Shown here: one piece after another, positions 1 to 64,000 of the stretch
Numbering within the stretch: position 1 is the stretch's first letter
How the letters are laid out: each line of letters begins with the position of its first letter
DNA from: Fusobacteriales bacterium
Lineage (GTDB): Bacteria > Fusobacteriota > Fusobacteriia > Fusobacteriales > Fusobacteriaceae
NCBI GenBank assembly: GCA_020063625.1
Contig: JAICDD010000003.1
Location: 16,833-80,832, forward strand
DNA length: 64,000 bases
Reading direction: 5' to 3'
The notes under the pieces: generated by a model
Told to the model about the DNA's origin: nothing
The model's database searches: none
Seen by the model: only the letters and a program-made list of their open reading frames with translations
Position numbers and translations under genes: made by a program

Positions 1-38
1 GCTTAAAAGCCTCTTTTTTATTTTTTTATTAAATTTTC

Positions 39-67
39 TTGACTTTTATAATAAATTATAGTATAAA
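39..67 (+). promoter_or_regulatory. sigma70-type promoter of the rrf2-cysK operon
   Basis: TTGACT (39-44), 17 bp, TATAAA (62-67). Confidence 0.65.
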
Positions 68-123
68 ATTAATATAACATACTTTTCTTATGTATAATGT
101 ATGAAAATTGAGGGGGTGAAATT

Positions 124-549
124 TTGCAACTACCTACCAAAACAAAAACAGGTATAAAAGCTTTACTTTATATAGCTATGCAAAATGAAAAATATAGATG
201 TAGTATTAAAGAGATTGCAGAGGAATTAAATATTTCTAATAGATATCTAGAACAAATTTTTAGATATTTTAAAAAATCAAATATTTTAGAAGGAAGTAAA
301 GGTCCTAATGGTGGATATAAATTACTTAAAAAAGCAAATAAAATTTCTCTATATGAAGTAATTTCTTTGTTACAGCCAGAATTAATAAAAGAGGATATTA
401 CAGAAAATAACGATAAATACGAAAATTCAATTAATATTACATTATCAAAACCATTAGATAGTTTAATTATTAATTTTTTAAAAAAAACATCTTTACAAGA
501 CTTATTAGATAATTTCAATTTAGAAGAACATTATATGTATTATATTTAA
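124..549 (+). CDS. Rrf2-family transcriptional regulator (CymR-like)
   Basis: Rrf2 wHTH motifs ([29 protein letters not shown]). Lacks the C-terminal Cys triad of IscR. Upstream of cysK. TTG start after GAGGGG. Confidence 0.85.
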
Positions 550-560
550 GGAGGAGAATA

Positions 561-1475
561 ATGATTTATAACAATATTTTAGAATTAATAGGAAAAACAC
601 CAATTGTAAAATTAAACAGCATCGATACTTTTGGGACAGAAATTTTGGTAAAATTAGAATCTTTTAATCCTGGAGGAAGTGTAAAAGATAGAATAGCAAA
701 AAATATGATCGAATCAGCTGAAAAACAAGGATTAATAAATAAAGATACTATTATAATAGAACCTACAAGTGGAAATACTGGTGTGGGATTAGCTATGAAT
801 GCTGCTGCTAAAGGATACAAACTTATCCTTACAATGCCTGATACAATGAGTATAGAAAGAAGAAATCTTTTAAAAGCTTATGGTGCAGAACTTGTATTAA
901 CTGATGGTAAACTTGGAATGAAAGGTGCAATTGATAAAGCTATTGAATTAAATGAAGAGTATGAAAATTCAATAATTTTACAACAATTTGAAAATCCTGC
1001 AAATCCTGATGTTCATAGAAAAACTACTGCTATTGAAGTATTAGAAGATACTGAAAAAAATGTTGATATTTTTGTAGCAGGTGTAGGTACTGGTGGTACT
1101 GTTACTGGTGTTGGAGAAATATTAAAAAAAGAAATTCCTAATGTAAAAATTGTCGCTGTAGAACCAGAAGCATCAGCTGTATTATCAGGAAATGGTCCTG
1201 GACCACATAAAATCCAAGGTATTGGAGCAGGATTTGTACCAAAAGTATTAAATACTGGAGTATTTGATGAAATAGTTCAAGTATCAAATGAAGAATCTTT
1301 TGAACATGCTAGACTTTTAGCTCAAAAAGAAGGAATTTTAGCAGGTATATCTAGTGGAGCTGCACTTGCTGCTGCATTAAAACTAGCTCAAAAAGAAGAA
1401 AATAAAGGAAAAAGAATAGTTGTAGTATTACCAGATACAGGAGAGAGATATCTTTCAACTGGAATATTTGGATAA
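561..1475 (+). CDS. cysK: cysteine synthase A
   Basis: [17 protein letters not shown]-lysine motif, [24 protein letters not shown]. Confidence 0.97.
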
Positions 1476-1491
1476 ATAAAAAATAAAAAGA

Positions 1492-1594
1492 GGATGACTG
1501 AAAAGGACCTCTAAAATAAATTAATTAAACAAGTTCTTGATTTTTAAGGACTTGTTTTTAATTTATTTAATAAAACTTAACTTTTCTGTCATCC
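1492..1594. repeat. full-length REP/MITE-like element with ~14-bp terminal inverted repeats and a central palindrome
   Basis: GGATGACTGAAAAG (1492-1505) and CTTTTCTGTCATCC (1581-1594), 1 mismatch. Core AAACAAGTTCTT-gattttt-AAGGACTTGTTT. Lies between convergent cysK and cstA. Confidence 0.75.
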
Positions 1595-1624
1595 AATTTT
1601 CTATATATAATTTTATCCCTTTAA

Positions 1625-3022
1625 TCACTCTTTGCTATATTCTATCTCTTTATTTCTTATAAATAAGAAACTTCCAAGTGCTAATATTGCTGCTAACACC
1701 CCTATTGGATAAGCAATATTTTCAGAGATTTGAAATCCTTCTTTCGCTATTAAAATATATGTTGTAATTACTGCTGTCATAAATGTTGCTGGTATTACTG
1801 CTATTAAATAATTTTTACCATTATTTTTTAAATATACTGCACCTGCCCATAATGCTATTGTTGCAAGAGTTTGATTTGACCATGCAAAATATCTCCAAAT
1901 TATTGTAAAATCAACAAAACATAATATAAGTCCTATTGTAAATAAAGGTATTGCAATTAAAAATCTATTTTTTACAGGCCCTTGTTTAAATTTTGTAGCA
2001 TCAGCTATTGCAAGTCTAGCACTTCTAAATGCTGTATCCCCTGAAGTTATTGGTGCAGCTACTACTCCAAGTAGTGCTAAAGCTCCTCCTACTTTTCCAA
2101 GTAATGAATTTGATATAGTATTTACTACTACTGCTGCACTTCCTGCGCCAGCTAAATTTTTTGTACTTCCAAAGAATGCCATTGCTGCTGCTGCCCAAAT
2201 TAATGCTACTACTCCTTCAGCTACCATAGCTCCATAAAATACTTTTCTTCCTTCCCTTTCACTTGTAATACATCTAGCCATCATTGGTGATTGTGTAGCA
2301 TGAAATCCTGATATCGCTCCACATGCTATTGTTATAAATAAATATGGAAATGGATTTAATGCTTTTGGATGAAGATTTTGCAATGTTAATTCAGGTATAT
2401 GATATCCTTTAAATATTATTCCACCAGCTATTCCTACACCCATTATAATTAATGAAGCTCCAAATACAGGATAAATTTTTGCTATTAATTTATCTATTGG
2501 AAGTACTGTAGCAATTAAATAGTATACTATAATTACTCCTAACCACCAAAATTTACCTATTCCACTAAGATTTGCTAAAATTGCTGCAGGTCCATTTATA
2601 AATACTACTCCAACTAATATTAATAATACCACTGAAAACACTCTCATAATCTGTTTTGCATTATTTCCTAAATAAATACCTACTATCTCACCAATTGTAG
2701 CTCCATCATGCTTTAATGATAACATTCCTGACATATAATCATGAACTGCTCCTGCAAATATTGTCCCAAATACTATCCATAAAAATGCTATTGGTCCCCA
2801 AAGAGCTCCTGCTATTGCTCCAAATATAGGTCCAAGTCCTGCAATATTTAAGAACTGTATTAAAAATGCTCTTTTCCAATCAATTTCTACATAATCTACT
2901 CCATCATTTAGTCTTTTTGCTGGTGTATCTGCATCTGTTACCCCAAATGATTTTTCAACATATTTCCCATAAAAAAAATATCCAAATACTAAAATAGCCA
3001 AAGAAATAAAAAAAGTAAACAT
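1625..3022 (-). CDS. cstA: carbon starvation protein A family transporter (pyruvate/peptide uptake)
   Basis: IQFLNIAGLGPIFG, GAVHDY, CGAISGFHATQ, AAPITSGDTAFRS motifs; multi-TM. Confidence 0.93.
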   Translation of the reverse strand: MFTFFISLAILVFGYFFYGKYVEKSFGVTDADTPAKRLNDGVDYVEIDWKRAFLIQFLNIAGLGPIFGAIAGALWGPIAFLWIVFGTIFAGAVHDYMSGMLSLKHDGATIGEIVGIYLGNNAKQIMRVFSVVLLILVGVVFINGPAAILANLSGIGKFWWLGVIIVYYLIATVLPIDKLIAKIYPVFGASLIIMGVGIAGGIIFKGYHIPELTLQNLHPKALNPFPYLFITIACGAISGFHATQSPMMARCITSEREGRKVFYGAMVAEGVVALIWAAAAMAFFGSTKNLAGAGSAAVVVNTISNSLLGKVGGALALLGVVAAPITSGDTAFRSARLAIADATKFKQGPVKNRFLIAIPLFTIGLILCFVDFTIIWRYFAWSNQTLATIALWAGAVYLKNNGKNYLIAVIPATFMTAVITTYILIAKEGFQISENIAYPIGVLAAILALGSFLFIRNKEIEYSKE

Positions 3023-3101
3023 AAAAAAACCTCCTAAAAGAATTTGTATTTACTACAATACAATATTACTTCTAAAAGGTTTTAATTTAAATGTTTTTAA
3101 C

Positions 3102-3132
3102 ATAAAGGGTAATTTTTTATACATAAAATGCA
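3102..3132 (-). promoter_or_regulatory. candidate LytTR response-regulator direct-repeat site upstream of cstA
   Basis: Minus-strand TGCATTTTAT (3123-3132) and TACCCTTTAT (3102-3111), 21-bp period; resembles the YpdB GGCATTTCAT repeat. Confidence 0.4.
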
Positions 3133-3143
3133 TAATAACAACA

Positions 3144-3869
3144 TTAAATCATATTCATAATAATTTTAAATTCTTTTATATTGTTTCTACTGACTAATAT
3201 TTCTTTATCTGAATCTTTTATTTTTAAACTATATGTATTATTAAACCATGGTATTATCTCTTCTATTTTTTCTAAATTCACAATATATGACCTATGAGTT
3301 CTAAAAAATTTATTTAAAGGTAATTTTTCTTCAAGGTCACTTATTTTTGATTTTGCTATATATACATTATATTTCGTATGAATTTTACACTCTCTTTCAC
3401 ATGCTTCTATAAAAAGTATCTCATCATAATCTATAACATACATTTTTTCTCTAAACCAACCAACTAATCCATCTATACTTCTATTTTTATATTCCTTTTT
3501 TTGTGCTTCCTCTTCTTTATTAGTTAATTTCATTAAACATTTTATAATTGTTTCTTCTGAATATGGCTTTAAGATATAATCATCAGCTTTTACTTTAAAA
3601 GCATCTACTGCATATTCTGCATAAGCTGTAATAAATACTATTTTTACATCTTCATATAATCCTTTAATTATCTCAGCCAAACTCATTCCATCTATTCCTG
3701 GCATATTTATATCCAAAAATACTATATCACTCTTATAATCTTTTAAAAATTTTATTACCTCTAGTGGATTTTCAAATTCATCTAAAATTTCAATTTTACT
3801 AAATTCTTTAATAAAATATTTTAATTCTTCTCTTGATGGAAATTCATCATCTACAATTATACAGTTCAT
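3144..3869 (-). CDS. LytTR-family response regulator (BtsR/YpdB-like)
   Basis: Receiver (IVDDE, FLDINMP) plus LytTR domain (FFRTHRSYIVNL). Confidence 0.93.
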   Translation of the reverse strand: MNCIIVDDEFPSREELKYFIKEFSKIEILDEFENPLEVIKFLKDYKSDIVFLDINMPGIDGMSLAEIIKGLYEDVKIVFITAYAEYAVDAFKVKADDYILKPYSEETIIKCLMKLTNKEEEAQKKEYKNRSIDGLVGWFREKMYVIDYDEILFIEACERECKIHTKYNVYIAKSKISDLEEKLPLNKFFRTHRSYIVNLEKIEEIIPWFNNTYSLKIKDSDKEILVSRNNIKEFKIIMNMI

Positions 3870-3878
3870 TATTTCCCC

Positions 3879-5549
3879 CTATATTTCAAATCTTATTTGT
3901 GTACCTTGAGTTAGTCTATTTATTTCTATTTCATTATCATATATTAATTTTAATCTATGATATACATTATTTAACCCTATTTTACTTGATTCTATACTAT
4001 TATTATGAATTTTTTCTATAACTTCTTTTTTTATTCCTATTCCATTATCAGTTACTTCTATATAGACTTTGTCTTTTTTATCTTTTATATATACCCAAAC
4101 TGTATCTCCAATTCCTGATTCTATTATTCCATGTTTTATAGCATTTTCAACAAGTGGTTGTATTGTAAATGCTGGAATCTCTTTATTTAATACAGTTTCA
4201 TCTATTTCATATATAATGTTTAATTTATTTCCAAATCTTGCCTTTTCTATATTTACATATGATTTTACATGTTCTAGCTCTTTAGAGATTTTTACAAATT
4301 TTTCCCCAGCTTCTATATTGTATCTAAAATATGTAGATAAATTTATAATAATTTCTCTTGCTTTTTCTGGATTTATTCTTACAAATGATGCTATTGTATT
4401 TAATGAATTAAATAAAAAATGTGGATTTATTTGAGCTTGTAATGCTTTTATCTCTGCTGTTTTAGCTGTTTTTTTGACATTTTCTAATTTACTTATTTCC
4501 ATTTGAGTAGAAATCAGATTTGAAAGTCCTTCTACTAAATATTTTTGTTTTTCTGTCATTTGTTTTGCTGATGAAAAATAAATTTTTATAGTTCCTATTA
4601 CCTGATTTTCACTTTTTAATGGTGCTATTATTGCTGACTTTATATTTTTTATATATTTTTCATTACATATAAAATTAATCATATCTTCTTCTCTATCACA
4701 AATAAATGTTTTTCCTGTATATAATACATCTTTAGTAGCTTTACTTAGTATTTTATTATGTGTTATTGTAAATTCTTCTCTTTTAGAAAAATAGGATAAT
4801 ATGTTTTCTTTATCTGTAATTACAACTAAATCAGCACCTAAAGAATTTAAAACAGTTGCACATACTTTTCTAAGAGAATCATTATTCAATTCTCTAAAAT
4901 ATGGTAATGTTTTATTAGCAATTTCTAATGCTAATTTTGCTTGTTCGCCTGCTACTCTATCTTTTTCTTTTTTTATACTTTCTGTTATTAGTATAATTAC
5001 AGATACTCCTACTGCATTTGCAAATACCATAGGAACATATATATTTTGTACTATATCCATTGCCTTTTCAAATGGTTTTGACATAATTAATATAAATCCC
5101 ATACTAATATTTTCTACTAAAAAACCACCAAAAAACCCAAATATATATCTATTTTGTAGATTAGATTTTTTATAAAAATATCCTCCTATAATTCCGCCTA
5201 GAATAGTAGCTAGCCCACAAGGAAGTGATGTTATTCCTCCTATATCAATGAGAATTCTATGCATTCCAGCCATAATTCCAGCTAATGCTCCTACAAATGG
5301 TCCTCCTAAAAGTCCTGCTACTACTACTCCAATATTTCTAGTATTAGCTATTGCTCCTTTATAATCTACTCCTACATAAGTTCCTACTATTGCCATTGTT
5401 CCAAATATTAATGATAAAAACAGTTTGTCAGGAAATGAAAATTTATCTTTTTGCATAATTTTTTGAAAGATATTAAGTTTTGATAAAAAAAATGCTATTG
5501 CTATTACATACCCTAAATTATTTAATAAATGACTAAATAATACTAACAT
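3879..5549 (-). CDS. LytS/YhcK-type sensor histidine kinase (5TM-GAF-His_kinase)
   Basis: 5TM-LYT region (GAIANTRNIGVVVAGLLGGP), LQAQINPHFLFNSLN, IQPLVENAIKHG. Confidence 0.93.
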   Translation of the reverse strand: MLVLFSHLLNNLGYVIAIAFFLSKLNIFQKIMQKDKFSFPDKLFLSLIFGTMAIVGTYVGVDYKGAIANTRNIGVVVAGLLGGPFVGALAGIMAGMHRILIDIGGITSLPCGLATILGGIIGGYFYKKSNLQNRYIFGFFGGFLVENISMGFILIMSKPFEKAMDIVQNIYVPMVFANAVGVSVIILITESIKKEKDRVAGEQAKLALEIANKTLPYFRELNNDSLRKVCATVLNSLGADLVVITDKENILSYFSKREEFTITHNKILSKATKDVLYTGKTFICDREEDMINFICNEKYIKNIKSAIIAPLKSENQVIGTIKIYFSSAKQMTEKQKYLVEGLSNLISTQMEISKLENVKKTAKTAEIKALQAQINPHFLFNSLNTIASFVRINPEKAREIIINLSTYFRYNIEAGEKFVKISKELEHVKSYVNIEKARFGNKLNIIYEIDETVLNKEIPAFTIQPLVENAIKHGIIESGIGDTVWVYIKDKKDKVYIEVTDNGIGIKKEVIEKIHNNSIESSKIGLNNVYHRLKLIYDNEIEINRLTQGTQIRFEI

Positions 5550-5557
5550 AATCCCTC

Positions 5558-6247
5558 CTACATATAAAATAAAAACGCTCCATTTCTTTTTTTATCTTTA
5601 TTTCTTCTAAATGAAAAATAATTACCATTATATGTACACTCTTTACTAATAATAATATCTTTTATTCCTAAATTTTTCAATAGATTATAATTAAATTTTT
5701 TATTATCAAAATATATCTTATTATTTTTCTCTATAAAAACATCTTTTAATATATTATTATCAAATTTCTCTCTAAATTTTTCTTCAAAGTCTTTTTGTAC
5801 TTCATAATTTAATACATCTATTCCTGGTCCTATTGCTATTAATAAATTGTTTCTTTTTGCATTAAAATTTTTTTCTAATAAATATATAGATTCTTTTACT
5901 ATTTCTTGATAACTCCCTTTCCATCCACTATGAAGAAGAGATATTACTTTACTTTGTTTATCTAAAATATATATTGGTAAACAATCAGCATGTAAAGTAA
6001 ATAATGCAACATTATCTAAATTTGTAATAAATCCATCAATATCTTCAAAATAATTTTCTTTATCATTTTTTATTATTTTAATATTTTTAGAGTGTGTTTG
6101 TTTTGCATAAATAATATTTTTATCTATATCTTGTTTTTTTAAAAAAACTTCTCTACTTTTTATATTTTCAAATGACATATCTCCATCATCTTTATCTGAA
6201 AACAGTGCTTTTACTCCATAATCTTCAAATTTTTTAAAAGCTATCAT
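5558..6247 (-). CDS. pgeF: PgeF/YfiH-family purine nucleoside phosphorylase / peptidoglycan editing factor
   Basis: QTHS, DGFIT, ADCLPI, LHSGWKG, IGPGI, FSFRR motifs. Confidence 0.88.
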   Translation of the reverse strand: MIAFKKFEDYGVKALFSDKDDGDMSFENIKSREVFLKKQDIDKNIIYAKQTHSKNIKIIKNDKENYFEDIDGFITNLDNVALFTLHADCLPIYILDKQSKVISLLHSGWKGSYQEIVKESIYLLEKNFNAKRNNLLIAIGPGIDVLNYEVQKDFEEKFREKFDNNILKDVFIEKNNKIYFDNKKFNYNLLKNLGIKDIIISKECTYNGNYFSFRRNKDKKRNGAFLFYM

Positions 6248-6279
6248 AACAATTCTCCTATTTATATATAAAAATTTTA

Positions 6280-7737
6280 TTAAAATTCAAAAAAATCAAT
6301 TAATTTTTTAAATATATTTTTTTTCATAGTCTCTCTATTAATATTTTGTTTTTTAGAAAGGTCGTTTATATCTTTATTAAATTTACTATTTTCTTCCTCT
6401 CTTTTTAATAAATACTCGCTAAGTATATCTAAAATATTTTTATCATTTTCTATTATTTCTCTAAATGTTACTTTATCAAGAACTAACACTTCTAAATCTA
6501 TTGTTGCAACTACTGTTGCATTTCTTTTATTTCCAGTAAGAAGAGACATCTCTCCAAAAAAATCTCCCTCTCTTAAATTTACTATTTTTCTATTATTAAT
6601 AAGTATATCTACTATTCCAGATTGAATAATAAAAAACGAATCTCCCTCTTCTCCTTCATTTACTATTATTTCACCTTTCCCATATTTAAAAAGCTTTATT
6701 TTTTTACTTAATTCATTTTTACTTTTTTCTGATAAACTTTTTAAAAATTCTATTTTATTTATTAAATTTTTTCTTTTTTCTATTTCTAATTGATTTTCAT
6801 TTTCAATATTTTTAATTATTTCTATATTTTCTCTTACAGGAAAAGGTATTTTTATTTCATTTCTCAAGAAATTATACCAAATATCTCTATAAATATCTGT
6901 TTTTATATTTTGTCTATTTAAATAGTCATCTACTACCCATACCCTCAATATATAATCTATTGAAAAATCTCCGTATTGTTTAATTAATACTTCTGGTGTA
7001 GAGTCATTTAACACTTTTTTATGTTTTTTTGCTATATCTAATAATACATTTATTACTTTATTTGGTGCATCATTATAAGATGTACCTATTTCTATCTCTA
7101 TTCTATATCTTGATTTTCTATAGTAATTAACAAACTTATCTTTTAACAAAATACTATTTGGTATACTTACTACTCCACCACCAAATTTAGTAATTTTCGT
7201 AGACCTCCAATCAGTATCATTAACTTTTCCCTCAATATTATCTACTACAATAGTATCTCCTCTTTTAAAATTTTTTTCAGAAGTTAAAACTATTCCAGCT
7301 ATAAAATTTGTCAATGTATCTTGCAGTGCAAGACCTATTACTGCTGAAAGAATTGCAGATGTTGTTAAAAATGGTGTTAAATTAATATTATAATATCTTT
7401 TTAATGCAAAGAAAAAACTAAATATAAAAATTACTATCAAAATTACACTTCTTAATAATTTTGGTATTTCAAATTTTATAATTTTATAAGAAGTTTCATC
7501 TAAAAATATTCCTAAAATTTTTATAAGTAAAAAAGTAAGAATTATAAAATATACCCCCATAATTTTATTACTAAATTCAAAATAATACTCAGAGCTTTCT
7601 CTTAACACTATTAAAATTAAAATAAAAAACAAATATGTATTTAATTTTTTAAAATTTTTTATTATTTTCTTTGATAAAAACATAAGAAAAATAAAAAATA
7701 CAATTATTCCAAACAAAATATAACCTCTAATTCCCAT
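6280..7737 (-). CDS. MscS-family mechanosensitive channel with C-terminal cNMP-binding domain
   Basis: GLALQDTLTNFIAG, GDTIVV...DTDWRST, IPFP; cNMP domain (VNEGEEGDSFFII, FFGEMSLL...RNATV). ATG at 7737 follows AGGTGG. Confidence 0.9.
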   Translation of the reverse strand: MGIRGYILFGIIVFFIFLMFLSKKIIKNFKKLNTYLFFILILIVLRESSEYYFEFSNKIMGVYFIILTFLLIKILGIFLDETSYKIIKFEIPKLLRSVILIVIFIFSFFFALKRYYNINLTPFLTTSAILSAVIGLALQDTLTNFIAGIVLTSEKNFKRGDTIVVDNIEGKVNDTDWRSTKITKFGGGVVSIPNSILLKDKFVNYYRKSRYRIEIEIGTSYNDAPNKVINVLLDIAKKHKKVLNDSTPEVLIKQYGDFSIDYILRVWVVDDYLNRQNIKTDIYRDIWYNFLRNEIKIPFPVRENIEIIKNIENENQLEIEKRKNLINKIEFLKSLSEKSKNELSKKIKLFKYGKGEIIVNEGEEGDSFFIIQSGIVDILINNRKIVNLREGDFFGEMSLLTGNKRNATVVATIDLEVLVLDKVTFREIIENDKNILDILSEYLLKREEENSKFNKDINDLSKKQNINRETMKKNIFKKLIDFFEF

Positions 7738-7859
7738 AATTACCACCTAATTTATTAATAATATTTTTTTTTTGCCGATATTATATATATGATTTATAAT
7801 TCTACTCTTATTGTAACTGATAATATCATATACTTCAATATTTATTTTAGGAGGTCTTT

Positions 7860-8747
7860 ATGTTAATAAATACTGACTCTAGTTATAATGAAATTAAAAA
7901 TTTTTTTATGACTAATATTAATAAAAATATTCATTTTGAAAATTTGAATTTTTTAAATAATGATTTATATAGTCGTTTTATTTTTGACTCTAATACATCT
8001 ACTATTGATAATATTAGTTTCATTGAAGTAAACAATTATAAAATAATTAATTTATATTTTAAAATTATAGAATCTTCTAATACATATTTACAATTTATAT
8101 TTGAAAATGATGTTTTCAATAATTGTTATTTATTTACAAATATAAATACAATTTATCCTTCTGAAAAAAAAGAATGGCTTTATTGGCTTGGAAATGAAAA
8201 TATTACTGGTATTATAAATGATGATATTTTTATATTAGAAGATACTCCTGTAGAAAAAACTGTAACTACATTATATAAAATTGTTAAAAAAACATTCCCT
8301 ACTTTTTCAAATTTTAATAATGTAAATTTTAATAATACTGATTCTAATGTTTCTACAAATTTACTTCATTTAATATCTTCTGAATTAAATATTGATATTA
8401 ATGAAGTTTATTCAAAATTTAATGATGCTACTAGTTCTATAGATTGGATTGTTGATATTGTTTTAAATGAAAATGAAACTGAATTTTATATAATCTTATC
8501 TGAAGTAGATTTGGAAGTAGAATATAAAAAATTATCTTATTTTGAAAAAATAAAATATTTTGAAAAAATAAAAAGTAGTGATGAACAAAACATAAAAAAA
8601 GAAAGTGTGATATTTTACAGAGAAATTGAAAATGAATTTTATTCAAAAGAGTATATTAAATTAACAATTAATCATGAAAAATTTTCTCCAAATATTACAA
8701 TTGATATAGGCGTTCCTCTTTCTACATCTGATATAAAATTATTATAA
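7860..8747 (+). CDS. hypothetical protein (Asn/Glu/Ile-rich, soluble)
   Basis: 295-aa ORF with GGAGG RBS; no recognisable motif. Confidence 0.7.
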   Translation: MLINTDSSYNEIKNFFMTNINKNIHFENLNFLNNDLYSRFIFDSNTSTIDNISFIEVNNYKIINLYFKIIESSNTYLQFIFENDVFNNCYLFTNINTIYPSEKKEWLYWLGNENITGIINDDIFILEDTPVEKTVTTLYKIVKKTFPTFSNFNNVNFNNTDSNVSTNLLHLISSELNIDINEVYSKFNDATSSIDWIVDIVLNENETEFYIILSEVDLEVEYKKLSYFEKIKYFEKIKSSDEQNIKKESVIFYREIENEFYSKEYIKLTINHEKFSPNITIDIGVPLSTSDIKLL

Positions 8748-8755
8748 AAATATAT

Positions 8756-8810
8756 TAATTAATCGAGTCCATGATTTTACAGGACTCGTTTTTAATTTAT
8801 TTAATAAAAA
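8756..8810. repeat. REP-like palindrome copy
   Basis: AATCGAGTCC-atgattttac-AGGACTCGTTTTTAATTTATTTAATAAAA, matches the 1521-1575 core. Confidence 0.8.
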
Positions 8811-8838
8811 TCAATTTTTTATTTTTTTATTTTTTATA

Positions 8839-8867
8839 TTGACAGACCGACCGTTCTGTATTACACT
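8839..8867 (+). promoter_or_regulatory. promoter with TetR-type operator between -35 and -10
   Basis: TTGACA (8839-8844), N17, TACACT (8862-8867); imperfect palindrome ACAGACCGACCGTTCTGT (8842-8859). Confidence 0.75.
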
Positions 8868-8884
8868 TGTAGTGAGGTGATATT

Positions 8885-9469
8885 ATGGATAAATTAGATA
8901 CCAAACAATTAATTATAGCTACATTTTATAAATTAATAGCTGAAAAAGGATATGATAAAGCTAGCATAAATGATTTAGTTAAAGAAACAAATTTATCAAA
9001 AGGTGCTATTTATCATCATTTTAATAATAAAGATGACATCTTTATTGCTACAATTGAATTTATATTTTCATCAATGATGCAAACTGATTTTTTAGATATT
9101 AATAATATTACAAAAGAAAATTATAAATTAATATTAAAATCTATGGGAAATAATATTTTAAATTTTAATAAAATTGACCCCTATTATTCAAAATTTCAAT
9201 TTGAATTTATAAATCAAGCTTTTAGAATGCCCAAAGTAAAAGAGTATTTAATAAAATCTTTAGAAAATTATTTAGAAATTTTTAATAATTTCTTTGATTA
9301 TCTTTATCAAAAAAATTTTATTTCAAATAAAAAAGACCCTAAAATTATTTCACAACTTTTTTTTATGATGCTTGATTCTATGGTTTTATACAAAACACTT
9401 GATATACCTTTTAATTTTGAAGAAAATTGGGAAAAATTTATTGATTTAATTTTAGATGAAGGAGAATAA
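8885..9469 (+). CDS. TetR/AcrR-family transcriptional regulator
   Basis: N-terminal HTH (KGYDKASINDLVKETNLSKGAIYHHFNNKDDIF). Confidence 0.93.
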   Translation: MDKLDTKQLIIATFYKLIAEKGYDKASINDLVKETNLSKGAIYHHFNNKDDIFIATIEFIFSSMMQTDFLDINNITKENYKLILKSMGNNILNFNKIDPYYSKFQFEFINQAFRMPKVKEYLIKSLENYLEIFNNFFDYLYQKNFISNKKDPKIISQLFFMMLDSMVLYKTLDIPFNFEENWEKFIDLILDEGE

Positions 9470-9480
9470 GGAGGATTAAA

Positions 9481-12051
9481 ATGCTTGAAAAATTAGGAAA
9501 ATTTATCATTAAAAAATATCGCTTAGTATTATTTGTCAGCTTTATCATCACTATAATTTCTATATTTTTTATATCAAAATTAAAAATGAATATGCAATTT
9601 ATGGATTTACTTCCTAAAAATGATAATTCAGTAGTTATCTATAAAAAAGCTCTTAAAAATTTTGATAGTTTAGATTCTATAATAGTTGGTGTTCGTGGAG
9701 ATAATAAAGAAAATATTGAAAACTTTTTAAATGATATTCCCAAAACATTAAAAGATTGGAGTGAAGTAAAAAATATAAATTATACTCAAAATGATGAATT
9801 TATGCTAAAAAATGGGCTTATTACTATAAAAGAGAAAGATTTAAAAGACTTAGCACCTATTCTTTCTTCAAGTTCTATAACAGAGTTTCTAAAAACTACT
9901 AATGATAACTTTGAAAAAACTTATATTAATTCTTCAGACTCAGAAAAAGTTAGTGAAGATAGCAACAAAATAATTTATTTACTTAATTTTTTAAAAGATT
10001 TTTTAATAAAAACAAATAATGGTAGTTTAGATACTACAGATGCCAAAAGATTTTTTAGAGGTGATAAATATTTTATTTCTCCTGATAATACTTTAGGTAT
10101 ATTTATACTAAAATCAGCTATAAGTATAGATGATATTGTCGGTGTTACAAATTTTGTAAATAAATTAGAAGATTATTTAAATACTCAAGCTAAAAAATAT
10201 AATGTATCAATTGCTCTTACTGGTTCTCAAGTAATTTCAAGAGATGAAATGGTAGTTTCTACAAAAGATATGAACCTTACTTCCACTTTATCAATAATTC
10301 TTATGTTTTTACTATTTATAATCTCATTTAGATTAATTCGTTATTCTATTCTCGCAATTGTTCCTTTAGTAATGGGAATTATTTGGTCAATGGGAATAAC
10401 ATATCTATTATTTGGCACATTAAATATGCTAACAGCTATGATGGGAGCTATATTAATTGGACTTGGAATTGATTATTCTATACACATTTTATCTGTTTTT
10501 TTAGATGAAAAAAAATCAGGTGAAAATGTAGAAGAGAGTTTACTTAATGTATACAAAAAAATAATGAAAGGAATTATTACAGGCTCTATTACTACTAGTA
10601 TTGGATTTATTATGTTTGGCTTTAGCAAATTTCCAGGTTTTAAAGAATTTGGTATTGTTTTAGGTGTAGGAATAATCTGTACTCTATTAGCTGCACTTTT
10701 TACGCTTCCTGCTTTACTTATGGTATTTGGTAAAAAAAATATAAAATTTAAAAATAATAAGAATATCTATATACTTGAAAAATTAGAAAAACCTATAATT
10801 AAACATAAATATATTACTTTAAGTGTTATTATAATAATAGTTGCTCTTTTATCAATAAAATCTACAAAATTTGAATTTGAAAAAGATATGATGAAAATAG
10901 AAGCAAAAGGATTAAAAAGTATAGCTTTAAATAAAGAGATAATCAAAAAATTTGATTTTACTTCTGATAATTCTATTATAATTAATAAAACTTTAAAAGA
11001 AAGTGAAGAAGATTATGAAAAACTTGATAATTTAGATAGTGTTGGAGAAATCTCTTCTATTGCACAATATTTACCTTCAATTGAAAAACAAAATAAACGT
11101 TTAGCTATCATAAAAGAGATTAAAAAAAGTGCTATAAAAAAAGTAGATAATACTATTTATAAAGATGAACTTATTGAAGAACTTGAAAGATTAGAGAATA
11201 ATATTATTGAACTTTCAGACCTTAGCTATGTAAGTGGAGATATAAAAATAACTGATAAATGTGATGAATTTATCGATTCAAATATTATCCAAGATTTTAT
11301 TGAAAATCTAAATTTAGATAATATAAAAAAATCTCAAATAAACTTTTTTACATCATTAAAAAATATTATATCAAATCACAACGAAAATATTATTACATTA
11401 AAAGATATTCCCGATAGCATAAAAAATGATTTTATTGGAAAAAATAATGAATTTATAACTACAATTTATCCTAAAAATGACCTTTGGAATGAAGATTTTC
11501 AAAAAAAATTCTTAACTGAAATTGATAGTGTAAATCCAAATAATAGTGGAACAGCTAAAATATTTATTAAAGTTGTTGAAGCTGAAAAAACTGAAGGTAA
11601 AAAAGTCCTTATCTATACTGTTATTGCTATATTTATAGTTTTATTAATTGATTTAAAAAGTTTTAAATATGCAACATTTGCATTACTTCCTATGCTTGTA
11701 ACAATACTTGCAATATTAGGTATAATGGGATGGACTGGATTTAAATTTGATGTAGTTAATGTTATTGGAATTCCTTTAATTATTGGAATAGGTGTAGATG
11801 ATGGAGTTCATTTAATTCATAGATATTTACATGAAAAAGATTTATTAATTACATTTAGAAGTACTGGTAAAGCAATTACTCTTACTACCCTCTCTACTGT
11901 ATTTGCATTTGGTACTTTGATGCTTGCAAAATATCGTGGATTTGTTGGATTTGGATTTTTACTTAGTTTAGGAGTCACTCTTGCATATCTATTTACTATA
12001 TTTTTATTAGTATCCTTAATTGCAATCTTTAATAAAATAACTCTCAAATAG
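9481..12051 (+). CDS. MMPL/RND-family transporter
   Basis: Two 1+5 TM halves with large periplasmic loops; GLGIDYSIH and GIGVDDGVH motifs. Confidence 0.92.
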   Translation: MLEKLGKFIIKKYRLVLFVSFIITIISIFFISKLKMNMQFMDLLPKNDNSVVIYKKALKNFDSLDSIIVGVRGDNKENIENFLNDIPKTLKDWSEVKNINYTQNDEFMLKNGLITIKEKDLKDLAPILSSSSITEFLKTTNDNFEKTYINSSDSEKVSEDSNKIIYLLNFLKDFLIKTNNGSLDTTDAKRFFRGDKYFISPDNTLGIFILKSAISIDDIVGVTNFVNKLEDYLNTQAKKYNVSIALTGSQVISRDEMVVSTKDMNLTSTLSIILMFLLFIISFRLIRYSILAIVPLVMGIIWSMGITYLLFGTLNMLTAMMGAILIGLGIDYSIHILSVFLDEKKSGENVEESLLNVYKKIMKGIITGSITTSIGFIMFGFSKFPGFKEFGIVLGVGIICTLLAALFTLPALLMVFGKKNIKFKNNKNIYILEKLEKPIIKHKYITLSVIIIIVALLSIKSTKFEFEKDMMKIEAKGLKSIALNKEIIKKFDFTSDNSIIINKTLKESEEDYEKLDNLDSVGEISSIAQYLPSIEKQNKRLAIIKEIKKSAIKKVDNTIYKDELIEELERLENNIIELSDLSYVSGDIKITDKCDEFIDSNIIQDFIENLNLDNIKKSQINFFTSLKNIISNHNENIITLKDIPDSIKNDFIGKNNEFITTIYPKNDLWNEDFQKKFLTEIDSVNPNNSGTAKIFIKVVEAEKTEGKKVLIYTVIAIFIVLLIDLKSFKYATFALLPMLVTILAILGIMGWTGFKFDVVNVIGIPLIIGIGVDDGVHLIHRYLHEKDLLITFRSTGKAITLTTLSTVFAFGTLMLAKYRGFVGFGFLLSLGVTLAYLFTIFLLVSLIAIFNKITLK

Positions 12052-12062
12052 GAGGCTTTAAA

Positions 12063-12800
12063 ATGAAAAAAATTATTTTTATATTCTTGATTATATTTTC
12101 AATATCTAGTTTTTCAGAAATAAATACAGATGTAAATAAAATAATTAAAAACATAAAAAAAAATACCGATTATAACAGTAGTTTTCAAATATCTACTATG
12201 AAAATCGAAACAAATGGAAAAACAACTTCTAGTATGACTTTTGAAGCATATTCAAAAAAAGTAGATAATAATACATGGCAATTAATGAAATTTACTTCAC
12301 CTAGTAGATTAACAGGTACATCTATACTTTCAAAAAAAGGAAATACATGGTATTATAATAAAAGAACAAATCGAGTTAGACTTTTATCCAAAAGTGCTAA
12401 AAATGGAAGTGTAATGGGATCTAGTTTTTCTTATGATGATATGGATTTAGATTATGAAAAAGATTTTACTTTTTCTATAATAAATAGTGATAAAAACTAT
12501 TATTACTTAAAGCTTATCCCAAAAGATAATAGTAAAAAATACAGTTATATTATTTCAAAAGTAAATAAAACTAATTTCACTGAAGAATTAATTGAATATT
12601 ATGATAAAAATAATTTATTATATAAAAAATTAGAAATAACTGACTATAAAAAAATTAATAATTATTTTATACCTAAAAACATGAAAATGACAGACCTTAC
12701 TACAAATAAATCAACTTATATTATTACAGATTTTTCAACTATAAAAATTAATATAGAATTAAAAGATTCTATATTTTCAGAAAAAAATTTAAAAAAATAA
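12063..12800 (+). CDS. outer membrane lipoprotein-sorting (LolA-like) protein
   Basis: Signal peptide; FTSPSRLTGTSIL, RVRLL, GSVMGSSFSYDDM motifs typical of MMPL-associated LolA-like proteins. Confidence 0.85.
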   Translation: MKKIIFIFLIIFSISSFSEINTDVNKIIKNIKKNTDYNSSFQISTMKIETNGKTTSSMTFEAYSKKVDNNTWQLMKFTSPSRLTGTSILSKKGNTWYYNKRTNRVRLLSKSAKNGSVMGSSFSYDDMDLDYEKDFTFSIINSDKNYYYLKLIPKDNSKKYSYIISKVNKTNFTEELIEYYDKNNLLYKKLEITDYKKINNYFIPKNMKMTDLTTNKSTYIITDFSTIKINIELKDSIFSEKNLKK

Positions 12801-12812
12801 GGAGAGCTAAAC

Positions 12813-12890
12813 ATGAAGAAAAAACTAATTTTATTATCGCTTTTTACATTAATTTCACTAAATAGTTTTGCTGAAACTTCTCTTAAATAA
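12813..12890 (+). pseudogene. truncated secreted protein (signal peptide only, 25 aa)
   Basis: GGAG RBS, then MKKKLILLSLFTLISLNSFA-ETSLK*; directly followed by a half repeat element. Confidence 0.7.
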
Positions 12891-12933
12891 ATTCTCAATT
12901 AATTTATTTTTTAGTAGTCCTTTTCAGTCATCT
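12891..12933 (-). repeat. left-end half copy of the REP/MITE-like element
   Basis: Reverse complement AGATGACTGAAAAGGACTACTAAAAAATAAATTAATT matches 1491-1526. Confidence 0.75.
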
Positions 12934-12945
12934 TTTTTTCTTTAT

Positions 12946-12974
12946 TTGACAATTTTTAATAAATAAAGTAAAAT
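12946..12974 (+). promoter_or_regulatory. promoter of the glycine riboswitch leader
   Basis: TTGACA (12946-12951), N17, TAAAAT (12969-12974). Confidence 0.8.
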
Positions 12975-12994
12975 ATATCAAAATTTAATAACTC

Positions 12995-13136
12995 GGTTGA
13001 AAATATAGGGAGAGAATCATAGTTTTGGTCACCGAAGAAGTAATACTTTCAGGTAAAAGGACCTATATTGGACGAACCTCTGGAGAGATCCAAAAGGACA
13101 CCGAAGGAGTAACGCTCTCAGGTAAAAGGACAGAGG
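12995..13136 (+). ncRNA. tandem (two-aptamer) glycine riboswitch
   Basis: Aptamer 1: P1 AATATAGG/CCTATATT, GGAGAGA, CACCGAAGAAG, CTTTCAGGT. Linker GGACGAACC. Aptamer 2: P1 CCTCTG/CAGAGG, CACCGAAGGAG, CTCTCAGGT. Leader GGTTGA can pair with the linker (K-turn). Confidence 0.96.
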
Positions 13137-13172
13137 ATATTTTGAAACGATTTTTAAAATATCTTTTCTTTT
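13136..13172 (+). terminator. riboswitch expression-platform terminator
   Basis: GATATTTTGA...TTAAAATATC stem plus TTTTCTTTT; overlaps the 3' end of aptamer-2 P1 (ON-switch geometry). Confidence 0.75.
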
Positions 13173-13176
13173 ATTT

Positions 13177-13201
13177 GGCAGTGTAAAAACTGCTTTTTTT
13201 T
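13177..13201 (+). terminator. second terminator-like hairpin downstream of the riboswitch
   Basis: GGCAGT-gtaaaa-ACTGCT followed by a T run. Confidence 0.5.
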
Positions 13202-13241
13202 ATATATTTTAAATAATAATTAAATTACAAAGAAAAGAAGT

Positions 13242-13415
13242 CACAAGGAACACGAAGATAGGAAAACCAGAACTACAAAGAAAAATCTTAGTGGTCCTTA
13301 GTGCTTTTCTCTGTGCACTTTGTGTAACAAAAAATCTAATATTCATCCCGTGTAAATCTTGTGGTTTCAAAATAATTTATTCTTCGTGTATCTTAGAGCT
13401 CTTCGTGTCTTAGTG
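13242..13415. repeat. cluster of degenerate CTT(A/C/T)GTG heptamer repeats and complementary CAC(A/G)A(A/G)G units
   Basis: CACAAGGAACACGAAG, CTTAGTGGTCCTTAGTG, CTCTGTGCACTTTGTG, TCTTCGTGT x2 (13381, 13400) complementary to ACACGAAGA (13250). Confidence 0.6.
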
Positions 13416-13481
13416 CTGAAAAAAATATTAAAAAAAAAATAAAACAAACAAAAACATTTAATATATAAGGAGGCTTTCAAT

Positions 13482-13760
13482 ATGGAAGGAAAAATAGTTA
13501 TAACTGTAATTGGAGATGATAAAGTAGGAATAGTTTCTGAAGTATCATTAAAACTTAAAGAATTAAAATGTAATATTATAGATATTACTCAAACAATATT
13601 TGAAAATGAAATTTTTGCTATGATTATGTTAGTTGAAACAAAAGATTCTACTCTTGAATTTAATAAAATAAAAGAAGAATTAAAATCTCTAGAAGAAAAA
13701 ATAGGCGTAAAAGTTTACGTTCAACATGAAGATATATTTAAAGCTATGCATAGAATTTAA
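13482..13760 (+). CDS. ACT domain protein (UPF0237)
   Basis: VITVIGDDKVGIV...NIIDITQTI...FAMIMLV...QHEDIFKAMHRI. Confidence 0.93.
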   Translation: MEGKIVITVIGDDKVGIVSEVSLKLKELKCNIIDITQTIFENEIFAMIMLVETKDSTLEFNKIKEELKSLEEKIGVKVYVQHEDIFKAMHRI

Positions 13761-13781
13761 TAAATTAACGAGGAGGAAAAA

Positions 13782-15152
13782 ATGCACGTTTTAGCAAATT
13801 CAAATGAAATATTAGAAACAATTAAAATGGTTGATATGCAAAACCTTGATATAAGAACTGTAACTTTAGGTATTAGTTTGCTTGATTGTATAGATAAAAA
13901 TGCAGAAAAAACTTGCGAAAATATATATAATAAAATATTAAAATATGGTAAAAATTTAGTTAATATTGCAAATGCTGTATCAAATAAATATGGAGTTCCT
14001 ATTGTAAATAAAAGAGTTTCTGTTACTCCAATTTCAATAATTGCTGGAGCTACTGATGCAGATGATTATACTATTTTTGCAGAAACTTTAGATAAAGCTG
14101 CAAAAGATATAGGAATTGATTTTATTGGTGGTTTTTCTGCTCTTGTAGAAAAAGGATTTACAGAAAGCGACTTAAAATTAATAAATTCTATTCCAAAAGC
14201 TCTTACTGTTACTGAAAGAGTTTGTTCATCTGTAAATGTAGGTTCTACAAAAGCTGGAATAAATCTTGATGCTGTAAAAATGCTTGGTAAAACTGTAAAA
14301 GAATTAGCCTATAATACAAAAGAACAAGATGGTTTAGGTGCCGCAAAATTTGTAGTATTTACAAATGCTGTAAGTGATAATCCGTTTATGGCTGGTGCTT
14401 TTCATGGAGTTGGTGAAAGTGAAGTTGTTTTAAATCTTGGAATTAGTGGACCTGGTGTTGTAAGAGCTGCTCTTAGCAAGATAGATAAAAAAGCTGATAT
14501 TAGTGTAATTACTGAAGAAATTAAAAAAATAAGTTTTAAAATAACAAGAATGGGTGAATTAGTAGGAAAAGAAGTTGCAAAACAACTTGGAGTAGAATTT
14601 GGAATAATTGATTTATCACTTGCTCCTACTCCTGCAGTTGGAGATAGTGTAGGAAATATCTTAGAAGAGTTTGGATTAGAATCTGTTGGAGCTTATGGTA
14701 CTACTTTAGCTCTTGCTATTTTAAATGATGCTGTAAAAAAAGGTGGTGCTATGGCTGCTACTAGAGTAGGTGGATTAACTGGTGCTTTTATTCCTGTAAG
14801 TGAAGACCAAGGAATGATTGCTGCCGCAAGTAAAGGATATCTTACATTAGAAAAACTTGAAGCAATGACTTGTGTTTGTTCTGTTGGATTAGACATGATA
14901 GCAATACCTGGTGATACTCCTGATTATGTAATTTCAGGTCTTATAGCTGATGAGATGGCTATTGGAATGGTAAATAATAAAACAACTGCTGTTAGAGTTA
15001 TTCCTGTACCTGGTAAATGTGTTGGTGATAGAGTAGTGTTTGGTGGTTTATTAGGAGAAGCTGATATTATGCCTATAAACTCACTAAATTGTTCTACTTT
15101 AATTAATCGGGGTGGAAAAGTAGCACCTCCTATTCAAGCAATGAAAAATTAA
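13782..15152 (+). CDS. PFL-family protein (UPF0210/DUF711)
   Basis: [50 protein letters not shown] motifs. Confidence 0.93.
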
Positions 15153-15179
15153 TCTCTTAAAATATTATATGATTTTTTT

Positions 15180-15219
15180 AAGTTGAGTGTATTAAATTTT
15201 AACTACACTCAACTTTTTT
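15180..15219 (+). terminator. intrinsic terminator
   Basis: AAGTTGAGTGTA/TACACTCAACTT 12-bp stem plus T run. Confidence 0.85.
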
Positions 15220-15318
15220 ATAATGTGATAATAAATTTTTCTCTTGTTTAAAAAAGGATTTTTTATTTTTTATCGAAAATAGATATATATGATTTTTTAT
15301 TTTAAGAGGAGGATAAAT

Positions 15319-15783
15319 ATGGAACAAACTTTTGCAATGATAAAACCTGGAGCAGTACAAAGAGAATTAATTGGAGAAATTATAAGTAGATTTGAAAAAA
15401 AAGGAATAAAAATAGTTGGACTTAAACTTATGCAAATGAGTGAAGAACTTGCTAAAAAACATTATGCTGAACATAAAGAAAAACCTTTTTTTAATGAATT
15501 AGTAAAAGGAATTACAGCTGGACCTGTAGTTGCTATGGTTTTAGAAGGGGAAGATGTAATTAAAATAGTTCGAACTATGGCAGGTGCTACAAGACCTTCT
15601 GATGCTCTTCCTGGCACTATTAGAGGAGATTATGTACTTGATACTGGAAAAAATGTAATTCATACTTCTGATTCAAAAGAGAGTGCAACTCGTGAAATTA
15701 ATCTATTTTTTAAAAAAAAGGAAATTTTAAATTATTCTCTTGCTACTGAAACATGGATATATGTACTACCAAAAACTGAATAA
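15319..15783 (+). CDS. ndk: nucleoside diphosphate kinase
   Basis: [29 protein letters not shown] catalytic His; start moved to the ATG after GAGGAGG. Confidence 0.96.
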
Positions 15784-15854
15784 TTTAAACTGTATATATT
15801 CTTGTAATTTAATTGTATTTATGCTAAAATTAATTTAAATTTGAGGTGGTCAAA

Positions 15855-16298
15855 ATGAAAAAAATTACTGATGTTATGTCAAAAAATGTAGTTACTGTAT
15901 CCTCTGATACAAATATAAAAGAGATTATTAGTATAATGAAAGAAAAAAATATAGGTAAATTGCCTGTTATTGAAAATAATAACATTATTGGAGTTGTTGA
16001 AAGAAAATCTTTATTAATAAAAAAAGAAATAGCTCCTTTGCCACCTGTTATTGCTATAAATGATTTAATTTTACAATTACCTAATACTAAATCTTTTAAA
16101 GAAAAATTAAACAAACTTATTGGTTATACTGCAAAAGAGATTATGGAAAAAGATTTTTTAAAAATAGATATCAATGATACTCTAGAAAATTTAGTTACTA
16201 AATTAGTCGAAGATAACTATACTTATGCATTAATTTTTAATAACAACTCTTTAGAAGGGATAGTTACTGAGACAGATTTAATAAAAAATATTTTTTAA
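15855..16298 (+). CDS. CBS-pair domain protein
   Basis: DVMSKNVVTV...LPVIE...GVV and EIMEKD...GIVTETDL; start moved to the ATG after GAGGTG. Confidence 0.88.
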   Translation: MKKITDVMSKNVVTVSSDTNIKEIISIMKEKNIGKLPVIENNNIIGVVERKSLLIKKEIAPLPPVIAINDLILQLPNTKSFKEKLNKLIGYTAKEIMEKDFLKIDINDTLENLVTKLVEDNYTYALIFNNNSLEGIVTETDLIKNIF

Positions 16299-16317
16299 TT
16301 AAGGAAGGTGTACTTAC

Positions 16318-17622
16318 TTGGAAACGTATAGTCAGATTATATTGTTAATTTTTTTAATAATTTTATCTGGATTTTTTTCATCATCTGAAACTGCTCTTAC
16401 AGGGTTTAAGATGACAAAATTAAAAAAAGTCGAAGAAGAAAATGAAAATATTGCAAACCTTTTAAAACTTTGGTTAAAAAAACCAAATGAATTTCTTACT
16501 GCAATATTAATTGGGAATAATATTGTAAACATTTTAGCATCATCAATTGCAACTACTTTAGCTATTTCTTTAATTGGAAATAATGCTAATACCATTCTTT
16601 TAGTTACTGGTATAATGACTATCATTATATTAATTTTTGGAGAAATAACACCAAAAATAATAGCTAAAAATTATCCTACTAAGATTTCAATGGCTGTAAT
16701 TAAAATAATAAATGTTTTAAATATTTTATTTTATCCCATTACAAAAATCCTTATTTTTGTTTCAAGAATTATAAGTAGATTTTTTGGGGTAGAATTAAAT
16801 GAAACTAAATTTTTAATTACAGAAGAAGATATAAAATCATTTGTAACAGTAGGAAAAGATGAGGGTGTTTTAGAAGAAGAAGAACAAGAGATGATTCACT
16901 CAATATTTGAATTTGGTGATACTACTGTTAAAGAGGTTATGATTCCCCGTACAACAATGTTTGTCCTTGAAGGTTCTCAAACATTAAATGACGTTTGGGA
17001 CGATATCATTGATAGTGGTTTTTCTAGAATTCCTGTTTATGAAGAAAAAATTGATAATATTGTAGGAATTATTTATGTTAAAGACCTTTTTACAGTTATA
17101 AAAGAAGATAAAGTAGATTTGCCAATTAAAAATTTTGTTAGAGACGCATATTTTGTCCCTGAAACAAAAGAGCTTGATGATTTGTTAAAAGAATTTAAAA
17201 AAGCTCATATTCATATTGCAATGGTTGTTGATGAATACGGTGGTATTAATGGGCTCGTTACTATAGAAGACTTAATTGAAGAAATTATTGGAGAAATAAG
17301 CGATGAATTTGATGACGCTGATGATGGTCAATTAATCAAAAAGTTAGATGAAAATAAATATCTTATTGATGCTATGATATCAATTGATGATTTAGACAAT
17401 GAGTTAAATATAAATATTCCTATTTCTGAAGATTATGATACTTTAGGTGGGTTTATTTATTCAGAATTAGGAAGAATGCCTGTTGTTAATGATACTATTA
17501 ACTATGAAAATTTAACTATACGTGTAATGAAAATTGAAAAAAGACGTATTGATAAAGTTCTTATTATAATTAATAATTTAGAAAATAATGGTGATATAGG
17601 TGAATCGGAGAATAAGAAATAA
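16318..17622 (+). CDS. CNNM/CorC/TlyC-family (DUF21-CBS-CorC) Mg2+ efflux-type protein
   Basis: SGFFSSSETAL, ILIGNNIVN, FGEITPKIIA, FSRIPVY, VVDEYGG...VTIEDLIEEIIGEI. Confidence 0.93.
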   Translation: METYSQIILLIFLIILSGFFSSSETALTGFKMTKLKKVEEENENIANLLKLWLKKPNEFLTAILIGNNIVNILASSIATTLAISLIGNNANTILLVTGIMTIIILIFGEITPKIIAKNYPTKISMAVIKIINVLNILFYPITKILIFVSRIISRFFGVELNETKFLITEEDIKSFVTVGKDEGVLEEEEQEMIHSIFEFGDTTVKEVMIPRTTMFVLEGSQTLNDVWDDIIDSGFSRIPVYEEKIDNIVGIIYVKDLFTVIKEDKVDLPIKNFVRDAYFVPETKELDDLLKEFKKAHIHIAMVVDEYGGINGLVTIEDLIEEIIGEISDEFDDADDGQLIKKLDENKYLIDAMISIDDLDNELNINIPISEDYDTLGGFIYSELGRMPVVNDTINYENLTIRVMKIEKRRIDKVLIIINNLENNGDIGESENKK

Positions 17623-18310
17623 TTTAAAAAAATACTTTATTGCTGGAATAATAGCTACTTTACCCTTATTTGCTACTATTTATATACTATTATTCATTTT
17701 TAGATTAACTATTAATACTGTTACTCAGATTCTTCCTATGCAATATTTAGTTAATATTTTTTTGAAAAATAATATAGGTGTAAATATTGAATTTTTAAAA
17801 TATATTTTATCAAATTTTTTATCTCTTACATTAGTCTTTTTTATAATTTATATAATTGGATTAATAGTAAGTCATTTTATAAATTATGAAAGAATCCACT
17901 ATTTTGAAAATGTTTTTTTAAAATTACCTTTAGTTAAACCTATATATTCTACATTTAAACAATTTAATAATATACTTTTTTCTAAAGATTTTAAATCTTA
18001 TAAAAAAGTTGTTTTGGTTGAATATCCTAGAAAAGGAATATATAGTATCGGTTTTTTAACTAATAATAAAAGTTTTTTCAATAATAAACATATCAACGGA
18101 GTAGAGTTATGTAGTATTTTTATTCCTACATCACCTAATCCTACTTCTGGTATGTTTATTATGACTAATATAGATGAAGTGATTTTTTTAAATATGAAAA
18201 TTGAAGATGCTTTTAAACTAATTATATCTGGAGGAGCAATTTATCCTGAAGAATTAATTGAGACTTATAAAGAGGTGAAAATTACAGGGGATGAATCGAA
18301 AAATATTTAA
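17600..18310 (+). CDS. DUF502 family membrane protein
   Basis: VVLVEYPRKGIYSIGF and FIPTSPNPTSG motifs. Confidence 0.9.
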   Translation: MNRRIRNNLKKYFIAGIIATLPLFATIYILLFIFRLTINTVTQILPMQYLVNIFLKNNIGVNIEFLKYILSNFLSLTLVFFIIYIIGLIVSHFINYERIHYFENVFLKLPLVKPIYSTFKQFNNILFSKDFKSYKKVVLVEYPRKGIYSIGFLTNNKSFFNNKHINGVELCSIFIPTSPNPTSGMFIMTNIDEVIFLNMKIEDAFKLIISGGAIYPEELIETYKEVKITGDESKNI

Positions 18311-19166
18311 TTTTTTTATTGTTTTAATACTTATTTTTAATTTTGGATGTAGTAATACTGAAAAAAAGCAGATAGAGGAAAATAAAAAACAGGAAAATTA
18401 TGCAATTGTCAAAGGGATTAACGCTCTTAATCAAAATAAAATTCAAATTGCTCTTGAAAGTTTTTTAAAAGCATACTCTATTAATTCTGAAAATGTTTTT
18501 ACATTACAAAATCTTGCTTTTATTTATAGTGAAAAAAAAGATTATGATACTGCTGAATATTATTATTTAAAAATTTTATCAAAGAAACCTAATGATACAA
18601 ATACACTATATAATATTTCTGTTTTATATTATAATCAAAAAAAATATTTAGAGTCATTAAATTATATTAATAAAATTTCTTATGATCAATTAAATGATAA
18701 CATTTTAATATTAAAATCTAAGATTTATTATGCTTTAAATGACTATAATAATTCATATAATACTCTCACGCTTATTAATAAAAAAACTCTTGATACTGAT
18801 ATTTTTTTAGCTGAAATTTTATTTAAATTAAATGATATTTCAAAACTTCAATCTTTATTAGTATCTTTATATAAAGAATATCCTAATAATTTTGATGTTA
18901 ACATATTATACTCAAAACATTTATACTATAATCTAAATGAATATAAAAAATCATTAAATATTATAAATAAATATTTTATAAATAATAGCGTTAATAAAGA
19001 TATGATTATTTTTATTGCAAAAGTTTGTATTGATAATAATGATTTTGTACAAGCAAAAAAATATCTAAATTTAACTCCTGAAGAAGATATTTTTGATACT
19101 CAAATTTTAGAATTAAAAAAAATTATAGAAAAGGAAGTAAAAAATAATGAAAGATTGGCAAGTTAA
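18291..19166 (+). CDS. TPR-repeat lipoprotein
   Basis: Lipobox FNFG-C; TPR-like helices (NLAFIYSEKKDYDTAEYYY). Confidence 0.8.
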   Translation: MNRKIFNFFIVLILIFNFGCSNTEKKQIEENKKQENYAIVKGINALNQNKIQIALESFLKAYSINSENVFTLQNLAFIYSEKKDYDTAEYYYLKILSKKPNDTNTLYNISVLYYNQKKYLESLNYINKISYDQLNDNILILKSKIYYALNDYNNSYNTLTLINKKTLDTDIFLAEILFKLNDISKLQSLLVSLYKEYPNNFDVNILYSKHLYYNLNEYKKSLNIINKYFINNSVNKDMIIFIAKVCIDNNDFVQAKKYLNLTPEEDIFDTQILELKKIIEKEVKNNERLAS

Positions 19167-21387
19167 TTTTTTATATAAAATTATTGTTTTTATTCTTTTT
19201 TTCTTTTCACCAATTATTGTTTTAAAATTGTTGTCTAATTTTGATTTTTATATTCAAAGTTATATTGTTTTATACTTTTTTCAAATAATTGTTCTTGTGT
19301 TTAGTTATTTTTTATATGAATTTAGATTAAGACTATATTTTTCAAAAACAATTAAAAAAATTATGAATAAAAATTCTAAATTTCATTTAAATAATTCTAC
19401 TTATAAAAAATTTTTTGGTTTTGATAGCTTTAGTACATTTGAATATTTTTTTAATGAAGAAATAGATAAATTATTTAATAAAATTAATGAATTAGAATAT
19501 AATTATAATTTATTAGATAAAAACAAATCAGAAAAACTAAGTTTTCAAGAAGAACAGACTAATAAACTTATAAATAAAATTACAAAAGATAATAATTTAA
19601 TATTAAAAAAAGATTTTTTATTAGATGCTTTTTTACAAGTTTTTGATGCATTAGAAAACTCTAATATAAATTACGATATGTTTTTCGATGAAATCTCTTT
19701 TTATCTAATAAAATATTTTGATATAAAAGATTTGATTATTTATAAAAATTCTCTTGAAGGATTTAAAATTTTTAGCCAATTATCTAATGAAAATAGTGTC
19801 CCTGAAGAGATATTGAATAGAATACAAGATAATGAAGGTGGAATCTTTGTTCATACAGATTACAATTATAATAGTGGATATAATTTTATAATTAATCTTA
19901 AAAACTCTTATATCCATCATGGTATTATTTTTATAAATATAAATGATACTGAGTATATAGAAAATGAGTTATTATTTAAATTAACAAAAGCCATTATTCA
20001 AGGCTTTACTCATATGTTAAATAATCTATATTTTATTAAACAACTAAATTTAAAAATAAAAGATAAAGAAGATAAAATTAATGAATTAAATACTCAATTA
20101 AAGGATACTGAAAATAGCTTAGAACTTCAATTAGATGAAGTTTCAAATATGTATGAAGAGATTGTAACTTTATATAAAATTGGTAAAGAAATTGGTAAAA
20201 TATATGATAAAAAACAATTAGAAGAAAAAATTATTGAACTTTCATTAGATATAATAGAAGCTGAATTTGGTTTAATCTATTACTATGATAATAAAGGAAT
20301 AAGAATTTCTTCTATAGTTAATGTAGAAGATACTAAATTAAAAGCTGAATTAAAACTTTTATCTAGAATGGAAAGTATTTTTTTCTTTATAAAAAATAGT
20401 GGAAAAGAAGTAATTGTAAATAATGTGTCTACTTTATCTAATTTTTCTTTATTACCATCTATGTTGCGAGAAAAATTAAAAAATTTCATTGAAGTACCTT
20501 TATTCAATGGGAAAAAAATTGTTGGTGGAATTATTCTTTTTAATAAAGAAACTGAGTTTTCAGCTGCAAATGTAAGTTTTTTAACTTCACTTGCAAATCA
20601 ACTTTCTATCACTGTACAAAATATAGATTTTTTAAATAAAGAAATTGAAAGAAGAAAAGAAGAGGAAGAATTAAAAATTGCTAGTCAAATTCAAGCAGGA
20701 TTATTTCCACAAGAGATGCCAAGTCCTAAAAATGCTGATTTTTATGGAGTTAATATTCCCGCAAAAGCTGTTGGTGGAGATTATTATGATTTAATACAAA
20801 TAAATGAAAATATTGTTATCGGTATTGTTGCTGATGTATCTGGAAAAGGTATTCCTGCATCGCTATTAATGAGTATGTTAAAAACTATTTTTAAAATGTC
20901 TATTACAAAATTAAATGAATTTTCACCTGAAAAAATACTTTCTTTATTAAATGAGTACTTAATAAATGAGAATTTAAATGGAAAATTTGTAACTGCTGCA
21001 TGTTTTAAAATAGATACTGAAAAAAGAGAAATTGAGCTTTCTAATGCTGGTCATGATCCTGTATTACATTATGATTCTACTAATAATAAAATTCTAGAAT
21101 ATCAAGCTGGAGGAACTGTTTTAGGATTTTTAGAAGAAACATTTGAAAAAGAAGTCATAAAATACAATCCAAATGATATTTTCCTTCTTTATACTGACGG
21201 TGTTATTGAGGCTAGAAGTTTAAATAATGAATTTTTTGAATTTAATAGATTGTATGATAGTATAAAAAAATATAGTGAATTAAATGCAAAAGAATTAATT
21301 GAAAATTTAATGTTTGACATAAAAAAATTTACTAATGGAAATAAACAAAATGATGATATTACTATATTAGCTATAAAGGGGTTATAA
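19147..21387 (+). CDS. membrane-anchored GAF + SpoIIE/PP2C phosphatase (RsbU-like)
   Basis: 2 TM, coiled coil, GAF; VGGDYYD, ADVSGKG, NAGH, YTDGVIE, DDIT. Confidence 0.9.
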   Translation: MKDWQVNFLYKIIVFILFFFSPIIVLKLLSNFDFYIQSYIVLYFFQIIVLVFSYFLYEFRLRLYFSKTIKKIMNKNSKFHLNNSTYKKFFGFDSFSTFEYFFNEEIDKLFNKINELEYNYNLLDKNKSEKLSFQEEQTNKLINKITKDNNLILKKDFLLDAFLQVFDALENSNINYDMFFDEISFYLIKYFDIKDLIIYKNSLEGFKIFSQLSNENSVPEEILNRIQDNEGGIFVHTDYNYNSGYNFIINLKNSYIHHGIIFININDTEYIENELLFKLTKAIIQGFTHMLNNLYFIKQLNLKIKDKEDKINELNTQLKDTENSLELQLDEVSNMYEEIVTLYKIGKEIGKIYDKKQLEEKIIELSLDIIEAEFGLIYYYDNKGIRISSIVNVEDTKLKAELKLLSRMESIFFFIKNSGKEVIVNNVSTLSNFSLLPSMLREKLKNFIEVPLFNGKKIVGGIILFNKETEFSAANVSFLTSLANQLSITVQNIDFLNKEIERRKEEEELKIASQIQAGLFPQEMPSPKNADFYGVNIPAKAVGGDYYDLIQINENIVIGIVADVSGKGIPASLLMSMLKTIFKMSITKLNEFSPEKILSLLNEYLINENLNGKFVTAACFKIDTEKREIELSNAGHDPVLHYDSTNNKILEYQAGGTVLGFLEETFEKEVIKYNPNDIFLLYTDGVIEARSLNNEFFEFNRLYDSIKKYSELNAKELIENLMFDIKKFTNGNKQNDDITILAIKGL

Positions 21388-21389
21388 CT

Positions 21390-21830
21390 ATGAATAAAAA
21401 TCCAAGAGTTCGAGTTGCTGGTATACTTGTAAAAGACGATAAATTATTATTGATTCAACATAAAAAAAATGGAAAAGAGTATTGGTTGTTGCCTGGTGGT
21501 GGAGTAGATTTTGGAGAAACTATGCAAGAAGCATTAAAAAGAGAATTTATTGAAGAAACAAATCTAAATATAAATGTAAATGAACTACTTTTTATCTCTG
21601 AAGCTATTGACCCAAAAGGAGAAAAACATATTATTAATTTCTTTTTTAAAGTTGAATATGTTGACGGTATTTTAAAGTTAGCAAAAGAGAAAAGATTAGT
21701 TGATTTAAAATATATTGATATTGATGAAATAGATAATATTATTATGTATCCAAACATAAAAAAACAATTAATTAATTATTTTAAAAATAATGACAACAGT
21801 ATAAAATATATAGGAAATATTTGGGAATAA
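21390..21830 (+). CDS. NUDIX hydrolase
   Basis: Nudix box GGGVDFGETMQEALKREFIEET. Confidence 0.92.
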   Translation: MNKNPRVRVAGILVKDDKLLLIQHKKNGKEYWLLPGGGVDFGETMQEALKREFIEETNLNINVNELLFISEAIDPKGEKHIINFFFKVEYVDGILKLAKEKRLVDLKYIDIDEIDNIIMYPNIKKQLINYFKNNDNSIKYIGNIWE

Positions 21831-21832
21831 GG

Positions 21833-21861
21833 TTGACATTATTATGTTTATCTTGTAAAAT
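21833..21861 (+). promoter_or_regulatory. apt promoter
   Basis: TTGACA (21833-21838), N17, TAAAAT (21856-21861). Confidence 0.75.
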
Positions 21862-21908
21862 AAAAATTCAGTGTATATTATAAATATTTAGGAGGAAATA
21901 TAACTAAA

Positions 21909-22436
21909 ATGGAAAAAAATTTTGATTATTTAAAAGAATTAATAAGAACAATTCCTGATTTCCCAGAAAAAGGAATACTTTTTAGAGATATTACTACATT
22001 ATTAAAAGATAAAAAAGGACTAAAAGATGTTATAGATATTTTTAGTGAGAGATATAAAGATAAAAATATTGATTATGTATTAGGTGCTGATGCTAGAGGG
22101 TTTATTTTTGGTGCAGCTATTGCATATAATATTGGAGCAGGTTTTGTTCCTGTAAGAAAAAAAGGAAAATTACCTTATAAAACACTTTCTGCAGATTATA
22201 CTTTAGAATATGGAACTAACTCTATAGAAATACATGAAGATGCAATTGAAAAAGATTCTACTGTTATTATTGTAGATGACCTTTTAGCTACTGGTGGTAC
22301 TGCAAGAGCTATGATTGATTTAGTAGATAAAATAGGAGCTAAAATAGAAGAATTAGCTTTTATGATTGAACTTAGTGATTTAAATGGAAGAGATAAATTA
22401 AATGGACATAATGTATTTTCAATTTTAAAATACTAA
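21909..22436 (+). CDS. apt: adenine phosphoribosyltransferase
   Basis: IPDFPEKGILFRDIT, ARGF, VRKKGKLP, VDDLLATGGT. Confidence 0.97.
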   Translation: MEKNFDYLKELIRTIPDFPEKGILFRDITTLLKDKKGLKDVIDIFSERYKDKNIDYVLGADARGFIFGAAIAYNIGAGFVPVRKKGKLPYKTLSADYTLEYGTNSIEIHEDAIEKDSTVIIVDDLLATGGTARAMIDLVDKIGAKIEELAFMIELSDLNGRDKLNGHNVFSILKY

Positions 22437-22442
22437 AAATCT

Positions 22443-22548
22443 GGGATACTAAAAAGCTAATTTCTATTGAACAAATTAAAAACGAGTCCTTTAAAATTAA
22501 GGACTCGTTTAATTACTTTATTTTTTAGCAATAATTTTTAGTTATCTC
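22443..22548. repeat. degenerate full-length REP/MITE-like element (reverse orientation)
   Basis: Core AAAAACGAGTCCTT-taaaatt-AAGGACTCGTTTAATT; flanks align with the ends of 1492-1594. Confidence 0.75.
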
Positions 22549-22585
22549 ATCTATTTTTTTAAAAATAAAGAAATGTGGTGAATAA

Positions 22586-25923
<3,338 letters not shown>

Positions 25924-25935
25924 ACTTTATTTATA

Positions 25936-25959
25936 AGAAGGGTAAATCACCCTTTTTTT
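25936..25959 (+). terminator. intrinsic terminator
   Basis: AAGGGT-aaatc-ACCCTT plus T run. Confidence 0.7.
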
Positions 25960-26030
25960 ATTGTAAATAATAACTATTTAATATAAAATATATTATAATT
26001 GTTATTATTTGCTTTTTTGAAAGGAGTAAA

Positions 26031-27323
26031 ATGAATATAAAAGAGAGAATTATAGATCTGTTTTCTCAATATGAATCTGGAAAATATTCTAATATTGCTT
26101 TAAATGAATATTTTAGAGAAAATCCTAATTTACCAATAAAAGAAAAATCATTTATTACTGAAGTGTTTTACGGAATAATTAGAAAGCAAATGCTTTTAGA
26201 ATATATATTGCGTACATATACAAAAAAAATACAATATCCTTGGCTTAAAAATCTTCTTCGTTTATCACTTTATCAAGGACTTTTTATGGATAGTGATGAG
26301 AAGGGCGTTGTTTGGGAAGCAGTAGAACTTGCTAAAAATAAATATGATAATAAAGTAGCTAATTTTGTTAATGGTGTTTTAAGAAAAGTTTTTCGTGAAA
26401 AAGATGATATTTTTAACTCTTTATCAAATAAAAAAGAGTATCTTTTGTACTCTTATCCAAAGTGGTTTTATAATAAAATAAAATCTGATTATCCAAAAAA
26501 TTATAAAGAGATTTTAAAAACTTTAAAAGAAACTCCTTATTTAAGCGTTCGAATCAATAAGCTAAAATATAGTGAACAAGAATTTTTAAATTTATTAGAT
26601 AAATTAAATATTAAAATATTAAAACAATTTAATTCTGTATATTACCTATCAGATGGAAGAATATTAAATACTGACGAATTTAAATCAGGTAAAATAACTG
26701 TTCAAGATGCTTCATCATATATTGCAGCAAAAAATCTAAATGCTAATGAAAATGAAAGAATACTTGATGCTTGTAGTGCTCCTGGTGGAAAATCTATGGT
26801 TATTGCTGAATCTATGAATAATACAGGAGAAGTAATCTCTCTTGATATTCATGAGCATAAAATTAAACTTATTAAAAATAATGCTGAAAATATGGGAATT
26901 AAAAATGTATATCCTATATTAAAAGATGCAACAAAAATAAATGAATTAAATGGTGAATTTGATAGAATTTTAGTAGATGCTCCATGTAGTGGTTTTGGCG
27001 TAATTAGAAAAAAACCTGAAGCTATATATAATAAAACAATATCAAATGTTGAAGAGCTTGCTAAATTGCAACTTGATATTTTAAATGCTGCTAGTGAAAA
27101 ACTTAAAACAAACGGAATATTAGTTTATAGTACTTGTACTATAACAAAAGAAGAAAATACAGCTAATATCCGTAAATTTTTAGAAACACATCCAAATTTT
27201 ACTGTTATTGAAAGTGATATTCCAAAAAATGTTAATTATATAAAAGATAAATATAATGGAATCAATATTTTTGATGATTTTTTAGATGCGTTTTATATTA
27301 TTAAAATGCAAAAAAAATATTAA
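26031..27323 (+). CDS. rsmB: 16S rRNA m5C967 methyltransferase
   Basis: NusB-like N-terminus; QDASS, LDACSAPGGKS, DAPCSGFG, YSTCT. Confidence 0.94.
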   Translation: MNIKERIIDLFSQYESGKYSNIALNEYFRENPNLPIKEKSFITEVFYGIIRKQMLLEYILRTYTKKIQYPWLKNLLRLSLYQGLFMDSDEKGVVWEAVELAKNKYDNKVANFVNGVLRKVFREKDDIFNSLSNKKEYLLYSYPKWFYNKIKSDYPKNYKEILKTLKETPYLSVRINKLKYSEQEFLNLLDKLNIKILKQFNSVYYLSDGRILNTDEFKSGKITVQDASSYIAAKNLNANENERILDACSAPGGKSMVIAESMNNTGEVISLDIHEHKIKLIKNNAENMGIKNVYPILKDATKINELNGEFDRILVDAPCSGFGVIRKKPEAIYNKTISNVEELAKLQLDILNAASEKLKTNGILVYSTCTITKEENTANIRKFLETHPNFTVIESDIPKNVNYIKDKYNGINIFDDFLDAFYIIKMQKKY

Positions 27324-27346
27324 TAATTAAGTGAGAGGAGATAATT

Positions 27347-28000
27347 ATGCTTGAAGAATTAAAACAAGCAAATGAATATATTTATTCAAAATTAAACGAA
27401 AAAAATAAATTATTTTTAGAATTAGAAGAGTATGCTGAAATACATAATGTTCCAATAATTACAAAAGAGGTTAAAGAATTTCTTAGATTTTTACTTTCTA
27501 CAGGAAAATATAAAAATATTTTAGAAATTGGTAGTGCTATTGGGTATTCTGCACTTGTTATGTCAAAAGCATTAAATGATAATTGTAATATCACAACAAT
27601 AGAAATTGATGAAGAAAGATACAATATTGCAAAAGAAAATTTTCAAAAATCAAATAATCAAAATATCAATATCTTGCTTGGTGATGCACTAGATATTCTT
27701 CCAACTCTTAATGATAAATATGATTTTGTATTTATAGATGCTTCAAAAGGTCAATATCAAAAATTTTTTGAACTTTCATACAAATTATTAAATGAAAATG
27801 GTTTAATATTTATTGATAATATTATGTTTAGAGGATATTTATATAAAGATTATCCAAAAAGATTTAAAACAATAGTAAAAAAACTTGATTCTTTTATCGA
27901 CTATTTATATCAAAATCATGATTTCACACTTTTACCTTTTGGAGATGGAATAGGTCTTACGCATAAGAAAGTGACGACTTTCAGAAAAAAAGATTCGTAA
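27347..28000 (+). CDS. O-methyltransferase (YrrM/TrmR-like)
   Basis: ILEIGSAIGYS, FIDASKGQY, FIDNI, GDGI. Confidence 0.85.
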   Translation: MLEELKQANEYIYSKLNEKNKLFLELEEYAEIHNVPIITKEVKEFLRFLLSTGKYKNILEIGSAIGYSALVMSKALNDNCNITTIEIDEERYNIAKENFQKSNNQNINILLGDALDILPTLNDKYDFVFIDASKGQYQKFFELSYKLLNENGLIFIDNIMFRGYLYKDYPKRFKTIVKKLDSFIDYLYQNHDFTLLPFGDGIGLTHKKVTTFRKKDS

Positions 28001-28039
28001 CCCTTTATTTTTAATATTTTTTTTAGAATAACTAAAACA

Positions 28040-28092
28040 AATTAAACGAGTTCTTTATTTTTAAAGAGCTCGTTTTAATTTATTTAATAAAA
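28040..28092. repeat. REP-like palindrome copy
   Basis: AATTAAACGAGTTCTTT-attttt-AAAGAGCTCGTTTTAATTTATTTAATAAAA. Confidence 0.8.
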
Positions 28093-28120
28093 TTTTTTAA
28101 TCATATTATTTTCTTCTAAA

Positions 28121-28140
28121 CAAAAAGAAGCCCGAAGGCT
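28121..28140 (-). terminator. terminator of the small-peptide transcript
   Basis: Minus strand AGCC-UUCG-GGCU followed by UCUUUUU. Confidence 0.7.
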
Positions 28141-28152
28141 GAGGTAGATAAA

Positions 28153-28239
28153 CTATTTTTTCATATACCAAACAAATACAATGAAGCAAGCTATAGCAAT
28201 TCCTCCATTGATGTTTAGTGTAGTAATTTCAATAGTCAT
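28153..28239 (-). CDS. 28-aa hydrophobic peptide, candidate type I toxin (MTIEITTLNINGGIAIACFIVFVWYMKK)
   Basis: Not in the ORF track. AAGGAGGT RBS; one TM-length hydrophobic stretch ending WYMKK; own promoter and terminator. Confidence 0.75.
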   Translation of the reverse strand: MTIEITTLNINGGIAIACFIVFVWYMKK

Positions 28240-28250
28240 ATACTACCTCC

Positions 28251-28342
28251 TTGTGTGTGATTTTACCTACGAGAAACGTGACTAACTCATAGGTATGAAA
28301 AAGGCTCTCTACAAGAGAGAGCCTATCTCATCACGTTTTTTT
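28251..28342 (+). ncRNA. predicted cis-antisense (antitoxin-like) RNA
   Basis: Possible -10 TATACT (28239-28244) with a weak -35; hairpins 28264-28295 and 28302-28324, then a T run; complementary to the peptide 5' UTR. Confidence 0.45.
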
Positions 28343-28383
28343 AATTCACACACAAGGAAACGCCTTCGAGCGTTTACAGTAAT

Positions 28384-28412
28384 ATTATACTTTATTTATT
28401 AAGTTTTTTCAA
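28384..28412 (-). promoter_or_regulatory. promoter of the small-peptide mRNA
   Basis: Minus strand TTGAAA (28412-28407), N17, TATAAT (28389-28384). Confidence 0.75.
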
Positions 28413-28477
28413 TACAATAATTATTTTTATTTATTTAAAGGATTTTTATTTTTTTTTAGTAAATATTTACGAGGTGA

Positions 28478-28753
28478 ATGATTATGAGTAAAGAAACTAT
28501 TGAAATATTAAATAGTATAAATAATTTTCCTAAAAAAATTGATAAAAAAATAGGAGAAAAATTAAAAAGAGATTTTATTCTTGATAATAGTTTTAGCAAT
28601 AAAAATTCAGTAAAAAATTTAGAACGAAGGTATTATTTTAATAATAATAATGAAAAGTATATCTTAATTGAAGAATTTCTATTTAAAGAAAATGAATCAG
28701 AGATAACTATAGAAAATGCTATTGATATAAATTATTATATTAATAAAAAATAA
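28478..28753 (+). CDS. hypothetical small protein
   Basis: 91-aa ORF with GAGGTG RBS; no motif recognised. Confidence 0.7.
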   Translation: MIMSKETIEILNSINNFPKKIDKKIGEKLKRDFILDNSFSNKNSVKNLERRYYFNNNNEKYILIEEFLFKENESEITIENAIDINYYINKK

Positions 28754-28818
28754 TTATTCTAATCTTTATTTTTATATGGTATAATATATAAGTTAATTCT
28801 AATGTTAAGAGGAACTTT

Positions 28819-29769
28819 ATGAAATTTAAAAACATAATTTTTTTAATTTTTACTATAATAATTTTAGCGTCTAGTTATTTTTATTATGATTTTTATTATA
28901 ATAAAAATTTTTATCAAACTGAATTTATTATACATAAAAATGATACAATAAAAACTATATATAATAAATTAAATTTAAATTATAATTTTTTAGATAAACT
29001 TTTTTTTAGATATTTTTTTGATTCAAAAAAAATAAAAGCAGGTAATTTTAATTTAAATAATTATTATACAAAACAAGAGTTATTCCAAGAACTTACTAAA
29101 AACTCTTATAAAATAATTAAAATTGTTATTCCTGAAGGATTTACATTAAAACAAATAAAAAACAGATTAAAATCATATAATCTAATTGATATAACTAAAT
29201 TTGAAGAAGTTTTAAAAAATAAAAAAGATTTTTATTACCCTACACCAAATCAAAATTTTGAAGGGTATTTTTATCCTGATACATATTATTTTACTAAATC
29301 ACAATCTGAAGAGGATATTATAAATATGTTTTTAGATAATTTTTTAAAAAAATATCCACCTAAAGATTACCCTGATAAAAAGAAATTTTATAATAATCTA
29401 ATTCTTGCATCAATTATAGAAAAAGAAGCAGCTAATAATGAAGAAAAATATTTAATATCTTCTGTTTTTCATAATAGATTAAACATAAATATGAAGCTTC
29501 AATCATGTGCTACTTTAGCATATTTATTTGATTATCAAAAAAGAGATTTTTCTAATAAAGAGTTAAAAATAGATTCTAAATATAATACTTATTATTATAA
29601 AGGATTGCCAGAAGCACCTATTTCAAATCCTGGAAAAATATCTTTTTTAGCAGCTGTAAATCCTAAAAAAAGTAAATATTTATATTTTGTATTAACAAAA
29701 GATAAAGTACACCATTTTTCTATTACATATGAAGAACATTTAGAATATAAGAAAGGAAGTAGTTTTTAA
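28819..29769 (+). CDS. mltG: endolytic transglycosylase MltG
   Basis: N-terminal TM; IPEGFT, EGYFYPDTY, LASIIEKEA catalytic Glu, YNTY...GLP..PISNPG. Upstream TTCTAA-N17-TGnTATAAT promoter (28757-28785). Confidence 0.92.
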   Translation: MKFKNIIFLIFTIIILASSYFYYDFYYNKNFYQTEFIIHKNDTIKTIYNKLNLNYNFLDKLFFRYFFDSKKIKAGNFNLNNYYTKQELFQELTKNSYKIIKIVIPEGFTLKQIKNRLKSYNLIDITKFEEVLKNKKDFYYPTPNQNFEGYFYPDTYYFTKSQSEEDIINMFLDNFLKKYPPKDYPDKKKFYNNLILASIIEKEAANNEEKYLISSVFHNRLNINMKLQSCATLAYLFDYQKRDFSNKELKIDSKYNTYYYKGLPEAPISNPGKISFLAAVNPKKSKYLYFVLTKDKVHHFSITYEEHLEYKKGSSF

Positions 29770-30599
29770 TGATTATTAAAATTGAAATGAGTGATAAAGA
29801 ATTTGAAATTTTTAGAGATTATATTTATGAAAGAAGTGGAATACATTATACAATAAATAAAAAAACTATATTACAAAATAGAATAAGAAGAAGACTTCGA
29901 GACCTTGACCTTGATTCTTATACAAAATATTTTGAAATAATTAAAAATAAATCAATGAGTGACCCTGAAGTAATTAAATTTTTTGATGAAGTAACTACTA
30001 ATGAAACATCTTTTTTTAGACATGATAAACAATTTGTTGCTTTAGAAAAAATGATAATTCCTGAATTATTAGAAAATAGAAGAATTTCAACAATTAATAT
30101 TTGGAGTGCTGCTGCTTCTACTGGAAAAGAAGCATACACTATTGCAGCTGTACTAAAAGAAATACCTGAATTAAAAGGAAAAAACATTAAAATCTTAGGT
30201 ACTGATTTAAATCAAAAAGTTTTAGATATTGCAAAAGAAGGAAAATATGATATAAAAGATATTAAAACTGTTGAAAAAAAATATCTAAAATATTTTGATG
30301 TCGATGAAAAAAATGGTATAGTAACTGTAAAAAATGAACTTAAATCTTTAGTAACTTTTAAGAGGTTTAATTTAACTGATAGGTTTACAGGTATTCCTAA
30401 AATGGATATTATATTTTGTAGAAATGTATTTATTTACTTTCAAAAACATACTCAAAAAGAGATTGTTGATAAATTTTATAGTCAACTAAATCCTAATGGT
30501 TTCTTTATTTTAGGACATTCTGAAACATTAAATGGAATTGATAATAGTTTTACATATAGAAAATATAATAATGAAAATTTAATGATATATCAAAAATAG
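29769..30599 (+). CDS. cheR: protein-glutamate O-methyltransferase CheR
   Basis: TTNETSFFR, IWSAAASTG, GTDLN, DIIFCRNVFIYF, GHSETL. Confidence 0.92.
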   Translation: MIIKIEMSDKEFEIFRDYIYERSGIHYTINKKTILQNRIRRRLRDLDLDSYTKYFEIIKNKSMSDPEVIKFFDEVTTNETSFFRHDKQFVALEKMIIPELLENRRISTINIWSAAASTGKEAYTIAAVLKEIPELKGKNIKILGTDLNQKVLDIAKEGKYDIKDIKTVEKKYLKYFDVDEKNGIVTVKNELKSLVTFKRFNLTDRFTGIPKMDIIFCRNVFIYFQKHTQKEIVDKFYSQLNPNGFFILGHSETLNGIDNSFTYRKYNNENLMIYQK

Positions 30600-30628
30600 C
30601 GTTCTTTAGTCTAGAACGCTTATTTTTT
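30598..30628 (+). terminator. intrinsic terminator
   Basis: AGCGTTCT/AGAACGCT stem plus TATTTTTT. Confidence 0.7.
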
Positions 30629-30646
30629 CTTAGCAAGGAGTAATTA

Positions 30647-32302
30647 ATGAAAAATATTTTATTTTTAGCAATAAACAGTAAATATGTGCATACTAATCTT
30701 GCACTTAGATATATAAAAAAATATGTTGAAAAAAATAGTTCTTATAAAATAAAATTAATTGAAAAAACTATAAATAATCATTTATTAGAAATTTTAACTG
30801 ATATAAATGAAGCTAATCCTGAATTAATTGCTATTTCTACTTATATTTGGAATAGTGAATATGTATATAAATTAATAATAGAGATTAAAAAAATCTTACC
30901 TAATACTAAAATTTTATTAGGTGGACCAGAAGTATCATATCAAGCAGAAAAACTAATGAATACATATAAAGAAATAGATTATATTATCTCTGGAGAAGGA
31001 GAAGAAGTTTTTTTAGAGTTTTTAGCTAAAGATATTGATACTATAAAAGGAATATATTATAGAAAAAATAATAATATAATGTTTAATGGACATAAAGCTC
31101 CGATATATAATCTAGATACAGTTCCGTTTCCTTATGATGAAGAGGAGTTATCTGAAAATTCACCTTTAATATTATATTATGAATCATCTAGAGGATGTCC
31201 TTTTAACTGTGCTTATTGTATGTCTTCAATTGATAAGCAAGTTAGATATTTTTCTCTCGAAAGAGTTAAAAATGATTTATTAAAATTTATTAATAAAAAA
31301 GTAAAATTAGTAAAATTTGTTGATAGAACTTTTAATTTAAAAAAAGATAGATATCTAGAAATATGGCAATTTTTATTAGAAAATTATAATAAAAAAACTA
31401 CTTTTCATTTTGAAATAAGTGTCGATTTATTTGATGATGAAGTTATTAAATTTTTACAAAAAATTCCTAAAGGATATTTTCAGTTTGAAATAGGAATTCA
31501 AACAATTAATGAAAAAACTTTAAACATTATTCATAGAACAAATAAATTAGAAATACTTAAAAAAAATATTTTAGCTATAAAAGATAATATTCATTTACAT
31601 GTTGACTTAATTGCTGGTTTACCTGAAGAAGATTATAATACATTTAAAAAATCATTTAATTATGTACATTCTTTAAAAGCTGAGATGATACAACTAGGCT
31701 TTTTAAAAATTTTAAATGGTACTGAAATGGAAACTCTTGTAAACAAATATAATTATAATTATCTTAATTTTCCTCCATATGAAGTATTAAGTAATAATTA
31801 TATCTCTTTTAATGAGCTTGTAAAATTAAAAAATATTGAAAAAATGTTAGATTTTTATTATAATTCTAATAACTTTGCAAAATCATTAAATTATATTTTA
31901 GAAAATTTTTATGATTCTCCTTTTGACTTTTATGAGGATATTTCAAAGTATTATAAAAAAAGAGAATTAATAAATATTGCACATAAACAAGTATCAATAT
32001 TTAATTATTTATATGAATTTTATTTAGAAAAATCTTTTACAAATATAGATATTTTTGTAGAATATTTAAAATTTGATTATTTATCAATGGGGAAAACAGG
32101 TCATTTCCCATATTGGTTTGTTAGAAATAGTGATAAAAATAAATATAATGAATTATTACAAGAACTAAATTTTAAATCTAAACGTGATGCTTATAAAAAA
32201 ACTGAGTACGAAATATTTAATTATGATATAATAAATAATAAAAATGATAAAAAAGAAATTCTTTTTATTTATAGTAATGAATTAATAATAAAGGAGATTT
32301 AA
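30647..32302 (+). CDS. B12-binding radical SAM protein (DUF4080-type C-terminus)
   Basis: Cobalamin-binding N-terminus (GGPEVS), SRGCPFNCAYC, DLIAGLP. Confidence 0.9.
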   Translation: MKNILFLAINSKYVHTNLALRYIKKYVEKNSSYKIKLIEKTINNHLLEILTDINEANPELIAISTYIWNSEYVYKLIIEIKKILPNTKILLGGPEVSYQAEKLMNTYKEIDYIISGEGEEVFLEFLAKDIDTIKGIYYRKNNNIMFNGHKAPIYNLDTVPFPYDEEELSENSPLILYYESSRGCPFNCAYCMSSIDKQVRYFSLERVKNDLLKFINKKVKLVKFVDRTFNLKKDRYLEIWQFLLENYNKKTTFHFEISVDLFDDEVIKFLQKIPKGYFQFEIGIQTINEKTLNIIHRTNKLEILKKNILAIKDNIHLHVDLIAGLPEEDYNTFKKSFNYVHSLKAEMIQLGFLKILNGTEMETLVNKYNYNYLNFPPYEVLSNNYISFNELVKLKNIEKMLDFYYNSNNFAKSLNYILENFYDSPFDFYEDISKYYKKRELINIAHKQVSIFNYLYEFYLEKSFTNIDIFVEYLKFDYLSMGKTGHFPYWFVRNSDKNKYNELLQELNFKSKRDAYKKTEYEIFNYDIINNKNDKKEILFIYSNELIIKEI

Positions 32303-32304
32303 CA

Positions 32305-33450
32305 TTGAAAAAAATATTATTGTTTTTTATTTTATTATCAACACTTTCATTTTCATTTGATTATCAATTGTCATTAGATACTTTTGGACCTTTAATTCGA
32401 GTAGGTTTAAAACGTTTTGAAAATAATTCTGTTTATATAAAAGCTATTAATGGTAATTTATTAATAAAATACAATAACAAAACTACTATTCTTTCTAAAA
32501 ATAATAGTATAAATGTTAGTTATTCTAATAATAAAATAAAAATTTTAAACTCTACAACTGATAAAGTAATGATAAAAAAATTAGATATTATATCTATGTT
32601 TGATATTAGTAAAGATGGAAAAACTTATTCTACATATAGAGGTGAATTAGAGCTATTACCTGATAATAATAATATTCTTCCTATTAATATAGTAAGAACA
32701 GAAGAATATTTATATAGTGTTGTTCCTTCAGAAATAGGTTTTTCATTTCCTGATGAAGCAATAAAAGCTCAAGCTGTTGCTGCTAGAACATATTTATTTT
32801 ATTCTATGAGAAATAAAAAGTTTTCTTTATATGATGTAGAGGATGGTGTAACTTCTCAAGTATATTTAGGATATGATAAAGAAAACAAAAAAATAAATGA
32901 TTTAATTAATCAAACAGAAAATCAAGTTATTACTTATAATGGAGAATATATAAACGCGCTTTTTCATGCTAGTAGCGGTGGTTATACTGCTAATAGTGAA
33001 GATGTGTGGGGAACTGAAATACCTTATCTTAGAAGTGTTGATGATAGAGAAAATGATATAGAATCACCTAGAAAAGTATGGAATTATAAAATCAGTAAAC
33101 AAAGTTTTTCAAAATTAGTTGGATTTAATGTATCCTCTATTGAAATTATTGAAATAAAAAGTAAACGTGCAAAGAGAGTAAAGATAATTGGAGATAAAAC
33201 AATTATTATTTCTGGAGATAAATTACGTCAAATAGTAGGGTACTCTAAAATATTTAGCACAATGTTTACTGTAAAATCTTCAGGAAATTATTTTTATTTT
33301 TCTGGAAGTGGTTCTGGTCATGGTGTAGGACTTCCTCAATGGAGTGCTTATACTTTAGCTAAAAAAGGTGTAAATTATATTGATATATTAAAAAAATATT
33401 ATCAAAATATTGATATAAAAAATATAAATTATCAAGTTGCTGAAAAATAG
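32305..33450 (+). CDS. SpoIID/LytB domain protein
   Basis: EEYLYSVVPSEI, AIKAQAVAARTY, SQVYLG, GSGHGVGLPQ. Confidence 0.92.
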   Translation: MKKILLFFILLSTLSFSFDYQLSLDTFGPLIRVGLKRFENNSVYIKAINGNLLIKYNNKTTILSKNNSINVSYSNNKIKILNSTTDKVMIKKLDIISMFDISKDGKTYSTYRGELELLPDNNNILPINIVRTEEYLYSVVPSEIGFSFPDEAIKAQAVAARTYLFYSMRNKKFSLYDVEDGVTSQVYLGYDKENKKINDLINQTENQVITYNGEYINALFHASSGGYTANSEDVWGTEIPYLRSVDDRENDIESPRKVWNYKISKQSFSKLVGFNVSSIEIIEIKSKRAKRVKIIGDKTIIISGDKLRQIVGYSKIFSTMFTVKSSGNYFYFSGSGSGHGVGLPQWSAYTLAKKGVNYIDILKKYYQNIDIKNINYQVAEK

Positions 33451-33461
33451 AAAGGAATATA

Positions 33462-34814
33462 GTGAAAATTTATAATAAATTTTTATCAACTATACAAAAT
33501 AATAATTTAATTTCAAAAAATGATAAAATAGTTATTGCATTATCTGGTGGCCCTGATTCAGTTTGTTTATTTCATTTACTTTATAAATTACAAACTAAAT
33601 ATAATTTATCACTCTATTTTGCACATATTAATCACAATTTAAGAGGAATTAATGCTGATTTAGATGAAAAATTTGTAGTTGAATTAGGAAAAAAATACAA
33701 TATACCAACATATATTAAAAGTATTGATATAAAAGAATATTCTAAAAAAAATAAAATCAGTGAAGAAGAAGCTGGAAGAGAAGTAAGATATAATTTCTTT
33801 ACAGAAATAAAAAATAAAGTAGGTGCAAATAAGGTAGCTCTTGCACATATACTGGATGATAATGTAGAGACATTTATGTTTAGGCTATCACGAGGAACAT
33901 CTATTGATGGACTTTCTTCTATTCCTATAAAAAGAGATTATTATATTCGCCCTTTATTGTATATAAAAAAAGAGGAAATATTAAAATTTTTAGAAGATAA
34001 TAATTTGAGATATCGAATTGATGAAAGTAATTTTAAATCAATTTATACTAGAAATAAAATTCGACTTGAATTAATTCCTTATATTGAAAAAGAGTTTAAT
34101 TCAAATTTTAAAGATAAAATTATATTTTTAATAGATGAATTAAATGATATTAATAACTATTTTAAAAAAGAAGTTGATTATTATATAAATAATTCTAAAA
34201 ATAAGTTTAGTATTGATAAACTTTTATCTTTTCCAGAATATTTACAAAAAGAAATTATTAAAACTATATTAAAAAATAATAATATTATTTATAATAGAAA
34301 AAAAATTGATAAATTATTTAATATTTTACACTCAAATGGAAGTAAAGAATATTTATTAAATGAACAAAAGAAATTATATAAACTTTATAATGAATTTTAT
34401 ATTTCTAATAACAAAATTTCTAATTTTAATTCCATAGAAAAAACTTTAAAAATTAATTCAAATTTAATATTTAATGGTTATTATATTTCTATTAGAGAAA
34501 GTGACAAATATATTTCAAATAATAATATATTTTGCATTGATAAAGACAAAATAAAAGATGATAATTTTTTAATTCGTACAAGAAAAGAAGGCGATTTTTT
34601 TATACCAATTGGTTCAAAAAATAGAAAAAAATTAAAAGATTTTTTTATAAATGAAAAAATTGATAAATATAAAAGAAATTCTTTGCCTTTAATAATTAAT
34701 AATGATAAAATAGTTTGTGTTGGTAATATTCGATTAAGTGAAGAATTTAAAACTACCACAACTACTAAAAAATTTTTAATAATCGAACTTAAGGAGGTAG
34801 AAACTAATGAATAA
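33462..34814 (+). CDS. tilS: tRNA(Ile)-lysidine synthase
   Basis: ALSGGPDS, HINHNLRG, AHILDDNVET, YTRNKIR. Confidence 0.95.
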   Translation: MKIYNKFLSTIQNNNLISKNDKIVIALSGGPDSVCLFHLLYKLQTKYNLSLYFAHINHNLRGINADLDEKFVVELGKKYNIPTYIKSIDIKEYSKKNKISEEEAGREVRYNFFTEIKNKVGANKVALAHILDDNVETFMFRLSRGTSIDGLSSIPIKRDYYIRPLLYIKKEEILKFLEDNNLRYRIDESNFKSIYTRNKIRLELIPYIEKEFNSNFKDKIIFLIDELNDINNYFKKEVDYYINNSKNKFSIDKLLSFPEYLQKEIIKTILKNNNIIYNRKKIDKLFNILHSNGSKEYLLNEQKKLYKLYNEFYISNNKISNFNSIEKTLKINSNLIFNGYYISIRESDKYISNNNIFCIDKDKIKDDNFLIRTRKEGDFFIPIGSKNRKKLKDFFINEKIDKYKRNSLPLIINNDKIVCVGNIRLSEEFKTTTTTKKFLIIELKEVETNE

Positions 34815-36942
34815 TGATTATGAAAATCAAAATAATTCTCATAATAATGATGAAATTGAAAAAAATGAAAATAATCAAAATGAGAATAAAGAGTCTAGTG
34901 AAAAAGAAAATCTTAATTCTAATGATTCTAAAGAAAATTTAGATTCTAAGGAAGAAAAAGAAACTAAACCAAAAGAAGAAAAAAAAGATACAGAAGAAAA
35001 AAAGGACAAAAAAGATAAAGATAAAATACTAGAAGAATTATTTTCTGATGAAAATAGCGAAAAAAAATTAAAAGTTAATTTTAAAAATATTGTATTAATT
35101 CTTTTTGTAATTGTTCTTGTTATATCTATACCAAATCTTTTATCAACTTCTACAACTCAAACAATAAAAGAAGTATCATATACCGAATTTGTTAATACTG
35201 TTAAAGATGGAAATGTAAGAAGAGTTGAAGAAAAAGAAGACTATTTATACGCATATGATGAAGTAACAAAACAAAAATATAAAACTAAAATGATTACTTA
35301 TAGAATTTCTCAAGATGAAAAATTAATGAGTATTATTGATGAAAAAAATATTGATGTAATATCTTTAGAGCCTGATAGAATGCCACTTTTATTAACTAAT
35401 ATATTCTTATCATGGTCACCAATGATATTACTTATAGTTGTTTGGGTTTTCTTATTAAATAGAATGAATAGAGGAAATAGCAATAGTGGTGGACCTCAAA
35501 TATTTAATATTGGTAAATCAAAAACAAAAGATGGAAATTCGCAAAAAGTAAAAGTTACATTTAATGACGTAGCTGGAGCTGATGAAGCAAAAGTAGAGCT
35601 TCAAGAAATTGTAGAATTTTTAAAAGAACCTAAAAAATTCTTGAAAGCTGGAGCTAAAATCCCTAAAGGTGTTTTATTAATGGGAGCACCTGGTACAGGT
35701 AAGACTCTTTTAGCAAAAGCTGTAGCAGGAGAAGCAAATGTTCCATTTTTCAGTATCTCAGGTTCTGAATTTGTTGAAATGTTTGTTGGGGTTGGAGCTT
35801 CGAGAGTAAGAGATTTATTTGGAAAAGCTAGAAAAAATGCACCTTGTATTGTATTTATAGATGAAATTGATGCTGTTGGTAGAAAAAGAGGAAGCGGACA
35901 AGGTGGAGGAAATGACGAAAGAGAGCAAACTCTAAACCAATTACTTGTTGAAATGGATGGTTTTGGAAATGATGAAACTATTATAGTTATTGCTGCTACT
36001 AATAGACCTGAAATACTTGATAAAGCTCTTATGAGACCAGGTAGATTTGATAGACAAGTAGTTGTTGATAGACCTGATAAAAAAGGAAGAGAAGAAATAT
36101 TAAAAGTACATTCTAAAAATAAAAAATTAGCAGATGATGTGGATTTACAAGTATTAGCTAGAAAAACTCCTGGATTTGTAGGTGCTGATTTAGCTAACTT
36201 ATTAAATGAAGCTGCAATCTTAGCTGCTAGAGACAATAGAGTTGTTATTACTATGGCTGATTTAGAAGAAGCTAGTGAAAAGGTTTCTATTGGACCTGAA
36301 AGAAAATCTAGACTTACTGTTGAAAAAGAAAAATATATAGTAGCATATCATGAAGTAGGACATACATTAGTACAATGGATGATTCCTCATACTGACCCTG
36401 TACATAAAGTTACTATTGTTCCTAGAGGAATGGCTGCACTTGGTTATACTATGAGTTTACCTAGTGAAGATAAATATTTAAAATCTAAAAATGAATATTT
36501 ATCAGAAATGAAAGCACTTCTTGGAGGAAGAGCTGCTGAAGAGCTTGTATTTGGAGATATTACTACTGGAGCAAGTAATGATATAGAAAGAGCTACAAAA
36601 ATGGCTCTTGCAATGGTTACTCGTTTTGGTATGATAGATAAATTTGGTCCTATCATGCTTGATGATTCTCAAGAAGGAGATTGGTTTAAACAAAGAATTT
36701 ATAGTGAAGAAACAGCAAAATTAATAGATGAAGAAGTTAAAAAACTTATTAATGATGCATATAATGCTGCTAAAAAAATACTATCTGATAATATAGAGCT
36801 TCTTGAAAAAATTTCATTACAACTTCTTGAAAAAGAAACTATAATGTCTGATGAATTAGAAGAAATTATAGGTTTCCCACAAGTAAAAGAAGATTTTTTA
36901 AAAGATACTATTACAGAAAATTTAAAGAAATATAAAAATTAA
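34807..36942 (+). CDS. ftsH: ATP-dependent zinc metalloprotease FtsH
   Basis: Walker A GAPGTGKT, FIDEID, SRH, HEVGH Zn motif. Confidence 0.97.
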   Translation: MNNDYENQNNSHNNDEIEKNENNQNENKESSEKENLNSNDSKENLDSKEEKETKPKEEKKDTEEKKDKKDKDKILEELFSDENSEKKLKVNFKNIVLILFVIVLVISIPNLLSTSTTQTIKEVSYTEFVNTVKDGNVRRVEEKEDYLYAYDEVTKQKYKTKMITYRISQDEKLMSIIDEKNIDVISLEPDRMPLLLTNIFLSWSPMILLIVVWVFLLNRMNRGNSNSGGPQIFNIGKSKTKDGNSQKVKVTFNDVAGADEAKVELQEIVEFLKEPKKFLKAGAKIPKGVLLMGAPGTGKTLLAKAVAGEANVPFFSISGSEFVEMFVGVGASRVRDLFGKARKNAPCIVFIDEIDAVGRKRGSGQGGGNDEREQTLNQLLVEMDGFGNDETIIVIAATNRPEILDKALMRPGRFDRQVVVDRPDKKGREEILKVHSKNKKLADDVDLQVLARKTPGFVGADLANLLNEAAILAARDNRVVITMADLEEASEKVSIGPERKSRLTVEKEKYIVAYHEVGHTLVQWMIPHTDPVHKVTIVPRGMAALGYTMSLPSEDKYLKSKNEYLSEMKALLGGRAAEELVFGDITTGASNDIERATKMALAMVTRFGMIDKFGPIMLDDSQEGDWFKQRIYSEETAKLIDEEVKKLINDAYNAAKKILSDNIELLEKISLQLLEKETIMSDELEEIIGFPQVKEDFLKDTITENLKKYKN

Positions 36943-36945
36943 TTC

Positions 36946-36974
36946 TTTACACAATTTATTAATTGTGGTATAAT
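36946..36974 (+). promoter_or_regulatory. rpsO promoter
   Basis: TTTACA, N17, extended TGnTATAAT. Confidence 0.75.
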
Positions 36975-36987
36975 ACATTGCATTTAT

Positions 36988-37024
36988 TCTAGGTTTGATA
37001 GCTTTTGCCGGCTTCATACTTGGA
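36988..37024 (+). promoter_or_regulatory. candidate S15 autoregulatory leader
   Basis: Nested stems TCTAGGT/ACTTGGA, TGA/TCA, AGC/GCT in the rpsO 5' UTR. Confidence 0.4.
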
Positions 37025-37055
37025 TTAAATAATAATATAATTAGGAGGTAACAAA

Positions 37056-37316
37056 ATGTTGGCAAACAAACAAGATTTAGTTAAAAAATTTGGAAAAAAT
37101 GAAAAAGATACTGGTTCTACAGAAGTTCAAGTAGCTATCTTAACAGATAGAATCAATCATTTAACTGAGCACTTAAAAATTCATAAAAAAGATCATCATT
37201 CAAGATTAGGTCTTTTAAAAATGGTTGGTAAAAGAAGAAGATTATTAAACTACTTAAAATCTAAAGATTTAGAAGGATACAGAACTTTAATAAAAGAATT
37301 AGGAATAAGAAAATAA
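37056..37316 (+). CDS. rpsO: 30S ribosomal protein S15
   Basis: [34 protein letters not shown]. Confidence 0.98.
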
Positions 37317-37324
37317 TTCATTTT

Positions 37325-37352
37325 AGAGATAGCAATATGCTATCTCTTTTTT
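37325..37352 (+). terminator. intrinsic terminator
   Basis: AGAGATAGCA/TGCTATCTCT plus T run. Confidence 0.85.
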
Positions 37353-37361
37353 AATTAAAAC

Positions 37362-37400
37362 TTAAAAACGAGCCCTTTAATTTAAGAACTCGTTTAATTA
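37362..37400. repeat. REP-like palindrome copy
   Basis: TTAAAAACGAGCCCTT-taattt-AAGAACTCGTTTAATTA. Confidence 0.78.
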
Positions 37401-37404
37401 TAAA

Positions 37405-37908
37405 CTAAAATATTTTTATTCCTAATGATAATGTAAGCATTGTCATTGTATCATCTGTACCATTTATTGTTACAGGATAATTTGTATAAAGTAGTTCTCC
37501 TTGAGAATTAAATATATCTATCCCAAGTCCCATCCCCCAAAATGTACTTGTATCTAAAGAAGTAAATCCAGATTCTGTATATGGAGTCATATATCCATAT
37601 TTACCTACAAGATAAGGTTTAAAAGCTACTGGAAATAAATTATATTTAAAATATCCATAAGTTAATCTAGGTGCAAATTTTTCTCCTGTACTTAAACTAA
37701 TTGATTTATCCCATTGCATTCCTGCTCCAATTGAAAATGTAATCAAATCTTGTCCTGCTTCTAATCCAACTCCTAATCTTGCACTATTATCTGTTTCACC
37801 TGAAGTTTGAAAAGTAGTATTCGTACTAACTGGTATTCTTAGTGTTATATCAAGTGCATAAACTTGAACTCCTATTAATAAACATAGTAATATTAATATT
37901 TTTTTCAT
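37405..37908 (-). CDS. small outer-membrane beta-barrel protein
   Basis: Signal peptide (…VQVYA), alternating beta-strand pattern, C-terminal Phe (LSLGIKIF). Confidence 0.75.
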   Translation of the reverse strand: MKKILILLCLLIGVQVYALDITLRIPVSTNTTFQTSGETDNSARLGVGLEAGQDLITFSIGAGMQWDKSISLSTGEKFAPRLTYGYFKYNLFPVAFKPYLVGKYGYMTPYTESGFTSLDTSTFWGMGLGIDIFNSQGELLYTNYPVTINGTDDTMTMLTLSLGIKIF

Positions 37909-38067
37909 ATATCATTCTCCTTTCTAATTAAATTTTAATTTTTAGCTTATATTATTCTATATATTAATTATCGTAATAATTATTTTTTTTTAAAGGAAAT
38001 ATTAAATTTTGTCATATAATAATATTAAGCAGCACCTTATACAATTAAATATTTGGAGGTGGTTTAC

Positions 38068-38232
38068 ATGTTTATGGATAAGCTTACTTTTTACGAACAA
38101 CTTTACTTAGAAGAATTAAATGCCGTAGAGTTTGAACTAAAGAATAACCCCTTTAATAAAAAATATGTAGATGAATGGGTCGCTTTAGCTAAAGTATTAA
38201 ATGAAATTCAAGTAGCAAAAAGTAATAATTAA
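38068..38232 (+). CDS. 54-aa hypothetical protein (not in ORF track)
   Basis: GGAGGTG RBS; MFMDKLTFYEQLYLEELNAVEFELKNNPFNKKYVDEWVALAKVLNEIQVAKSNN*; terminator directly after. Confidence 0.65.
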   Translation: MFMDKLTFYEQLYLEELNAVEFELKNNPFNKKYVDEWVALAKVLNEIQVAKSNN

Positions 38233-38240
38233 ATATATTT

Positions 38241-38270
38241 AAAAAATGAGAGTTTTTACTCTCATTTTTT
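38241..38270. terminator. bidirectional intrinsic terminator
   Basis: AAAAAATGAGAG-ttttta-CTCTCATTTTTT. Confidence 0.8.
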
Positions 38271-39141
38271 ATTGTTGCATAATAATTATATCTATATTTT
38301 CTTTATTTTTAATTAAAGTTGCATATTCTAATGCTATTTTTTTTAGAAATATATCTTTAGATTCTAAAATATACTCTCCATCTTTTTCAAAAATTTCAAG
38401 TTTTATATATTTTTCAAATCTTGTTTGTTCTTTTACTAAGTTATCTAAATTTTTATCTTTTAATAATATTATTCTCCACTGTTTTATTTCTAATTCAGAG
38501 TTTATTTCAAATAAATTATTGAGTTTATTACTTATATCTATAGCTATCTCTTTTGGAAATTTATCTTTACTTATTATATATTCTTTATCATTTACTTTTA
38601 TTTCCATAATATCTAATATTTCTTTTAATTTATTTTTTATTTCTTCTTTTTTTGATAAATCACCAAAATTAATATTATAAATATTAGCAAAATCATCTAT
38701 TTCTTTATTTTTATTTTCTATAAAAACTATTTTATTTTCTTTAGACGGTATTTTTATATCTTTTTTTATCTCATTAGATTCTTTTTTTTCTACTTTTTTA
38801 TTTTTTTCTTTTTCTTTATACTCTATTTTTTCTTTTATATCTTCTGTTTTTTCTATTAATGATACTTTTTCTGTGCTTTTATTATTTTGAATTTTTTCTG
38901 TTTTCTCTATTTTGGTTATTTCTTGTTTTTTTGTTTTTTCAGTATTTATCTCTTCAATAGTTTTTAATAATTTTTCAAATTCCTCTTTTGTTTTTTCTAC
39001 TTCATCAGATGTTTTCTCTTTTTCTACTATTTTTTCTTTAGATTTTAAAATAGTTTTTTCTTCTTTTAAAGTAGTTTTCATTATAATTCCTGTTATTAAA
39101 ATAGCTAGTCCAAATCCTAATAAAAAATAGTTTTTATACAT
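38269..39141 (-). CDS. hypothetical membrane-anchored protein with Lys/Glu-rich linker
   Basis: N-terminal TM, ~110 aa K/E/T low-complexity region, C-terminal domain; GGAGG RBS. Confidence 0.7.
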   Translation of the reverse strand: MYKNYFLLGFGLAILITGIIMKTTLKEEKTILKSKEKIVEKEKTSDEVEKTKEEFEKLLKTIEEINTEKTKKQEITKIEKTEKIQNNKSTEKVSLIEKTEDIKEKIEYKEKEKNKKVEKKESNEIKKDIKIPSKENKIVFIENKNKEIDDFANIYNINFGDLSKKEEIKNKLKEILDIMEIKVNDKEYIISKDKFPKEIAIDISNKLNNLFEINSELEIKQWRIILLKDKNLDNLVKEQTRFEKYIKLEIFEKDGEYILESKDIFLKKIALEYATLIKNKENIDIIIMQQ

Positions 39142-39210
39142 TTTTCCTCCATAATATTAGTCATAATCATACTTATTATACTATAATTATAGAAGAATTT
39201 CAAAATGTAT

Positions 39211-39873
39211 TTATTCTTCTTCTAATAATTTATCTTCATCTAAGATTTTATATTCATTTTTCCCTATTCTTTCTAATATCTCTTTATCAACTAATTGAGA
39301 TAAAGTTCTTGAAAGTGATGGTCTAGCTACTCCAAAAGTTTCTGCTATATCCTTTAACGACTTATGAAATTTAAATGTATTTTCTTCTGTAATATGTTCG
39401 TTTATATAATCTCTCAATTTTTCTACAATTGATTTATTTTTAAAATTAAACCATATTTTCTTACTTAAAAACTGTGTTTTTGTAGATATATTATTTAAAT
39501 AATTTAATAGTATTTGTTCATTTAATCTAAAGAGTTTTAATAATTCAGATTTTGTAATACAAAATATTTCGGCATCTGTTTTACAATAGATATCTACTGG
39601 ATAATAATTCATTTTTCCAAAAATAAATGCACTTGCTACTATATCTCCTTTTTTTAATTCATCAATTTTGATACATTTACCATCATCTTTTTGCATTTCT
39701 GTATATAAAAATCCATCTAATAAAATCAACATATTTTCAACTTTATCACCACGAAATGCTATTACTTCATCTTTTTCATATTTTTTTATATTATATCTTA
39801 CTTTTTTTAAAATATTCTCTATTTCAATTTCATCTAATCCTTTAAAAATAGACATTTCAACTAATCTTTTCAT
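39211..39873 (-). CDS. Crp/Fnr-family regulator (HcpR-like)
   Basis: cNMP-like N-domain (GDIVASAFIFG, YPVDI) plus HTH (IAETFGVARPSLSRTL); no FNR Cys cluster; start moved to ATG 39873. Confidence 0.88.
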   Translation of the reverse strand: MKRLVEMSIFKGLDEIEIENILKKVRYNIKKYEKDEVIAFRGDKVENMLILLDGFLYTEMQKDDGKCIKIDELKKGDIVASAFIFGKMNYYPVDIYCKTDAEIFCITKSELLKLFRLNEQILLNYLNNISTKTQFLSKKIWFNFKNKSIVEKLRDYINEHITEENTFKFHKSLKDIAETFGVARPSLSRTLSQLVDKEILERIGKNEYKILDEDKLLEEE

Positions 39874-39910
39874 TACATACCTCACTTTTTTTGTTATAAT
39901 ATATAATATA

Positions 39911-39952
39911 GTAACTTATGTTACTGAAAAAATCAATAGAAAATTGTATACT
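39911..39952 (+). promoter_or_regulatory. Crp/Fnr-type operator GTAAC-N4-GTTAC and -10 of the downstream operon
   Basis: GTAACttatGTTAC (39911-39924); -10 TATACT (39947-39952) puts the site centre at about -41.5. Confidence 0.7.
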
Positions 39953-39996
39953 TATTTTGTAAAGAAAAGAGATGTAAATTTTTAGGAGGTAATAAT

Positions 39997-41205
39997 ATGA
40001 GCTTTATAAATAAAGAGATGACAATAATAGATATACTAAATAAATATCCAGAAACAATAGAATTTTTTAAATCTAAAGGATTTAAAGGATTAGAAAATGA
40101 AGCAATGTTAAAAACTGTAGGAAAAATATCATTAGAACAAAGTGTAAAATTAAAAAAATTATCTATCCAAGCATTTGTTGATAGTCTTAATGATTTTATT
40201 TCTCATAACATTGAAAGTGAAGATATAACATTAAAAAATTCAGAAATAAAAGATGATAGTGATATCTCAATCACTGGACTTTTACCTTGTCCTGTAAGAG
40301 TTCCATTATTAGAAGGTTTTGAAGAATTTAAAAAACAAAATTCTTTAGATATTTCTGCTGATTTAAAAGCTGCATCAAGTGGACTTGATTGGCTAAAAGA
40401 AAGTATAAAAAAAGATAGTTCAAATATTTCAGATATATTTATTTCTGCAGGTTTTGATTTATTCTTTGAAGATGAATTAATGGGACAATATAGAAAAGAA
40501 AAACTATTTGAAGATATTACAGGAATAAAAGAGTATAATAAAGATTTTAAAGATTTAAATATAAAAGATCCAAATAATTATTATTCTATAATCTCTGTAG
40601 TTCCAGCTGTATTTTTAGTAAATACTGAAGAATTAGGAGATAGAAAATTCCCTAAAACATGGGCTGATATACTATCAGATGAGTATGAAAACTCTATAAG
40701 CTTACCTGTATCAGATTTTGATTTATTTAATGCTATCCTTTTAAATATATACAAATTATATGGAGAAGATGGTGTAAAAAGACTTGGAAGAGCTTTACTT
40801 AGAAGTATGCATCCTGCTCAAATGGTAAAATCAGATAGATTAAAAATGAAAAAGCCTGTTGTAACTATTATGCCATATTTCTTTACAAAAATGACAGGTC
40901 AAGGTGGTCCTATGGTAGCACAGTGGCCAGAAGATGGTGCTATTATATCACCAATATTTATGCTAACTAAAAAAGATAAAAAAGATAAGTTAGAAAAAAT
41001 AGCTAAATTCTTTGCTTCAAAAGAGGTAGGAGAAATATTATCACATAAAGGTTTATTCCCATCAACACATCCTGAAATTGATAATAAACTAGAAAATAAC
41101 AAATTTATTTGGCTTGGATGGGATTTTATAAATTCAAACGATATTGGTAAATTAATTAATTATTGTGAAGATATATTTAATAATTCAATTAAGGAGGATG
41201 AATAA
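39997..41205 (+). CDS. DUF1858 + solute-binding-protein-fold protein without signal peptide
   Basis: N-terminal INKEMTIIDILNKYPETIEFF (DUF1858-like); GLLPCPVR; SBP-fold motifs (PKTWADIL, WPEDGAIISP). Confidence 0.8.
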   Translation: MSFINKEMTIIDILNKYPETIEFFKSKGFKGLENEAMLKTVGKISLEQSVKLKKLSIQAFVDSLNDFISHNIESEDITLKNSEIKDDSDISITGLLPCPVRVPLLEGFEEFKKQNSLDISADLKAASSGLDWLKESIKKDSSNISDIFISAGFDLFFEDELMGQYRKEKLFEDITGIKEYNKDFKDLNIKDPNNYYSIISVVPAVFLVNTEELGDRKFPKTWADILSDEYENSISLPVSDFDLFNAILLNIYKLYGEDGVKRLGRALLRSMHPAQMVKSDRLKMKKPVVTIMPYFFTKMTGQGGPMVAQWPEDGAIISPIFMLTKKDKKDKLEKIAKFFASKEVGEILSHKGLFPSTHPEIDNKLENNKFIWLGWDFINSNDIGKLINYCEDIFNNSIKEDE

Positions 41206-41206
41206 A

Positions 41207-41908
41207 ATGAATTTAATAACATTTTCTGGTCCACCTTCATCAGGTAAGACATCAGTTATTATTAAAACTATAGAAAGCTTTAAACAAAGAGATATAAAAG
41301 TAGGAGTAGTAAAATTTGACTGTTTATATACAGATGATGATTTGATATATGAAAAAATTGGAATCCCTGTAAAAAAAGGATTGTCTGCTTCACTTTGCCC
41401 TGATCATTATTTTGTAAGTAATATTGAAGAAGTTGTACAATGGGGAAGAAAAAATAATTTAGATATTTTAATTACAGAAAGTGCTGGACTTTGTAATAGA
41501 TGTTCACCTTATATTCAAGATATAAAAGCTATATGTGTAATAGATAATTTAAGTGGTATTAATACACCAAAAAAAATAGGCCCTATGTTAAAAAGTGCTG
41601 ATATTGTAGTTATTACAAAAGGAGATATTGTATCTCAAGCAGAAAGAGAAGTATTTGCTTCTAGAGTAAATTCAGTAAATCCAAAAGCTAAAACAATACA
41701 TATAAATGGATTAACTGGTCAAGGAGCTTATGAATTATCTACACTTATGTATGATAATAATGAAAATATAGAAACATTAAAAGGAAAAAAATTAAGATTT
41801 TCTATGCCTTCAGCTCTTTGTTCATACTGTTTAGGTGAAACAAGAATTGGAGAAGAACATCAAATGGGAAATGTAAGAAAAATAGATTTGGGTGATGACA
41901 ATGCTTAA
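41207..41908 (+). CDS. CobW/HypB/UreG-family (G3E) P-loop GTPase, Cys-rich
   Basis: GPPSSGKT, CPDH, ITESAGLCNRCSP, ITKGD, CSYCLGE; start moved to the ATG after AAGGAGG. Confidence 0.88.
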   Translation: MNLITFSGPPSSGKTSVIIKTIESFKQRDIKVGVVKFDCLYTDDDLIYEKIGIPVKKGLSASLCPDHYFVSNIEEVVQWGRKNNLDILITESAGLCNRCSPYIQDIKAICVIDNLSGINTPKKIGPMLKSADIVVITKGDIVSQAEREVFASRVNSVNPKAKTIHINGLTGQGAYELSTLMYDNNENIETLKGKKLRFSMPSALCSYCLGETRIGEEHQMGNVRKIDLGDDNA

Positions 41909-43187
41909 TAGAAAAAAATTAGAATTATTAACTATAAAAAAATTAATTAAAGAATATTCATTTTTAGAAGATTATTTTAAAGATAATTTAATAAATATTG
42001 AAAATAAACAAGATTTAACTCTTATTCAACTTCTTGATTCAATTGATAAAATAGAAAAAGAAGAAAATACTATTGATGATAATCAAATAATTGAAAATAT
42101 TATTGATTATACAAATCAAATGATAGAATTTCTTGGAATGGAAGATAATAAAGTAAAAACACTTACAATTTATCCAGGATATAATAAATATGGTGAAAAA
42201 GAAAATTATGATAAAATCGATGTACATGCTGGAGAAATAATCTGCATTGTAGGACCTACTGGAAGTGGAAAGAGTAGATTACTTGCTGATATAGAATGGG
42301 CTGCTCAAGGAGATACTCCTACAAAAAGAATTATTCATATAGATAATAATCCTGTTGATATAGCAAATAGATTTTCAGCTGGAAATAAACTTGTAGCTCA
42401 ATTATCTCAAAATATGAATTTTGTAATGGACCTTACTGTATATGAATTTTTAAAACTTCATGCTCAAAGTAGAATGGTTGAAAATGATGAAGAGATAGTT
42501 GAAAAAATTATTATAAAAGCTAATGAACTTGCTGGAGAAAAATTTACTAGAGATACACCTATTACAAGTCTTAGTGGTGGTCAATCAAGAGCTCTTATGA
42601 TAGCTGATACTGCAATATTAAGTAGTTCTCCTATTGTTCTTATAGATGAAATTGAAAATGCTGGAATTGATAGAAAAAAAGCACTTGAATTATTAGTAGG
42701 AGAAGAAAAAATAGTAATAATGGCTACTCATGACCCTATTTTAGCACTTATGGGAAATAAAAGAATTGTTATAAATAATGGTGGTATTGCTAAAATTATT
42801 GATGTCACAGAAAAAGAAAGAAGTATTTTATCAGAACTTGAAAAACTTGATAAAATTATGCAAGATATGAGAAATAAATTAAGATATGGTAAAGAAATAA
42901 CTTTAGATAAACAATATAAATTAAAAAAAATATTAGGAGGTATAAATATGCATGAAGGATGCTCTGGAAAATTTGAAAGTGGAAAACAAATAGTAGATAA
43001 ACTAAGAATGATGGGCTTTGAAAGACAAGCTATGCCTTTACCTGTACAAATTGATTGTGAATGTAGTGAAAGCTTTATAATGGAAACTTTTGAATCTAAA
43101 TGTCCACACTGTGGAATGGTATATGGTGTTACTCCATGTCATGCCTTTGATAAAAATAATATTATGGCTGCTGGAAAAGATTATTAA
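41892..43187 (+). CDS. ABC ATPase fused in frame to a Cys/His-rich domain
   Basis: GPTGSGKS, LSGGQ, LIDEIE, ATHD; C-terminal 79 aa with 6 Cys. Confidence 0.85.
   Translation: MMTMLNRKKLELLTIKKLIKEYSFLEDYFKDNLINIENKQDLTLIQLLDSIDKIEKEENTIDDNQIIENIIDYTNQMIEFLGMEDNKVKTLTIYPGYNKYGEKENYDKIDVHAGEIICIVGPTGSGKSRLLADIEWAAQGDTPTKRIIHIDNNPVDIANRFSAGNKLVAQLSQNMNFVMDLTVYEFLKLHAQSRMVENDEEIVEKIIIKANELAGEKFTRDTPITSLSGGQSRALMIADTAILSSSPIVLIDEIENAGIDRKKALELLVGEEKIVIMATHDPILALMGNKRIVINNGGIAKIIDVTEKERSILSELEKLDKIMQDMRNKLRYGKEITLDKQYKLKKILGGINMHEGCSGKFESGKQIVDKLRMMGFERQAMPLPVQIDCECSESFIMETFESKCPHCGMVYGVTPCHAFDKNNIMAAGKDY
42948..43187 (+). CDS. 79-aa Cys-rich metal-binding protein (internal in-frame start)
   Basis: AGGAGGT RBS (42935-42941) then ATG 42948; MHEGCSG...CECS...CPHCGMVYGVTPCH. 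Confidence 0.7.
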   Translation: MHEGCSGKFESGKQIVDKLRMMGFERQAMPLPVQIDCECSESFIMETFESKCPHCGMVYGVTPCHAFDKNNIMAAGKDY

Positions 43188-43216
43188 AAAAGATTGGCAT
43201 TTAGCCAATCTTTTTT
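43186..43216. terminator. bidirectional intrinsic terminator
   Basis: AAAAAAGATTGGC-attta-GCCAATCTTTTTT. Confidence 0.85.
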
Positions 43217-43286
43217 AGTCTATATCATTTATCATTGAAATTACCATAAATGCTAATGTTTTCCAAACTCTTTTTAAAAATTTCAT
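43215..43286 (-). CDS. 23-aa small protein (MKFLKRVWKTLAFMVISMINDID)
   Basis: Not in the ORF track. AGGAAGGTG RBS; promoter TTGACA (43335-43330)-N17-TATCTT; ends at the bidirectional terminator. Confidence 0.6.
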   Translation of the reverse strand: MKFLKRVWKTLAFMVISMINDID

Positions 43287-43405
43287 ATTATCACCTTCCT
43301 TTATATAAGATACTATATTTTTTTTATCTTGTCAACCAATTGATTTTTTTTGCAAAATATGCTAATATTAATCATATAGTTTCGTTTTAGTACTTAGGAG
43401 GGATT

Positions 43406-44215
43406 ATGTTTAGTCATTTATTAAAGGGGAAAAATAGTAAAACAGAGGTTTTAATAAGAAAAAATAATATATTAAAAAAAGAAAATGAACAATTAAAAAA
43501 TGAATTATATGCATTAAAACATAGAAAAGAAAAGATATTTTCAATTATTTCTCATGATTTAATGGGGCAAATTGCTACTTATAACAACTTAGTCGAATAT
43601 TTATTAATGAAAATGTATAATGAAGATGTAGAAAAAAAATATATTGAACGCGCATTATTGCAATTAAAAGAATCATCAAAAACCACTTATAATTTATTAG
43701 AAAATTTATTATATTGGGCAAAATCTCATCTTAATCAAATTGAATTTAATCCAAATGAATTTGAATTAAGAGAAGCTATTACTAGTCAAATGAAAATTCT
43801 TAAATTAAATGCAGAAAGTAAAAATATATCATTAAATAGTTCTATAGATAAAGATATTTATATGGTTACTGATGAAAATATGTTAAAAACCATTATTCGA
43901 AACCTTCTTTCAAATGCTATAAAATTTACTGAAAACGATGGAAAAATTGAAATTTTAGCTGAGAAAAATGATGATTATGTAACTATTACAATAAAAGATT
44001 CTGGTGTAGGTATATCTGAAAAAAAAATAAATAAAATATTAAATAATTTTAAATTTTCTAGTACAAGTGGTACAAATGGAGAAAATGGCACTGGCCTCGG
44101 TCTTATTTTATGTATTGATTTTATTAAAAGATTAGGTGGAGATTTAAAAATTTCTAGCATTGTTGATATTGGCAGTTCATTTAGTTTTACTATTCCCATT
44201 ATAAAAAAATTTTAA
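43406..44215 (+). CDS. cytoplasmic histidine kinase with no evident sensor domain
   Basis: SIISHDL H-box, RNLLSNAIKF, DSGVGI, GTGLGL; no TM. Confidence 0.88.
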   Translation: MFSHLLKGKNSKTEVLIRKNNILKKENEQLKNELYALKHRKEKIFSIISHDLMGQIATYNNLVEYLLMKMYNEDVEKKYIERALLQLKESSKTTYNLLENLLYWAKSHLNQIEFNPNEFELREAITSQMKILKLNAESKNISLNSSIDKDIYMVTDENMLKTIIRNLLSNAIKFTENDGKIEILAEKNDDYVTITIKDSGVGISEKKINKILNNFKFSSTSGTNGENGTGLGLILCIDFIKRLGGDLKISSIVDIGSSFSFTIPIIKKF

Positions 44216-44266
44216 TTAAAAAACGAGTTCTTTAGTATTAATTCAGTATTAAGAACTCGTTTTAAT
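44214..44266. repeat. REP-like palindrome copy between convergent kinases
   Basis: AAAAACGAGTTCTT-(long loop)-AAGAACTCGTTTT; overlaps the stop of the minus-strand kinase. Confidence 0.78.
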
Positions 44267-45661
44267 TTTTTTAAATATAATTTTAAATTCCATTCCTTTT
44301 TTATCTTCATTATATATAAATGAATATTTATTTTTATGATTATCTAATATTTTTTTTATTATAGATAATCCAAGTCCTGTCCCTCCATAACTTCTTTTTC
44401 TTGATTTATCTTTTTTATAAAATGGTTCCCATAACTTTTCTACCTCTTCATTATCTATTTTTTCACTACTATTAAACACTATTAACTCAATATCTTTTTC
44501 TTTATTTAATGCTTCTATATAAAAAATTTTTTCATCTTTTATATTACCTATTGCATTTGTAATAATATTTATTAATAAAGTTTCAAAATCTGTCTTAGTA
44601 TAATAAATATCTATGCTTTTATCTATATTTATATCTTTTTTTATATTATTATTTATAAAATCTACTTCAAATTTTTTTAAAATATTATTAATAAATTCTT
44701 TTAAATTTATTTGTTCAAGTTTTTTTTCATTTATTTTTTCATTTTTTACTACTTCTATAAGTTTTTTTACCATTTCTTCCATTCTATTTGTTTCATTTAA
44801 GATAATATCATAATATTCATCTTTCTCTTCAGTAATATCATCTTTTAATCCTTCTGTATATGCTTTAATTAATGCTATTGGGGTTTTCAATTCATGACTT
44901 ACATTTTTTAAAAATTCATCTCTACTCTCTTTTTCTTTTTCCAAAGATTTTGTTAAATCACTTAATTTTTTAAAATTTATTTCAAGTTCATTTGCTAAAT
45001 AATTAAAAGCATCTCCTAGTTTTTCTAATTCATCTCCTGTTTTCAATTCAACTCTTTTAGAAAAATCAAGTTTAGCTAAATCATTACTAAAATCTATAAG
45101 TTTATTAATTGGTTTGGATAATCTTTTTATATAATAAAAGTTAATAAAACTCATTGAAAATATTACAATAAAAATTATTATTAAAAACAATTCATTTGCT
45201 ATTTTTGAATTTTCTTTAATTTTATTAATTGGAAAACTCATAACTAAATAACTATCATTATATTTTAATACCCCTACTATTTCACTATATCCAAAAGGCA
45301 TATTATAATAACTATCTACTACATAATTTTTATTATTATTTAGTTTTTCAATTAAATTATTAATAACATAATTTTTCATCATCATGTTATTTCTCATCAT
45401 TCCCATTCCCATACGAGAATTATTATTTGTAATATTTTTTCTTTTTATTATAGATATATTAAATTCACCATTATAATTCTCTATTTCGTTTATATTTTTA
45501 GATAGATAATCTAACTCTTTTTCTATTTTTTGTTTATATTTATAAATATAATATCTATCTAAAAACAGTTTATTTAATAAAATTAAAGATATTATTGTAA
45601 AAAACAATATTAAAGAAAATGTAAAAAACATTTTCATACTAAATTTATTTTTTTTATTCAT
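44249..45661 (-). CDS. HAMP-domain sensor histidine kinase with Met-rich extracytoplasmic loop
   Basis: 2 TM; SRMGMGMMRNNMMM loop; NVSHELKTPI; YGGTGLGLSI. Confidence 0.93.
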   Translation of the reverse strand: MNKKNKFSMKMFFTFSLILFFTIISLILLNKLFLDRYYIYKYKQKIEKELDYLSKNINEIENYNGEFNISIIKRKNITNNNSRMGMGMMRNNMMMKNYVINNLIEKLNNNKNYVVDSYYNMPFGYSEIVGVLKYNDSYLVMSFPINKIKENSKIANELFLIIIFIVIFSMSFINFYYIKRLSKPINKLIDFSNDLAKLDFSKRVELKTGDELEKLGDAFNYLANELEINFKKLSDLTKSLEKEKESRDEFLKNVSHELKTPIALIKAYTEGLKDDITEEKDEYYDIILNETNRMEEMVKKLIEVVKNEKINEKKLEQINLKEFINNILKKFEVDFINNNIKKDINIDKSIDIYYTKTDFETLLINIITNAIGNIKDEKIFYIEALNKEKDIELIVFNSSEKIDNEEVEKLWEPFYKKDKSRKRSYGGTGLGLSIIKKILDNHKNKYSFIYNEDKKGMEFKIIFKKIKTSS

Positions 45662-45675
45662 TTTTTCTCCTTGTT

Positions 45676-46344
45676 TTACTCTTTAAAAGAAAACATATAC
45701 CCATATCCTCTTACTGTTTCAATATAATTATTACTTAATTTTTTCCTAAGTTTTTTAATATGTGTATCTACTGTTCTTATATCTCCAAAAAAAACATATC
45801 CCCATATATTATTTAATATTTTTTCTCTTGATAAAACTATATTTTTATTTTCTACTAAATATAGTAAAAGTTCATACTCTTTTGGTGATAAATTTAATAA
45901 ACTCTCATTATAATATACTCTATGTGCATCTTTATCAATTAATAATTTATCTATTTCTAGTTTATTATCTTTTTTTAATTCCATATCTTTTTTAAAGATT
46001 CTATTTATTTTAGCTACCAATACTCGAGGACTAAATGGTTTTGTTATATACTCATCAGCTCCAAGTTCAAATCCAAATATCTCATCATTATCTTTATCTC
46101 TAGCTGTCAACATAAGAATATATACTTCTTTATTTTTATTTCTAATTTGTTTACATACACTCCAACCATCTATTTTAGGAAGCATTATATCTAATATTAC
46201 TAAGTCTATATTATTATCAAAAAATTTATTTAATCCTTCTTCACCATCTTCAGCTTCAATAATTTCATAATTTTCTCTTATTAAATAATCTTTTATAATT
46301 TTTCGCATATTTTTTTCATCTTCAATAATAAGTATTTTTTTCAT
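45676..46344 (-). CDS. OmpR/PhoB-family response regulator
   Basis: ILIIEDE, LDIMLP, KPFSP, wHTH (RTVDTHIKKLRKKL, TVRGYGY); start moved to the ATG after GAGGTG. Confidence 0.95.
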   Translation of the reverse strand: MKKILIIEDEKNMRKIIKDYLIRENYEIIEAEDGEEGLNKFFDNNIDLVILDIMLPKIDGWSVCKQIRNKNKEVYILMLTARDKDNDEIFGFELGADEYITKPFSPRVLVAKINRIFKKDMELKKDNKLEIDKLLIDKDAHRVYYNESLLNLSPKEYELLLYLVENKNIVLSREKILNNIWGYVFFGDIRTVDTHIKKLRKKLSNNYIETVRGYGYMFSFKE

Positions 46345-46361
46345 TTCGCACCTCATACAAA

Positions 46362-46401
46362 ATATAATAGAGTGAAAATTTATTTTCTCACTCTATTATA
46401 T
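46362..46401 (-). terminator. hairpin/terminator between the SHOCT gene and the response regulator
   Basis: ATATAATAGAGTGA/TCACTCTATTATAT 14-bp stem. Confidence 0.65.
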
Positions 46402-46405
46402 CATA

Positions 46406-46630
46406 TTATAAATCTTTTTTCATTTCTTCATACTCTTCTTTTGTTATTTCACCTTTTGCATATCTTTCTTTTAGTATATCTAATGGTGTTCTATTTCTAA
46501 AAATTTCTTTATTTCCATTTTTATTTATAAGATAAAATATTACTCCTATTATTACTATCCAAAATATTATCATCATTATTCCTTGACCTCCAAACATACT
46601 ATAACATCCACTATTAAAAAATCTCCACAT
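46406..46630 (-). CDS. small membrane protein with SHOCT domain
   Basis: One TM, then LDILKERYAKGEITKEEYEEMKKDL. Confidence 0.85.
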   Translation of the reverse strand: MWRFFNSGCYSMFGGQGIMMIIFWIVIIGVIFYLINKNGNKEIFRNRTPLDILKERYAKGEITKEEYEEMKKDL

Positions 46631-46641
46631 TTTTTTCACCT

Positions 46642-47109
46642 CTATTTAGTTAATTCTTTTTTCATTTCTTCATATTCTTCTTTTGTTATCTCTCCAGCTG
46701 CATATCTTTCTTTTAATATATCTAATAGCTCTATCATTTCTATAATAATTTTCTCCCATCATTCCACCATTTCCCATCATTCCAAATCCATATCCTTCAA
46801 GATAATTTATTGCCATATTTATATGTGCAAATTTTAAATGTTCACTACCTTCTCCACCCATCATTTTATCCATAAATTCATGTCTTTCTTCATCTGGTAC
46901 CATTACTTCCATTACTAAATCTCCTAATTCTTCTAATTCTTTATCAGTTAATTTTTTATAATTTAATTTTTCTGTGTCTTTTAAGCCATATTTTTCTTTT
47001 AGCTCTTATTGTATCCTCTACCTGACATCATTCCAATTCCTCTTGAAGCATATGTTGTAGTAACTGCTGCTAATATTAATACTGATATTATAAATAATCT
47101 TTTTTTCAT
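46642..47109 (-). pseudogene. frameshifted secreted Met/His-rich protein with C-terminal SHOCT domain
   Basis: Frame 1: signal peptide 47109-46999 (MKKRLF...GIGMMSGRGYNKS*). Frame 2: HEFMDKMMGGEG...GMMG. Frame 3: LLDILKERYAAGEITKEEYEEMKKELTK*. Confidence 0.75.
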
Positions 47110-47166
47110 TTTTCTCACTCCTTTTTATATTTATTATTTTCTCTTATGTTATAATAATACTCTATC

Positions 47167-47188
47167 TTTGTGACCATTTTGTGACCAT
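47167..47188 (-). promoter_or_regulatory. OmpR/PhoB-type tandem binding site
   Basis: Perfect 11-bp direct repeat TTTGTGACCAT x2 (ATGGTCACAAA on the minus strand) at the -35 position of the Met-rich operon. Confidence 0.7.
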
Positions 47189-47208
47189 TAAAAGAAAATT
47201 TAATAAAC

Positions 47209-47250
47209 AAAAAACGAGCTCTTTTATATCAAGAACTCGTTTAGTTAATT
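47209..47250. repeat. REP-like palindrome copy
   Basis: AAAAAACGAGCTCTT-ttatatc-AAGAACTCGTTTAG. Confidence 0.78.
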
Positions 47251-47272
47251 ACTTATAATATTTTTATTCTAT

Positions 47273-48127
47273 TTATAATCTATTATTTTTAAATGATAGT
47301 AATGTATTTTTCATAAGCATAGTTACAGTCATAAGTCCTACACCACCAGGTACAGGAGTTATTTTGCTAACTTTATCATATACATCATCAAAATCTACAT
47401 CTCCACATAATTTGTTATTTTCATCTCTATTCATTCCTACATCAATAACTACTGCTCCTTCTTTTACCATATCTTTTTTTATAAATTTAGCAATTCCTAC
47501 AGCTGATATCAATATATCTGCTTTTTTAGTTTTTTCTGCTAAATCTTTAGTTCTACTATGACAGACTTGTACAGTAGCGCTTTCTCCTATAAGAAGAGAT
47601 GCCATAGGTTTACCCACTATATTACTTCTTCCTACTATTACTGCATCTTTTCCTGCTATTTCTATATTTTCTCTCTTTAACATTTCTATTATTCCATATG
47701 GTGTACATGATTTAAATCCTGTTTTATCTCCAATAAGAGTTTTACCCACATTTATTGGATGAAAACCATCTACATCTTTTTTATACGAAATAGCATCAAT
47801 TATTTTTTGTTCAGAAATATGTTTTGGAATAGGCAGTTGCACTAATATTCCATCTATATTTTCTTTTTCATTTAATGTCTGAATTAATCTTAGTAATTCT
47901 TCTTCTGTTGTTTCTTCTGACAAATGATATTTTTCAGAAAAAATCCCTAATTCTTCACATGTTCTTATTTTAGAGCCTACATATACTTTTGAAGCTTGAT
48001 TTTCTCCTACTAATACTACTGCAAGTCCTGGAACTTTTCCTGTTTTTTCTTTTAGTTCTGTTACTTCTTTTTTTATCTCCTCTTTTATAGCGCTTGAAAT
48101 TTTTCTCCCATCAATTATTTTCTCCAT
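47273..48127 (-). CDS. folD: methylenetetrahydrofolate dehydrogenase/cyclohydrolase
   Basis: [38 protein letters not shown]. Confidence 0.97.
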
Positions 48128-48146
48128 TAAAGCAAAATCCTCCTAT

Positions 48147-48776
48147 TTATTTTAAAACTCTTTCTTTCCAATAGTTTAATTCTTGTAATTTTGCATATAA
48201 GTCTATATTTTCTACTACAACATTTTCTGGTACATCTAATTTTATTGGTGCAAAATTAAGTATTGCTTTTATTCCACATTTTACTAAATAATCTGTAAGT
48301 TCTTGTGCTACTGATTTTGGTACAGTAATAATTGCAATATTTACATCCTCTTTTCTACTTATAAAATGTTCTAATTCTTTTATATCTCTTATTTTAATTC
48401 CATTTACTTCTGTTCCTATTTTATTTTCAGAATTATCAAAAATTCCTACAATATTAAAACTCTCTTTTGTAAATTCAGGCTCTGAAAACAATGCATTTCC
48501 TAATCTTCCCATTCCTACAATAATTACATTATTAGTTTTATGTACTCCTAATATTTTTTCAATATCTGCATAAAGATTTCTTACTTGATATCCTTTTCCT
48601 CTAATTCCAAATTCTCCAAAATTAGATAAATCTTTTCTTACTTGCGCAGCTGTAAATCCCATTTTGTCTGCTAATTCTTCAGATGAAATATAATCCTCTT
48701 GTGGAAGATTCTCTAAACATCTTAAATATTTTGTTAATCTCTCAATTACCTTTGGTGATATTCTTTCTTCTTTCAT
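48147..48776 (-). CDS. rex: redox-sensing transcriptional repressor Rex
   Basis: VIERLTKYLR, QVRKDLSNFGEFG.RGKGY, VGMGRLG, ILNFAP. Confidence 0.96.
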   Translation of the reverse strand: MKEERISPKVIERLTKYLRCLENLPQEDYISSEELADKMGFTAAQVRKDLSNFGEFGIRGKGYQVRNLYADIEKILGVHKTNNVIIVGMGRLGNALFSEPEFTKESFNIVGIFDNSENKIGTEVNGIKIRDIKELEHFISRKEDVNIAIITVPKSVAQELTDYLVKCGIKAILNFAPIKLDVPENVVVENIDLYAKLQELNYWKERVLK

Positions 48777-48797
48777 TAATAATTACCTCCAATCATT

Positions 48798-49730
48798 TTA
48801 ATTCAATCTATTACATAATTCAAAATAATTTCCATTTATTATATCTTTTCCAGAAATAGTTCTTTTATTTTCTGGTTTAATTTTTGTCAGTATAACAGCT
48901 CCATCTTTTACTTTTACAATAGGTCCTCTTTTTTTATCAAGTTCTACTATTTCTCCTATTTTAGCATTTTCATATATTTTGTCATACTCTTCTACTCTAT
49001 ATAATTTAAAAATCTTATTATTAAATGTAAAAAAAGCTCCTGGAAAAGGATCAAGTCCTCTTACAAAATTAAAAATCTCTCTTTTACTTTTATTCCAATC
49101 TATTTTTGTCTCCTCTTTAGATATTGGTTTTACAAAAGTAGCTTCTTCATGATTTTGAGGAGTTCTAATAGCTTTTCCCTCTTCTATTAGTTTAATAGCT
49201 TCTAAAAGAGTTTTAGCTCCTATTTCTGCTAATCTATCATGTACACTTTCTAAATTATCTTCATCTGTTATCTCTGTTTTAGCTTGTAATATTATATCTC
49301 CAGCATCAAGTTCTTCTGCAATATCCATTATAGTTACTCCTGTTTCTTTTTCACCATTAATTATAGCATAATGAATTGGTGCTGCTCCTCTATATTTAGG
49401 AAGAAGCGAAGAATGTACATTTATTGTTCCATATTTTGGTATCTCTATAAGTTCATTTGGTAATATTTTACCATAAGCTACTACTACTATAATATCTGGA
49501 TTTAATTCTTTTATTTTATCTATTACTTCTTTAGTTTTTACTGATTTTACTTGATATATATCTATATTATTATCAAGTGCATATTGTTTTACAGGATTAA
49601 ATTTTATTTTTTTCCCTCTTTGATTTGGTTTATCTATCTTTGTAAATACTCCTATTATTTCATGATGCTTATTTAAAATATCAAGTGAAGGAACTGCAAA
49701 CTCTGGTGTTCCCATAAAAAGTATTCTCAT
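48798..49730 (-). CDS. fmt: methionyl-tRNA formyltransferase
   Basis: FMGTPEFA, NVHSSLLPKYRGAAPI, LDAGD. Confidence 0.97.
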   Translation of the reverse strand: MRILFMGTPEFAVPSLDILNKHHEIIGVFTKIDKPNQRGKKIKFNPVKQYALDNNIDIYQVKSVKTKEVIDKIKELNPDIIVVVAYGKILPNELIEIPKYGTINVHSSLLPKYRGAAPIHYAIINGEKETGVTIMDIAEELDAGDIILQAKTEITDEDNLESVHDRLAEIGAKTLLEAIKLIEEGKAIRTPQNHEEATFVKPISKEETKIDWNKSKREIFNFVRGLDPFPGAFFTFNNKIFKLYRVEEYDKIYENAKIGEIVELDKKRGPIVKVKDGAVILTKIKPENKRTISGKDIINGNYFELCNRLN

Positions 49731-49739
49731 AGTTTCCTC

Positions 49740-50249
49740 CTATTTAGAATTTTTTAATGTTTCTCTTTTTAATTTCTGTAATTTATTAGAAACTAATCTT
49801 TTTGCTACAGGTGATATTTTATCTACAAAAAGTACCCCTTCTAAATGATCATATTCATGTTGGAAAGCTCTAGCTAATAATCCATCTGCTTCTTCAACTA
49901 CTTCTTCACCATTTTCATTTAAATACTTTATTTTAAGCGATTCAGGTCTTTTTACTTTTTTATACACTCCTGGAATACTCAAACATCCTTCTTCTTGTTC
50001 TACTAATTTTTCAGAAAATTCTAAAAATTCAGGATTGACTACTTTTCTTATATTCCCATCACCTATATCAAGAACAAAAGCTCTAATATTTACTCCAACT
50101 TGTGGTGCTGCTAATCCTACTCCTTGTGCATTTTGCATAGTTTCTACCATATTATTTAAAAGATTTTTTATTTCATCATCAATTCTTTCTATCTTTTTTG
50201 ATTTTTCTCGAAGTACATTACTTCCATATTTTACTATATCCATTATCAT
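49740..50249 (-). CDS. def: peptide deformylase
   Basis: GVGLAAPQ, EGCLS, QHEYDH; start moved to the ATG after GGAGGT. Confidence 0.96.
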   Translation of the reverse strand: MIMDIVKYGSNVLREKSKKIERIDDEIKNLLNNMVETMQNAQGVGLAAPQVGVNIRAFVLDIGDGNIRKVVNPEFLEFSEKLVEQEEGCLSIPGVYKKVKRPESLKIKYLNENGEEVVEEADGLLARAFQHEYDHLEGVLFVDKISPVAKRLVSNKLQKLKRETLKNSK

Positions 50250-50262
50250 TTTTACCTCCATA

Positions 50263-52404
50263 TTACATCAAATTCATTGGATCTACATCAATTACTATTC
50301 TTACACTACTATTTTTTTGCTTATTTACATTTTCTACAATATCTTTTTTTATTTTATTTATCTCTTTTCTATTTCCTTTAATAAATATTTGATATCTATA
50401 TCTAGATTTTATTTTAAATATAGGTGCTTCTATTGGACCATATATTTCTAAATTATTATTTTTATTTATTAAAATATCATATAACTGTTTTGCTTTTTTA
50501 TATACTTTATCTACATCCATTCCAGATATAATTATATTTATAATTCTTGAAAATGGTGGATAATTTAACATTTGACGATTTTTTATCTCTTTATTATAAA
50601 ACTCTTCATAATTATGACTTATAACTGATAAAATACTATAATGTTCTGGGTTATATGTTTGAATTAACACTTCCCCCTCTTTTTTATCTCTCCCCGCACG
50701 TCCAGCTGTTTGTGATATAAGTTGAAATGTTTTTTCGCCAGCTCTAAAATCTGGAAAATTTAATATTGTATCTGCTGTAATAATCCCTACTAATGTTACA
50801 TCAGGAAAATGAAATCCTTTAGAAATTATTTGTGTTCCTATCATTATATCATATTTTTTATTATAAAAATCATTATATATTTTTGTATAACTATCTCTCT
50901 CTTTTGTTGTATCTGCATCTACTCTTATTATTCTACTATCTTTAAAATATTTTTTTAATTCATCCTCTATCTTTTCAGTACCTTTTCCAGAATATTTTAA
51001 ATTAGTGCTACCACAACTACTGCATTTATTACTATATTTTCTTGTATATCCACAATAATTACATTTATATTTTTTACTACTTGCATAAAAATTAAGTGAT
51101 ACAGCACAATTTGGGCACTCTTCTACATGTCCACACTCTTTACATTGAATATATGTAGAATATCCTTTTCTATTTATAAAAAATATTACTTGATTATTTT
51201 TTCTAAGCTCTTCTATTGTTCTATCTATAAGTTTTTTACTAAAATATTCATTTTCTTCATTTTTCATATCTATTATATTTATTTTAGGCATTTTTATATT
51301 ATTAAATCTTTTTTTTAATTCAATTAATTCAAAAATACCGTTTTGTGCAAAATAATAACTCTCTATTGATGGAGTTGCACTACCAAAAATAACCTTACAA
51401 TTATCAAGTTCAGCTCTTTTTATTGCTACATATTTTGCATTATATCTTGGATTACTATCCTGCTTGTATGTTGTTTCATGTTCTTCATCTATTATTATAT
51501 ATTTTAAATTTTTTACTGGTGCAAATATTGCAGAACGTACTCCTAGTACAATTTTTTTATTTCCATTATATATATTTAACCATTCTTTCTTTCTATCACT
51601 ATTTGTAAGTTTACTATGTAATATTGCTATTTGTTCTCCAAATTCTATTTCAAATCTTTTTATCATTTGTGGAGTAAGTGATATTTCAGGTAATAAAAAT
51701 ATTGCTCCTCTGTTTTCTTTAATAGCATCTCTTATAAGTTGTATATATACTTCTGTTTTTCCTGAGCCTGTTACTCCATAAAGTAAATAATATTTTTTAT
51801 CTCCTGTTATTATTTTATCTTTTGCTAATTTTTGTTCTTCATTTAATTCTATTTTATTATTATTTAATACAACTTTTTTATCTTTAAAGTTATTATAATC
51901 ATTTTTTATATTAAAATCTTGATTTACTTCTTCTATTATTTTATTTTTTATTAATTTATCAATATATCCTTTTGTATATCTATTATACAATGTTTTGAGC
52001 TTATATTTTTCTTTTTTCTTTATATAAATCAAAAACTCTTCATCTTTTTCATTAGCTGGTAAAAATTCATTTGCAAATTTATAATATCTTTCTATCTCTG
52101 CTTTTAAATCTTTTGGATAAATACTATCTATTAATTGAGAAAAACTACATAAATAATGATTCTGTATCCATAAAAAAAGCTCTATTAATTTTTTATCAAA
52201 TTTTATTTCACCATAAAGCTTTTGTAAAATTTTATTTACTTTAAATGGAAACTCTGTTTCTTGTGAATTAGAAACTACAAGTCCTATTTTCTTTCTATTC
52301 ATAAACATTACTAGGACATGTTCGCCTATTTCATATTCATTATTTTCATCTAAATAAACATAAAATCCTTCTTGTCCATAAATATATAAATTTAAATATC
52401 TCAT
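50263..52404 (-). CDS. priA: primosomal protein N'
   Basis: GVTGSGKT, IIDEEHE, CxxC Zn repeats, QTAGRAGR. Confidence 0.95.
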   Translation of the reverse strand: MRYLNLYIYGQEGFYVYLDENNEYEIGEHVLVMFMNRKKIGLVVSNSQETEFPFKVNKILQKLYGEIKFDKKLIELFLWIQNHYLCSFSQLIDSIYPKDLKAEIERYYKFANEFLPANEKDEEFLIYIKKKEKYKLKTLYNRYTKGYIDKLIKNKIIEEVNQDFNIKNDYNNFKDKKVVLNNNKIELNEEQKLAKDKIITGDKKYYLLYGVTGSGKTEVYIQLIRDAIKENRGAIFLLPEISLTPQMIKRFEIEFGEQIAILHSKLTNSDRKKEWLNIYNGNKKIVLGVRSAIFAPVKNLKYIIIDEEHETTYKQDSNPRYNAKYVAIKRAELDNCKVIFGSATPSIESYYFAQNGIFELIELKKRFNNIKMPKINIIDMKNEENEYFSKKLIDRTIEELRKNNQVIFFINRKGYSTYIQCKECGHVEECPNCAVSLNFYASSKKYKCNYCGYTRKYSNKCSSCGSTNLKYSGKGTEKIEDELKKYFKDSRIIRVDADTTKERDSYTKIYNDFYNKKYDIMIGTQIISKGFHFPDVTLVGIITADTILNFPDFRAGEKTFQLISQTAGRAGRDKKEGEVLIQTYNPEHYSILSVISHNYEEFYNKEIKNRQMLNYPPFSRIINIIISGMDVDKVYKKAKQLYDILINKNNNLEIYGPIEAPIFKIKSRYRYQIFIKGNRKEINKIKKDIVENVNKQKNSSVRIVIDVDPMNLM

Positions 52405-53768
52405 ATTTTACCTTTTTTATTATTTATATAATTTTTATATGCTAAAATCATTGCTCTTGCTTTATTGATAGTTTCTTTATACTCTCTTTCAGGATTGGAA
52501 TCATACACAATTCCTGCTCCTACTTGAAAGTATGCTTTATTATTTTTCTGTATAAAACTTCTTATTATAATATTAAAATCTATATTTCCATTAAAATCTA
52601 TATATCCTATACTTCCAGTATACAATGCTCTTTTCGTAGGCTCTAATTCCTCTATAATCTCCATAGTTCTTATTTTAGGAGCTCCTGTTATTGTCCCTCC
52701 AGGAAACATAGCATTTATTACGTCAAATCCATCATATTTTTCATCTAATTCTCCTATAATATTAGATACTATATGCATTACATGAGAATATTTTTCTATT
52801 ACCATAAATTCATCTACTTTTACAGTTCCTATTTTAGATATTTTCCCTATATCATTTCTCTCTAAATCAACAAGCATAACATGTTCTGCTAATTCTTTTT
52901 CATCTACTTTTAATTCTTTTTCAAAATTTATATTATCTAATTGATTATCTTTTTTTATTCTTCTAGTCCCTGCTATAGGTCTTGTTTCTATTTTATTATT
53001 TTCTAATTTTACCAACCTCTCTGGAGATTGACTAATAAGTCTAAATTCTTTTAAGTTTACAAATGATGCAAATGGAGATGGATTTATTTTTCTAAGTATC
53101 TCATACAGATAAAAACAATCTTTATCTGGAATATCTGTCATAAATCTTTGACTAAGATTTACTTGAAATACATCTCCTTCTTTTATATAATATTTTGCTT
53201 TTTCTACAATTTTTTCAAATTGCTCTTTTGGCATATTTGGTATAAATTTTTCTATATCTTTCCAATCAATGTCTTCTTCGCTTATCTCTATTTTATCTTC
53301 TATTTTTATTTCTTTATTCCATTTAAATTTTTCATCTAAATAGTTTAATTCATAAAATTCATTAGTTTTTTCATTTTTTACTATTATTAAATCAGGCATT
53401 ACAAAATAAATATCTTCTATTCCTAAATCATCATTTGATAAATTTGGTAATTTTTCTATATATCTATTGTAATCATAGGAAACTACTCCTATTAATCCTC
53501 CATTAAAAAATGGATAATTATATTTTTTCTTATTATTTTTATTTAATATTTCTCTAGCTATATTAATATGTTCTTTTTTTATTTCATTATTAAATTTTAC
53601 TATATTATTTTTTAGGGTAATTTTATTATTAAAATAAGCACATATATATGAATAATTTGATAAATTACTTTTGTTTGCCGAATCAAGTATTATAAATTCT
53701 TCTGAAAAATTTTCTTTGTTTAATTTATAAAAATCAATAATTGAAATATTACTTTCAAATAACTTCAC
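52401..53768 (-). CDS. chorismate-binding enzyme component I (aminodeoxychorismate synthase PabB / TrpE family)
   Basis: [46 protein letters not shown]. Confidence 0.88.
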
Positions 53769-53772
53769 TTGT

Positions 53773-55737
53773 TTACTCCTCTAGTTTTATTTTTATTAAT
53801 GTATTTTTTCTAAGTTCTACTCCTGGTTGTGGGTATTGATAAACTACTTTTCCATCTCCACTTATTTCAAGTTTAAATTCTGTATCTTTAAAAGTAGCCA
53901 TCACATCTCTATATGTTAATCCTTTTAATTCTGGCATATATTTCAAATTAAATTCTGGTTTATTATACTCTATTTTTTCTTCTTTTAATTCTTCTACATC
54001 TATTTCTGGTGGTATATTTTTATATTTAAAAATTCTTTTCATTACATTTTTAAATACAGGTGCTAATATACTTCCACCATATACATTTTTATCACTTTTA
54101 GGGTCATCTGCTACTAATAATACTAAATATTCTGGTTTTTCTAAAGGATAAAACCCCATAAATGATACTATATATTTATCATCAGAATATTTTCCATTTT
54201 CACTTTTTTGTGAAGTCCCTGTTTTCCCTCCTATACTGTATCCATTAATTTTTGCTTTTTTCCCAGTTCCCTCTTCTACTACTTTATATAATATTTTTTT
54301 TATTGTTTCTGATGTTCCTTTTGATATAATATTATCTCTTAAAACTTCAGTTTTATATTCTTTAACTATCTCACCTTCTGGTGTAATTATTTGTTTTATT
54401 ACTCTAGGCTTATAAAGAGTTCCTCCATTTATAACAGCACTAAAAGCATTTATCATCTGTATTGGAGTTACTGCTATTCCTTGTCCAAATGACATTGTAT
54501 ATTTTTTTAATCCATCCCATTTTTCATAAGGCTTTTGATTTATATAAATTTCATTTGGTAAATTAATATTTGTTTTTTCATAAAATCCAAACTTTTTAAG
54601 ATACTCTTCAAAAGTTTTTGCTTCTATTTTTTCAGCTATTTTTACCATTCCTACATTACTTGATTTTATTAATACATCTTCTAATTTCAATATTCCTCTA
54701 GAAGAATGACTACTATCTCTGATTACTGCATCATATTTTACAATTTTCCCTTCTGAGTTATCAAAAGTATCTTTTGTTGAAACTAATTTTTCTTCTAGTG
54801 CTGCAGATACAATTATTGGTTTCATTACTGAACCAGGTTCATAAATATTTTGTATCACTGTATCTTTTGTATATGCTATTTTATTAACTGGAAGTGATAC
54901 TAATGAAAGTATCTCTCCATTATTAGGATTCATTATTATTCCTGAAGCCCAATTTGGTTTATAATCATTATACATACTTATTAATTCTTCGTATAAAATA
55001 TATTGCATAAAATAATCTATTGTTAAAACTACATTATTACCATCTGGATTTAAGTCATTATTATTATTTTTAAATGATGAAAACATAGGTAATTCTCTTT
55101 TTCTTGTTTTTTCTACATAACTAATAATTTTCTCTTTTTTACCTTTTAATTCTTCCTCATATTCTTTTTCTACTCCAAATTTACCTACTTTTATATTTTC
55201 TTCATTATATCCCAAAAATCCTATTATATGTCTAAATAATTTTTCATTAGCGTATTTTCTAACATTAGATGCTTCAAAAGTTATATAACTATATTTATAT
55301 AAATTATCTTTTTTTAATTCTTTTATCAATTCTTCTTTTCTTTTTTCATCTAACATATTAATTATTTTTAAATATTTTCTACCTTCTTTATATTTTGTTT
55401 TTAATGTTTTTTCAAAAGAAGATTTTTTTTCATTAATATATTTTGACAAAATTTCACTATATTCTTCTTCTATATTATCTTTTACAATATTATATGGATT
55501 TAAAATTATATAAAAATAAGTGATATCATAAGCTAATTCATCACCATTTTTTGATAAAATTTTCCCTCTTTTACCTTCTAAATTATAATTTTTGATTATT
55601 TGTGATTTTACAATCTCTTTATATTTTTTACTTTGAATAACTTGTAAACTAAATAATCTTCCTATCAGAATAATAAAAATAAAAACTATAAATAAAAAAA
55701 ATCTTTTTAATCTATTATTAAATTCCAAATTCATCAC
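53773..55737 (-). CDS. class B penicillin-binding protein (FtsI-like) with PASTA domain
   Basis: N-terminal TM; EPGSVMK (SxxK), SSN, KTG; C-terminal PASTA (QYPQPG). Confidence 0.9.
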   Translation of the reverse strand: MMNLEFNNRLKRFFLFIVFIFIILIGRLFSLQVIQSKKYKEIVKSQIIKNYNLEGKRGKILSKNGDELAYDITYFYIILNPYNIVKDNIEEEYSEILSKYINEKKSSFEKTLKTKYKEGRKYLKIINMLDEKRKEELIKELKKDNLYKYSYITFEASNVRKYANEKLFRHIIGFLGYNEENIKVGKFGVEKEYEEELKGKKEKIISYVEKTRKRELPMFSSFKNNNNDLNPDGNNVVLTIDYFMQYILYEELISMYNDYKPNWASGIIMNPNNGEILSLVSLPVNKIAYTKDTVIQNIYEPGSVMKPIIVSAALEEKLVSTKDTFDNSEGKIVKYDAVIRDSSHSSRGILKLEDVLIKSSNVGMVKIAEKIEAKTFEEYLKKFGFYEKTNINLPNEIYINQKPYEKWDGLKKYTMSFGQGIAVTPIQMINAFSAVINGGTLYKPRVIKQIITPEGEIVKEYKTEVLRDNIISKGTSETIKKILYKVVEEGTGKKAKINGYSIGGKTGTSQKSENGKYSDDKYIVSFMGFYPLEKPEYLVLLVADDPKSDKNVYGGSILAPVFKNVMKRIFKYKNIPPEIDVEELKEEKIEYNKPEFNLKYMPELKGLTYRDVMATFKDTEFKLEISGDGKVVYQYPQPGVELRKNTLIKIKLEE

Positions 55738-55745
55738 CTTAGGTA

Positions 55746-56534
55746 TTATATCATACTTTTTACTAATTTAAAATATTCTTTTTCCACTAAGTGAATGATT
55801 TCGCTTTTTTTATATTTTGTATTTTCATACTCAGATACCCATAAACATCCTAATTTCATTAATGAATTTGATACAAATATAGAATCTGCTTCTAGTAAAT
55901 TTTTAGTTGTATAATGTCCCTCTTGTACCTTTATACTATTTTTTTGTAATATTTCTATTATTTTTTTTCTTATAATTCCATCTAAAATATTTAAATCCAA
56001 ACTTGGAGTAAATACTATATTATCTTTTATAAAAAATATATTTGAAATAGTTCCTTCTGTTATAATATTATTTCTATTTTTAAAGACTCCTTCAAAACCA
56101 TTCTTTTCTAATACTTCTTTTCTAGCTAAAATATTTAATAAATAGTTTCCACTTTTTAAAAATCCTATTTCATTTTGATAATATTTTTCTATATTTACAA
56201 GTTTTATTCCATTTTCAAAATATCTATGTGAAAAATTTTCGATTTTTACAAATATTTTTTCACTACTTACTTGAATTTTCAACATGAATTCATCATTTAA
56301 ATTTCTTTCATTATTTATAAAACTATATAAATAATCTTTTTCTATTTTTTTATCAATCCCTAAAAATTTCATTGAATTTTCTAATCTTTTTAAATGTTCA
56401 TCTAAAAAAATTAATCTCTTTTTATACCCCATAATAGTTTCAAATAGTGATAAACCATAAAAAAAATCTTCTCCTACTGGAGATTCATTGTACATTTTTT
56501 CATTTAAATAATACATATTTTCTCCTTTTTTCAC
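55746..56534 (-). CDS. class IV aminotransferase (PabC-like ADC lyase)
   Basis: YGLSLFETI, HLKRL, KSGNY, EGTISNIF, LDGIIR. Confidence 0.85.
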   Translation of the reverse strand: MKKGENMYYLNEKMYNESPVGEDFFYGLSLFETIMGYKKRLIFLDEHLKRLENSMKFLGIDKKIEKDYLYSFINNERNLNDEFMLKIQVSSEKIFVKIENFSHRYFENGIKLVNIEKYYQNEIGFLKSGNYLLNILARKEVLEKNGFEGVFKNRNNIITEGTISNIFFIKDNIVFTPSLDLNILDGIIRKKIIEILQKNSIKVQEGHYTTKNLLEADSIFVSNSLMKLGCLWVSEYENTKYKKSEIIHLVEKEYFKLVKSMI

Positions 56535-56599
56535 ATTCTATATTAATTATAATACATTATTTATAATATTTCAAAAAATAATTTAAAAACTCTATGATA

Positions 56600-56642
56600 A
56601 ATTTAAAACGAGCTCTTTAAACTCAAGAACTCGTTCAATTAA
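56600..56642. repeat. REP-like palindrome copy
   Basis: TTTAAAACGAGCTCTT-taaactc-AAGAACTCGTTCAATT. Confidence 0.78.
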
Positions 56643-56654
56643 TCTATTTTTTTA

Positions 56655-57302
56655 TTAATATTCTATTTTATATTCCACAACTATTGATGAAATTATTGTA
56701 TAATTATTTGCTGCTATGCTTTTTCTACTCATTTCATAACTATACATTGGTGACACACTACTGCTATTTTCTATTATATTTTGGATTTTCCCTAATTTTA
56801 AATCTTGTGATTCCAATAATTTTTTTGCTTTTCCCTTTGCATCTTCTAATGCTAATATTTTTGCTTTTTCTTCTAATTTTTCTCTATTTTTTACATCAAA
56901 ACTTACATTCCAAATATTATTTACACCATTTTTTACTAATGAATCTATTATATTTCCAAGACTCTCTATGTTTTCTATCTGAATTTCTAAAGAATTATTT
57001 ATTTTATACACTTTTTTAGAATTTTTATCATTATAATCCTCTTTATCATAATATAAACTATAATTTAAAGTATTAATATTTTTTTCCTCTATTCCAAATT
57101 TTAAAAGTTCTGATATTATATTTGATACTTTAGTATCATTTTCTTCTATTGCTTTTGATACATCTATATTTTCAGTCATTACTGCAAAATTTATCCTAGC
57201 TATATCTGGTTTTGTATTTATCTTCCCTATCCCTGTTACCTTTATTGTCCCAGCAAAAACTACATTACTTATTACTATTAATAGTAATAATATTTTTTTC
57301 AT
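56655..57302 (-). CDS. SIMPL/DUF541 family periplasmic protein
   Basis: Signal peptide; IKVTGIGKINTKPDIA, ALEDAKGKA; start moved to ATG 57302. Confidence 0.88.
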   Translation of the reverse strand: MKKILLLLIVISNVVFAGTIKVTGIGKINTKPDIARINFAVMTENIDVSKAIEENDTKVSNIISELLKFGIEEKNINTLNYSLYYDKEDYNDKNSKKVYKINNSLEIQIENIESLGNIIDSLVKNGVNNIWNVSFDVKNREKLEEKAKILALEDAKGKAKKLLESQDLKLGKIQNIIENSSSVSPMYSYEMSRKSIAANNYTIISSIVVEYKIEY

Positions 57303-57324
57303 ATTAACCCCTTTCTTGAAATTA

Positions 57325-57711
57325 TTAATCAACTAATTTACCATGTTTTTCATAATTTGATATTTTAGTAATTTTATTATCATCATCTACAAATAAAACT
57401 TTTGGTTTATGAGTTTTTACTTCATTTGCATCTAGTTGACAATAAGCCATTATTATTATTTTATCATTTTTTTGTACCATTCTTGCTGCAGCTCCATTTA
57501 AACATATTACTCCACTTCCTCTTTCTCCTGCTATTGTATATGTTTCAAATCTAGCTCCATTATTTATATCTACTATATGTACTTTTTCATATTCATTTAT
57601 TCCCGCTTGCTCAAGTAATTCTATATCTATTGTTATACTCCCTACATAATCAAGTTCCGCTTGAGTAACAGTAGCTCTATGAATTTTTGCTTTTAACATA
57701 TTTAACAACAT
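57325..57711 (-). CDS. panD: aspartate 1-decarboxylase
   Basis: [16 protein letters not shown] (GS cleavage site), RFETY, LNGAAAR. Confidence 0.97.
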
Positions 57712-57751
57712 TGTTATTCCTCCATTTATTATAAAAAATTATTCTTTAAAT

Positions 57752-58612
57752 TTAATTAAATTTATAGTCAAAATTATCAATAAGTCTTGTTTTACCTATA
57801 TATACTGCCATTGCTACTAGTATATCATTTTTTATCTCTTCTACTTTTTCCAATGTATATAAATCAACTATTTCTACATAATCAATTTTAGCCAATGGTT
57901 CTTTTTCTATATTTTCTACTGCCATATCTATAATTTTTTTTACATTAGTTTCTTTATTATCTATCATTTCTCTTATTTTATCAAGAGTTTTTTTCAAAAT
58001 AGTAGCTGCTTCTCTTTCTTCTTGATTTAAATAACTATTTCTTGAACTTTTAGCAAGTCCATCTTCTTCTCTTACTATTTCACACCCTATTATTTCTATA
58101 TCAAAATTTAAATCTTTTACCATCTTTTTTATTATAGCTAATTGTTGTGCATCTTTTTTTCCGAAATATGCTCTATCTGGATTAACTATATTAAATAATT
58201 TTGTGACTACTGTAGCTACACCTTGAAAATGTCCCTCTCTTTTAGCTCCACAAAGCTCTTTATCTAAATTTTCTACATTTACAAAAGTGTATAATTTTTC
58301 TGGGTACATTTCACTTACTTTTGGATGGAATATTATATTTGCACCATTTTCCACTGCTACTTTTTTATCTCTTTCTAAATCTCTCGGATATTTATCTAAA
58401 TCTTCATTTGGACCAAATTGAATTGGATTAACAAATATACTTACTACTGTAATATCATTTTCATTAGAACTTCTCTTTATAAGAGATGCATGCCCTTCAT
58501 GTAAATATCCCATTGTAGGCACAAAACCTATTGTTTTATTATTTTTTCTATATTCTTTTAATGTTTTTCTAAGTTCATCTATTTTTTCTATTATTTTTAT
58601 CATTTTCATCAC
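57752..58612 (-). CDS. panC: pantoate--beta-alanine ligase
   Basis: VPTMGYLHEGH, FVNPIQF, FGKKDAQQ, SSRN, RLIDN. Confidence 0.97.
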   Translation of the reverse strand: MMKMIKIIEKIDELRKTLKEYRKNNKTIGFVPTMGYLHEGHASLIKRSSNENDITVVSIFVNPIQFGPNEDLDKYPRDLERDKKVAVENGANIIFHPKVSEMYPEKLYTFVNVENLDKELCGAKREGHFQGVATVVTKLFNIVNPDRAYFGKKDAQQLAIIKKMVKDLNFDIEIIGCEIVREEDGLAKSSRNSYLNQEEREAATILKKTLDKIREMIDNKETNVKKIIDMAVENIEKEPLAKIDYVEIVDLYTLEKVEEIKNDILVAMAVYIGKTRLIDNFDYKFN

Positions 58613-59440
58613 CTAATATAATTTTTCTATTACATCATCAGATATTGCAAAAGTATGCTCTTTTGCTGGAAAAACTTCTGTTTTTACCTCTTCTGCATAC
58701 TTATTAAATGCTCCTATAATTTCATTTCCAATATCTGCATAAGTTTTTACAAATTTTGGTTTAAATTCTGAAAACATATTTAACATATCCTGATATACTA
58801 ATACTTGTCCATCACATACATTTCCAGCACCTATTCCTATAGTTGGAATCGTCAATTCTTCTGATATAATTTTAGCTAATTTTTCTGGTACACATTCAAG
58901 TACTATTGCATAAGCTCCTGCTGCTTCTATTGCTTTTGCATCTTCTATAAGCTTTTTAGCTGCATCAACACTTTTCCCTTGTACTTTAAATCCTCCAAAT
59001 ATATTTACAGATTGAGGTGTAAGCCCAATATGACCTACTACTGGAATCTGAGCTCTTACAATAGCTTTTATTGTATCAGCCATTTCAATTCCACCTTCTA
59101 ATTTTACTGCTGTTGCATTAGTTTCTTTTATAAGTCTTCCTGCATTTTCTACTGCTTTTTCTATACTTACATGATATGACATAAATGGCATATCTACTAT
59201 TACCATTGTATTTTTAGCCCCTTTTACTACTGCTCTTGCATGATGTATCATATCTTCCATAGTTACTTGCAAAGTATTTTCATATCCTAACATCACCATT
59301 CCAAGTGAATCTCCTACAAGGATAGAGTCTATATTACTATTATCTACTAATTTTGCTATTGAATAATCATAAGCTGTTACCATAGTTAATTTCTCTTTAT
59401 TTTCTTTTGCTTCTATAAATTGAGGTACTGTTTTTTTCAT
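58613..59440 (-). CDS. panB: 3-methyl-2-oxobutanoate hydroxymethyltransferase
   Basis: [31 protein letters not shown]. Confidence 0.97.
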
Positions 59441-60267
59441 TATTTATCACTCCTTAATATTTCCACTAAACTCTCATAATCTTTATTTGTATTTTTTAAT
59501 TTAGATAATTTTATTAGATTTTCAGACAATCTTATATATAAATCTTTATCTATATCTTTTATTACATTTAAATGTTTTTTTATTGTTACAGTATCTGCTC
59601 TTTCAATAGGTCCAGTTACAGCTTTTTCTATATCTTTTGTTTTTATATTATTTATATTATTATCTATAAGTGGAAATATAGCTTTTTTAGCTTCTTTTTT
59701 TTCTATTCCACATTTACTTAAATAATTTATTCCAATATCTATCAATGATAAAACTAAGTTTGATACTATTACATTTGATAAATGATACATATCTTTTTTA
59801 TTTAAATCTATTTTTATTATTTTATTACCTAAATTATTAAAAAAATCTATTAAAAAATCTAGTTTTTCTGCATCTCCTTCAATAGAAAAAGTTGCTTTTT
59901 CTATATTTTTAGTATTATCATCTGAAAATGCAAACATAGGGTGTATAGAATATGCAAAATTATTCTCTATTTTTATTTCATTACTTGACAATGAGCCACT
60001 CATATGTATCAAGATTTTATTTTTTATTTTTAAATTTTCTAACTCTTTTTTTATATATTTTATATTATCATCATTTACTGTAATAAAAATAATATCTATT
60101 TTATTTACAAACTCTTTTAAATCAATAAAAAACTCAAACTCGTTATTATATTTTTTTATTTTTTCTTTATCAACTTCATAAAAACCTATTATATTAATCT
60201 CTTTCTTTTTAAAATATCTAGCTAATGATACTCCAACTTTACCAGAGCCTATAAATCCAATCTTCAT
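59440..60267 (-). CDS. Rossmann-like + DUF2520 protein (PanG-type ketopantoate reductase candidate)
   Basis: [26 protein letters not shown]; first gene of the pan operon. Confidence 0.82.
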
Positions 60268-60281
60268 TTATCCTCCGAAAT

Positions 60282-60345
60282 TATTACTAATTAGTAATAT
60301 TTTTTTATATGTAATTATTATACTAGTATTTAATTTTTATTTCAA
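60282..60345 (-). promoter_or_regulatory. pan operon promoter with downstream 18-bp perfect palindrome
   Basis: Minus strand TTGAAA (60345-60340), N17, TATAAT (60322-60317); TATTACTAATTAGTAATA at 60282-60299. Confidence 0.65.
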
Positions 60346-60428
60346 GCTTTTTTTACTTTTTAAATCAAAAAGTATAAATTAATTTTTACACATTTTGTAA
60401 ACTATAAGTTTACATTTTTGCTAAATAA

Positions 60429-60466
60429 CTTAAAAACGAGTCCTCTAATTAAGGACTCGTTCAAGT
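60429..60466. repeat. REP-like palindrome copy
   Basis: TTAAAAACGAGTCCT-ctaatta-AGGACTCGTTCAAG. Confidence 0.78.
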
Positions 60467-60485
60467 TAATTATATAATATTTTAA

Positions 60486-61727
60486 TTATTTATATAAAGG
60501 AAATTCTTTTGATAATTTATGTACTTCCTCTTTTACTTGTGATATAACTTCATCATTATCAATGTTTTCTAATACTTTTGTTATTAAATCAGCTATTTTT
60601 ATCATTTCAGCTTCTTTCATTCCTCTAGTAGTAACTGCTGGCGTTCCTAATCTTATTCCACTTGTTACAAATGGACTTTTAGTATCAAATGGTATTCCAT
60701 TTTTATTTGCAGTTATTTCAGCTTTTACAAGTGCTTTTTCAGCATCTTTTCCAGTAATATTTTTAGATGTAAGGTCTACAAGCATTAAATGATTATCAGT
60801 ACCTCCACTTACTATTCTAAATCCTCTTTCTTCTAAAGCTTTTGCTAAAGCTTTTGCATTTTTTACTACTTGTTTTTGATATTCCTTAAAATCATCTTGT
60901 AATGCTTCATAAAATGATACTGCTTTTGCAGCAATTATATGCATTAAAGGTCCACCTTGGATTCCAGGGAAAATTACTTTATTTATTTTAGTAGCAATTT
61001 CCTCATCATTAGTCATTATCATTCCACCTCTAGGACCTCTTAGAGTTTTATGAGTTGTTGTAGTTACTACATGTGCATAAGGTACTGGACTCATGTGCTC
61101 TCCTGCTGCTACTAATCCTGCTATATGTGCCATATCTACAAATAAATAAGCTCCTACTTCATCAGCTATCTCTCTAAATTTTTTAAAATCTATCTCTCTA
61201 GAATATGCACTAGCTCCTGCTATTATCATTTTTGGTTTATGCTCTAAAGCTAGTTCTCTAATATTATCATAATTTAACATTTCAGTTTCTTTATCTACAC
61301 CATAACTTACTATGTTATATAATTTCCCAGAAAAGTTTACATTTAAACCATGTGTTAAATGTCCTCCATGGTCAAGTCCCATTCCCATAACAGTATCTCC
61401 TACATTAATAAGAGCCATATATACTGCCATATTAGCTTGCGAACCTGAATGTGGTTGTACATTTACATAATTTACATTAAATAGTTTTTTAGCTCTTTCT
61501 ATAGCTAAAGTTTCTACTTCATCAACAAAGTGACATCCTCCATAATATCTTTTTCCTGGATATCCTTCAGCGTATTTATTTGTCAATACACTTCCCGCCG
61601 CTTCCATTACAGCTTTTGAGACAAAGTTTTCAGATGCTATAAGCTCAATACCTGATTCTTGTCTCTCTTCCTCTTTGACTACTACTTCATAAACTCCCAT
61701 ATCGACTTTTTTCAAATTTTCTAACAT
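60486..61727 (-). CDS. glyA: serine hydroxymethyltransferase
   Basis: [34 protein letters not shown]. Confidence 0.98.
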
Positions 61728-61747
61728 ACTTCACCTCTTCTATATTT

Positions 61748-63067
61748 TTAATCTTTTGTATATAAAACTCTTACTTCCCCCGGATTAAGAGTTTTTTCAT
61801 AAAATTTATTTTCTATTTCCTCTTTGTTTTCAAGAGAAAGATCCATAACTTTATCACTTTCTAAAATGTAATATATATCTTCCATTTTTAAATATTGACT
61901 TGAAATAAAATTAAGATTTGCAATAATTAAAGCTCTTTCTTTTTTATCTCTGCTTATTCTTTTAAATGCAAAAATATTTGGATTTTCTTGGCTTAAATAA
62001 TATATATCATTTTCTTCCGAAAATAAGTTTATCTCATCTTTTAATCTATTTACATGTAAAATATACTCTTTTAAATCTAAATTTCCAATATTAAGCTCTG
62101 GTTCTAATCCTCTAAGCTCATTAAGTTTTACTTTATTTCCATGTTCAAATCCAATTGGAATCATAATAGAACTATTAATTAAAGCTGCTAATATATAAAA
62201 TGCTTTAGAAGCTTCTATATTTTCATTATATCTCATAGCAACTCTTTCTGTATCATAGTTTTCTGGAAAAGAAATCATTTTTACCATTTCTTTTAATTTA
62301 TAATGTTGTTCTAAAAACCATGTTGCTCTAAAGTTCCACCATTTAAAACTACTAAATAGATAGTCTACTCCAGCTTGAGCTAACTCTAACATATCATTAA
62401 AACTAGCTCCTAGATTATCTCCTATTATTATAAACTCACTATTTTTACTTTTTAAATTTTCTACTATTTCTTTTACTAAATCCATTGGCACATTAAATGC
62501 TGAATGAATTTTAATCCCATCTATACCTAAATTTTCATAATGAAGAGCTAAATCTATCCAATATTTCCAAAGATATGTTCTTATTGTTTCATCTCCATGA
62601 TAATTATTGATTTCCAATAAATCTCCCCATTCAACTAATGTATCATAATTATTTATACTATACTTTTTTATTTCTCCATACTCATTATATTTATACCACT
62701 CTGGATGAGTAAGTAATAAATCAGAATCAATTGCAGTATGAGTAACTATAAGCTCTAGTATAACTTTCATATCTCTTTTATGTGCTTCATTTATAAACTC
62801 TTTAAATTGCTCAGCAGGCGATTTTTCAGAAAACGGATCTAAATATTTTTCATCTATCTCATAAAAATTTTTAGGAGCATAGATATTTCTAGAATATCCT
62901 GTTTGATATATTGGATTTAAATATATAGCATCAAAATTCATATCTTTTATTTCATCTAGTTTATCTATCCAATCACTTATTTTTCCTGCCATAAGAGGGA
63001 ATAGATTATATATTTTCACTATTTCAAACACCTCTTTTCCTTCACATTTTCTATATAAGTTTATCAT
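61748..63067 (-). CDS. GH13 alpha-amylase-fold protein, apparently catalytically degenerate
   Basis: IYNLFPLMAG, IYLNPI, ELIVTHT; region II GIKIHSA (His in place of Asp). Confidence 0.8.
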   Translation of the reverse strand: MINLYRKCEGKEVFEIVKIYNLFPLMAGKISDWIDKLDEIKDMNFDAIYLNPIYQTGYSRNIYAPKNFYEIDEKYLDPFSEKSPAEQFKEFINEAHKRDMKVILELIVTHTAIDSDLLLTHPEWYKYNEYGEIKKYSINNYDTLVEWGDLLEINNYHGDETIRTYLWKYWIDLALHYENLGIDGIKIHSAFNVPMDLVKEIVENLKSKNSEFIIIGDNLGASFNDMLELAQAGVDYLFSSFKWWNFRATWFLEQHYKLKEMVKMISFPENYDTERVAMRYNENIEASKAFYILAALINSSIMIPIGFEHGNKVKLNELRGLEPELNIGNLDLKEYILHVNRLKDEINLFSEENDIYYLSQENPNIFAFKRISRDKKERALIIANLNFISSQYLKMEDIYYILESDKVMDLSLENKEEIENKFYEKTLNPGEVRVLYTKD

Positions 63068-63087
63068 AATTTTTATTATTTTACAAT

Positions 63088-64000
63088 TTAATTATTTCTT
63101 TTTCTTTTACTTAGCAATACCATATCCCTTATATAATCAGCATTTTTAGCTTCCATCCATTTTTCTTTAAAATTTTTATCTCTAACTAATGATGCAATTG
63201 ATGCTAAAGTTTGCAAGTGTGTTTTTCTCATTTTTTTACTACTAATAAATAAAAATACTGATTTTATACTATCTTTTTCTTCATTATATACTATTCCCTC
63301 TTTACATCTAATTATTGTTAAATGAAATATCTCTTTTTCTGTATTTAATACAATATGGGGTATAGCTGTAAAATCAGTTATTGCTGTACTAGCTTCTTTT
63401 TCTCTTTCATAAAAAAGTTTTAATAATATATTTTTAGGTATACCTAAGATATTTTTCAAGCTCTCTGTTTCTATTTCAAATAATTCATCAAGTGTCAACG
63501 GACCTTTTAAATCCATTATAACTGCTTCTTTTACTAATCTATCAAATTCATCTAATTCAACATCATCTCTTTCATGAATAATATCTCTTAGTTCACTTTC
63601 AAGGTCATGAGTTAAATTTAGATTTTCTGTTATTTTTACTAATAAATGTAAAAAAGCATATTGTTTTTTAGCATGTTTTTTACCATAAAGAAAATATAGC
63701 ATTATACTAAATATAACAAAAGCAAAACTTGTCTCTACTGCTTTATAACCTAATTCTCCAATAAATAATGAAAATACAATTATTGTAAATATTTGTGGTA
63801 TAGGATAAAATGGTGTCTTGAAACTAGGTTGATAATTTGCTATATCACTTTCACGTATTATTATTACTGCAATATTTGTAAGAATGTATGTTAATAATAT
63901 TACTGCTGATGCTGTTTTTGCAAGTGCTTCAAGTGATAATAATAGTGAACCCATAATAAAAATACCTGTAATAATTATTGAATACACTGGTGTTTTAAAT
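63088..64000 (-). CDS. APC amino-acid permease C-terminal part fused to a PTS EIIA-like domain (5'-truncated by the window edge)
   Basis: TM helices (YQPSFKTPFYPIP), then REKEASTAITDFTAIPH...HLQTLASIA; frame is open to the window end. Confidence 0.82.
   Translation of the reverse strand, partial: FKTPVYSIIITGIFIMGSLLLSLEALAKTASAVILLTYILTNIAVIIIRESDIANYQPSFKTPFYPIPQIFTIIVFSLFIGELGYKAVETSFAFVIFSIMLYFLYGKKHAKKQYAFLHLLVKITENLNLTHDLESELRDIIHERDDVELDEFDRLVKEAVIMDLKGPLTLDELFEIETESLKNILGIPKNILLKLFYEREKEASTAITDFTAIPHIVLNTEKEIFHLTIIRCKEGIVYNEEKDSIKSVFLFISSKKMRKTHLQTLASIASLVRDKNFKEKWMEAKNADYIRDMVLLSKRKRNN

What the first reader, a model, noticed from the sequence alone, without database searches (positions are those of the whole stretch)
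28121..28412. Unannotated type I toxin-antitoxin-like locus with AapA/IsoA-style RNA architecture
Seen on the minus strand: TTGAAA-N17-TATAAT promoter; ~140-nt 5' UTR; 5' hairpin (28358-28375); a perfect 13-bp inverted repeat (28346-28358 with 28248-28260) that covers the start of the SD; a 3' segment (28141-28147) also complementary to the SD (28243-28249); a 28-aa hydrophobic ORF ending WYMKK; a UUCG terminator. The UTR holds two hairpins (28264-28295, 28302-28324) with an alternative AAACGTGA/TCACGTTT pairing. A plus-strand TATACT -10 would give a ~90-nt two-hairpin antisense RNA. Known: double SD sequestration plus a cis-antisense RNA is how hok/sok and H. pylori aapA/isoA work. Inference: a new type I TA family in this lineage; I recognise no named homolog.
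Basis: partly seen in the sequence, partly recalled or inferred. Interest (0 to 1): 0.85.

Follow-up and report, generated by a model that had tools for sequence, protein, structure and literature searches.

The report
Double-locked small toxin gene family
This is a real, unannotated gene for a 28-residue membrane peptide of the toxin kind, whose messenger RNA folds to hide its own ribosome-binding site twice.

Summary
The locus is one minus-strand unit of about 257 nt: promoter, 5' hairpin, leader, SD, 28-codon ORF and terminator.

It is a member of a family. A covariance model of the 80-nt leader core finds about 90 copies in 31 of 187 Fusobacteriales genomes, all Fusobacteriaceae, in 7 genera, with up to 9 copies per genome. 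Copies also lie on two F. varium conjugative plasmids and 13 viral contigs. The sister species lacks the unit at the same site.

Comparison across copies supports:
- the 5' arm pairing with the SD arm;
- a CCUC anti-SD next to the terminator;
- three leader helices, two of which (P1 and P3) cannot coexist.

The ORFs are under purifying selection. Sibling units encode Ldr-like peptides.

No antisense promoter is conserved, whereas the sense promoter is near-consensus in 70 of 71 units. G·U pairs place the selected structure on the sense strand.

Verdict: a type I-toxin-like, cis double-locked mRNA family with a bistable leader. The antitoxin is unidentified.

The parts
28384..28412 (-). Sigma-70 promoter: TTGAAA (28412-28407), 17-nt spacer, TATAAT (28389-28384). 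The predicted transcription start is about 28377.
   Evidence: 11 of 12 match. The homologous position carries TTGACTTTTT...TGnTATAAT in 70 of 71 family units.
28358..28375 (-). 5' terminal hairpin AAACGCUCGAAGGCGUUU. Its GCUCGAAGGC can alternatively pair with the terminator's GCCUUCGGGC (28139-28130).
   Evidence: I3: 10 nt, 90%. Across the family, the specificity of the 5'-3' pairing is inconclusive.
28346..28358 (-). 5' arm (first anti-SD): UCCUUGUGUGUGA.
   Evidence: I1. Cognate arm duplexes average -18.9 kcal/mol, against -7.0 +/- 2.6 for non-cognate pairs, in 65 units.
28261..28340 (-). Conserved 80-nt leader core, holding helices P1, P2 and P3.
   Evidence: Covariance model R1 scores it at 89.7 bits, E = 8.6e-16. 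About 90 copies occur in 31 genomes.
28331..28338 (-). P1 5' strand, AAACGUGA.
   Evidence: Pairs with 28274-28281 (I5). Six of 8 pairs show changes on both sides in homologs.
28296..28330 (-). P2: a long hairpin whose apical part (28324-28302) plus UUUUUCAU looks like an intrinsic terminator.
   Evidence: I2. Seven of 16 pairs show changes on both sides. The apical stem averages -15 kcal/mol across the family.
28264..28295 (-). P3 hairpin. Its 12-nt loop (UUAG + UCACGUUU, 28285-28274) contains the P1 3' strand, so P1 and P3 cannot coexist.
   Evidence: Six of 9 pairs show changes on both sides, and 98% of cells are paired. The P2+P3 state is favoured by about 5 kcal/mol in 70 of 71 units. P1 is predicted to form first during transcription.
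28243..28260 (-). SD arm: UCACACACAAGGAGGUAG. It is the partner of the 5' arm (28260-28248) and contains the Shine-Dalgarno AAGGAGG (28252-28246).
   Evidence: I1, I7.
28153..28239 (-). ORF of 28 codons plus stop: MTIEITTLNINGGIAIACFIVFVWYMKK, with a polar N-terminus, an NGG motif, a hydrophobic helix and a KK tail.
   Evidence: In the family, 52% of single-base codon changes are synonymous against 21% expected, and third-position changes dominate.
28141..28147 (-). 3' anti-SD, CUACCUC, directly before the terminator.
   Evidence: I7. CCTC lies between the stop codon and the terminator in 51 of 56 units, against 17% in shuffles.
28121..28140 (-). Intrinsic terminator AGCCUUCGGGCU followed by UCUUUUUG.

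Best explanation
The locus is a single, self-contained transcription unit of about 257 nt on the minus strand. It encodes a 28-residue membrane peptide of the type I-toxin kind. It is one copy of an undescribed, mobile, multi-copy family restricted to Fusobacteriaceae, found on chromosomes, conjugative plasmids and prophages.

Shown by sequence comparison:
- A strong promoter drives the unit.
- The SD is occluded by two separate in-cis elements. A fast-evolving 5' arm pairs with the 13-17 nt that run into the SD. A CCUC element abutting the terminator pairs with the rest of the SD and the spacer.
- Between the arms sits a conserved 80-nt leader with three covarying helices. P1 and P3 are sterically exclusive, so the leader is bistable.
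- The ORF is under purifying selection.

Inferred:
- The full-length RNA is translationally inert.
- P1+P2 is the fold that forms first during transcription. P2+P3 is the resting fold.
- The peptide is made only after RNA processing or refolding removes both locks. Opening the SD costs about 11 kcal/mol in the full-length RNA and about 3 kcal/mol when both ends are removed.
- P2, which looks like an intrinsic terminator, probably ends many transcripts as a leader RNA of about 80 nt.
- No separate antitoxin gene is detectable, and the proposed cis-antisense RNA is probably absent.
For: Anatomy and fold.

Family and distribution:
- 31 of 187 Fusobacteriales genomes, all in one family, 7 genera, up to 9 copies.
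- Organism names: F. varium, F. ulcerans, F. perfoetens, Cetobacterium, Propionigenium.
- F. varium plasmids AP017969 and AP017970, in unannotated gaps of the conjugation region.
- 13 viral contigs, all confirmed by the model at 54-96 bits.
- Presence/absence difference against the sister species: 460 nt here, 63 nt there.

Helices:
- 93.6% of cells are paired, 19 pairs change on both sides, and 0 of 500 shuffles reach this; slid controls give 40-55%.
- Arms: cognate -18.9 against non-cognate -7.0 kcal/mol.
- 3' CCUC in 51 of 56 units.
- The SD is paired jointly by the 5' arm and the 3' tail in 47 of 56 MFE folds, and is never open.
- Additive locks: SD opening energies of 11.1, 5.2, 7.4 and 2.8 kcal/mol for full-length, 3'-cut, 5'-cut and both-cut RNAs.
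- Bistability. A diverged alternative core (L018, L020; sequences) keeps, by my reading, the same arrangement of the P1 strand inside the P3 loop.

Coding and toxin-likeness:
- Coding signal.
- Sibling units with the same leader encode peptides that hit Pfam Ldr_toxin at E = 6.9e-5 and 1.1e-3.

No antisense promoter: against the sense promoter. Strand of selection.
Against: - Toxicity is untested, and the window's own peptide class matches no toxin family.
- Absence of an antisense promoter rests on a sigma-70 consensus scan. A weak or atypical promoter would be missed.
- No transcript data could be consulted.
- The processing step is purely inferred.
- P1 is strongly selected, yet in the model it would exist only briefly, so its real role is unexplained.
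- Whether P2 terminates transcription is unknown.
Confidence: 0.6

Rival explanations
1. This is a canonical type I toxin-antitoxin. A plus-strand RNA starting near the start codon mirrors P3 and P2. It binds the leader through loop-loop contacts, as IsoA1 and Sok do, and blocks translation or triggers RNase III cleavage.
For: - TATACT lies at 28239-28244 on the plus strand.
- The mirrored region still folds: -28.8 kcal/mol, z = -4.0.
- Two conserved leader hairpins would make good kissing targets. The P3 loop begins with a conserved UUAG, which fits the YUNR motif (the YUNR rule is from my own knowledge).
- aapA1/IsoA1 works this way (PMC5416894).
Against: - The window has no -35 element (TAGTGT) and no promoter call.
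- No antisense promoter or -10 box is conserved at any offset in 65 units. At most 13 of 65 have a -10-like hexamer at the start codon.
- No conserved antisense terminator is seen (sequences).
- Frequent G·U pairs become A·C mismatches on the antisense strand.
- The core sequence is conserved between paralogs in one genome, which is the opposite of what is expected for specific cis-antisense pairs.
Confidence: 0.18
2. The antitoxin is made from the same strand. Most transcripts stop at the P2 terminator. This gives a leader RNA of about 80 nt in which the 5' arm and the P1 5' strand are single-stranded. That RNA binds in trans to any toxin mRNA that has lost its own 5' arm: it docks first on the P3 loop (the P1 pairing) and then zips onto the SD arm.
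For: - P2 is terminator-like in all units.
- In the 82-nt leader, nt 21-47 are predicted to be unpaired.
- P1 covaries strongly although it is about 5 kcal/mol less stable in cis. This would be explained if it also forms between molecules.
- The arms evolve faster (61-62% identity) than the core (79%), the ORF (84%) or the promoter (74%), as specificity determinants do.
- Six orphan units lack an ORF. Several keep the promoter, 5' hairpin, arm and core and end in a terminator.
Against: - There is no transcript evidence.
- The cis arm would outcompete a trans RNA unless a 5' cleavage occurs, and that cleavage is itself hypothetical.
- The orphans may simply be decaying copies.
- Fast arm evolution can also be explained by lack of sequence constraint plus correction between the inverted repeats.
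Confidence: 0.15
3. This is a non-toxic small membrane protein, for example a regulatory, exclusion or holin-accessory peptide of mobile elements. Its leader is a conditional translational switch that responds to temperature, a factor or a ligand. It is not part of any toxin-antitoxin logic.
For: - No toxin family matches this peptide class.
- No antitoxin was found.
- The leader is bistable.
Against: - A near-consensus extended -10 promoter combined with a double SD lock is the signature of a product that must be kept off.
- Sibling units with the same leader encode Ldr-like peptides.
- The units are multi-copy, patchy and located on plasmids and prophages.
- The core has no large conserved unpaired pocket of the kind riboswitches have.
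Confidence: 0.1
4. This is a stand-alone small RNA or a transcription attenuator, and the ORF is incidental.
For: P2 is terminator-like. Rfam's only nearby hit is a weak Phe_leader match at E = 3.4.
Against: - 65 of 71 units keep a GGAGG SD 6-9 nt before an ORF of 24-45 codons that ends just before CCUC and the terminator.
- Synonymous changes are in excess.
- Conserved elements downstream of P2 (the P1 3' strand, P3 and the SD arm) show that read-through is functional.
Confidence: 0.03

Closest known systems
aapA1/IsoA1 of Helicobacter pylori (PMC5416894)
   Same: A peptide of about 30 aa. The full-length mRNA fold impedes translation. There are long-distance 5'-3' contacts, metastable structures during synthesis, and two leader stem-loops.
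   Different: No IsoA-like antisense promoter is conserved. The locks here are a 5' arm plus a 3' CCUC element. The leader core is unrelated in sequence. The peptide is unrelated. The phylum is different.
hok/sok of plasmid R1 and its chromosomal homologs (own knowledge)
   Same: A strong promoter; an inert full-length mRNA with fold-back 5'-3' pairing; SD sequestration; a sequential folding pathway; location on plasmids.
   Different: There is no mok-like overlapping reading frame, no Hok/Gef peptide similarity and no Sok-type antisense gene. The 5'-3' pairing is not shown to be specific across the family.
tisB/istR-1, zorO/orzO, dinQ/agrB, shoB/ohsC (own knowledge)
   Same: A long structured 5' UTR that keeps the primary transcript inactive. 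Activation is expected to need 5' processing and an open single-stranded entry site.
   Different: Those systems have a divergent trans-acting sRNA gene next to the toxin. Here the flanks differ from locus to locus and leave no room for one. For example, a divergent coding gene starts about 25 nt from the -35 box on the F. varium plasmids.
Ldr/Rdl and the wider Ldr/Fst toxin superfamily (Pfam PF13940)
   Same: Sibling units with the same leader encode peptides that hit Ldr_toxin, such as MDILIELAVQVIAGILAKIICDWIDKR at E = 6.9e-5.
   Different: These hits are below Pfam's cut-off (23.3 and 19.4 bits against 27). The window's NGG-class peptide gives no hit. No Rdl- or RNA II-like partner was found.
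ToxIN-type (type III) operons (PMC4147584)
   Same: The layout on one strand: an RNA element, then a terminator hairpin, then the toxin ORF.
   Different: Here the toxin is a tiny hydrophobic peptide, not an RNase. The upstream RNA is not a tandem repeat array. The resemblance is in layout only.

Membership tests
Type I toxin-antitoxin system (generic) | A small hydrophobic protein whose expression is toxic | not testable with these tools
   The peptide is 28 aa with a hydrophobic helix and a KK tail. The family mean GRAVY is 1.17, and 49 of 65 peptides have K or R in the last five residues. Toxicity needs an experiment.
Type I toxin-antitoxin system (generic) | An antisense RNA antitoxin, cis- or trans-encoded, that pairs with the toxin mRNA | tested here: not met
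   No conserved antisense promoter or -10 box was found in 65 units. No trans complement of 14 nt or more to the GC-containing parts exists in the own genome. The flanks are not conserved. The test is by sequence only; transcript data were unavailable.
Type I toxin-antitoxin system (generic) | A toxin mRNA whose fold blocks its own translation | tested here: met
   The SD is paired in 56 of 56 MFE folds, and in 47 of 56 it is paired by the 5' arm and the 3' tail together. The SD opening energy is 11.1 kcal/mol on average and 14.4 in the window. These are in-silico results supported by covariation.
hok/sok | A Hok/Gef-family peptide with an overlapping mok frame | tested here: not met
   There is no Pfam or NCBIfam hit. 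No overlapping upstream ORF is listed.
hok/sok | Specific 5'-3' fold-back pairing | tested here: inconclusive
   In the window there is a 10-bp pairing, 28371-28362 with 28139-28130. Across the family, cognate pairs score only slightly better than non-cognate ones: -14.3 against -11.7 +/- 4.3, and -15.2 against -13.4.
aapA/IsoA | An IsoA antisense RNA expressed from the opposite strand over the 5' UTR and the start of the ORF | tested here: not met
   This tests for a promoter, not for a transcript.
Ldr/Fst toxin superfamily | A peptide matching Pfam Ldr_toxin or Fst_toxin | tested here: not met
   The window's peptide matches no family even at E <= 10. A profile of its class finds no solved type I toxin. 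Only sibling units of another peptide class give sub-threshold Ldr hits.
Known RNA families (Rfam 15) | A match to any curated covariance model | tested here: not met
   There was nothing better than E = 0.41 in 2.5 kb on both strands, and none of the hits reaches its gathering score.

The most novel reading that the evidence does not exclude
Toxin and antitoxin come from one promoter on one strand. Premature termination at P2 releases a leader RNA of about 80 nt. Its free 5' arm and P1 strand recognise the P3 loop and the SD arm of processed toxin mRNAs. The hypervariable arms then act as lock-and-key specificity determinants among the many copies carried by competing plasmids and phages. This would be a new class of RNA-controlled toxin-antitoxin module, with a sense-encoded, 5'-coterminal antitoxin, in a phylum where no type I system has been described.
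Probability: 0.15. Interest if true: 0.9.

Novelty: new variant of a known kind. Interest (0 to 1): 0.66.

Why it matters
- A 2025 paper states that type I systems have so far been found only in Proteobacteria, Firmicutes and Tenericutes (PMC12390103 abstract). This family would add Fusobacteriota, with about 90 copies on chromosomes, conjugative plasmids and prophages of gut and fish-gut Fusobacteriaceae. It is essentially invisible to annotation.
- The module appears to be self-contained. It has a near-consensus promoter, two independent SD locks and a conserved bistable leader, but no recognisable antisense gene. It therefore tests whether an RNA antitoxin is always needed, or whether it can be supplied by the leader itself.
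- The covarying, mutually exclusive P1 and P3 helices give a clean natural example of a selected alternative RNA fold.
- In practical terms, the covariance model allows these small genes to be annotated.

Tried and rejected
- Paralogs in the own genome: none by DNA, peptide or short-word BLAST. Two apparent 3'-end matches were low-complexity sequence.
- Hammerhead ribozyme: some copies read CUGAUGAG...GUC, but the GA of that motif covaries as part of P1 and there is no GAAA core, so this was rejected.
- Riboswitch: rejected, because there is no conserved unpaired pocket and no Rfam hit.
- P1 and P3 forming a pseudoknot together: rejected on geometry. Zero nucleotides lie between the P1 3' strand and the P3 3' strand, so nothing can span an 8-bp helix.
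- Internal promoter between P2 and the SD: none found.
- Divergent or convergent partner sRNA: the flanks are unrelated between loci.
- Peptide similarity to solved type I toxins: none by profile search.
- Earlier notes of this scan describe other Fusobacterium type I-like modules with neighbouring sRNA genes. A sequence look-up showed they are not look-alikes of this family.
- The two Bacteroides pattern hits did not match the model, so they are chance matches.

Full report
**1. Observation**

- Promoter: TTGAAA, a 17-nt spacer, TATAAT, at 28412-28384. It matches 11 of 12 positions and is the best promoter in the 1-kb region scanned.
- 5' hairpin: 28375-28358.
- Arm repeat: a 13-bp perfect inverted repeat, 28346-28358 with 28248-28260, extendable to 16 nt at 94%. 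It runs into the SD AAGGAGG.
- 3' anti-SD: CUACCUC (28147-28141), complementary to GAGGUAG (28249-28243).
- ORF: 28 codons, 28239-28153.
- Terminator: a UUCG-loop hairpin.
- Leader: two hairpins, plus the alternative 8-bp pairing AAACGUGA/UCACGUUU.

The predicted 257-nt RNA folds at -99.2 kcal/mol against -54.0 +/- 4.9 for shuffles, so z = -9.2. The 13-nt arm complement is the only such match of the mRNA in the whole 1.79-Mb genome.

The one weak observation is the plus-strand TATACT. It has no usable -35 element (TAGTGT), and the scan called no plus-strand promoter inside the unit.

**2. It is a family**

The unit is single-copy in its own genome. BLAST against the bacterial family found partial matches in other genera, and the best-conserved part was the middle of the 5' UTR.

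I aligned 19 of these cores and built a covariance model from them.
- The model finds about 90 full-length hits in 31 of 187 Fusobacteriales genomes. All are in one family, in 7 genera, with up to 9 hits per genome.
- A pattern scan of 185,579 species' genomes names the carriers: Fusobacterium varium, F. ulcerans, F. perfoetens, Cetobacterium, Propionigenium maris and Fusobacteriaceae MAGs. Its only outside hits were two Bacteroides matches, which the model rejects.
- Units sit in unannotated gaps of the conjugation regions of the two F. varium Fv113-g1 plasmids.
- Units also sit on 13 IMG/VR viral contigs, all confirmed by the model.
- The sister species of the window's genus has 63 nt where the window has 460 nt, between the same two genes. 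The unit is therefore a discrete gain or loss.

I assembled 71 distinct units for comparison.

**3. Shared anatomy**

- Promoter: 70 of 71 units have TTGACTTTTT...TGnTATAAT about 39 nt upstream of the core.
- ORF: 65 of 71 units have a GGAGG SD followed by a hydrophobic ORF of 24-45 codons. This ends just before CCUC and a terminator.
- Peptide classes: there are several. The window's class carries an N/D/E-GG motif before the helix. Another class (MNFLKELALQVVASVLASIICKWLDRK, MDILIELAVQVIAGILAKIICDWIDKR) hits Pfam Ldr_toxin at E = 1.1e-3 and 6.9e-5, below the curated cut-off.
- Coding signal: third-position changes dominate (519 against 355 and 196). Of single-base codon changes, 52% are synonymous against 21% expected.
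- Annotation: the peptides are almost absent from a 15-billion-protein collection. The one that is present is named a "GlyGly-CTERM sorting domain" protein, and it shares a cluster with a Caudoviricetes protein.
- Databases and literature: no Rfam family, no solved type I toxin and no paper matches.

**4. RNA structure from comparison**

The three leader helices:

| Helix | Pairs with changes on both sides |
|---|---|
| P1 | 6 of 8 |
| P2 | 7 of 16 |
| P3 | 6 of 9 |

Overall, 93.6% of cells are paired, against 40-55% when the partners are slid, and 0 of 500 shuffles reach the observed values.

The 3' strand of P1 lies in the loop of P3 and directly abuts P3's 3' strand. With no linker, nothing can span an 8-bp helix, so the two helices cannot coexist.
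- P2+P3 is the more stable state, by 5.0 +/- 3.3 kcal/mol, in 70 of 71 units.
- P1+P2 is the predicted fold of the nascent RNA between nt 104 and 113.
- By my reading of the sequences, a diverged alternative core (L018, L020) keeps the same arrangement. Its own P1 pairing covaries: UGUUCA/UGAACA in one copy, GCUUA/UAAGC in the other.

The arms that flank the core differ in sequence from unit to unit, yet each pairs with its own partner. Cognate duplexes average -18.9 kcal/mol and non-cognate ones -7.0 +/- 2.6. In all, 92% of cognate pairs but only 1% of non-cognate pairs fall below -15 kcal/mol.

Among units whose ORFs are 75-99.5% identical, the arms are the fastest-evolving segment:

| Segment | Mean identity |
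|---|---|
| Arms | 61-62% |
| Promoter | 74% |
| Core | 79% |
| ORF | 84% |

Evidence for the second lock and for the two locks acting together:
- CCUC next to the terminator is present in 51 of 56 units, against 17% expected.
- In 47 of 56 full-length MFE folds, the SD is held jointly by the 5' arm and the 3' tail. It is never open.

The two locks are roughly additive. Energy needed to open the SD:

| RNA form | Family mean (kcal/mol) | Window (kcal/mol) |
|---|---|---|
| Full-length | 11.1 | 14.4 |
| Without the 3' element | 5.2 | 7.5 |
| Without the 5' arm | 7.4 | 11.0 |
| Without both | 2.8 | 1.1 |

The pairing between the 5' hairpin and the terminator is present in the window (I3). It is not clearly specific across the family.

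**5. The antitoxin question**

- A consensus scan of the antisense strand of 65 units found only scattered hits and no preferred position. The same scan recovers the sense promoter in nearly all units.
- A scan for -10 boxes alone gives at most 13-19 of 65 units at any offset, which is attributable to AT-rich codons shared within peptide subfamilies.
- In the sequences, the mirrored P2 is not followed by a conserved U-run.
- The helices hold many G·U pairs. For example, pair 23-37 is U·G in 13 of 19 sequences and pair 57-76 in 9 of 19. These would be A·C mismatches on the antisense strand.
- The sense fold is more stable than its mirror: -35.0 kcal/mol, z = -6.6, against -28.8 kcal/mol, z = -4.0.
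- No trans-encoded complement exists in the own genome.
- The flanks differ between loci. On the plasmids a divergent coding gene begins about 25 nt from the -35 box.

By sequence criteria, therefore, the unit has no partner gene. This is a sequence-level negative.

**6. Mechanism**

Shown by comparison:
- one strong promoter;
- a coding ORF;
- two selected SD locks;
- a selected pair of mutually exclusive leader helices.

Inferred:
- The primary transcript is inert.
- Activation needs both locks removed or remodelled, probably by RNA processing, as in aapA1 (3' trimming; PMC5416894) or tisB-type systems (5' trimming; own knowledge).
- P1+P2 is a co-transcriptional intermediate, or a "poised" fold that leaves P3's strands single-stranded next to the SD helix.

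P2 has an apical stem of -15 kcal/mol followed by UUUUUCAU or UUUUCUCAU. That makes it look like an intrinsic terminator in every unit. Many transcripts may therefore end as a leader RNA of about 80 nt in which the arm and the P1 strand are unpaired.

That leader RNA could act as a same-strand antitoxin. This would explain three things:
- why P1 is selected although it is the less stable fold in cis;
- why the arms evolve like specificity determinants;
- why several of the six ORF-less orphan units keep the promoter, arm and core.

I rate this reading at about 15%.

**7. Comparison and verdict**

The module works like hok and aapA1 mRNAs in having an inert, fold-locked toxin message with sequential folding. 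It resembles tisB-class leaders in having a long structured 5' UTR.

It is not a demonstrable member of any named family:
- no peptide family match for this class;
- no Rfam match;
- the defining antisense RNA is not found.

It is best filed as a new variant of the type I-toxin kind, in a phylum where none had been described (PMC12390103 abstract).

Earlier notes of this scan report other Fusobacterium type I-like modules with adjacent sRNA genes. They are not sequence relatives of this family, and no such neighbour exists here.

Noticed in passing
window 28323-28331 (minus strand), and the same position in homologs: The invariant AUG at the base of P2 opens a two-codon mini-ORF (AUG-NNN-UAG/UAA) in 51 of 71 units. 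The U of the stop codon is conserved although it is usually unpaired in P2 (pair 16-44). No SD precedes the AUG, so it may be a coincidence of the conserved helix sequence.
   Followed up: partly
L135 3560-3700 (F. varium plasmid AP017969, about 23560-23700): An unannotated 35-codon ORF with an AAGGAGG SD (MRFITIFFIFIVVLAVIDTVRRIKIAQIKRDRKRK) is convergent with the toxin unit, and the two appear to share one terminator hairpin. A similar C-terminus (KIAQIKRGRKKK) lies next to units on AP017970. This is another small membrane peptide of the conjugation region.
   Followed up: no
L069, L129, L123, L126, L064, L118 (701-781): Six 'orphan' units have no SD or ORF after the core. In L069, L123 and L129 the promoter, 5' hairpin, arm and core are followed by a terminator. 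They may be decaying copies or domesticated small RNAs.
   Followed up: partly
L018 and L020 (F. varium/ulcerans group): Units with the same promoter, arms and MYIYI...WWWYKNK peptide carry a different leader core. By my reading of the sequences, that core keeps the same layout: a P1 strand, a terminator-like hairpin, then a hairpin whose apical part holds the P1 partner.
   Followed up: partly
Protein WP_293957980.1 / MCF2639425.1 (family peptide MTVTIQHLTINFDGGAILLGGLLLLIFILLVRKYR): The only family peptide found in the public collection is named 'GlyGly-CTERM sorting domain-containing protein'. This is probably a mis-call from a weak TIGR03501 match.
   Followed up: no
window 28157-28165 and 28294-28302: A perfect 9-nt complement links the P2 tail (UUUUUCAUA) and the end of the ORF (UAUGAAAAA) (I4). 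I did not check whether it is conserved.
   Followed up: no
window 28044-28075: A 14-bp hairpin serves as the terminator of the upstream plus-strand methyltransferase gene. Both it and the toxin unit lie inside the 460-nt segment that the sister species lacks.
   Followed up: partly
L041 (cores at 1501 and 1865) and L117 (cores at 701 and 1077): Two units lie in direct tandem, about 365-375 nt apart, with different arms. After the L116 terminator, a further family-type promoter follows, and a partial P2-like model hit lies nearby.
   Followed up: no

Follow-up and report, generated by a model that had tools for sequence, protein, structure and literature searches.

A conserved operon encoding an SBP-fold protein, a G3E-family GTPase, an ABC ATPase and a Cys/His mini-protein behind a predicted NO-sensor-type binding site

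The window analysed in this study, 64,000 nucleotides of contig JAICDD010000003.1 from a Fusobacteriales bacterium, carries at positions 39211-43217 a divergent Crp/Fnr regulator gene and an operon of SBP-fold protein, GTPase, ABC ATPase and Cys/His mini-protein genes. The four linked modules listed by an earlier sequence-only reading were all found where it had placed them, and the absence of a permease was confirmed: no permease gene was present in the window, and no permease or other membrane protein was conserved among the neighbours at 80 related loci. The operon ends with an intrinsic-terminator hairpin (43185-43217), which was detected by scanning as a 14-bp stem between A- and T-runs.

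The first gene of the operon (39997-41205, forward strand) encodes a protein of 402 aa, in which Pfam identified DUF1858 at residues 4-60 (E 3e-15) and SBP_bac_6 (PF13343) at residues 143-381 (E 2e-76). The protein had been described as lacking a signal peptide, starting with DUF1858 and carrying a CPV motif, and all of this was borne out, the motif being LPC98PV. A hydrophobic N-terminus was absent, and neither a signal peptide nor a lipobox was found across 61 SBP-fold sequences, which have the folded DUF1858 domain there instead. By contrast, both canonical SBP_bac_6 proteins that this genome encodes have classic signal peptides and adjacent permeases with 11-12 transmembrane segments. Together with the lack of a conserved permease at the 80 loci, these features uphold the initial view that the system is not a transporter, and the SBP-fold protein is predicted to be cytoplasmic. 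The AlphaFold model (pLDDT 84.7) was closest among PDB folds to P5PA, the ferric/ferrous-binding FbpA/FutA proteins and AfuA (Foldseek; TM approximately 0.67-0.72, normalised to target length). The two-lobed fold is common to this periplasmic class and the operon's protein, but the latter differs in its predicted cytoplasmic location, DUF1858 in place of a signal peptide, lack of a permease and invariant LPCP cysteine. C98, H272 and many Asp, Trp and Phe residues were invariant in the 61 sequences, and H350 was conserved in at least 90%. The protein is proposed as a candidate cargo holder. Its fold comes closest to the group of iron-binding FbpA/FutA and phospho-ligand proteins, which was taken as support for metal chemistry. 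Proteins that bind pyridoxal phosphate, sugar phosphates or polyamines are likewise among the nearest folds, so the cargo could also be something other than a metal.

The second gene (41207-41908, forward strand) encodes a Cys-rich G3E-family GTPase of 233 aa. Its true start is the ATG at 41207, one base past the stop codon of the SBP gene; a GTG at 41165 was considered as the start and rejected in favour of this ATG. The protein matched the cobW domain PF02492 with 44.5 bits (cut-off 20.7), and its best family matches were HypB (TIGR00073; 52.7, cut-off 121) and UreG (TIGR00101; 32, cut-off 204). The GTPase is related to HypB and UreG, yet distinct from both. The CPDH, CNRC and CSYC motifs noted earlier were all recovered, and CPDH aligned to the CPH motif that forms the Ni site of UreG and to the Cys-His metal site of HypB. 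Moreover, C39, C64, H67, C96, C99, C110, C205 and C208 were 98-100% conserved in 82 sequences. The GTPase therefore has seven conserved Cys and a C-terminal CSYC extension of approximately 55 aa; to our knowledge, seven exceeds the number used by any Ni or Zn G3E site.

The third gene (41901-42947, forward strand) encodes an ABC-type ATPase matching PF00005, with intact and conserved Walker A, LSGGQ, LIDE and H-loop motifs. Its N-terminal domain of approximately 90 aa resembled the DUF1858 of the SBP-fold protein (hhalign probability 65%, E 6e-5), and its best PDB sequence match, MJ0796, scored only 46 bits. In the window's genome, the ABC reading frame runs through into the mini-protein gene (42948-43187, forward strand), as a 5-nt deletion and spacer substitutions have erased the ABC stop codon and brought the two genes in frame. 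The fused gene retains its own Shine-Dalgarno sequence, AGGAGG (42935-42940), and ATG (42948). It is a gene of its own in a sister species and in every one of the 59 related loci at which its limits could be set. The sequence-only reading of a Cys-rich last domain was therefore right as to the 6 Cys and 3 His, but what it took for a domain is normally a separate gene of about 80 codons.

The mini-protein (79 aa) has the pattern MHEGC ... CxC ... CPHC ... PCH. In 59 sequences, H2, G4, C5, C37, C52, C55 and C64 were invariant, and C39 and H65 were conserved in at least 90%. Its model was of high quality (pLDDT 90); no PDB fold matched it at E < 1, and no Pfam or NCBIfam family did so at cut-off. 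HypA also begins with MHE, and the HypA model was weakly matched by 55 of the 59 mini-proteins, below the gathering score. An identification as HypA was rejected on the basis of this score and because HypA was recovered neither when 1.84 billion proteins were searched with a profile nor in a fold search. A four-Cys zinc ribbon with a second His/Cys site is proposed for the mini-protein.

The SBP-GTPase-ABC trio was adjacent in nearly all of the 80 loci, which belong to seven phylum-level groups (Fusobacteriota, Bacteroidota, Bacillota, Mycoplasmatota, Spirochaetota, Aminicenantes and one Ferrimonas). Such strict synteny, combined with a GTPase identity of 74-86% between these groups, argues that the arrangement is more than chance. 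The SBP-fold protein is encoded in at least 455 species genomes, and no description of the operon was found in the searchable literature. The operon is thus widely conserved and so far unstudied and uncharacterised.

The regulator (39211-39885, reverse strand; start probably at ATG 39873, MKRLVEMS...) contains cNMP_binding and HTH_Crp_2 domains. In the divergent intergenic region between it and the SBP gene lies an operator, GTAACttatGTTAC (39911-39924), that exactly matches the HcpR2 consensus GTAACnnnnGTTAC. HcpR2 is defined by this consensus and by an Arg-Pro signature in the recognition helix (Rodionov et al. 2005, PMC1274295); the targets listed there are hcp, in some cases accompanied by frdX and a small number of other genes, and regulators of this branch are said to co-occur always with hcp (PMC1274295). 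BLASTP against E. coli CRP aligned the Arg and Pro of the regulator to CRP positions 180 and 181, and the RPxLSR of its recognition helix was invariant in 8 orthologues. The earlier suggestion of HcpR-type regulation is accordingly supported by both hallmarks. Only two exact HcpR2 boxes occur in the 1.79-Mb genome, the second being a terminator hairpin, and among 31 sites with at most one mismatch the operon box was the only credible promoter-placed one. Furthermore, in 45 of 81 loci the 250 nt preceding the SBP gene contained an exact box, compared with 13 of 3943 background windows. In 20 of the 81, no box was found even at up to two mismatches; as the mini-protein is also undetected in about a quarter of loci, neither feature is universal.

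A consensus scan revealed a promoter-like site (39924-39952, forward strand) consisting of a -35-like CTGAAA, a 17-nt spacer and a -10 TATACT (39947-39952), which is not significant alone in this AT-rich DNA. The spacing from box to -10 was the same in loci L083-L086. The box centre would lie approximately 41.5 nt upstream of the probable transcription start, which suggests class-II activator geometry. The operon is thus predicted to lie behind an NO-sensor-type binding site. NO may be the physiological signal of this regulator clade by extrapolation from other, studied HcpR proteins, such as that of C. difficile, which protects against NO donors (PMC12915319). In two other lineages, the operon is preceded by genes for Rrf2-family regulators.

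The link to Hcp proposed by the sequence-only reading is supported by gene order at other loci, but Hcp maturation as the purpose of the operon is not supported. An hcp gene with its own identical box lies directly downstream of the operon in 22 of 80 loci, mostly in Clostridia and Tissierellia, and 46-47 of 50 diverse carriers have hcp somewhere in the genome. These observations, and the lack of any known Hcp maturase, speak for a dedicated maturation system of the Hcp hybrid [4Fe-2S-2O] cluster, comparable to what CooC/CooT/CooJ provide for the related CODH. However, no Prismane-family gene (hcp) was found in the window's genome (93.6% complete), which nevertheless retains operon, regulator and operator intact; this shows that the operon has no need of the Hcp enzyme. 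In 151 Fusobacteriota, 63 genomes had both system and hcp, 20 the system only, 46 hcp only and 22 neither (odds ratio 1.5, Fisher p = 0.28); hcp was therefore absent from 20 of 83 carriers and present in 46 of 68 non-carriers. Whole genera that retain both operon and regulator are among the hcp-less carriers, as are several genomes (G071, G076, G084-G087) with assemblies of one to four contigs. The operon is independent of hcp, Hcp maturation as an exclusive role is contradicted, and a dedicated maturase is improbable. A soluble part of a true ABC importer with its permease encoded elsewhere might be read from the database names of the SBP-fold protein ('ABC transporter substrate-binding protein', 'ABC-type Fe3+ transport system') and from one canonical SBP and permease pair of the genome (C40) without an adjacent ATPase. 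We regard this as extremely improbable, in view of the SBP N-termini and the missing permease described above, the translational coupling of the 'transporter' genes to a G3E GTPase gene that separates them and a Cys-rich mini-protein gene that follows them, and the DUF1858-like domain of the ATPase.

HypA/HypB serve Ni insertion into [NiFe]-hydrogenase and UreE/UreG serve urease, and a Ni, Co or Zn metallochaperone of this kind for another enzyme, with a secondary NO link, would fit the family matches of the GTPase, its CPDH alignment and the HypA-like start and weak HypA score of the mini-protein. Both known systems share with the operon a SIMIBI-class G3E GTPase with a Cys/His site at the CPH position, paired with a small protein that carries a His motif at its N-terminus and a zinc ribbon of four Cys. 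But the operon's GTPase falls far under the HypB and UreG equivalog cut-offs and has the additional Cys and CSYC extension, its small protein was not a HypA homologue at any threshold used, and the operon adds SBP-fold and ABC ATPase partners. Moreover, no [NiFe]-hydrogenase, urease or CODH was found in the window's genome, and the common theme is NO-type regulation (HcpR2; Rrf2 in two lineages). Such a chaperone is therefore unlikely.

Somewhat more likely than not, in our judgement, is a cytoplasmic, nucleotide-driven, nitrosative-stress-induced machine that delivers or repairs iron or Fe-S-type metal centres and works beside Hcp. Metal or Fe-S handling is suggested by the invariant Cys and His residues and by CPDH, which aligns to the metal site of UreG and HypB. 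An HcpR2-type Crp/Fnr sensor would bind the GTAAC-N4-GTTAC box and activate the operon, and four soluble products would be made. The SBP-fold protein, with its N-terminal DUF1858 (ScdA_N-like), may hold a small cargo, and the GTPase may contribute a UreG/HypB-type interface site among its seven Cys and one His, which are essentially invariant. A dimer of the permease-less ABC ATPase would have the soluble SBP-fold protein, and not a membrane permease, as its partner. The GTPase and mini-protein pair may then transfer the cargo, for which iron or an Fe-S-type fragment is the most likely candidate, to or from client proteins damaged by NO. Metal binding, the identity of the metal, complex formation, transfer direction and clients in this scheme are all inferred. 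The system would stand beside Hcp in the same regulon, not as its dedicated maturase.

SufC in SufBCD is a permease-free cytoplasmic ABC ATPase of Fe-S cluster assembly, and the operon's ATPase resembles it in lacking a permease and in its proposed metallocluster task. The operon, however, has an SBP-fold partner instead of SufB or SufD, and no ABC ATPase of solved structure comes close to its nucleotide-binding domain. The helical DUF1858 may resemble ScdA_N, which forms the N-terminus of the RIC (repair of iron centres) proteins that act together with Hcp; no canonical ScdA_N protein was found in the 151 Fusobacteriota. Like RIC/YtfE/ScdA, the operon is predicted to belong to a nitrosative-stress regulon alongside Hcp, but it is a multi-protein NTPase system without a hemerythrin di-iron domain. 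With the HcpR2 regulon (PMC1274295), the regulator shares the operator consensus and the Arg-Pro signature; unlike the HcpR2-hcp co-occurrence described there, regulator and operator here persist with the operon in hcp-less genomes.

The operon divergent from the Crp/Fnr-family regulator gene encodes a cytoplasmic set of four proteins, two of them NTPases, in which invariant Cys and His residues are dense. Within a window of approximately 25% GC, the SBP-fold protein (402 aa; 39997-41205, divergent from the regulator) contained a DUF1858 domain in its first 60 residues (4-60) and an SBP_bac_6 domain at residues 143-381, and was 93% identical to its counterpart in Hypnocyclicus thermotrophus. 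The G3E GTPase (233 aa; PF02492) starts at the ATG at 41207, one base past the SBP stop codon, and is preceded by the Shine-Dalgarno sequence AAGGAGG; a GTG start at 41165 was rejected because no homologue uses it. The ABC ATPase (PF00005, E 1e-15) starts at about 41901, overlapping the GTPase stop codon, and is followed by a mini-protein of 79 residues and by a terminator hairpin (43185-43217) that ends the operon. The motifs listed in the sequence-only reading were all recovered, namely CPV in the SBP-fold protein, CPDH, CNRC and CSYC in the GTPase, and six Cys and three His in the last 79 residues.

This arrangement was found to be widespread. A pattern scan using one genome per species identified the SBP-fold protein in at least 455 genomes, the best 80 of which belonged to Fusobacteriota, Bacteroidota (Marinifilaceae and other Bacteroidales), Bacillota (Clostridia and Tissierellia), Mycoplasmatota, Spirochaetota, Aminicenantes and a Ferrimonas. 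In nearly all of these best 80 loci, the genes for the SBP-fold protein, GTPase and ABC ATPase (hereafter, the trio) were adjacent and in unchanged order. Identity to the window proteins was 50-65% for the SBP-fold protein, 74-86% for the GTPase, 53-70% for full-length matches of the ABC ATPase (43% for one truncated match) and 57-75% for the mini-protein. Over half of the Fusobacteriota sampled were carriers, several Fusobacterium species among them. Full-text searches of the literature retrieved no description of the operon; the CODH-linked ABC transporters of PMC6344411 are of a different, membrane-bound NitT/TauT type.

The promoter of the operon carries the site of an NO-type regulator. 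The regulator (39211-39885, minus strand) contained a cNMP_binding domain (PF00027, E 7.5e-12) and an HTH_Crp_2 domain (PF13545, E 1.2e-9), and BLASTP alignment with E. coli CRP set GVARPSLSR of the regulator opposite GCSRETVGR of CRP and thereby placed Arg-Pro at CRP positions 180 and 181 of the recognition helix. This Arg-Pro pair was invariant among 8 regulator orthologues. Arg at position 180 and Pro replacing Glu at position 181 constitute the specificity signature of HcpR2, a branch of Crp/Fnr regulators tied to the gene of the hybrid cluster protein, hcp (PMC1274295). In addition, the divergent intergenic region contained GTAACttatGTTAC (39911-39924), which agrees at every position with the consensus GTAACnnnnGTTAC that Rodionov et al. 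(PMC1274295) derived for HcpR2. The 250 nt preceding the SBP gene included an exact box in 45 of 81 loci, compared with 13 of 3943 background windows of 250 nt, and a box with no more than one mismatch in 57 of 81 loci compared with 38 of 3943 windows; many of the background matches were separate boxes preceding adjacent hcp genes. Taken together, the exact box, its enrichment across loci and the signature of the regulator give good support to the HcpR-like regulation that had been proposed from the sequence. The box is followed after 22 nt by a -10-like TATACT element, with equal spacing recurring in other genomes, which would place the centre of the box near -41.5, the position of a class-II activator. 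The NO and nitrite response of P. gingivalis HcpR is haem-based. HcpR proteins, where studied, are NO-stress regulators (PMC12915319), and by analogy we infer that the regulator in the window may also sense NO.

Within the 1.79-Mb genome, the exact consensus occurred at only two sites, namely the operon box and a site on contig C7. The latter (C7:10381) was rejected as an operator, as it forms the loop-proximal part of a terminator hairpin with a 15-bp stem after cysN/cysC. The surrounding sequence (C7:10371-10404) is a 34-nt perfect palindrome, AGAAAATTCAGTAACGATCGTTACTGAATTTTCT, with GTAACnnnnGTTAC at its centre, directly after a cysN/cysC-like gene; it is terminator-like, yet the extended arm GTTACTGAA is common to it and to the real operon box. 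When one mismatch was allowed, 31 sites were found in the genome, and the operon site was the only one at a credible promoter position; one of the 1-mismatch sites precedes a flagellin-like gene by 141 nt, probably by chance. No HcpR2 target other than the operon is predicted in this genome. In two other lineages, a Saccharicrinis MAG (L027:26-421) and a Ferrimonas MAG (L071:7568-7990), an Rrf2-family, NsrR/IscR-like regulator was encoded directly upstream of the SBP gene instead of the Crp-type regulator.

The sequence-only reading had suggested that the operon possibly serves the maturation of Hcp under NO stress, with co-occurrence with hcp/hcpR as one check. A PF03063-type hcp gene (approximately 550 aa, N-terminus MFCYQCQET) was immediately downstream of the operon in 22 of 80 loci, and hcp was present somewhere in the genome in 46-47 of 50 diverse carriers. 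Among 151 Fusobacteriota, 63 genomes had both the operon and hcp, 20 the operon only, 46 hcp only and 22 neither, which showed no association (odds ratio 1.5, Fisher p = 0.28). Among the 20 hcp-less carriers were genomes in one to four contigs as well as whole genera, and the genome of the window itself contained no Prismane-family gene. Hcp maturation was not supported as the dedicated role, with 20 of the 83 carriers among Fusobacteriota being hcp-less. The trio was intact in all four loci fetched from five hcp-less genomes (G058, G071, G076, G084 and G106), each of which encoded exactly one regulator orthologue with 39-43% identity and an invariant RPxLSR helix; in two genus groups of hcp-less carriers, g13 and g14, this orthologue was unlinked from the operon. 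Moreover, these genomes retained exact or degenerate boxes, TGTAAY-N4-RTTACA, at an unchanged distance from the extended -10 element. The retention of regulator, box and trio without hcp indicated that the operon is independent of hcp and is in itself a conserved target of HcpR2, not a dedicated Hcp maturase; a role specific to Hcp is contradicted by the presence/absence pattern and is considered improbable, and the operon may serve Hcp among other clients. HcpR2 regulators were reported to "always co-occur" with hcp (PMC1274295), which differs from the situation in the window's genome and in the five hcp-less genomes.

Two further explanations were weighed, one being an SBP-dependent ABC importer. 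The operon does contain a complete ABC nucleotide-binding domain, but the SBP has no export signal and the operon has no permease. No signal peptide or lipobox was present in any of 61 SBP sequences, in agreement with the claim made for the window protein, and the N-terminus was occupied instead by the folded helical DUF1858 domain. The claimed lack of a permease likewise stood, as no transmembrane permease was found in the operon or the window, and clustering of all ORFs from 80 loci revealed no family of membrane proteins that accompanies the trio in a conserved manner. By comparison, two canonical SBP_bac_6 proteins encoded in the same genome (contigs C29 and C40) have textbook signal peptides, beginning MKKILFVLTLVLSTFVFA and MKKVLLMFLLLSNFIFG, and both genes adjoin that of an 11-12-TM permease. 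A true importer is therefore regarded as extremely unlikely, and the database labels "ABC transporter substrate-binding protein" and "ATP-binding protein" are misleading for these operon parts. The canonical operon on C40 (1185-3789) pairs its SBP_bac_6 protein with an 11-TM permease and lacks an ABC ATPase gene, so the energising ATPase must be encoded elsewhere; the adjoining gene may encode a thiamine pyrophosphokinase.

The other explanation, a nickel, cobalt or zinc chaperone for another enzyme, arises from the resemblance of the GTPase to known metallochaperones. The GTPase scored 44.5 bits against the CobW/HypB/UreG domain PF02492 (gathering cut-off 20.7), and its C64-P-D-H67 motif aligned, with one extra residue, with the CPH motif of UreG from H. 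pylori and K. pneumoniae and with the Cys-His metal site of M. jannaschii HypB, whose switch-II Cys region aligned with ESAGLC96NRC99. In UreG and HypB, this metal-binding motif is located at the dimer interface. The GTPase was unusually constrained: in 82 sequences, C64, H67, C96, C99, C110, C205 and C208 were invariant and C39 was 98% conserved. The protein fell below the equivalog cut-offs of both HypB (TIGR00073, 52.7 bits vs 121.2) and UreG (TIGR00101, 32.1 bits vs 204.2). Furthermore, the clients of HypB and UreG are absent, since neither [NiFe]-hydrogenase (PF00374) nor urease (PF00449) had a match in the window's genome, which also lacks CODH. A chaperone of this kind is thus an unlikely explanation. 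A link to cobalamin was rejected as a coincidence, as cobC- and cobK-like genes occurred upstream of the operon in one hcp-less genome (L084) and were absent at all other loci and in the window's genome.

The mini-protein, described earlier as a Cys-rich last domain, could be detected in 61 of the 80 related loci. It belonged to no Pfam or NCBIfam family, and a profile search of 1.84 billion representative proteins yielded 101 matches, all of 122 aa or less, corresponding to a family of approximately 100 representatives at 50% identity, all small. H2, G4, C5, C37, C52, C55 and C64 were invariant and C39 and H65 nearly so, a pattern suggestive of a four-Cys zinc ribbon and of a further site built from two His and two Cys. 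HypA has a Met-His-Glu nickel motif at its N-terminus. The window protein begins with MHE, and H-[DE]-G-C was conserved in the family; His was not residue 2 in 10 of 61 loci (e.g. MSHEGC, MAHDGC and MANEHDGC). The structural model was confident (pLDDT 90), and Foldseek retrieved no solved structure from the PDB at E < 1. Homology to HypA was considered and rejected, because the similarity, though consistent, remained below threshold and was confined to the zinc ribbon, with no match to the HypA fold. The window mini-protein scored 13.9 bits against PF01155 (gathering score 28.9), 55 of 59 members matched PF01155 at E <= 1 (best E 2e-5) in the zinc-ribbon part only, and HypA was not among the seven longer low-scoring matches checked in the profile search.

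In the window, the mini-protein is joined to the ABC ATPase. In all 59 loci where it could be delimited, it was an independent ORF of approximately 80 aa, usually in another frame; in the sister species, the ABC ATPase is 342 residues long and the 79-aa gene behind it is read in another frame. Alignment with the sister species revealed that, in the window, the A/T-rich spacer (42900-42960) carries several substitutions and a deletion of 5 nt, changes that removed the ABC stop codon and joined the two frames. The mini-protein's own AGGAGG (42935-42940) and ATG (42948) were intact, so a fused product and a free one are both possible. The fusion could be either a real lineage-specific event or an assembly error.

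The ABC ATPase was catalytically complete, with conserved Walker A/B, signature motif and H-loop in 81 sequences, and its nucleotide-binding domain was distant from every solved one. Its N-terminal 90 or so residues resembled the DUF1858 domain of the SBP-fold protein (KYPF vs KYPE; hhalign probability 65%, E 6e-5); thus, the two subunits seem to share one small domain. In the SBP-fold protein, the LPC98P motif and H272 were invariant and H350 was at least 90% conserved. Its model (pLDDT 84.7) was closest to P5PA, the ferric/ferrous-binding FbpA/FutA, the sugar-phosphate-binding AfuA and PotD; assignment of ligand residues by alignment to solved SBPs was abandoned because the matches (E 0.003-1) were too weak to map.

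From these features, a general reading emerged that we moderately favour, in which the operon encodes a machine for metal transfer. The SBP-fold protein would hold a cargo, the ABC ATPase dimer would act on it rather than on a permease, and the GTPase and mini-protein together would move a metal species to or from clients damaged by NO, with iron or an Fe-S-type species being the most likely. A more specific version can be put forward only tentatively, as an "inverted" ABC system in which a soluble ABC dimer would clamp the SBP cargo holder, both subunits bearing predicted docking domains of the DUF1858/ScdA_N type, and the seven-Cys GTPase and two-site mini-protein would extract iron or Fe-S fragments from NO-damaged proteins or re-insert them. 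The GTPase dimer interface would possibly hold an Fe-S or iron-nitrosyl species. The operon would then be functionally equivalent to RIC/YtfE in anaerobes without that protein, and the operon, not hcp, would be the conserved core target of HcpR2. RIC/YtfE, a known protein of NO repair, combines a hemerythrin di-iron domain with an N-terminal ScdA_N domain, which we take to resemble DUF1858; in contrast, no hemerythrin domain was found in the operon, and DUF1858 (PF08984) was the only such domain of the SBP-fold protein. ScdA_N (PF04405) was above cut-off in none of the 151 Fusobacteriota, so that the anticorrelation with RIC/YtfE is uninformative on functional replacement.

Should the reading hold, the operon would represent a fifth kind of G3E-GTPase system and the second use of an ABC ATPase in cytoplasmic metallocentre work, after SufBCD. 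It would also fill a gap concerning how NO from hosts or nitrate-reducing neighbours is handled by strict anaerobes without RIC/YtfE. The window offers a clean natural experiment, because in a genome without hcp, CODH, [NiFe]-hydrogenase and urease, where the NO-type regulator has no other predicted target, the function of the operon can be studied apart from Hcp, and HcpR is seen to be retained solely for this operon. New from the window are the test showing non-association with hcp, the prediction of the operon as the one HcpR2 target of the genome, the retention of the regulator by genera without hcp and, if not an assembly error, the lineage-specific fusion of the ABC ATPase and mini-protein.

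Several neighbouring genes were also recorded. A second, stand-alone DUF1858 ORF (L002; C8:10227-10382 of the window's genome; open frame of approximately 70 aa, 51 bits) has a KpsF/GutQ-like gene on one side and pdxT on the other, with no HcpR2-like box seen in its vicinity. Adjoining the regulator, a 290-aa Lys/Glu-rich protein (38269-39141, minus strand) has a single hydrophobic segment, located at its N-terminus, and belongs to no Pfam family; its conservation is limited to the sister genome. Just past the operon terminator and on the same strand, a 269-aa soluble histidine-kinase-like protein (43406-44215) contains HATPase_c and an H-box-like SHDL motif without a transmembrane or sensor domain; its gene is kept in the sister genome, is not part of the cassette elsewhere, and faces a convergent sensor kinase/response regulator pair (44249-46356). 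In two Tissierellia loci (L025:7388-7624 and L079:3298-3534), a DUF2249 protein (E 2e-31) was encoded just upstream of the SBP gene.
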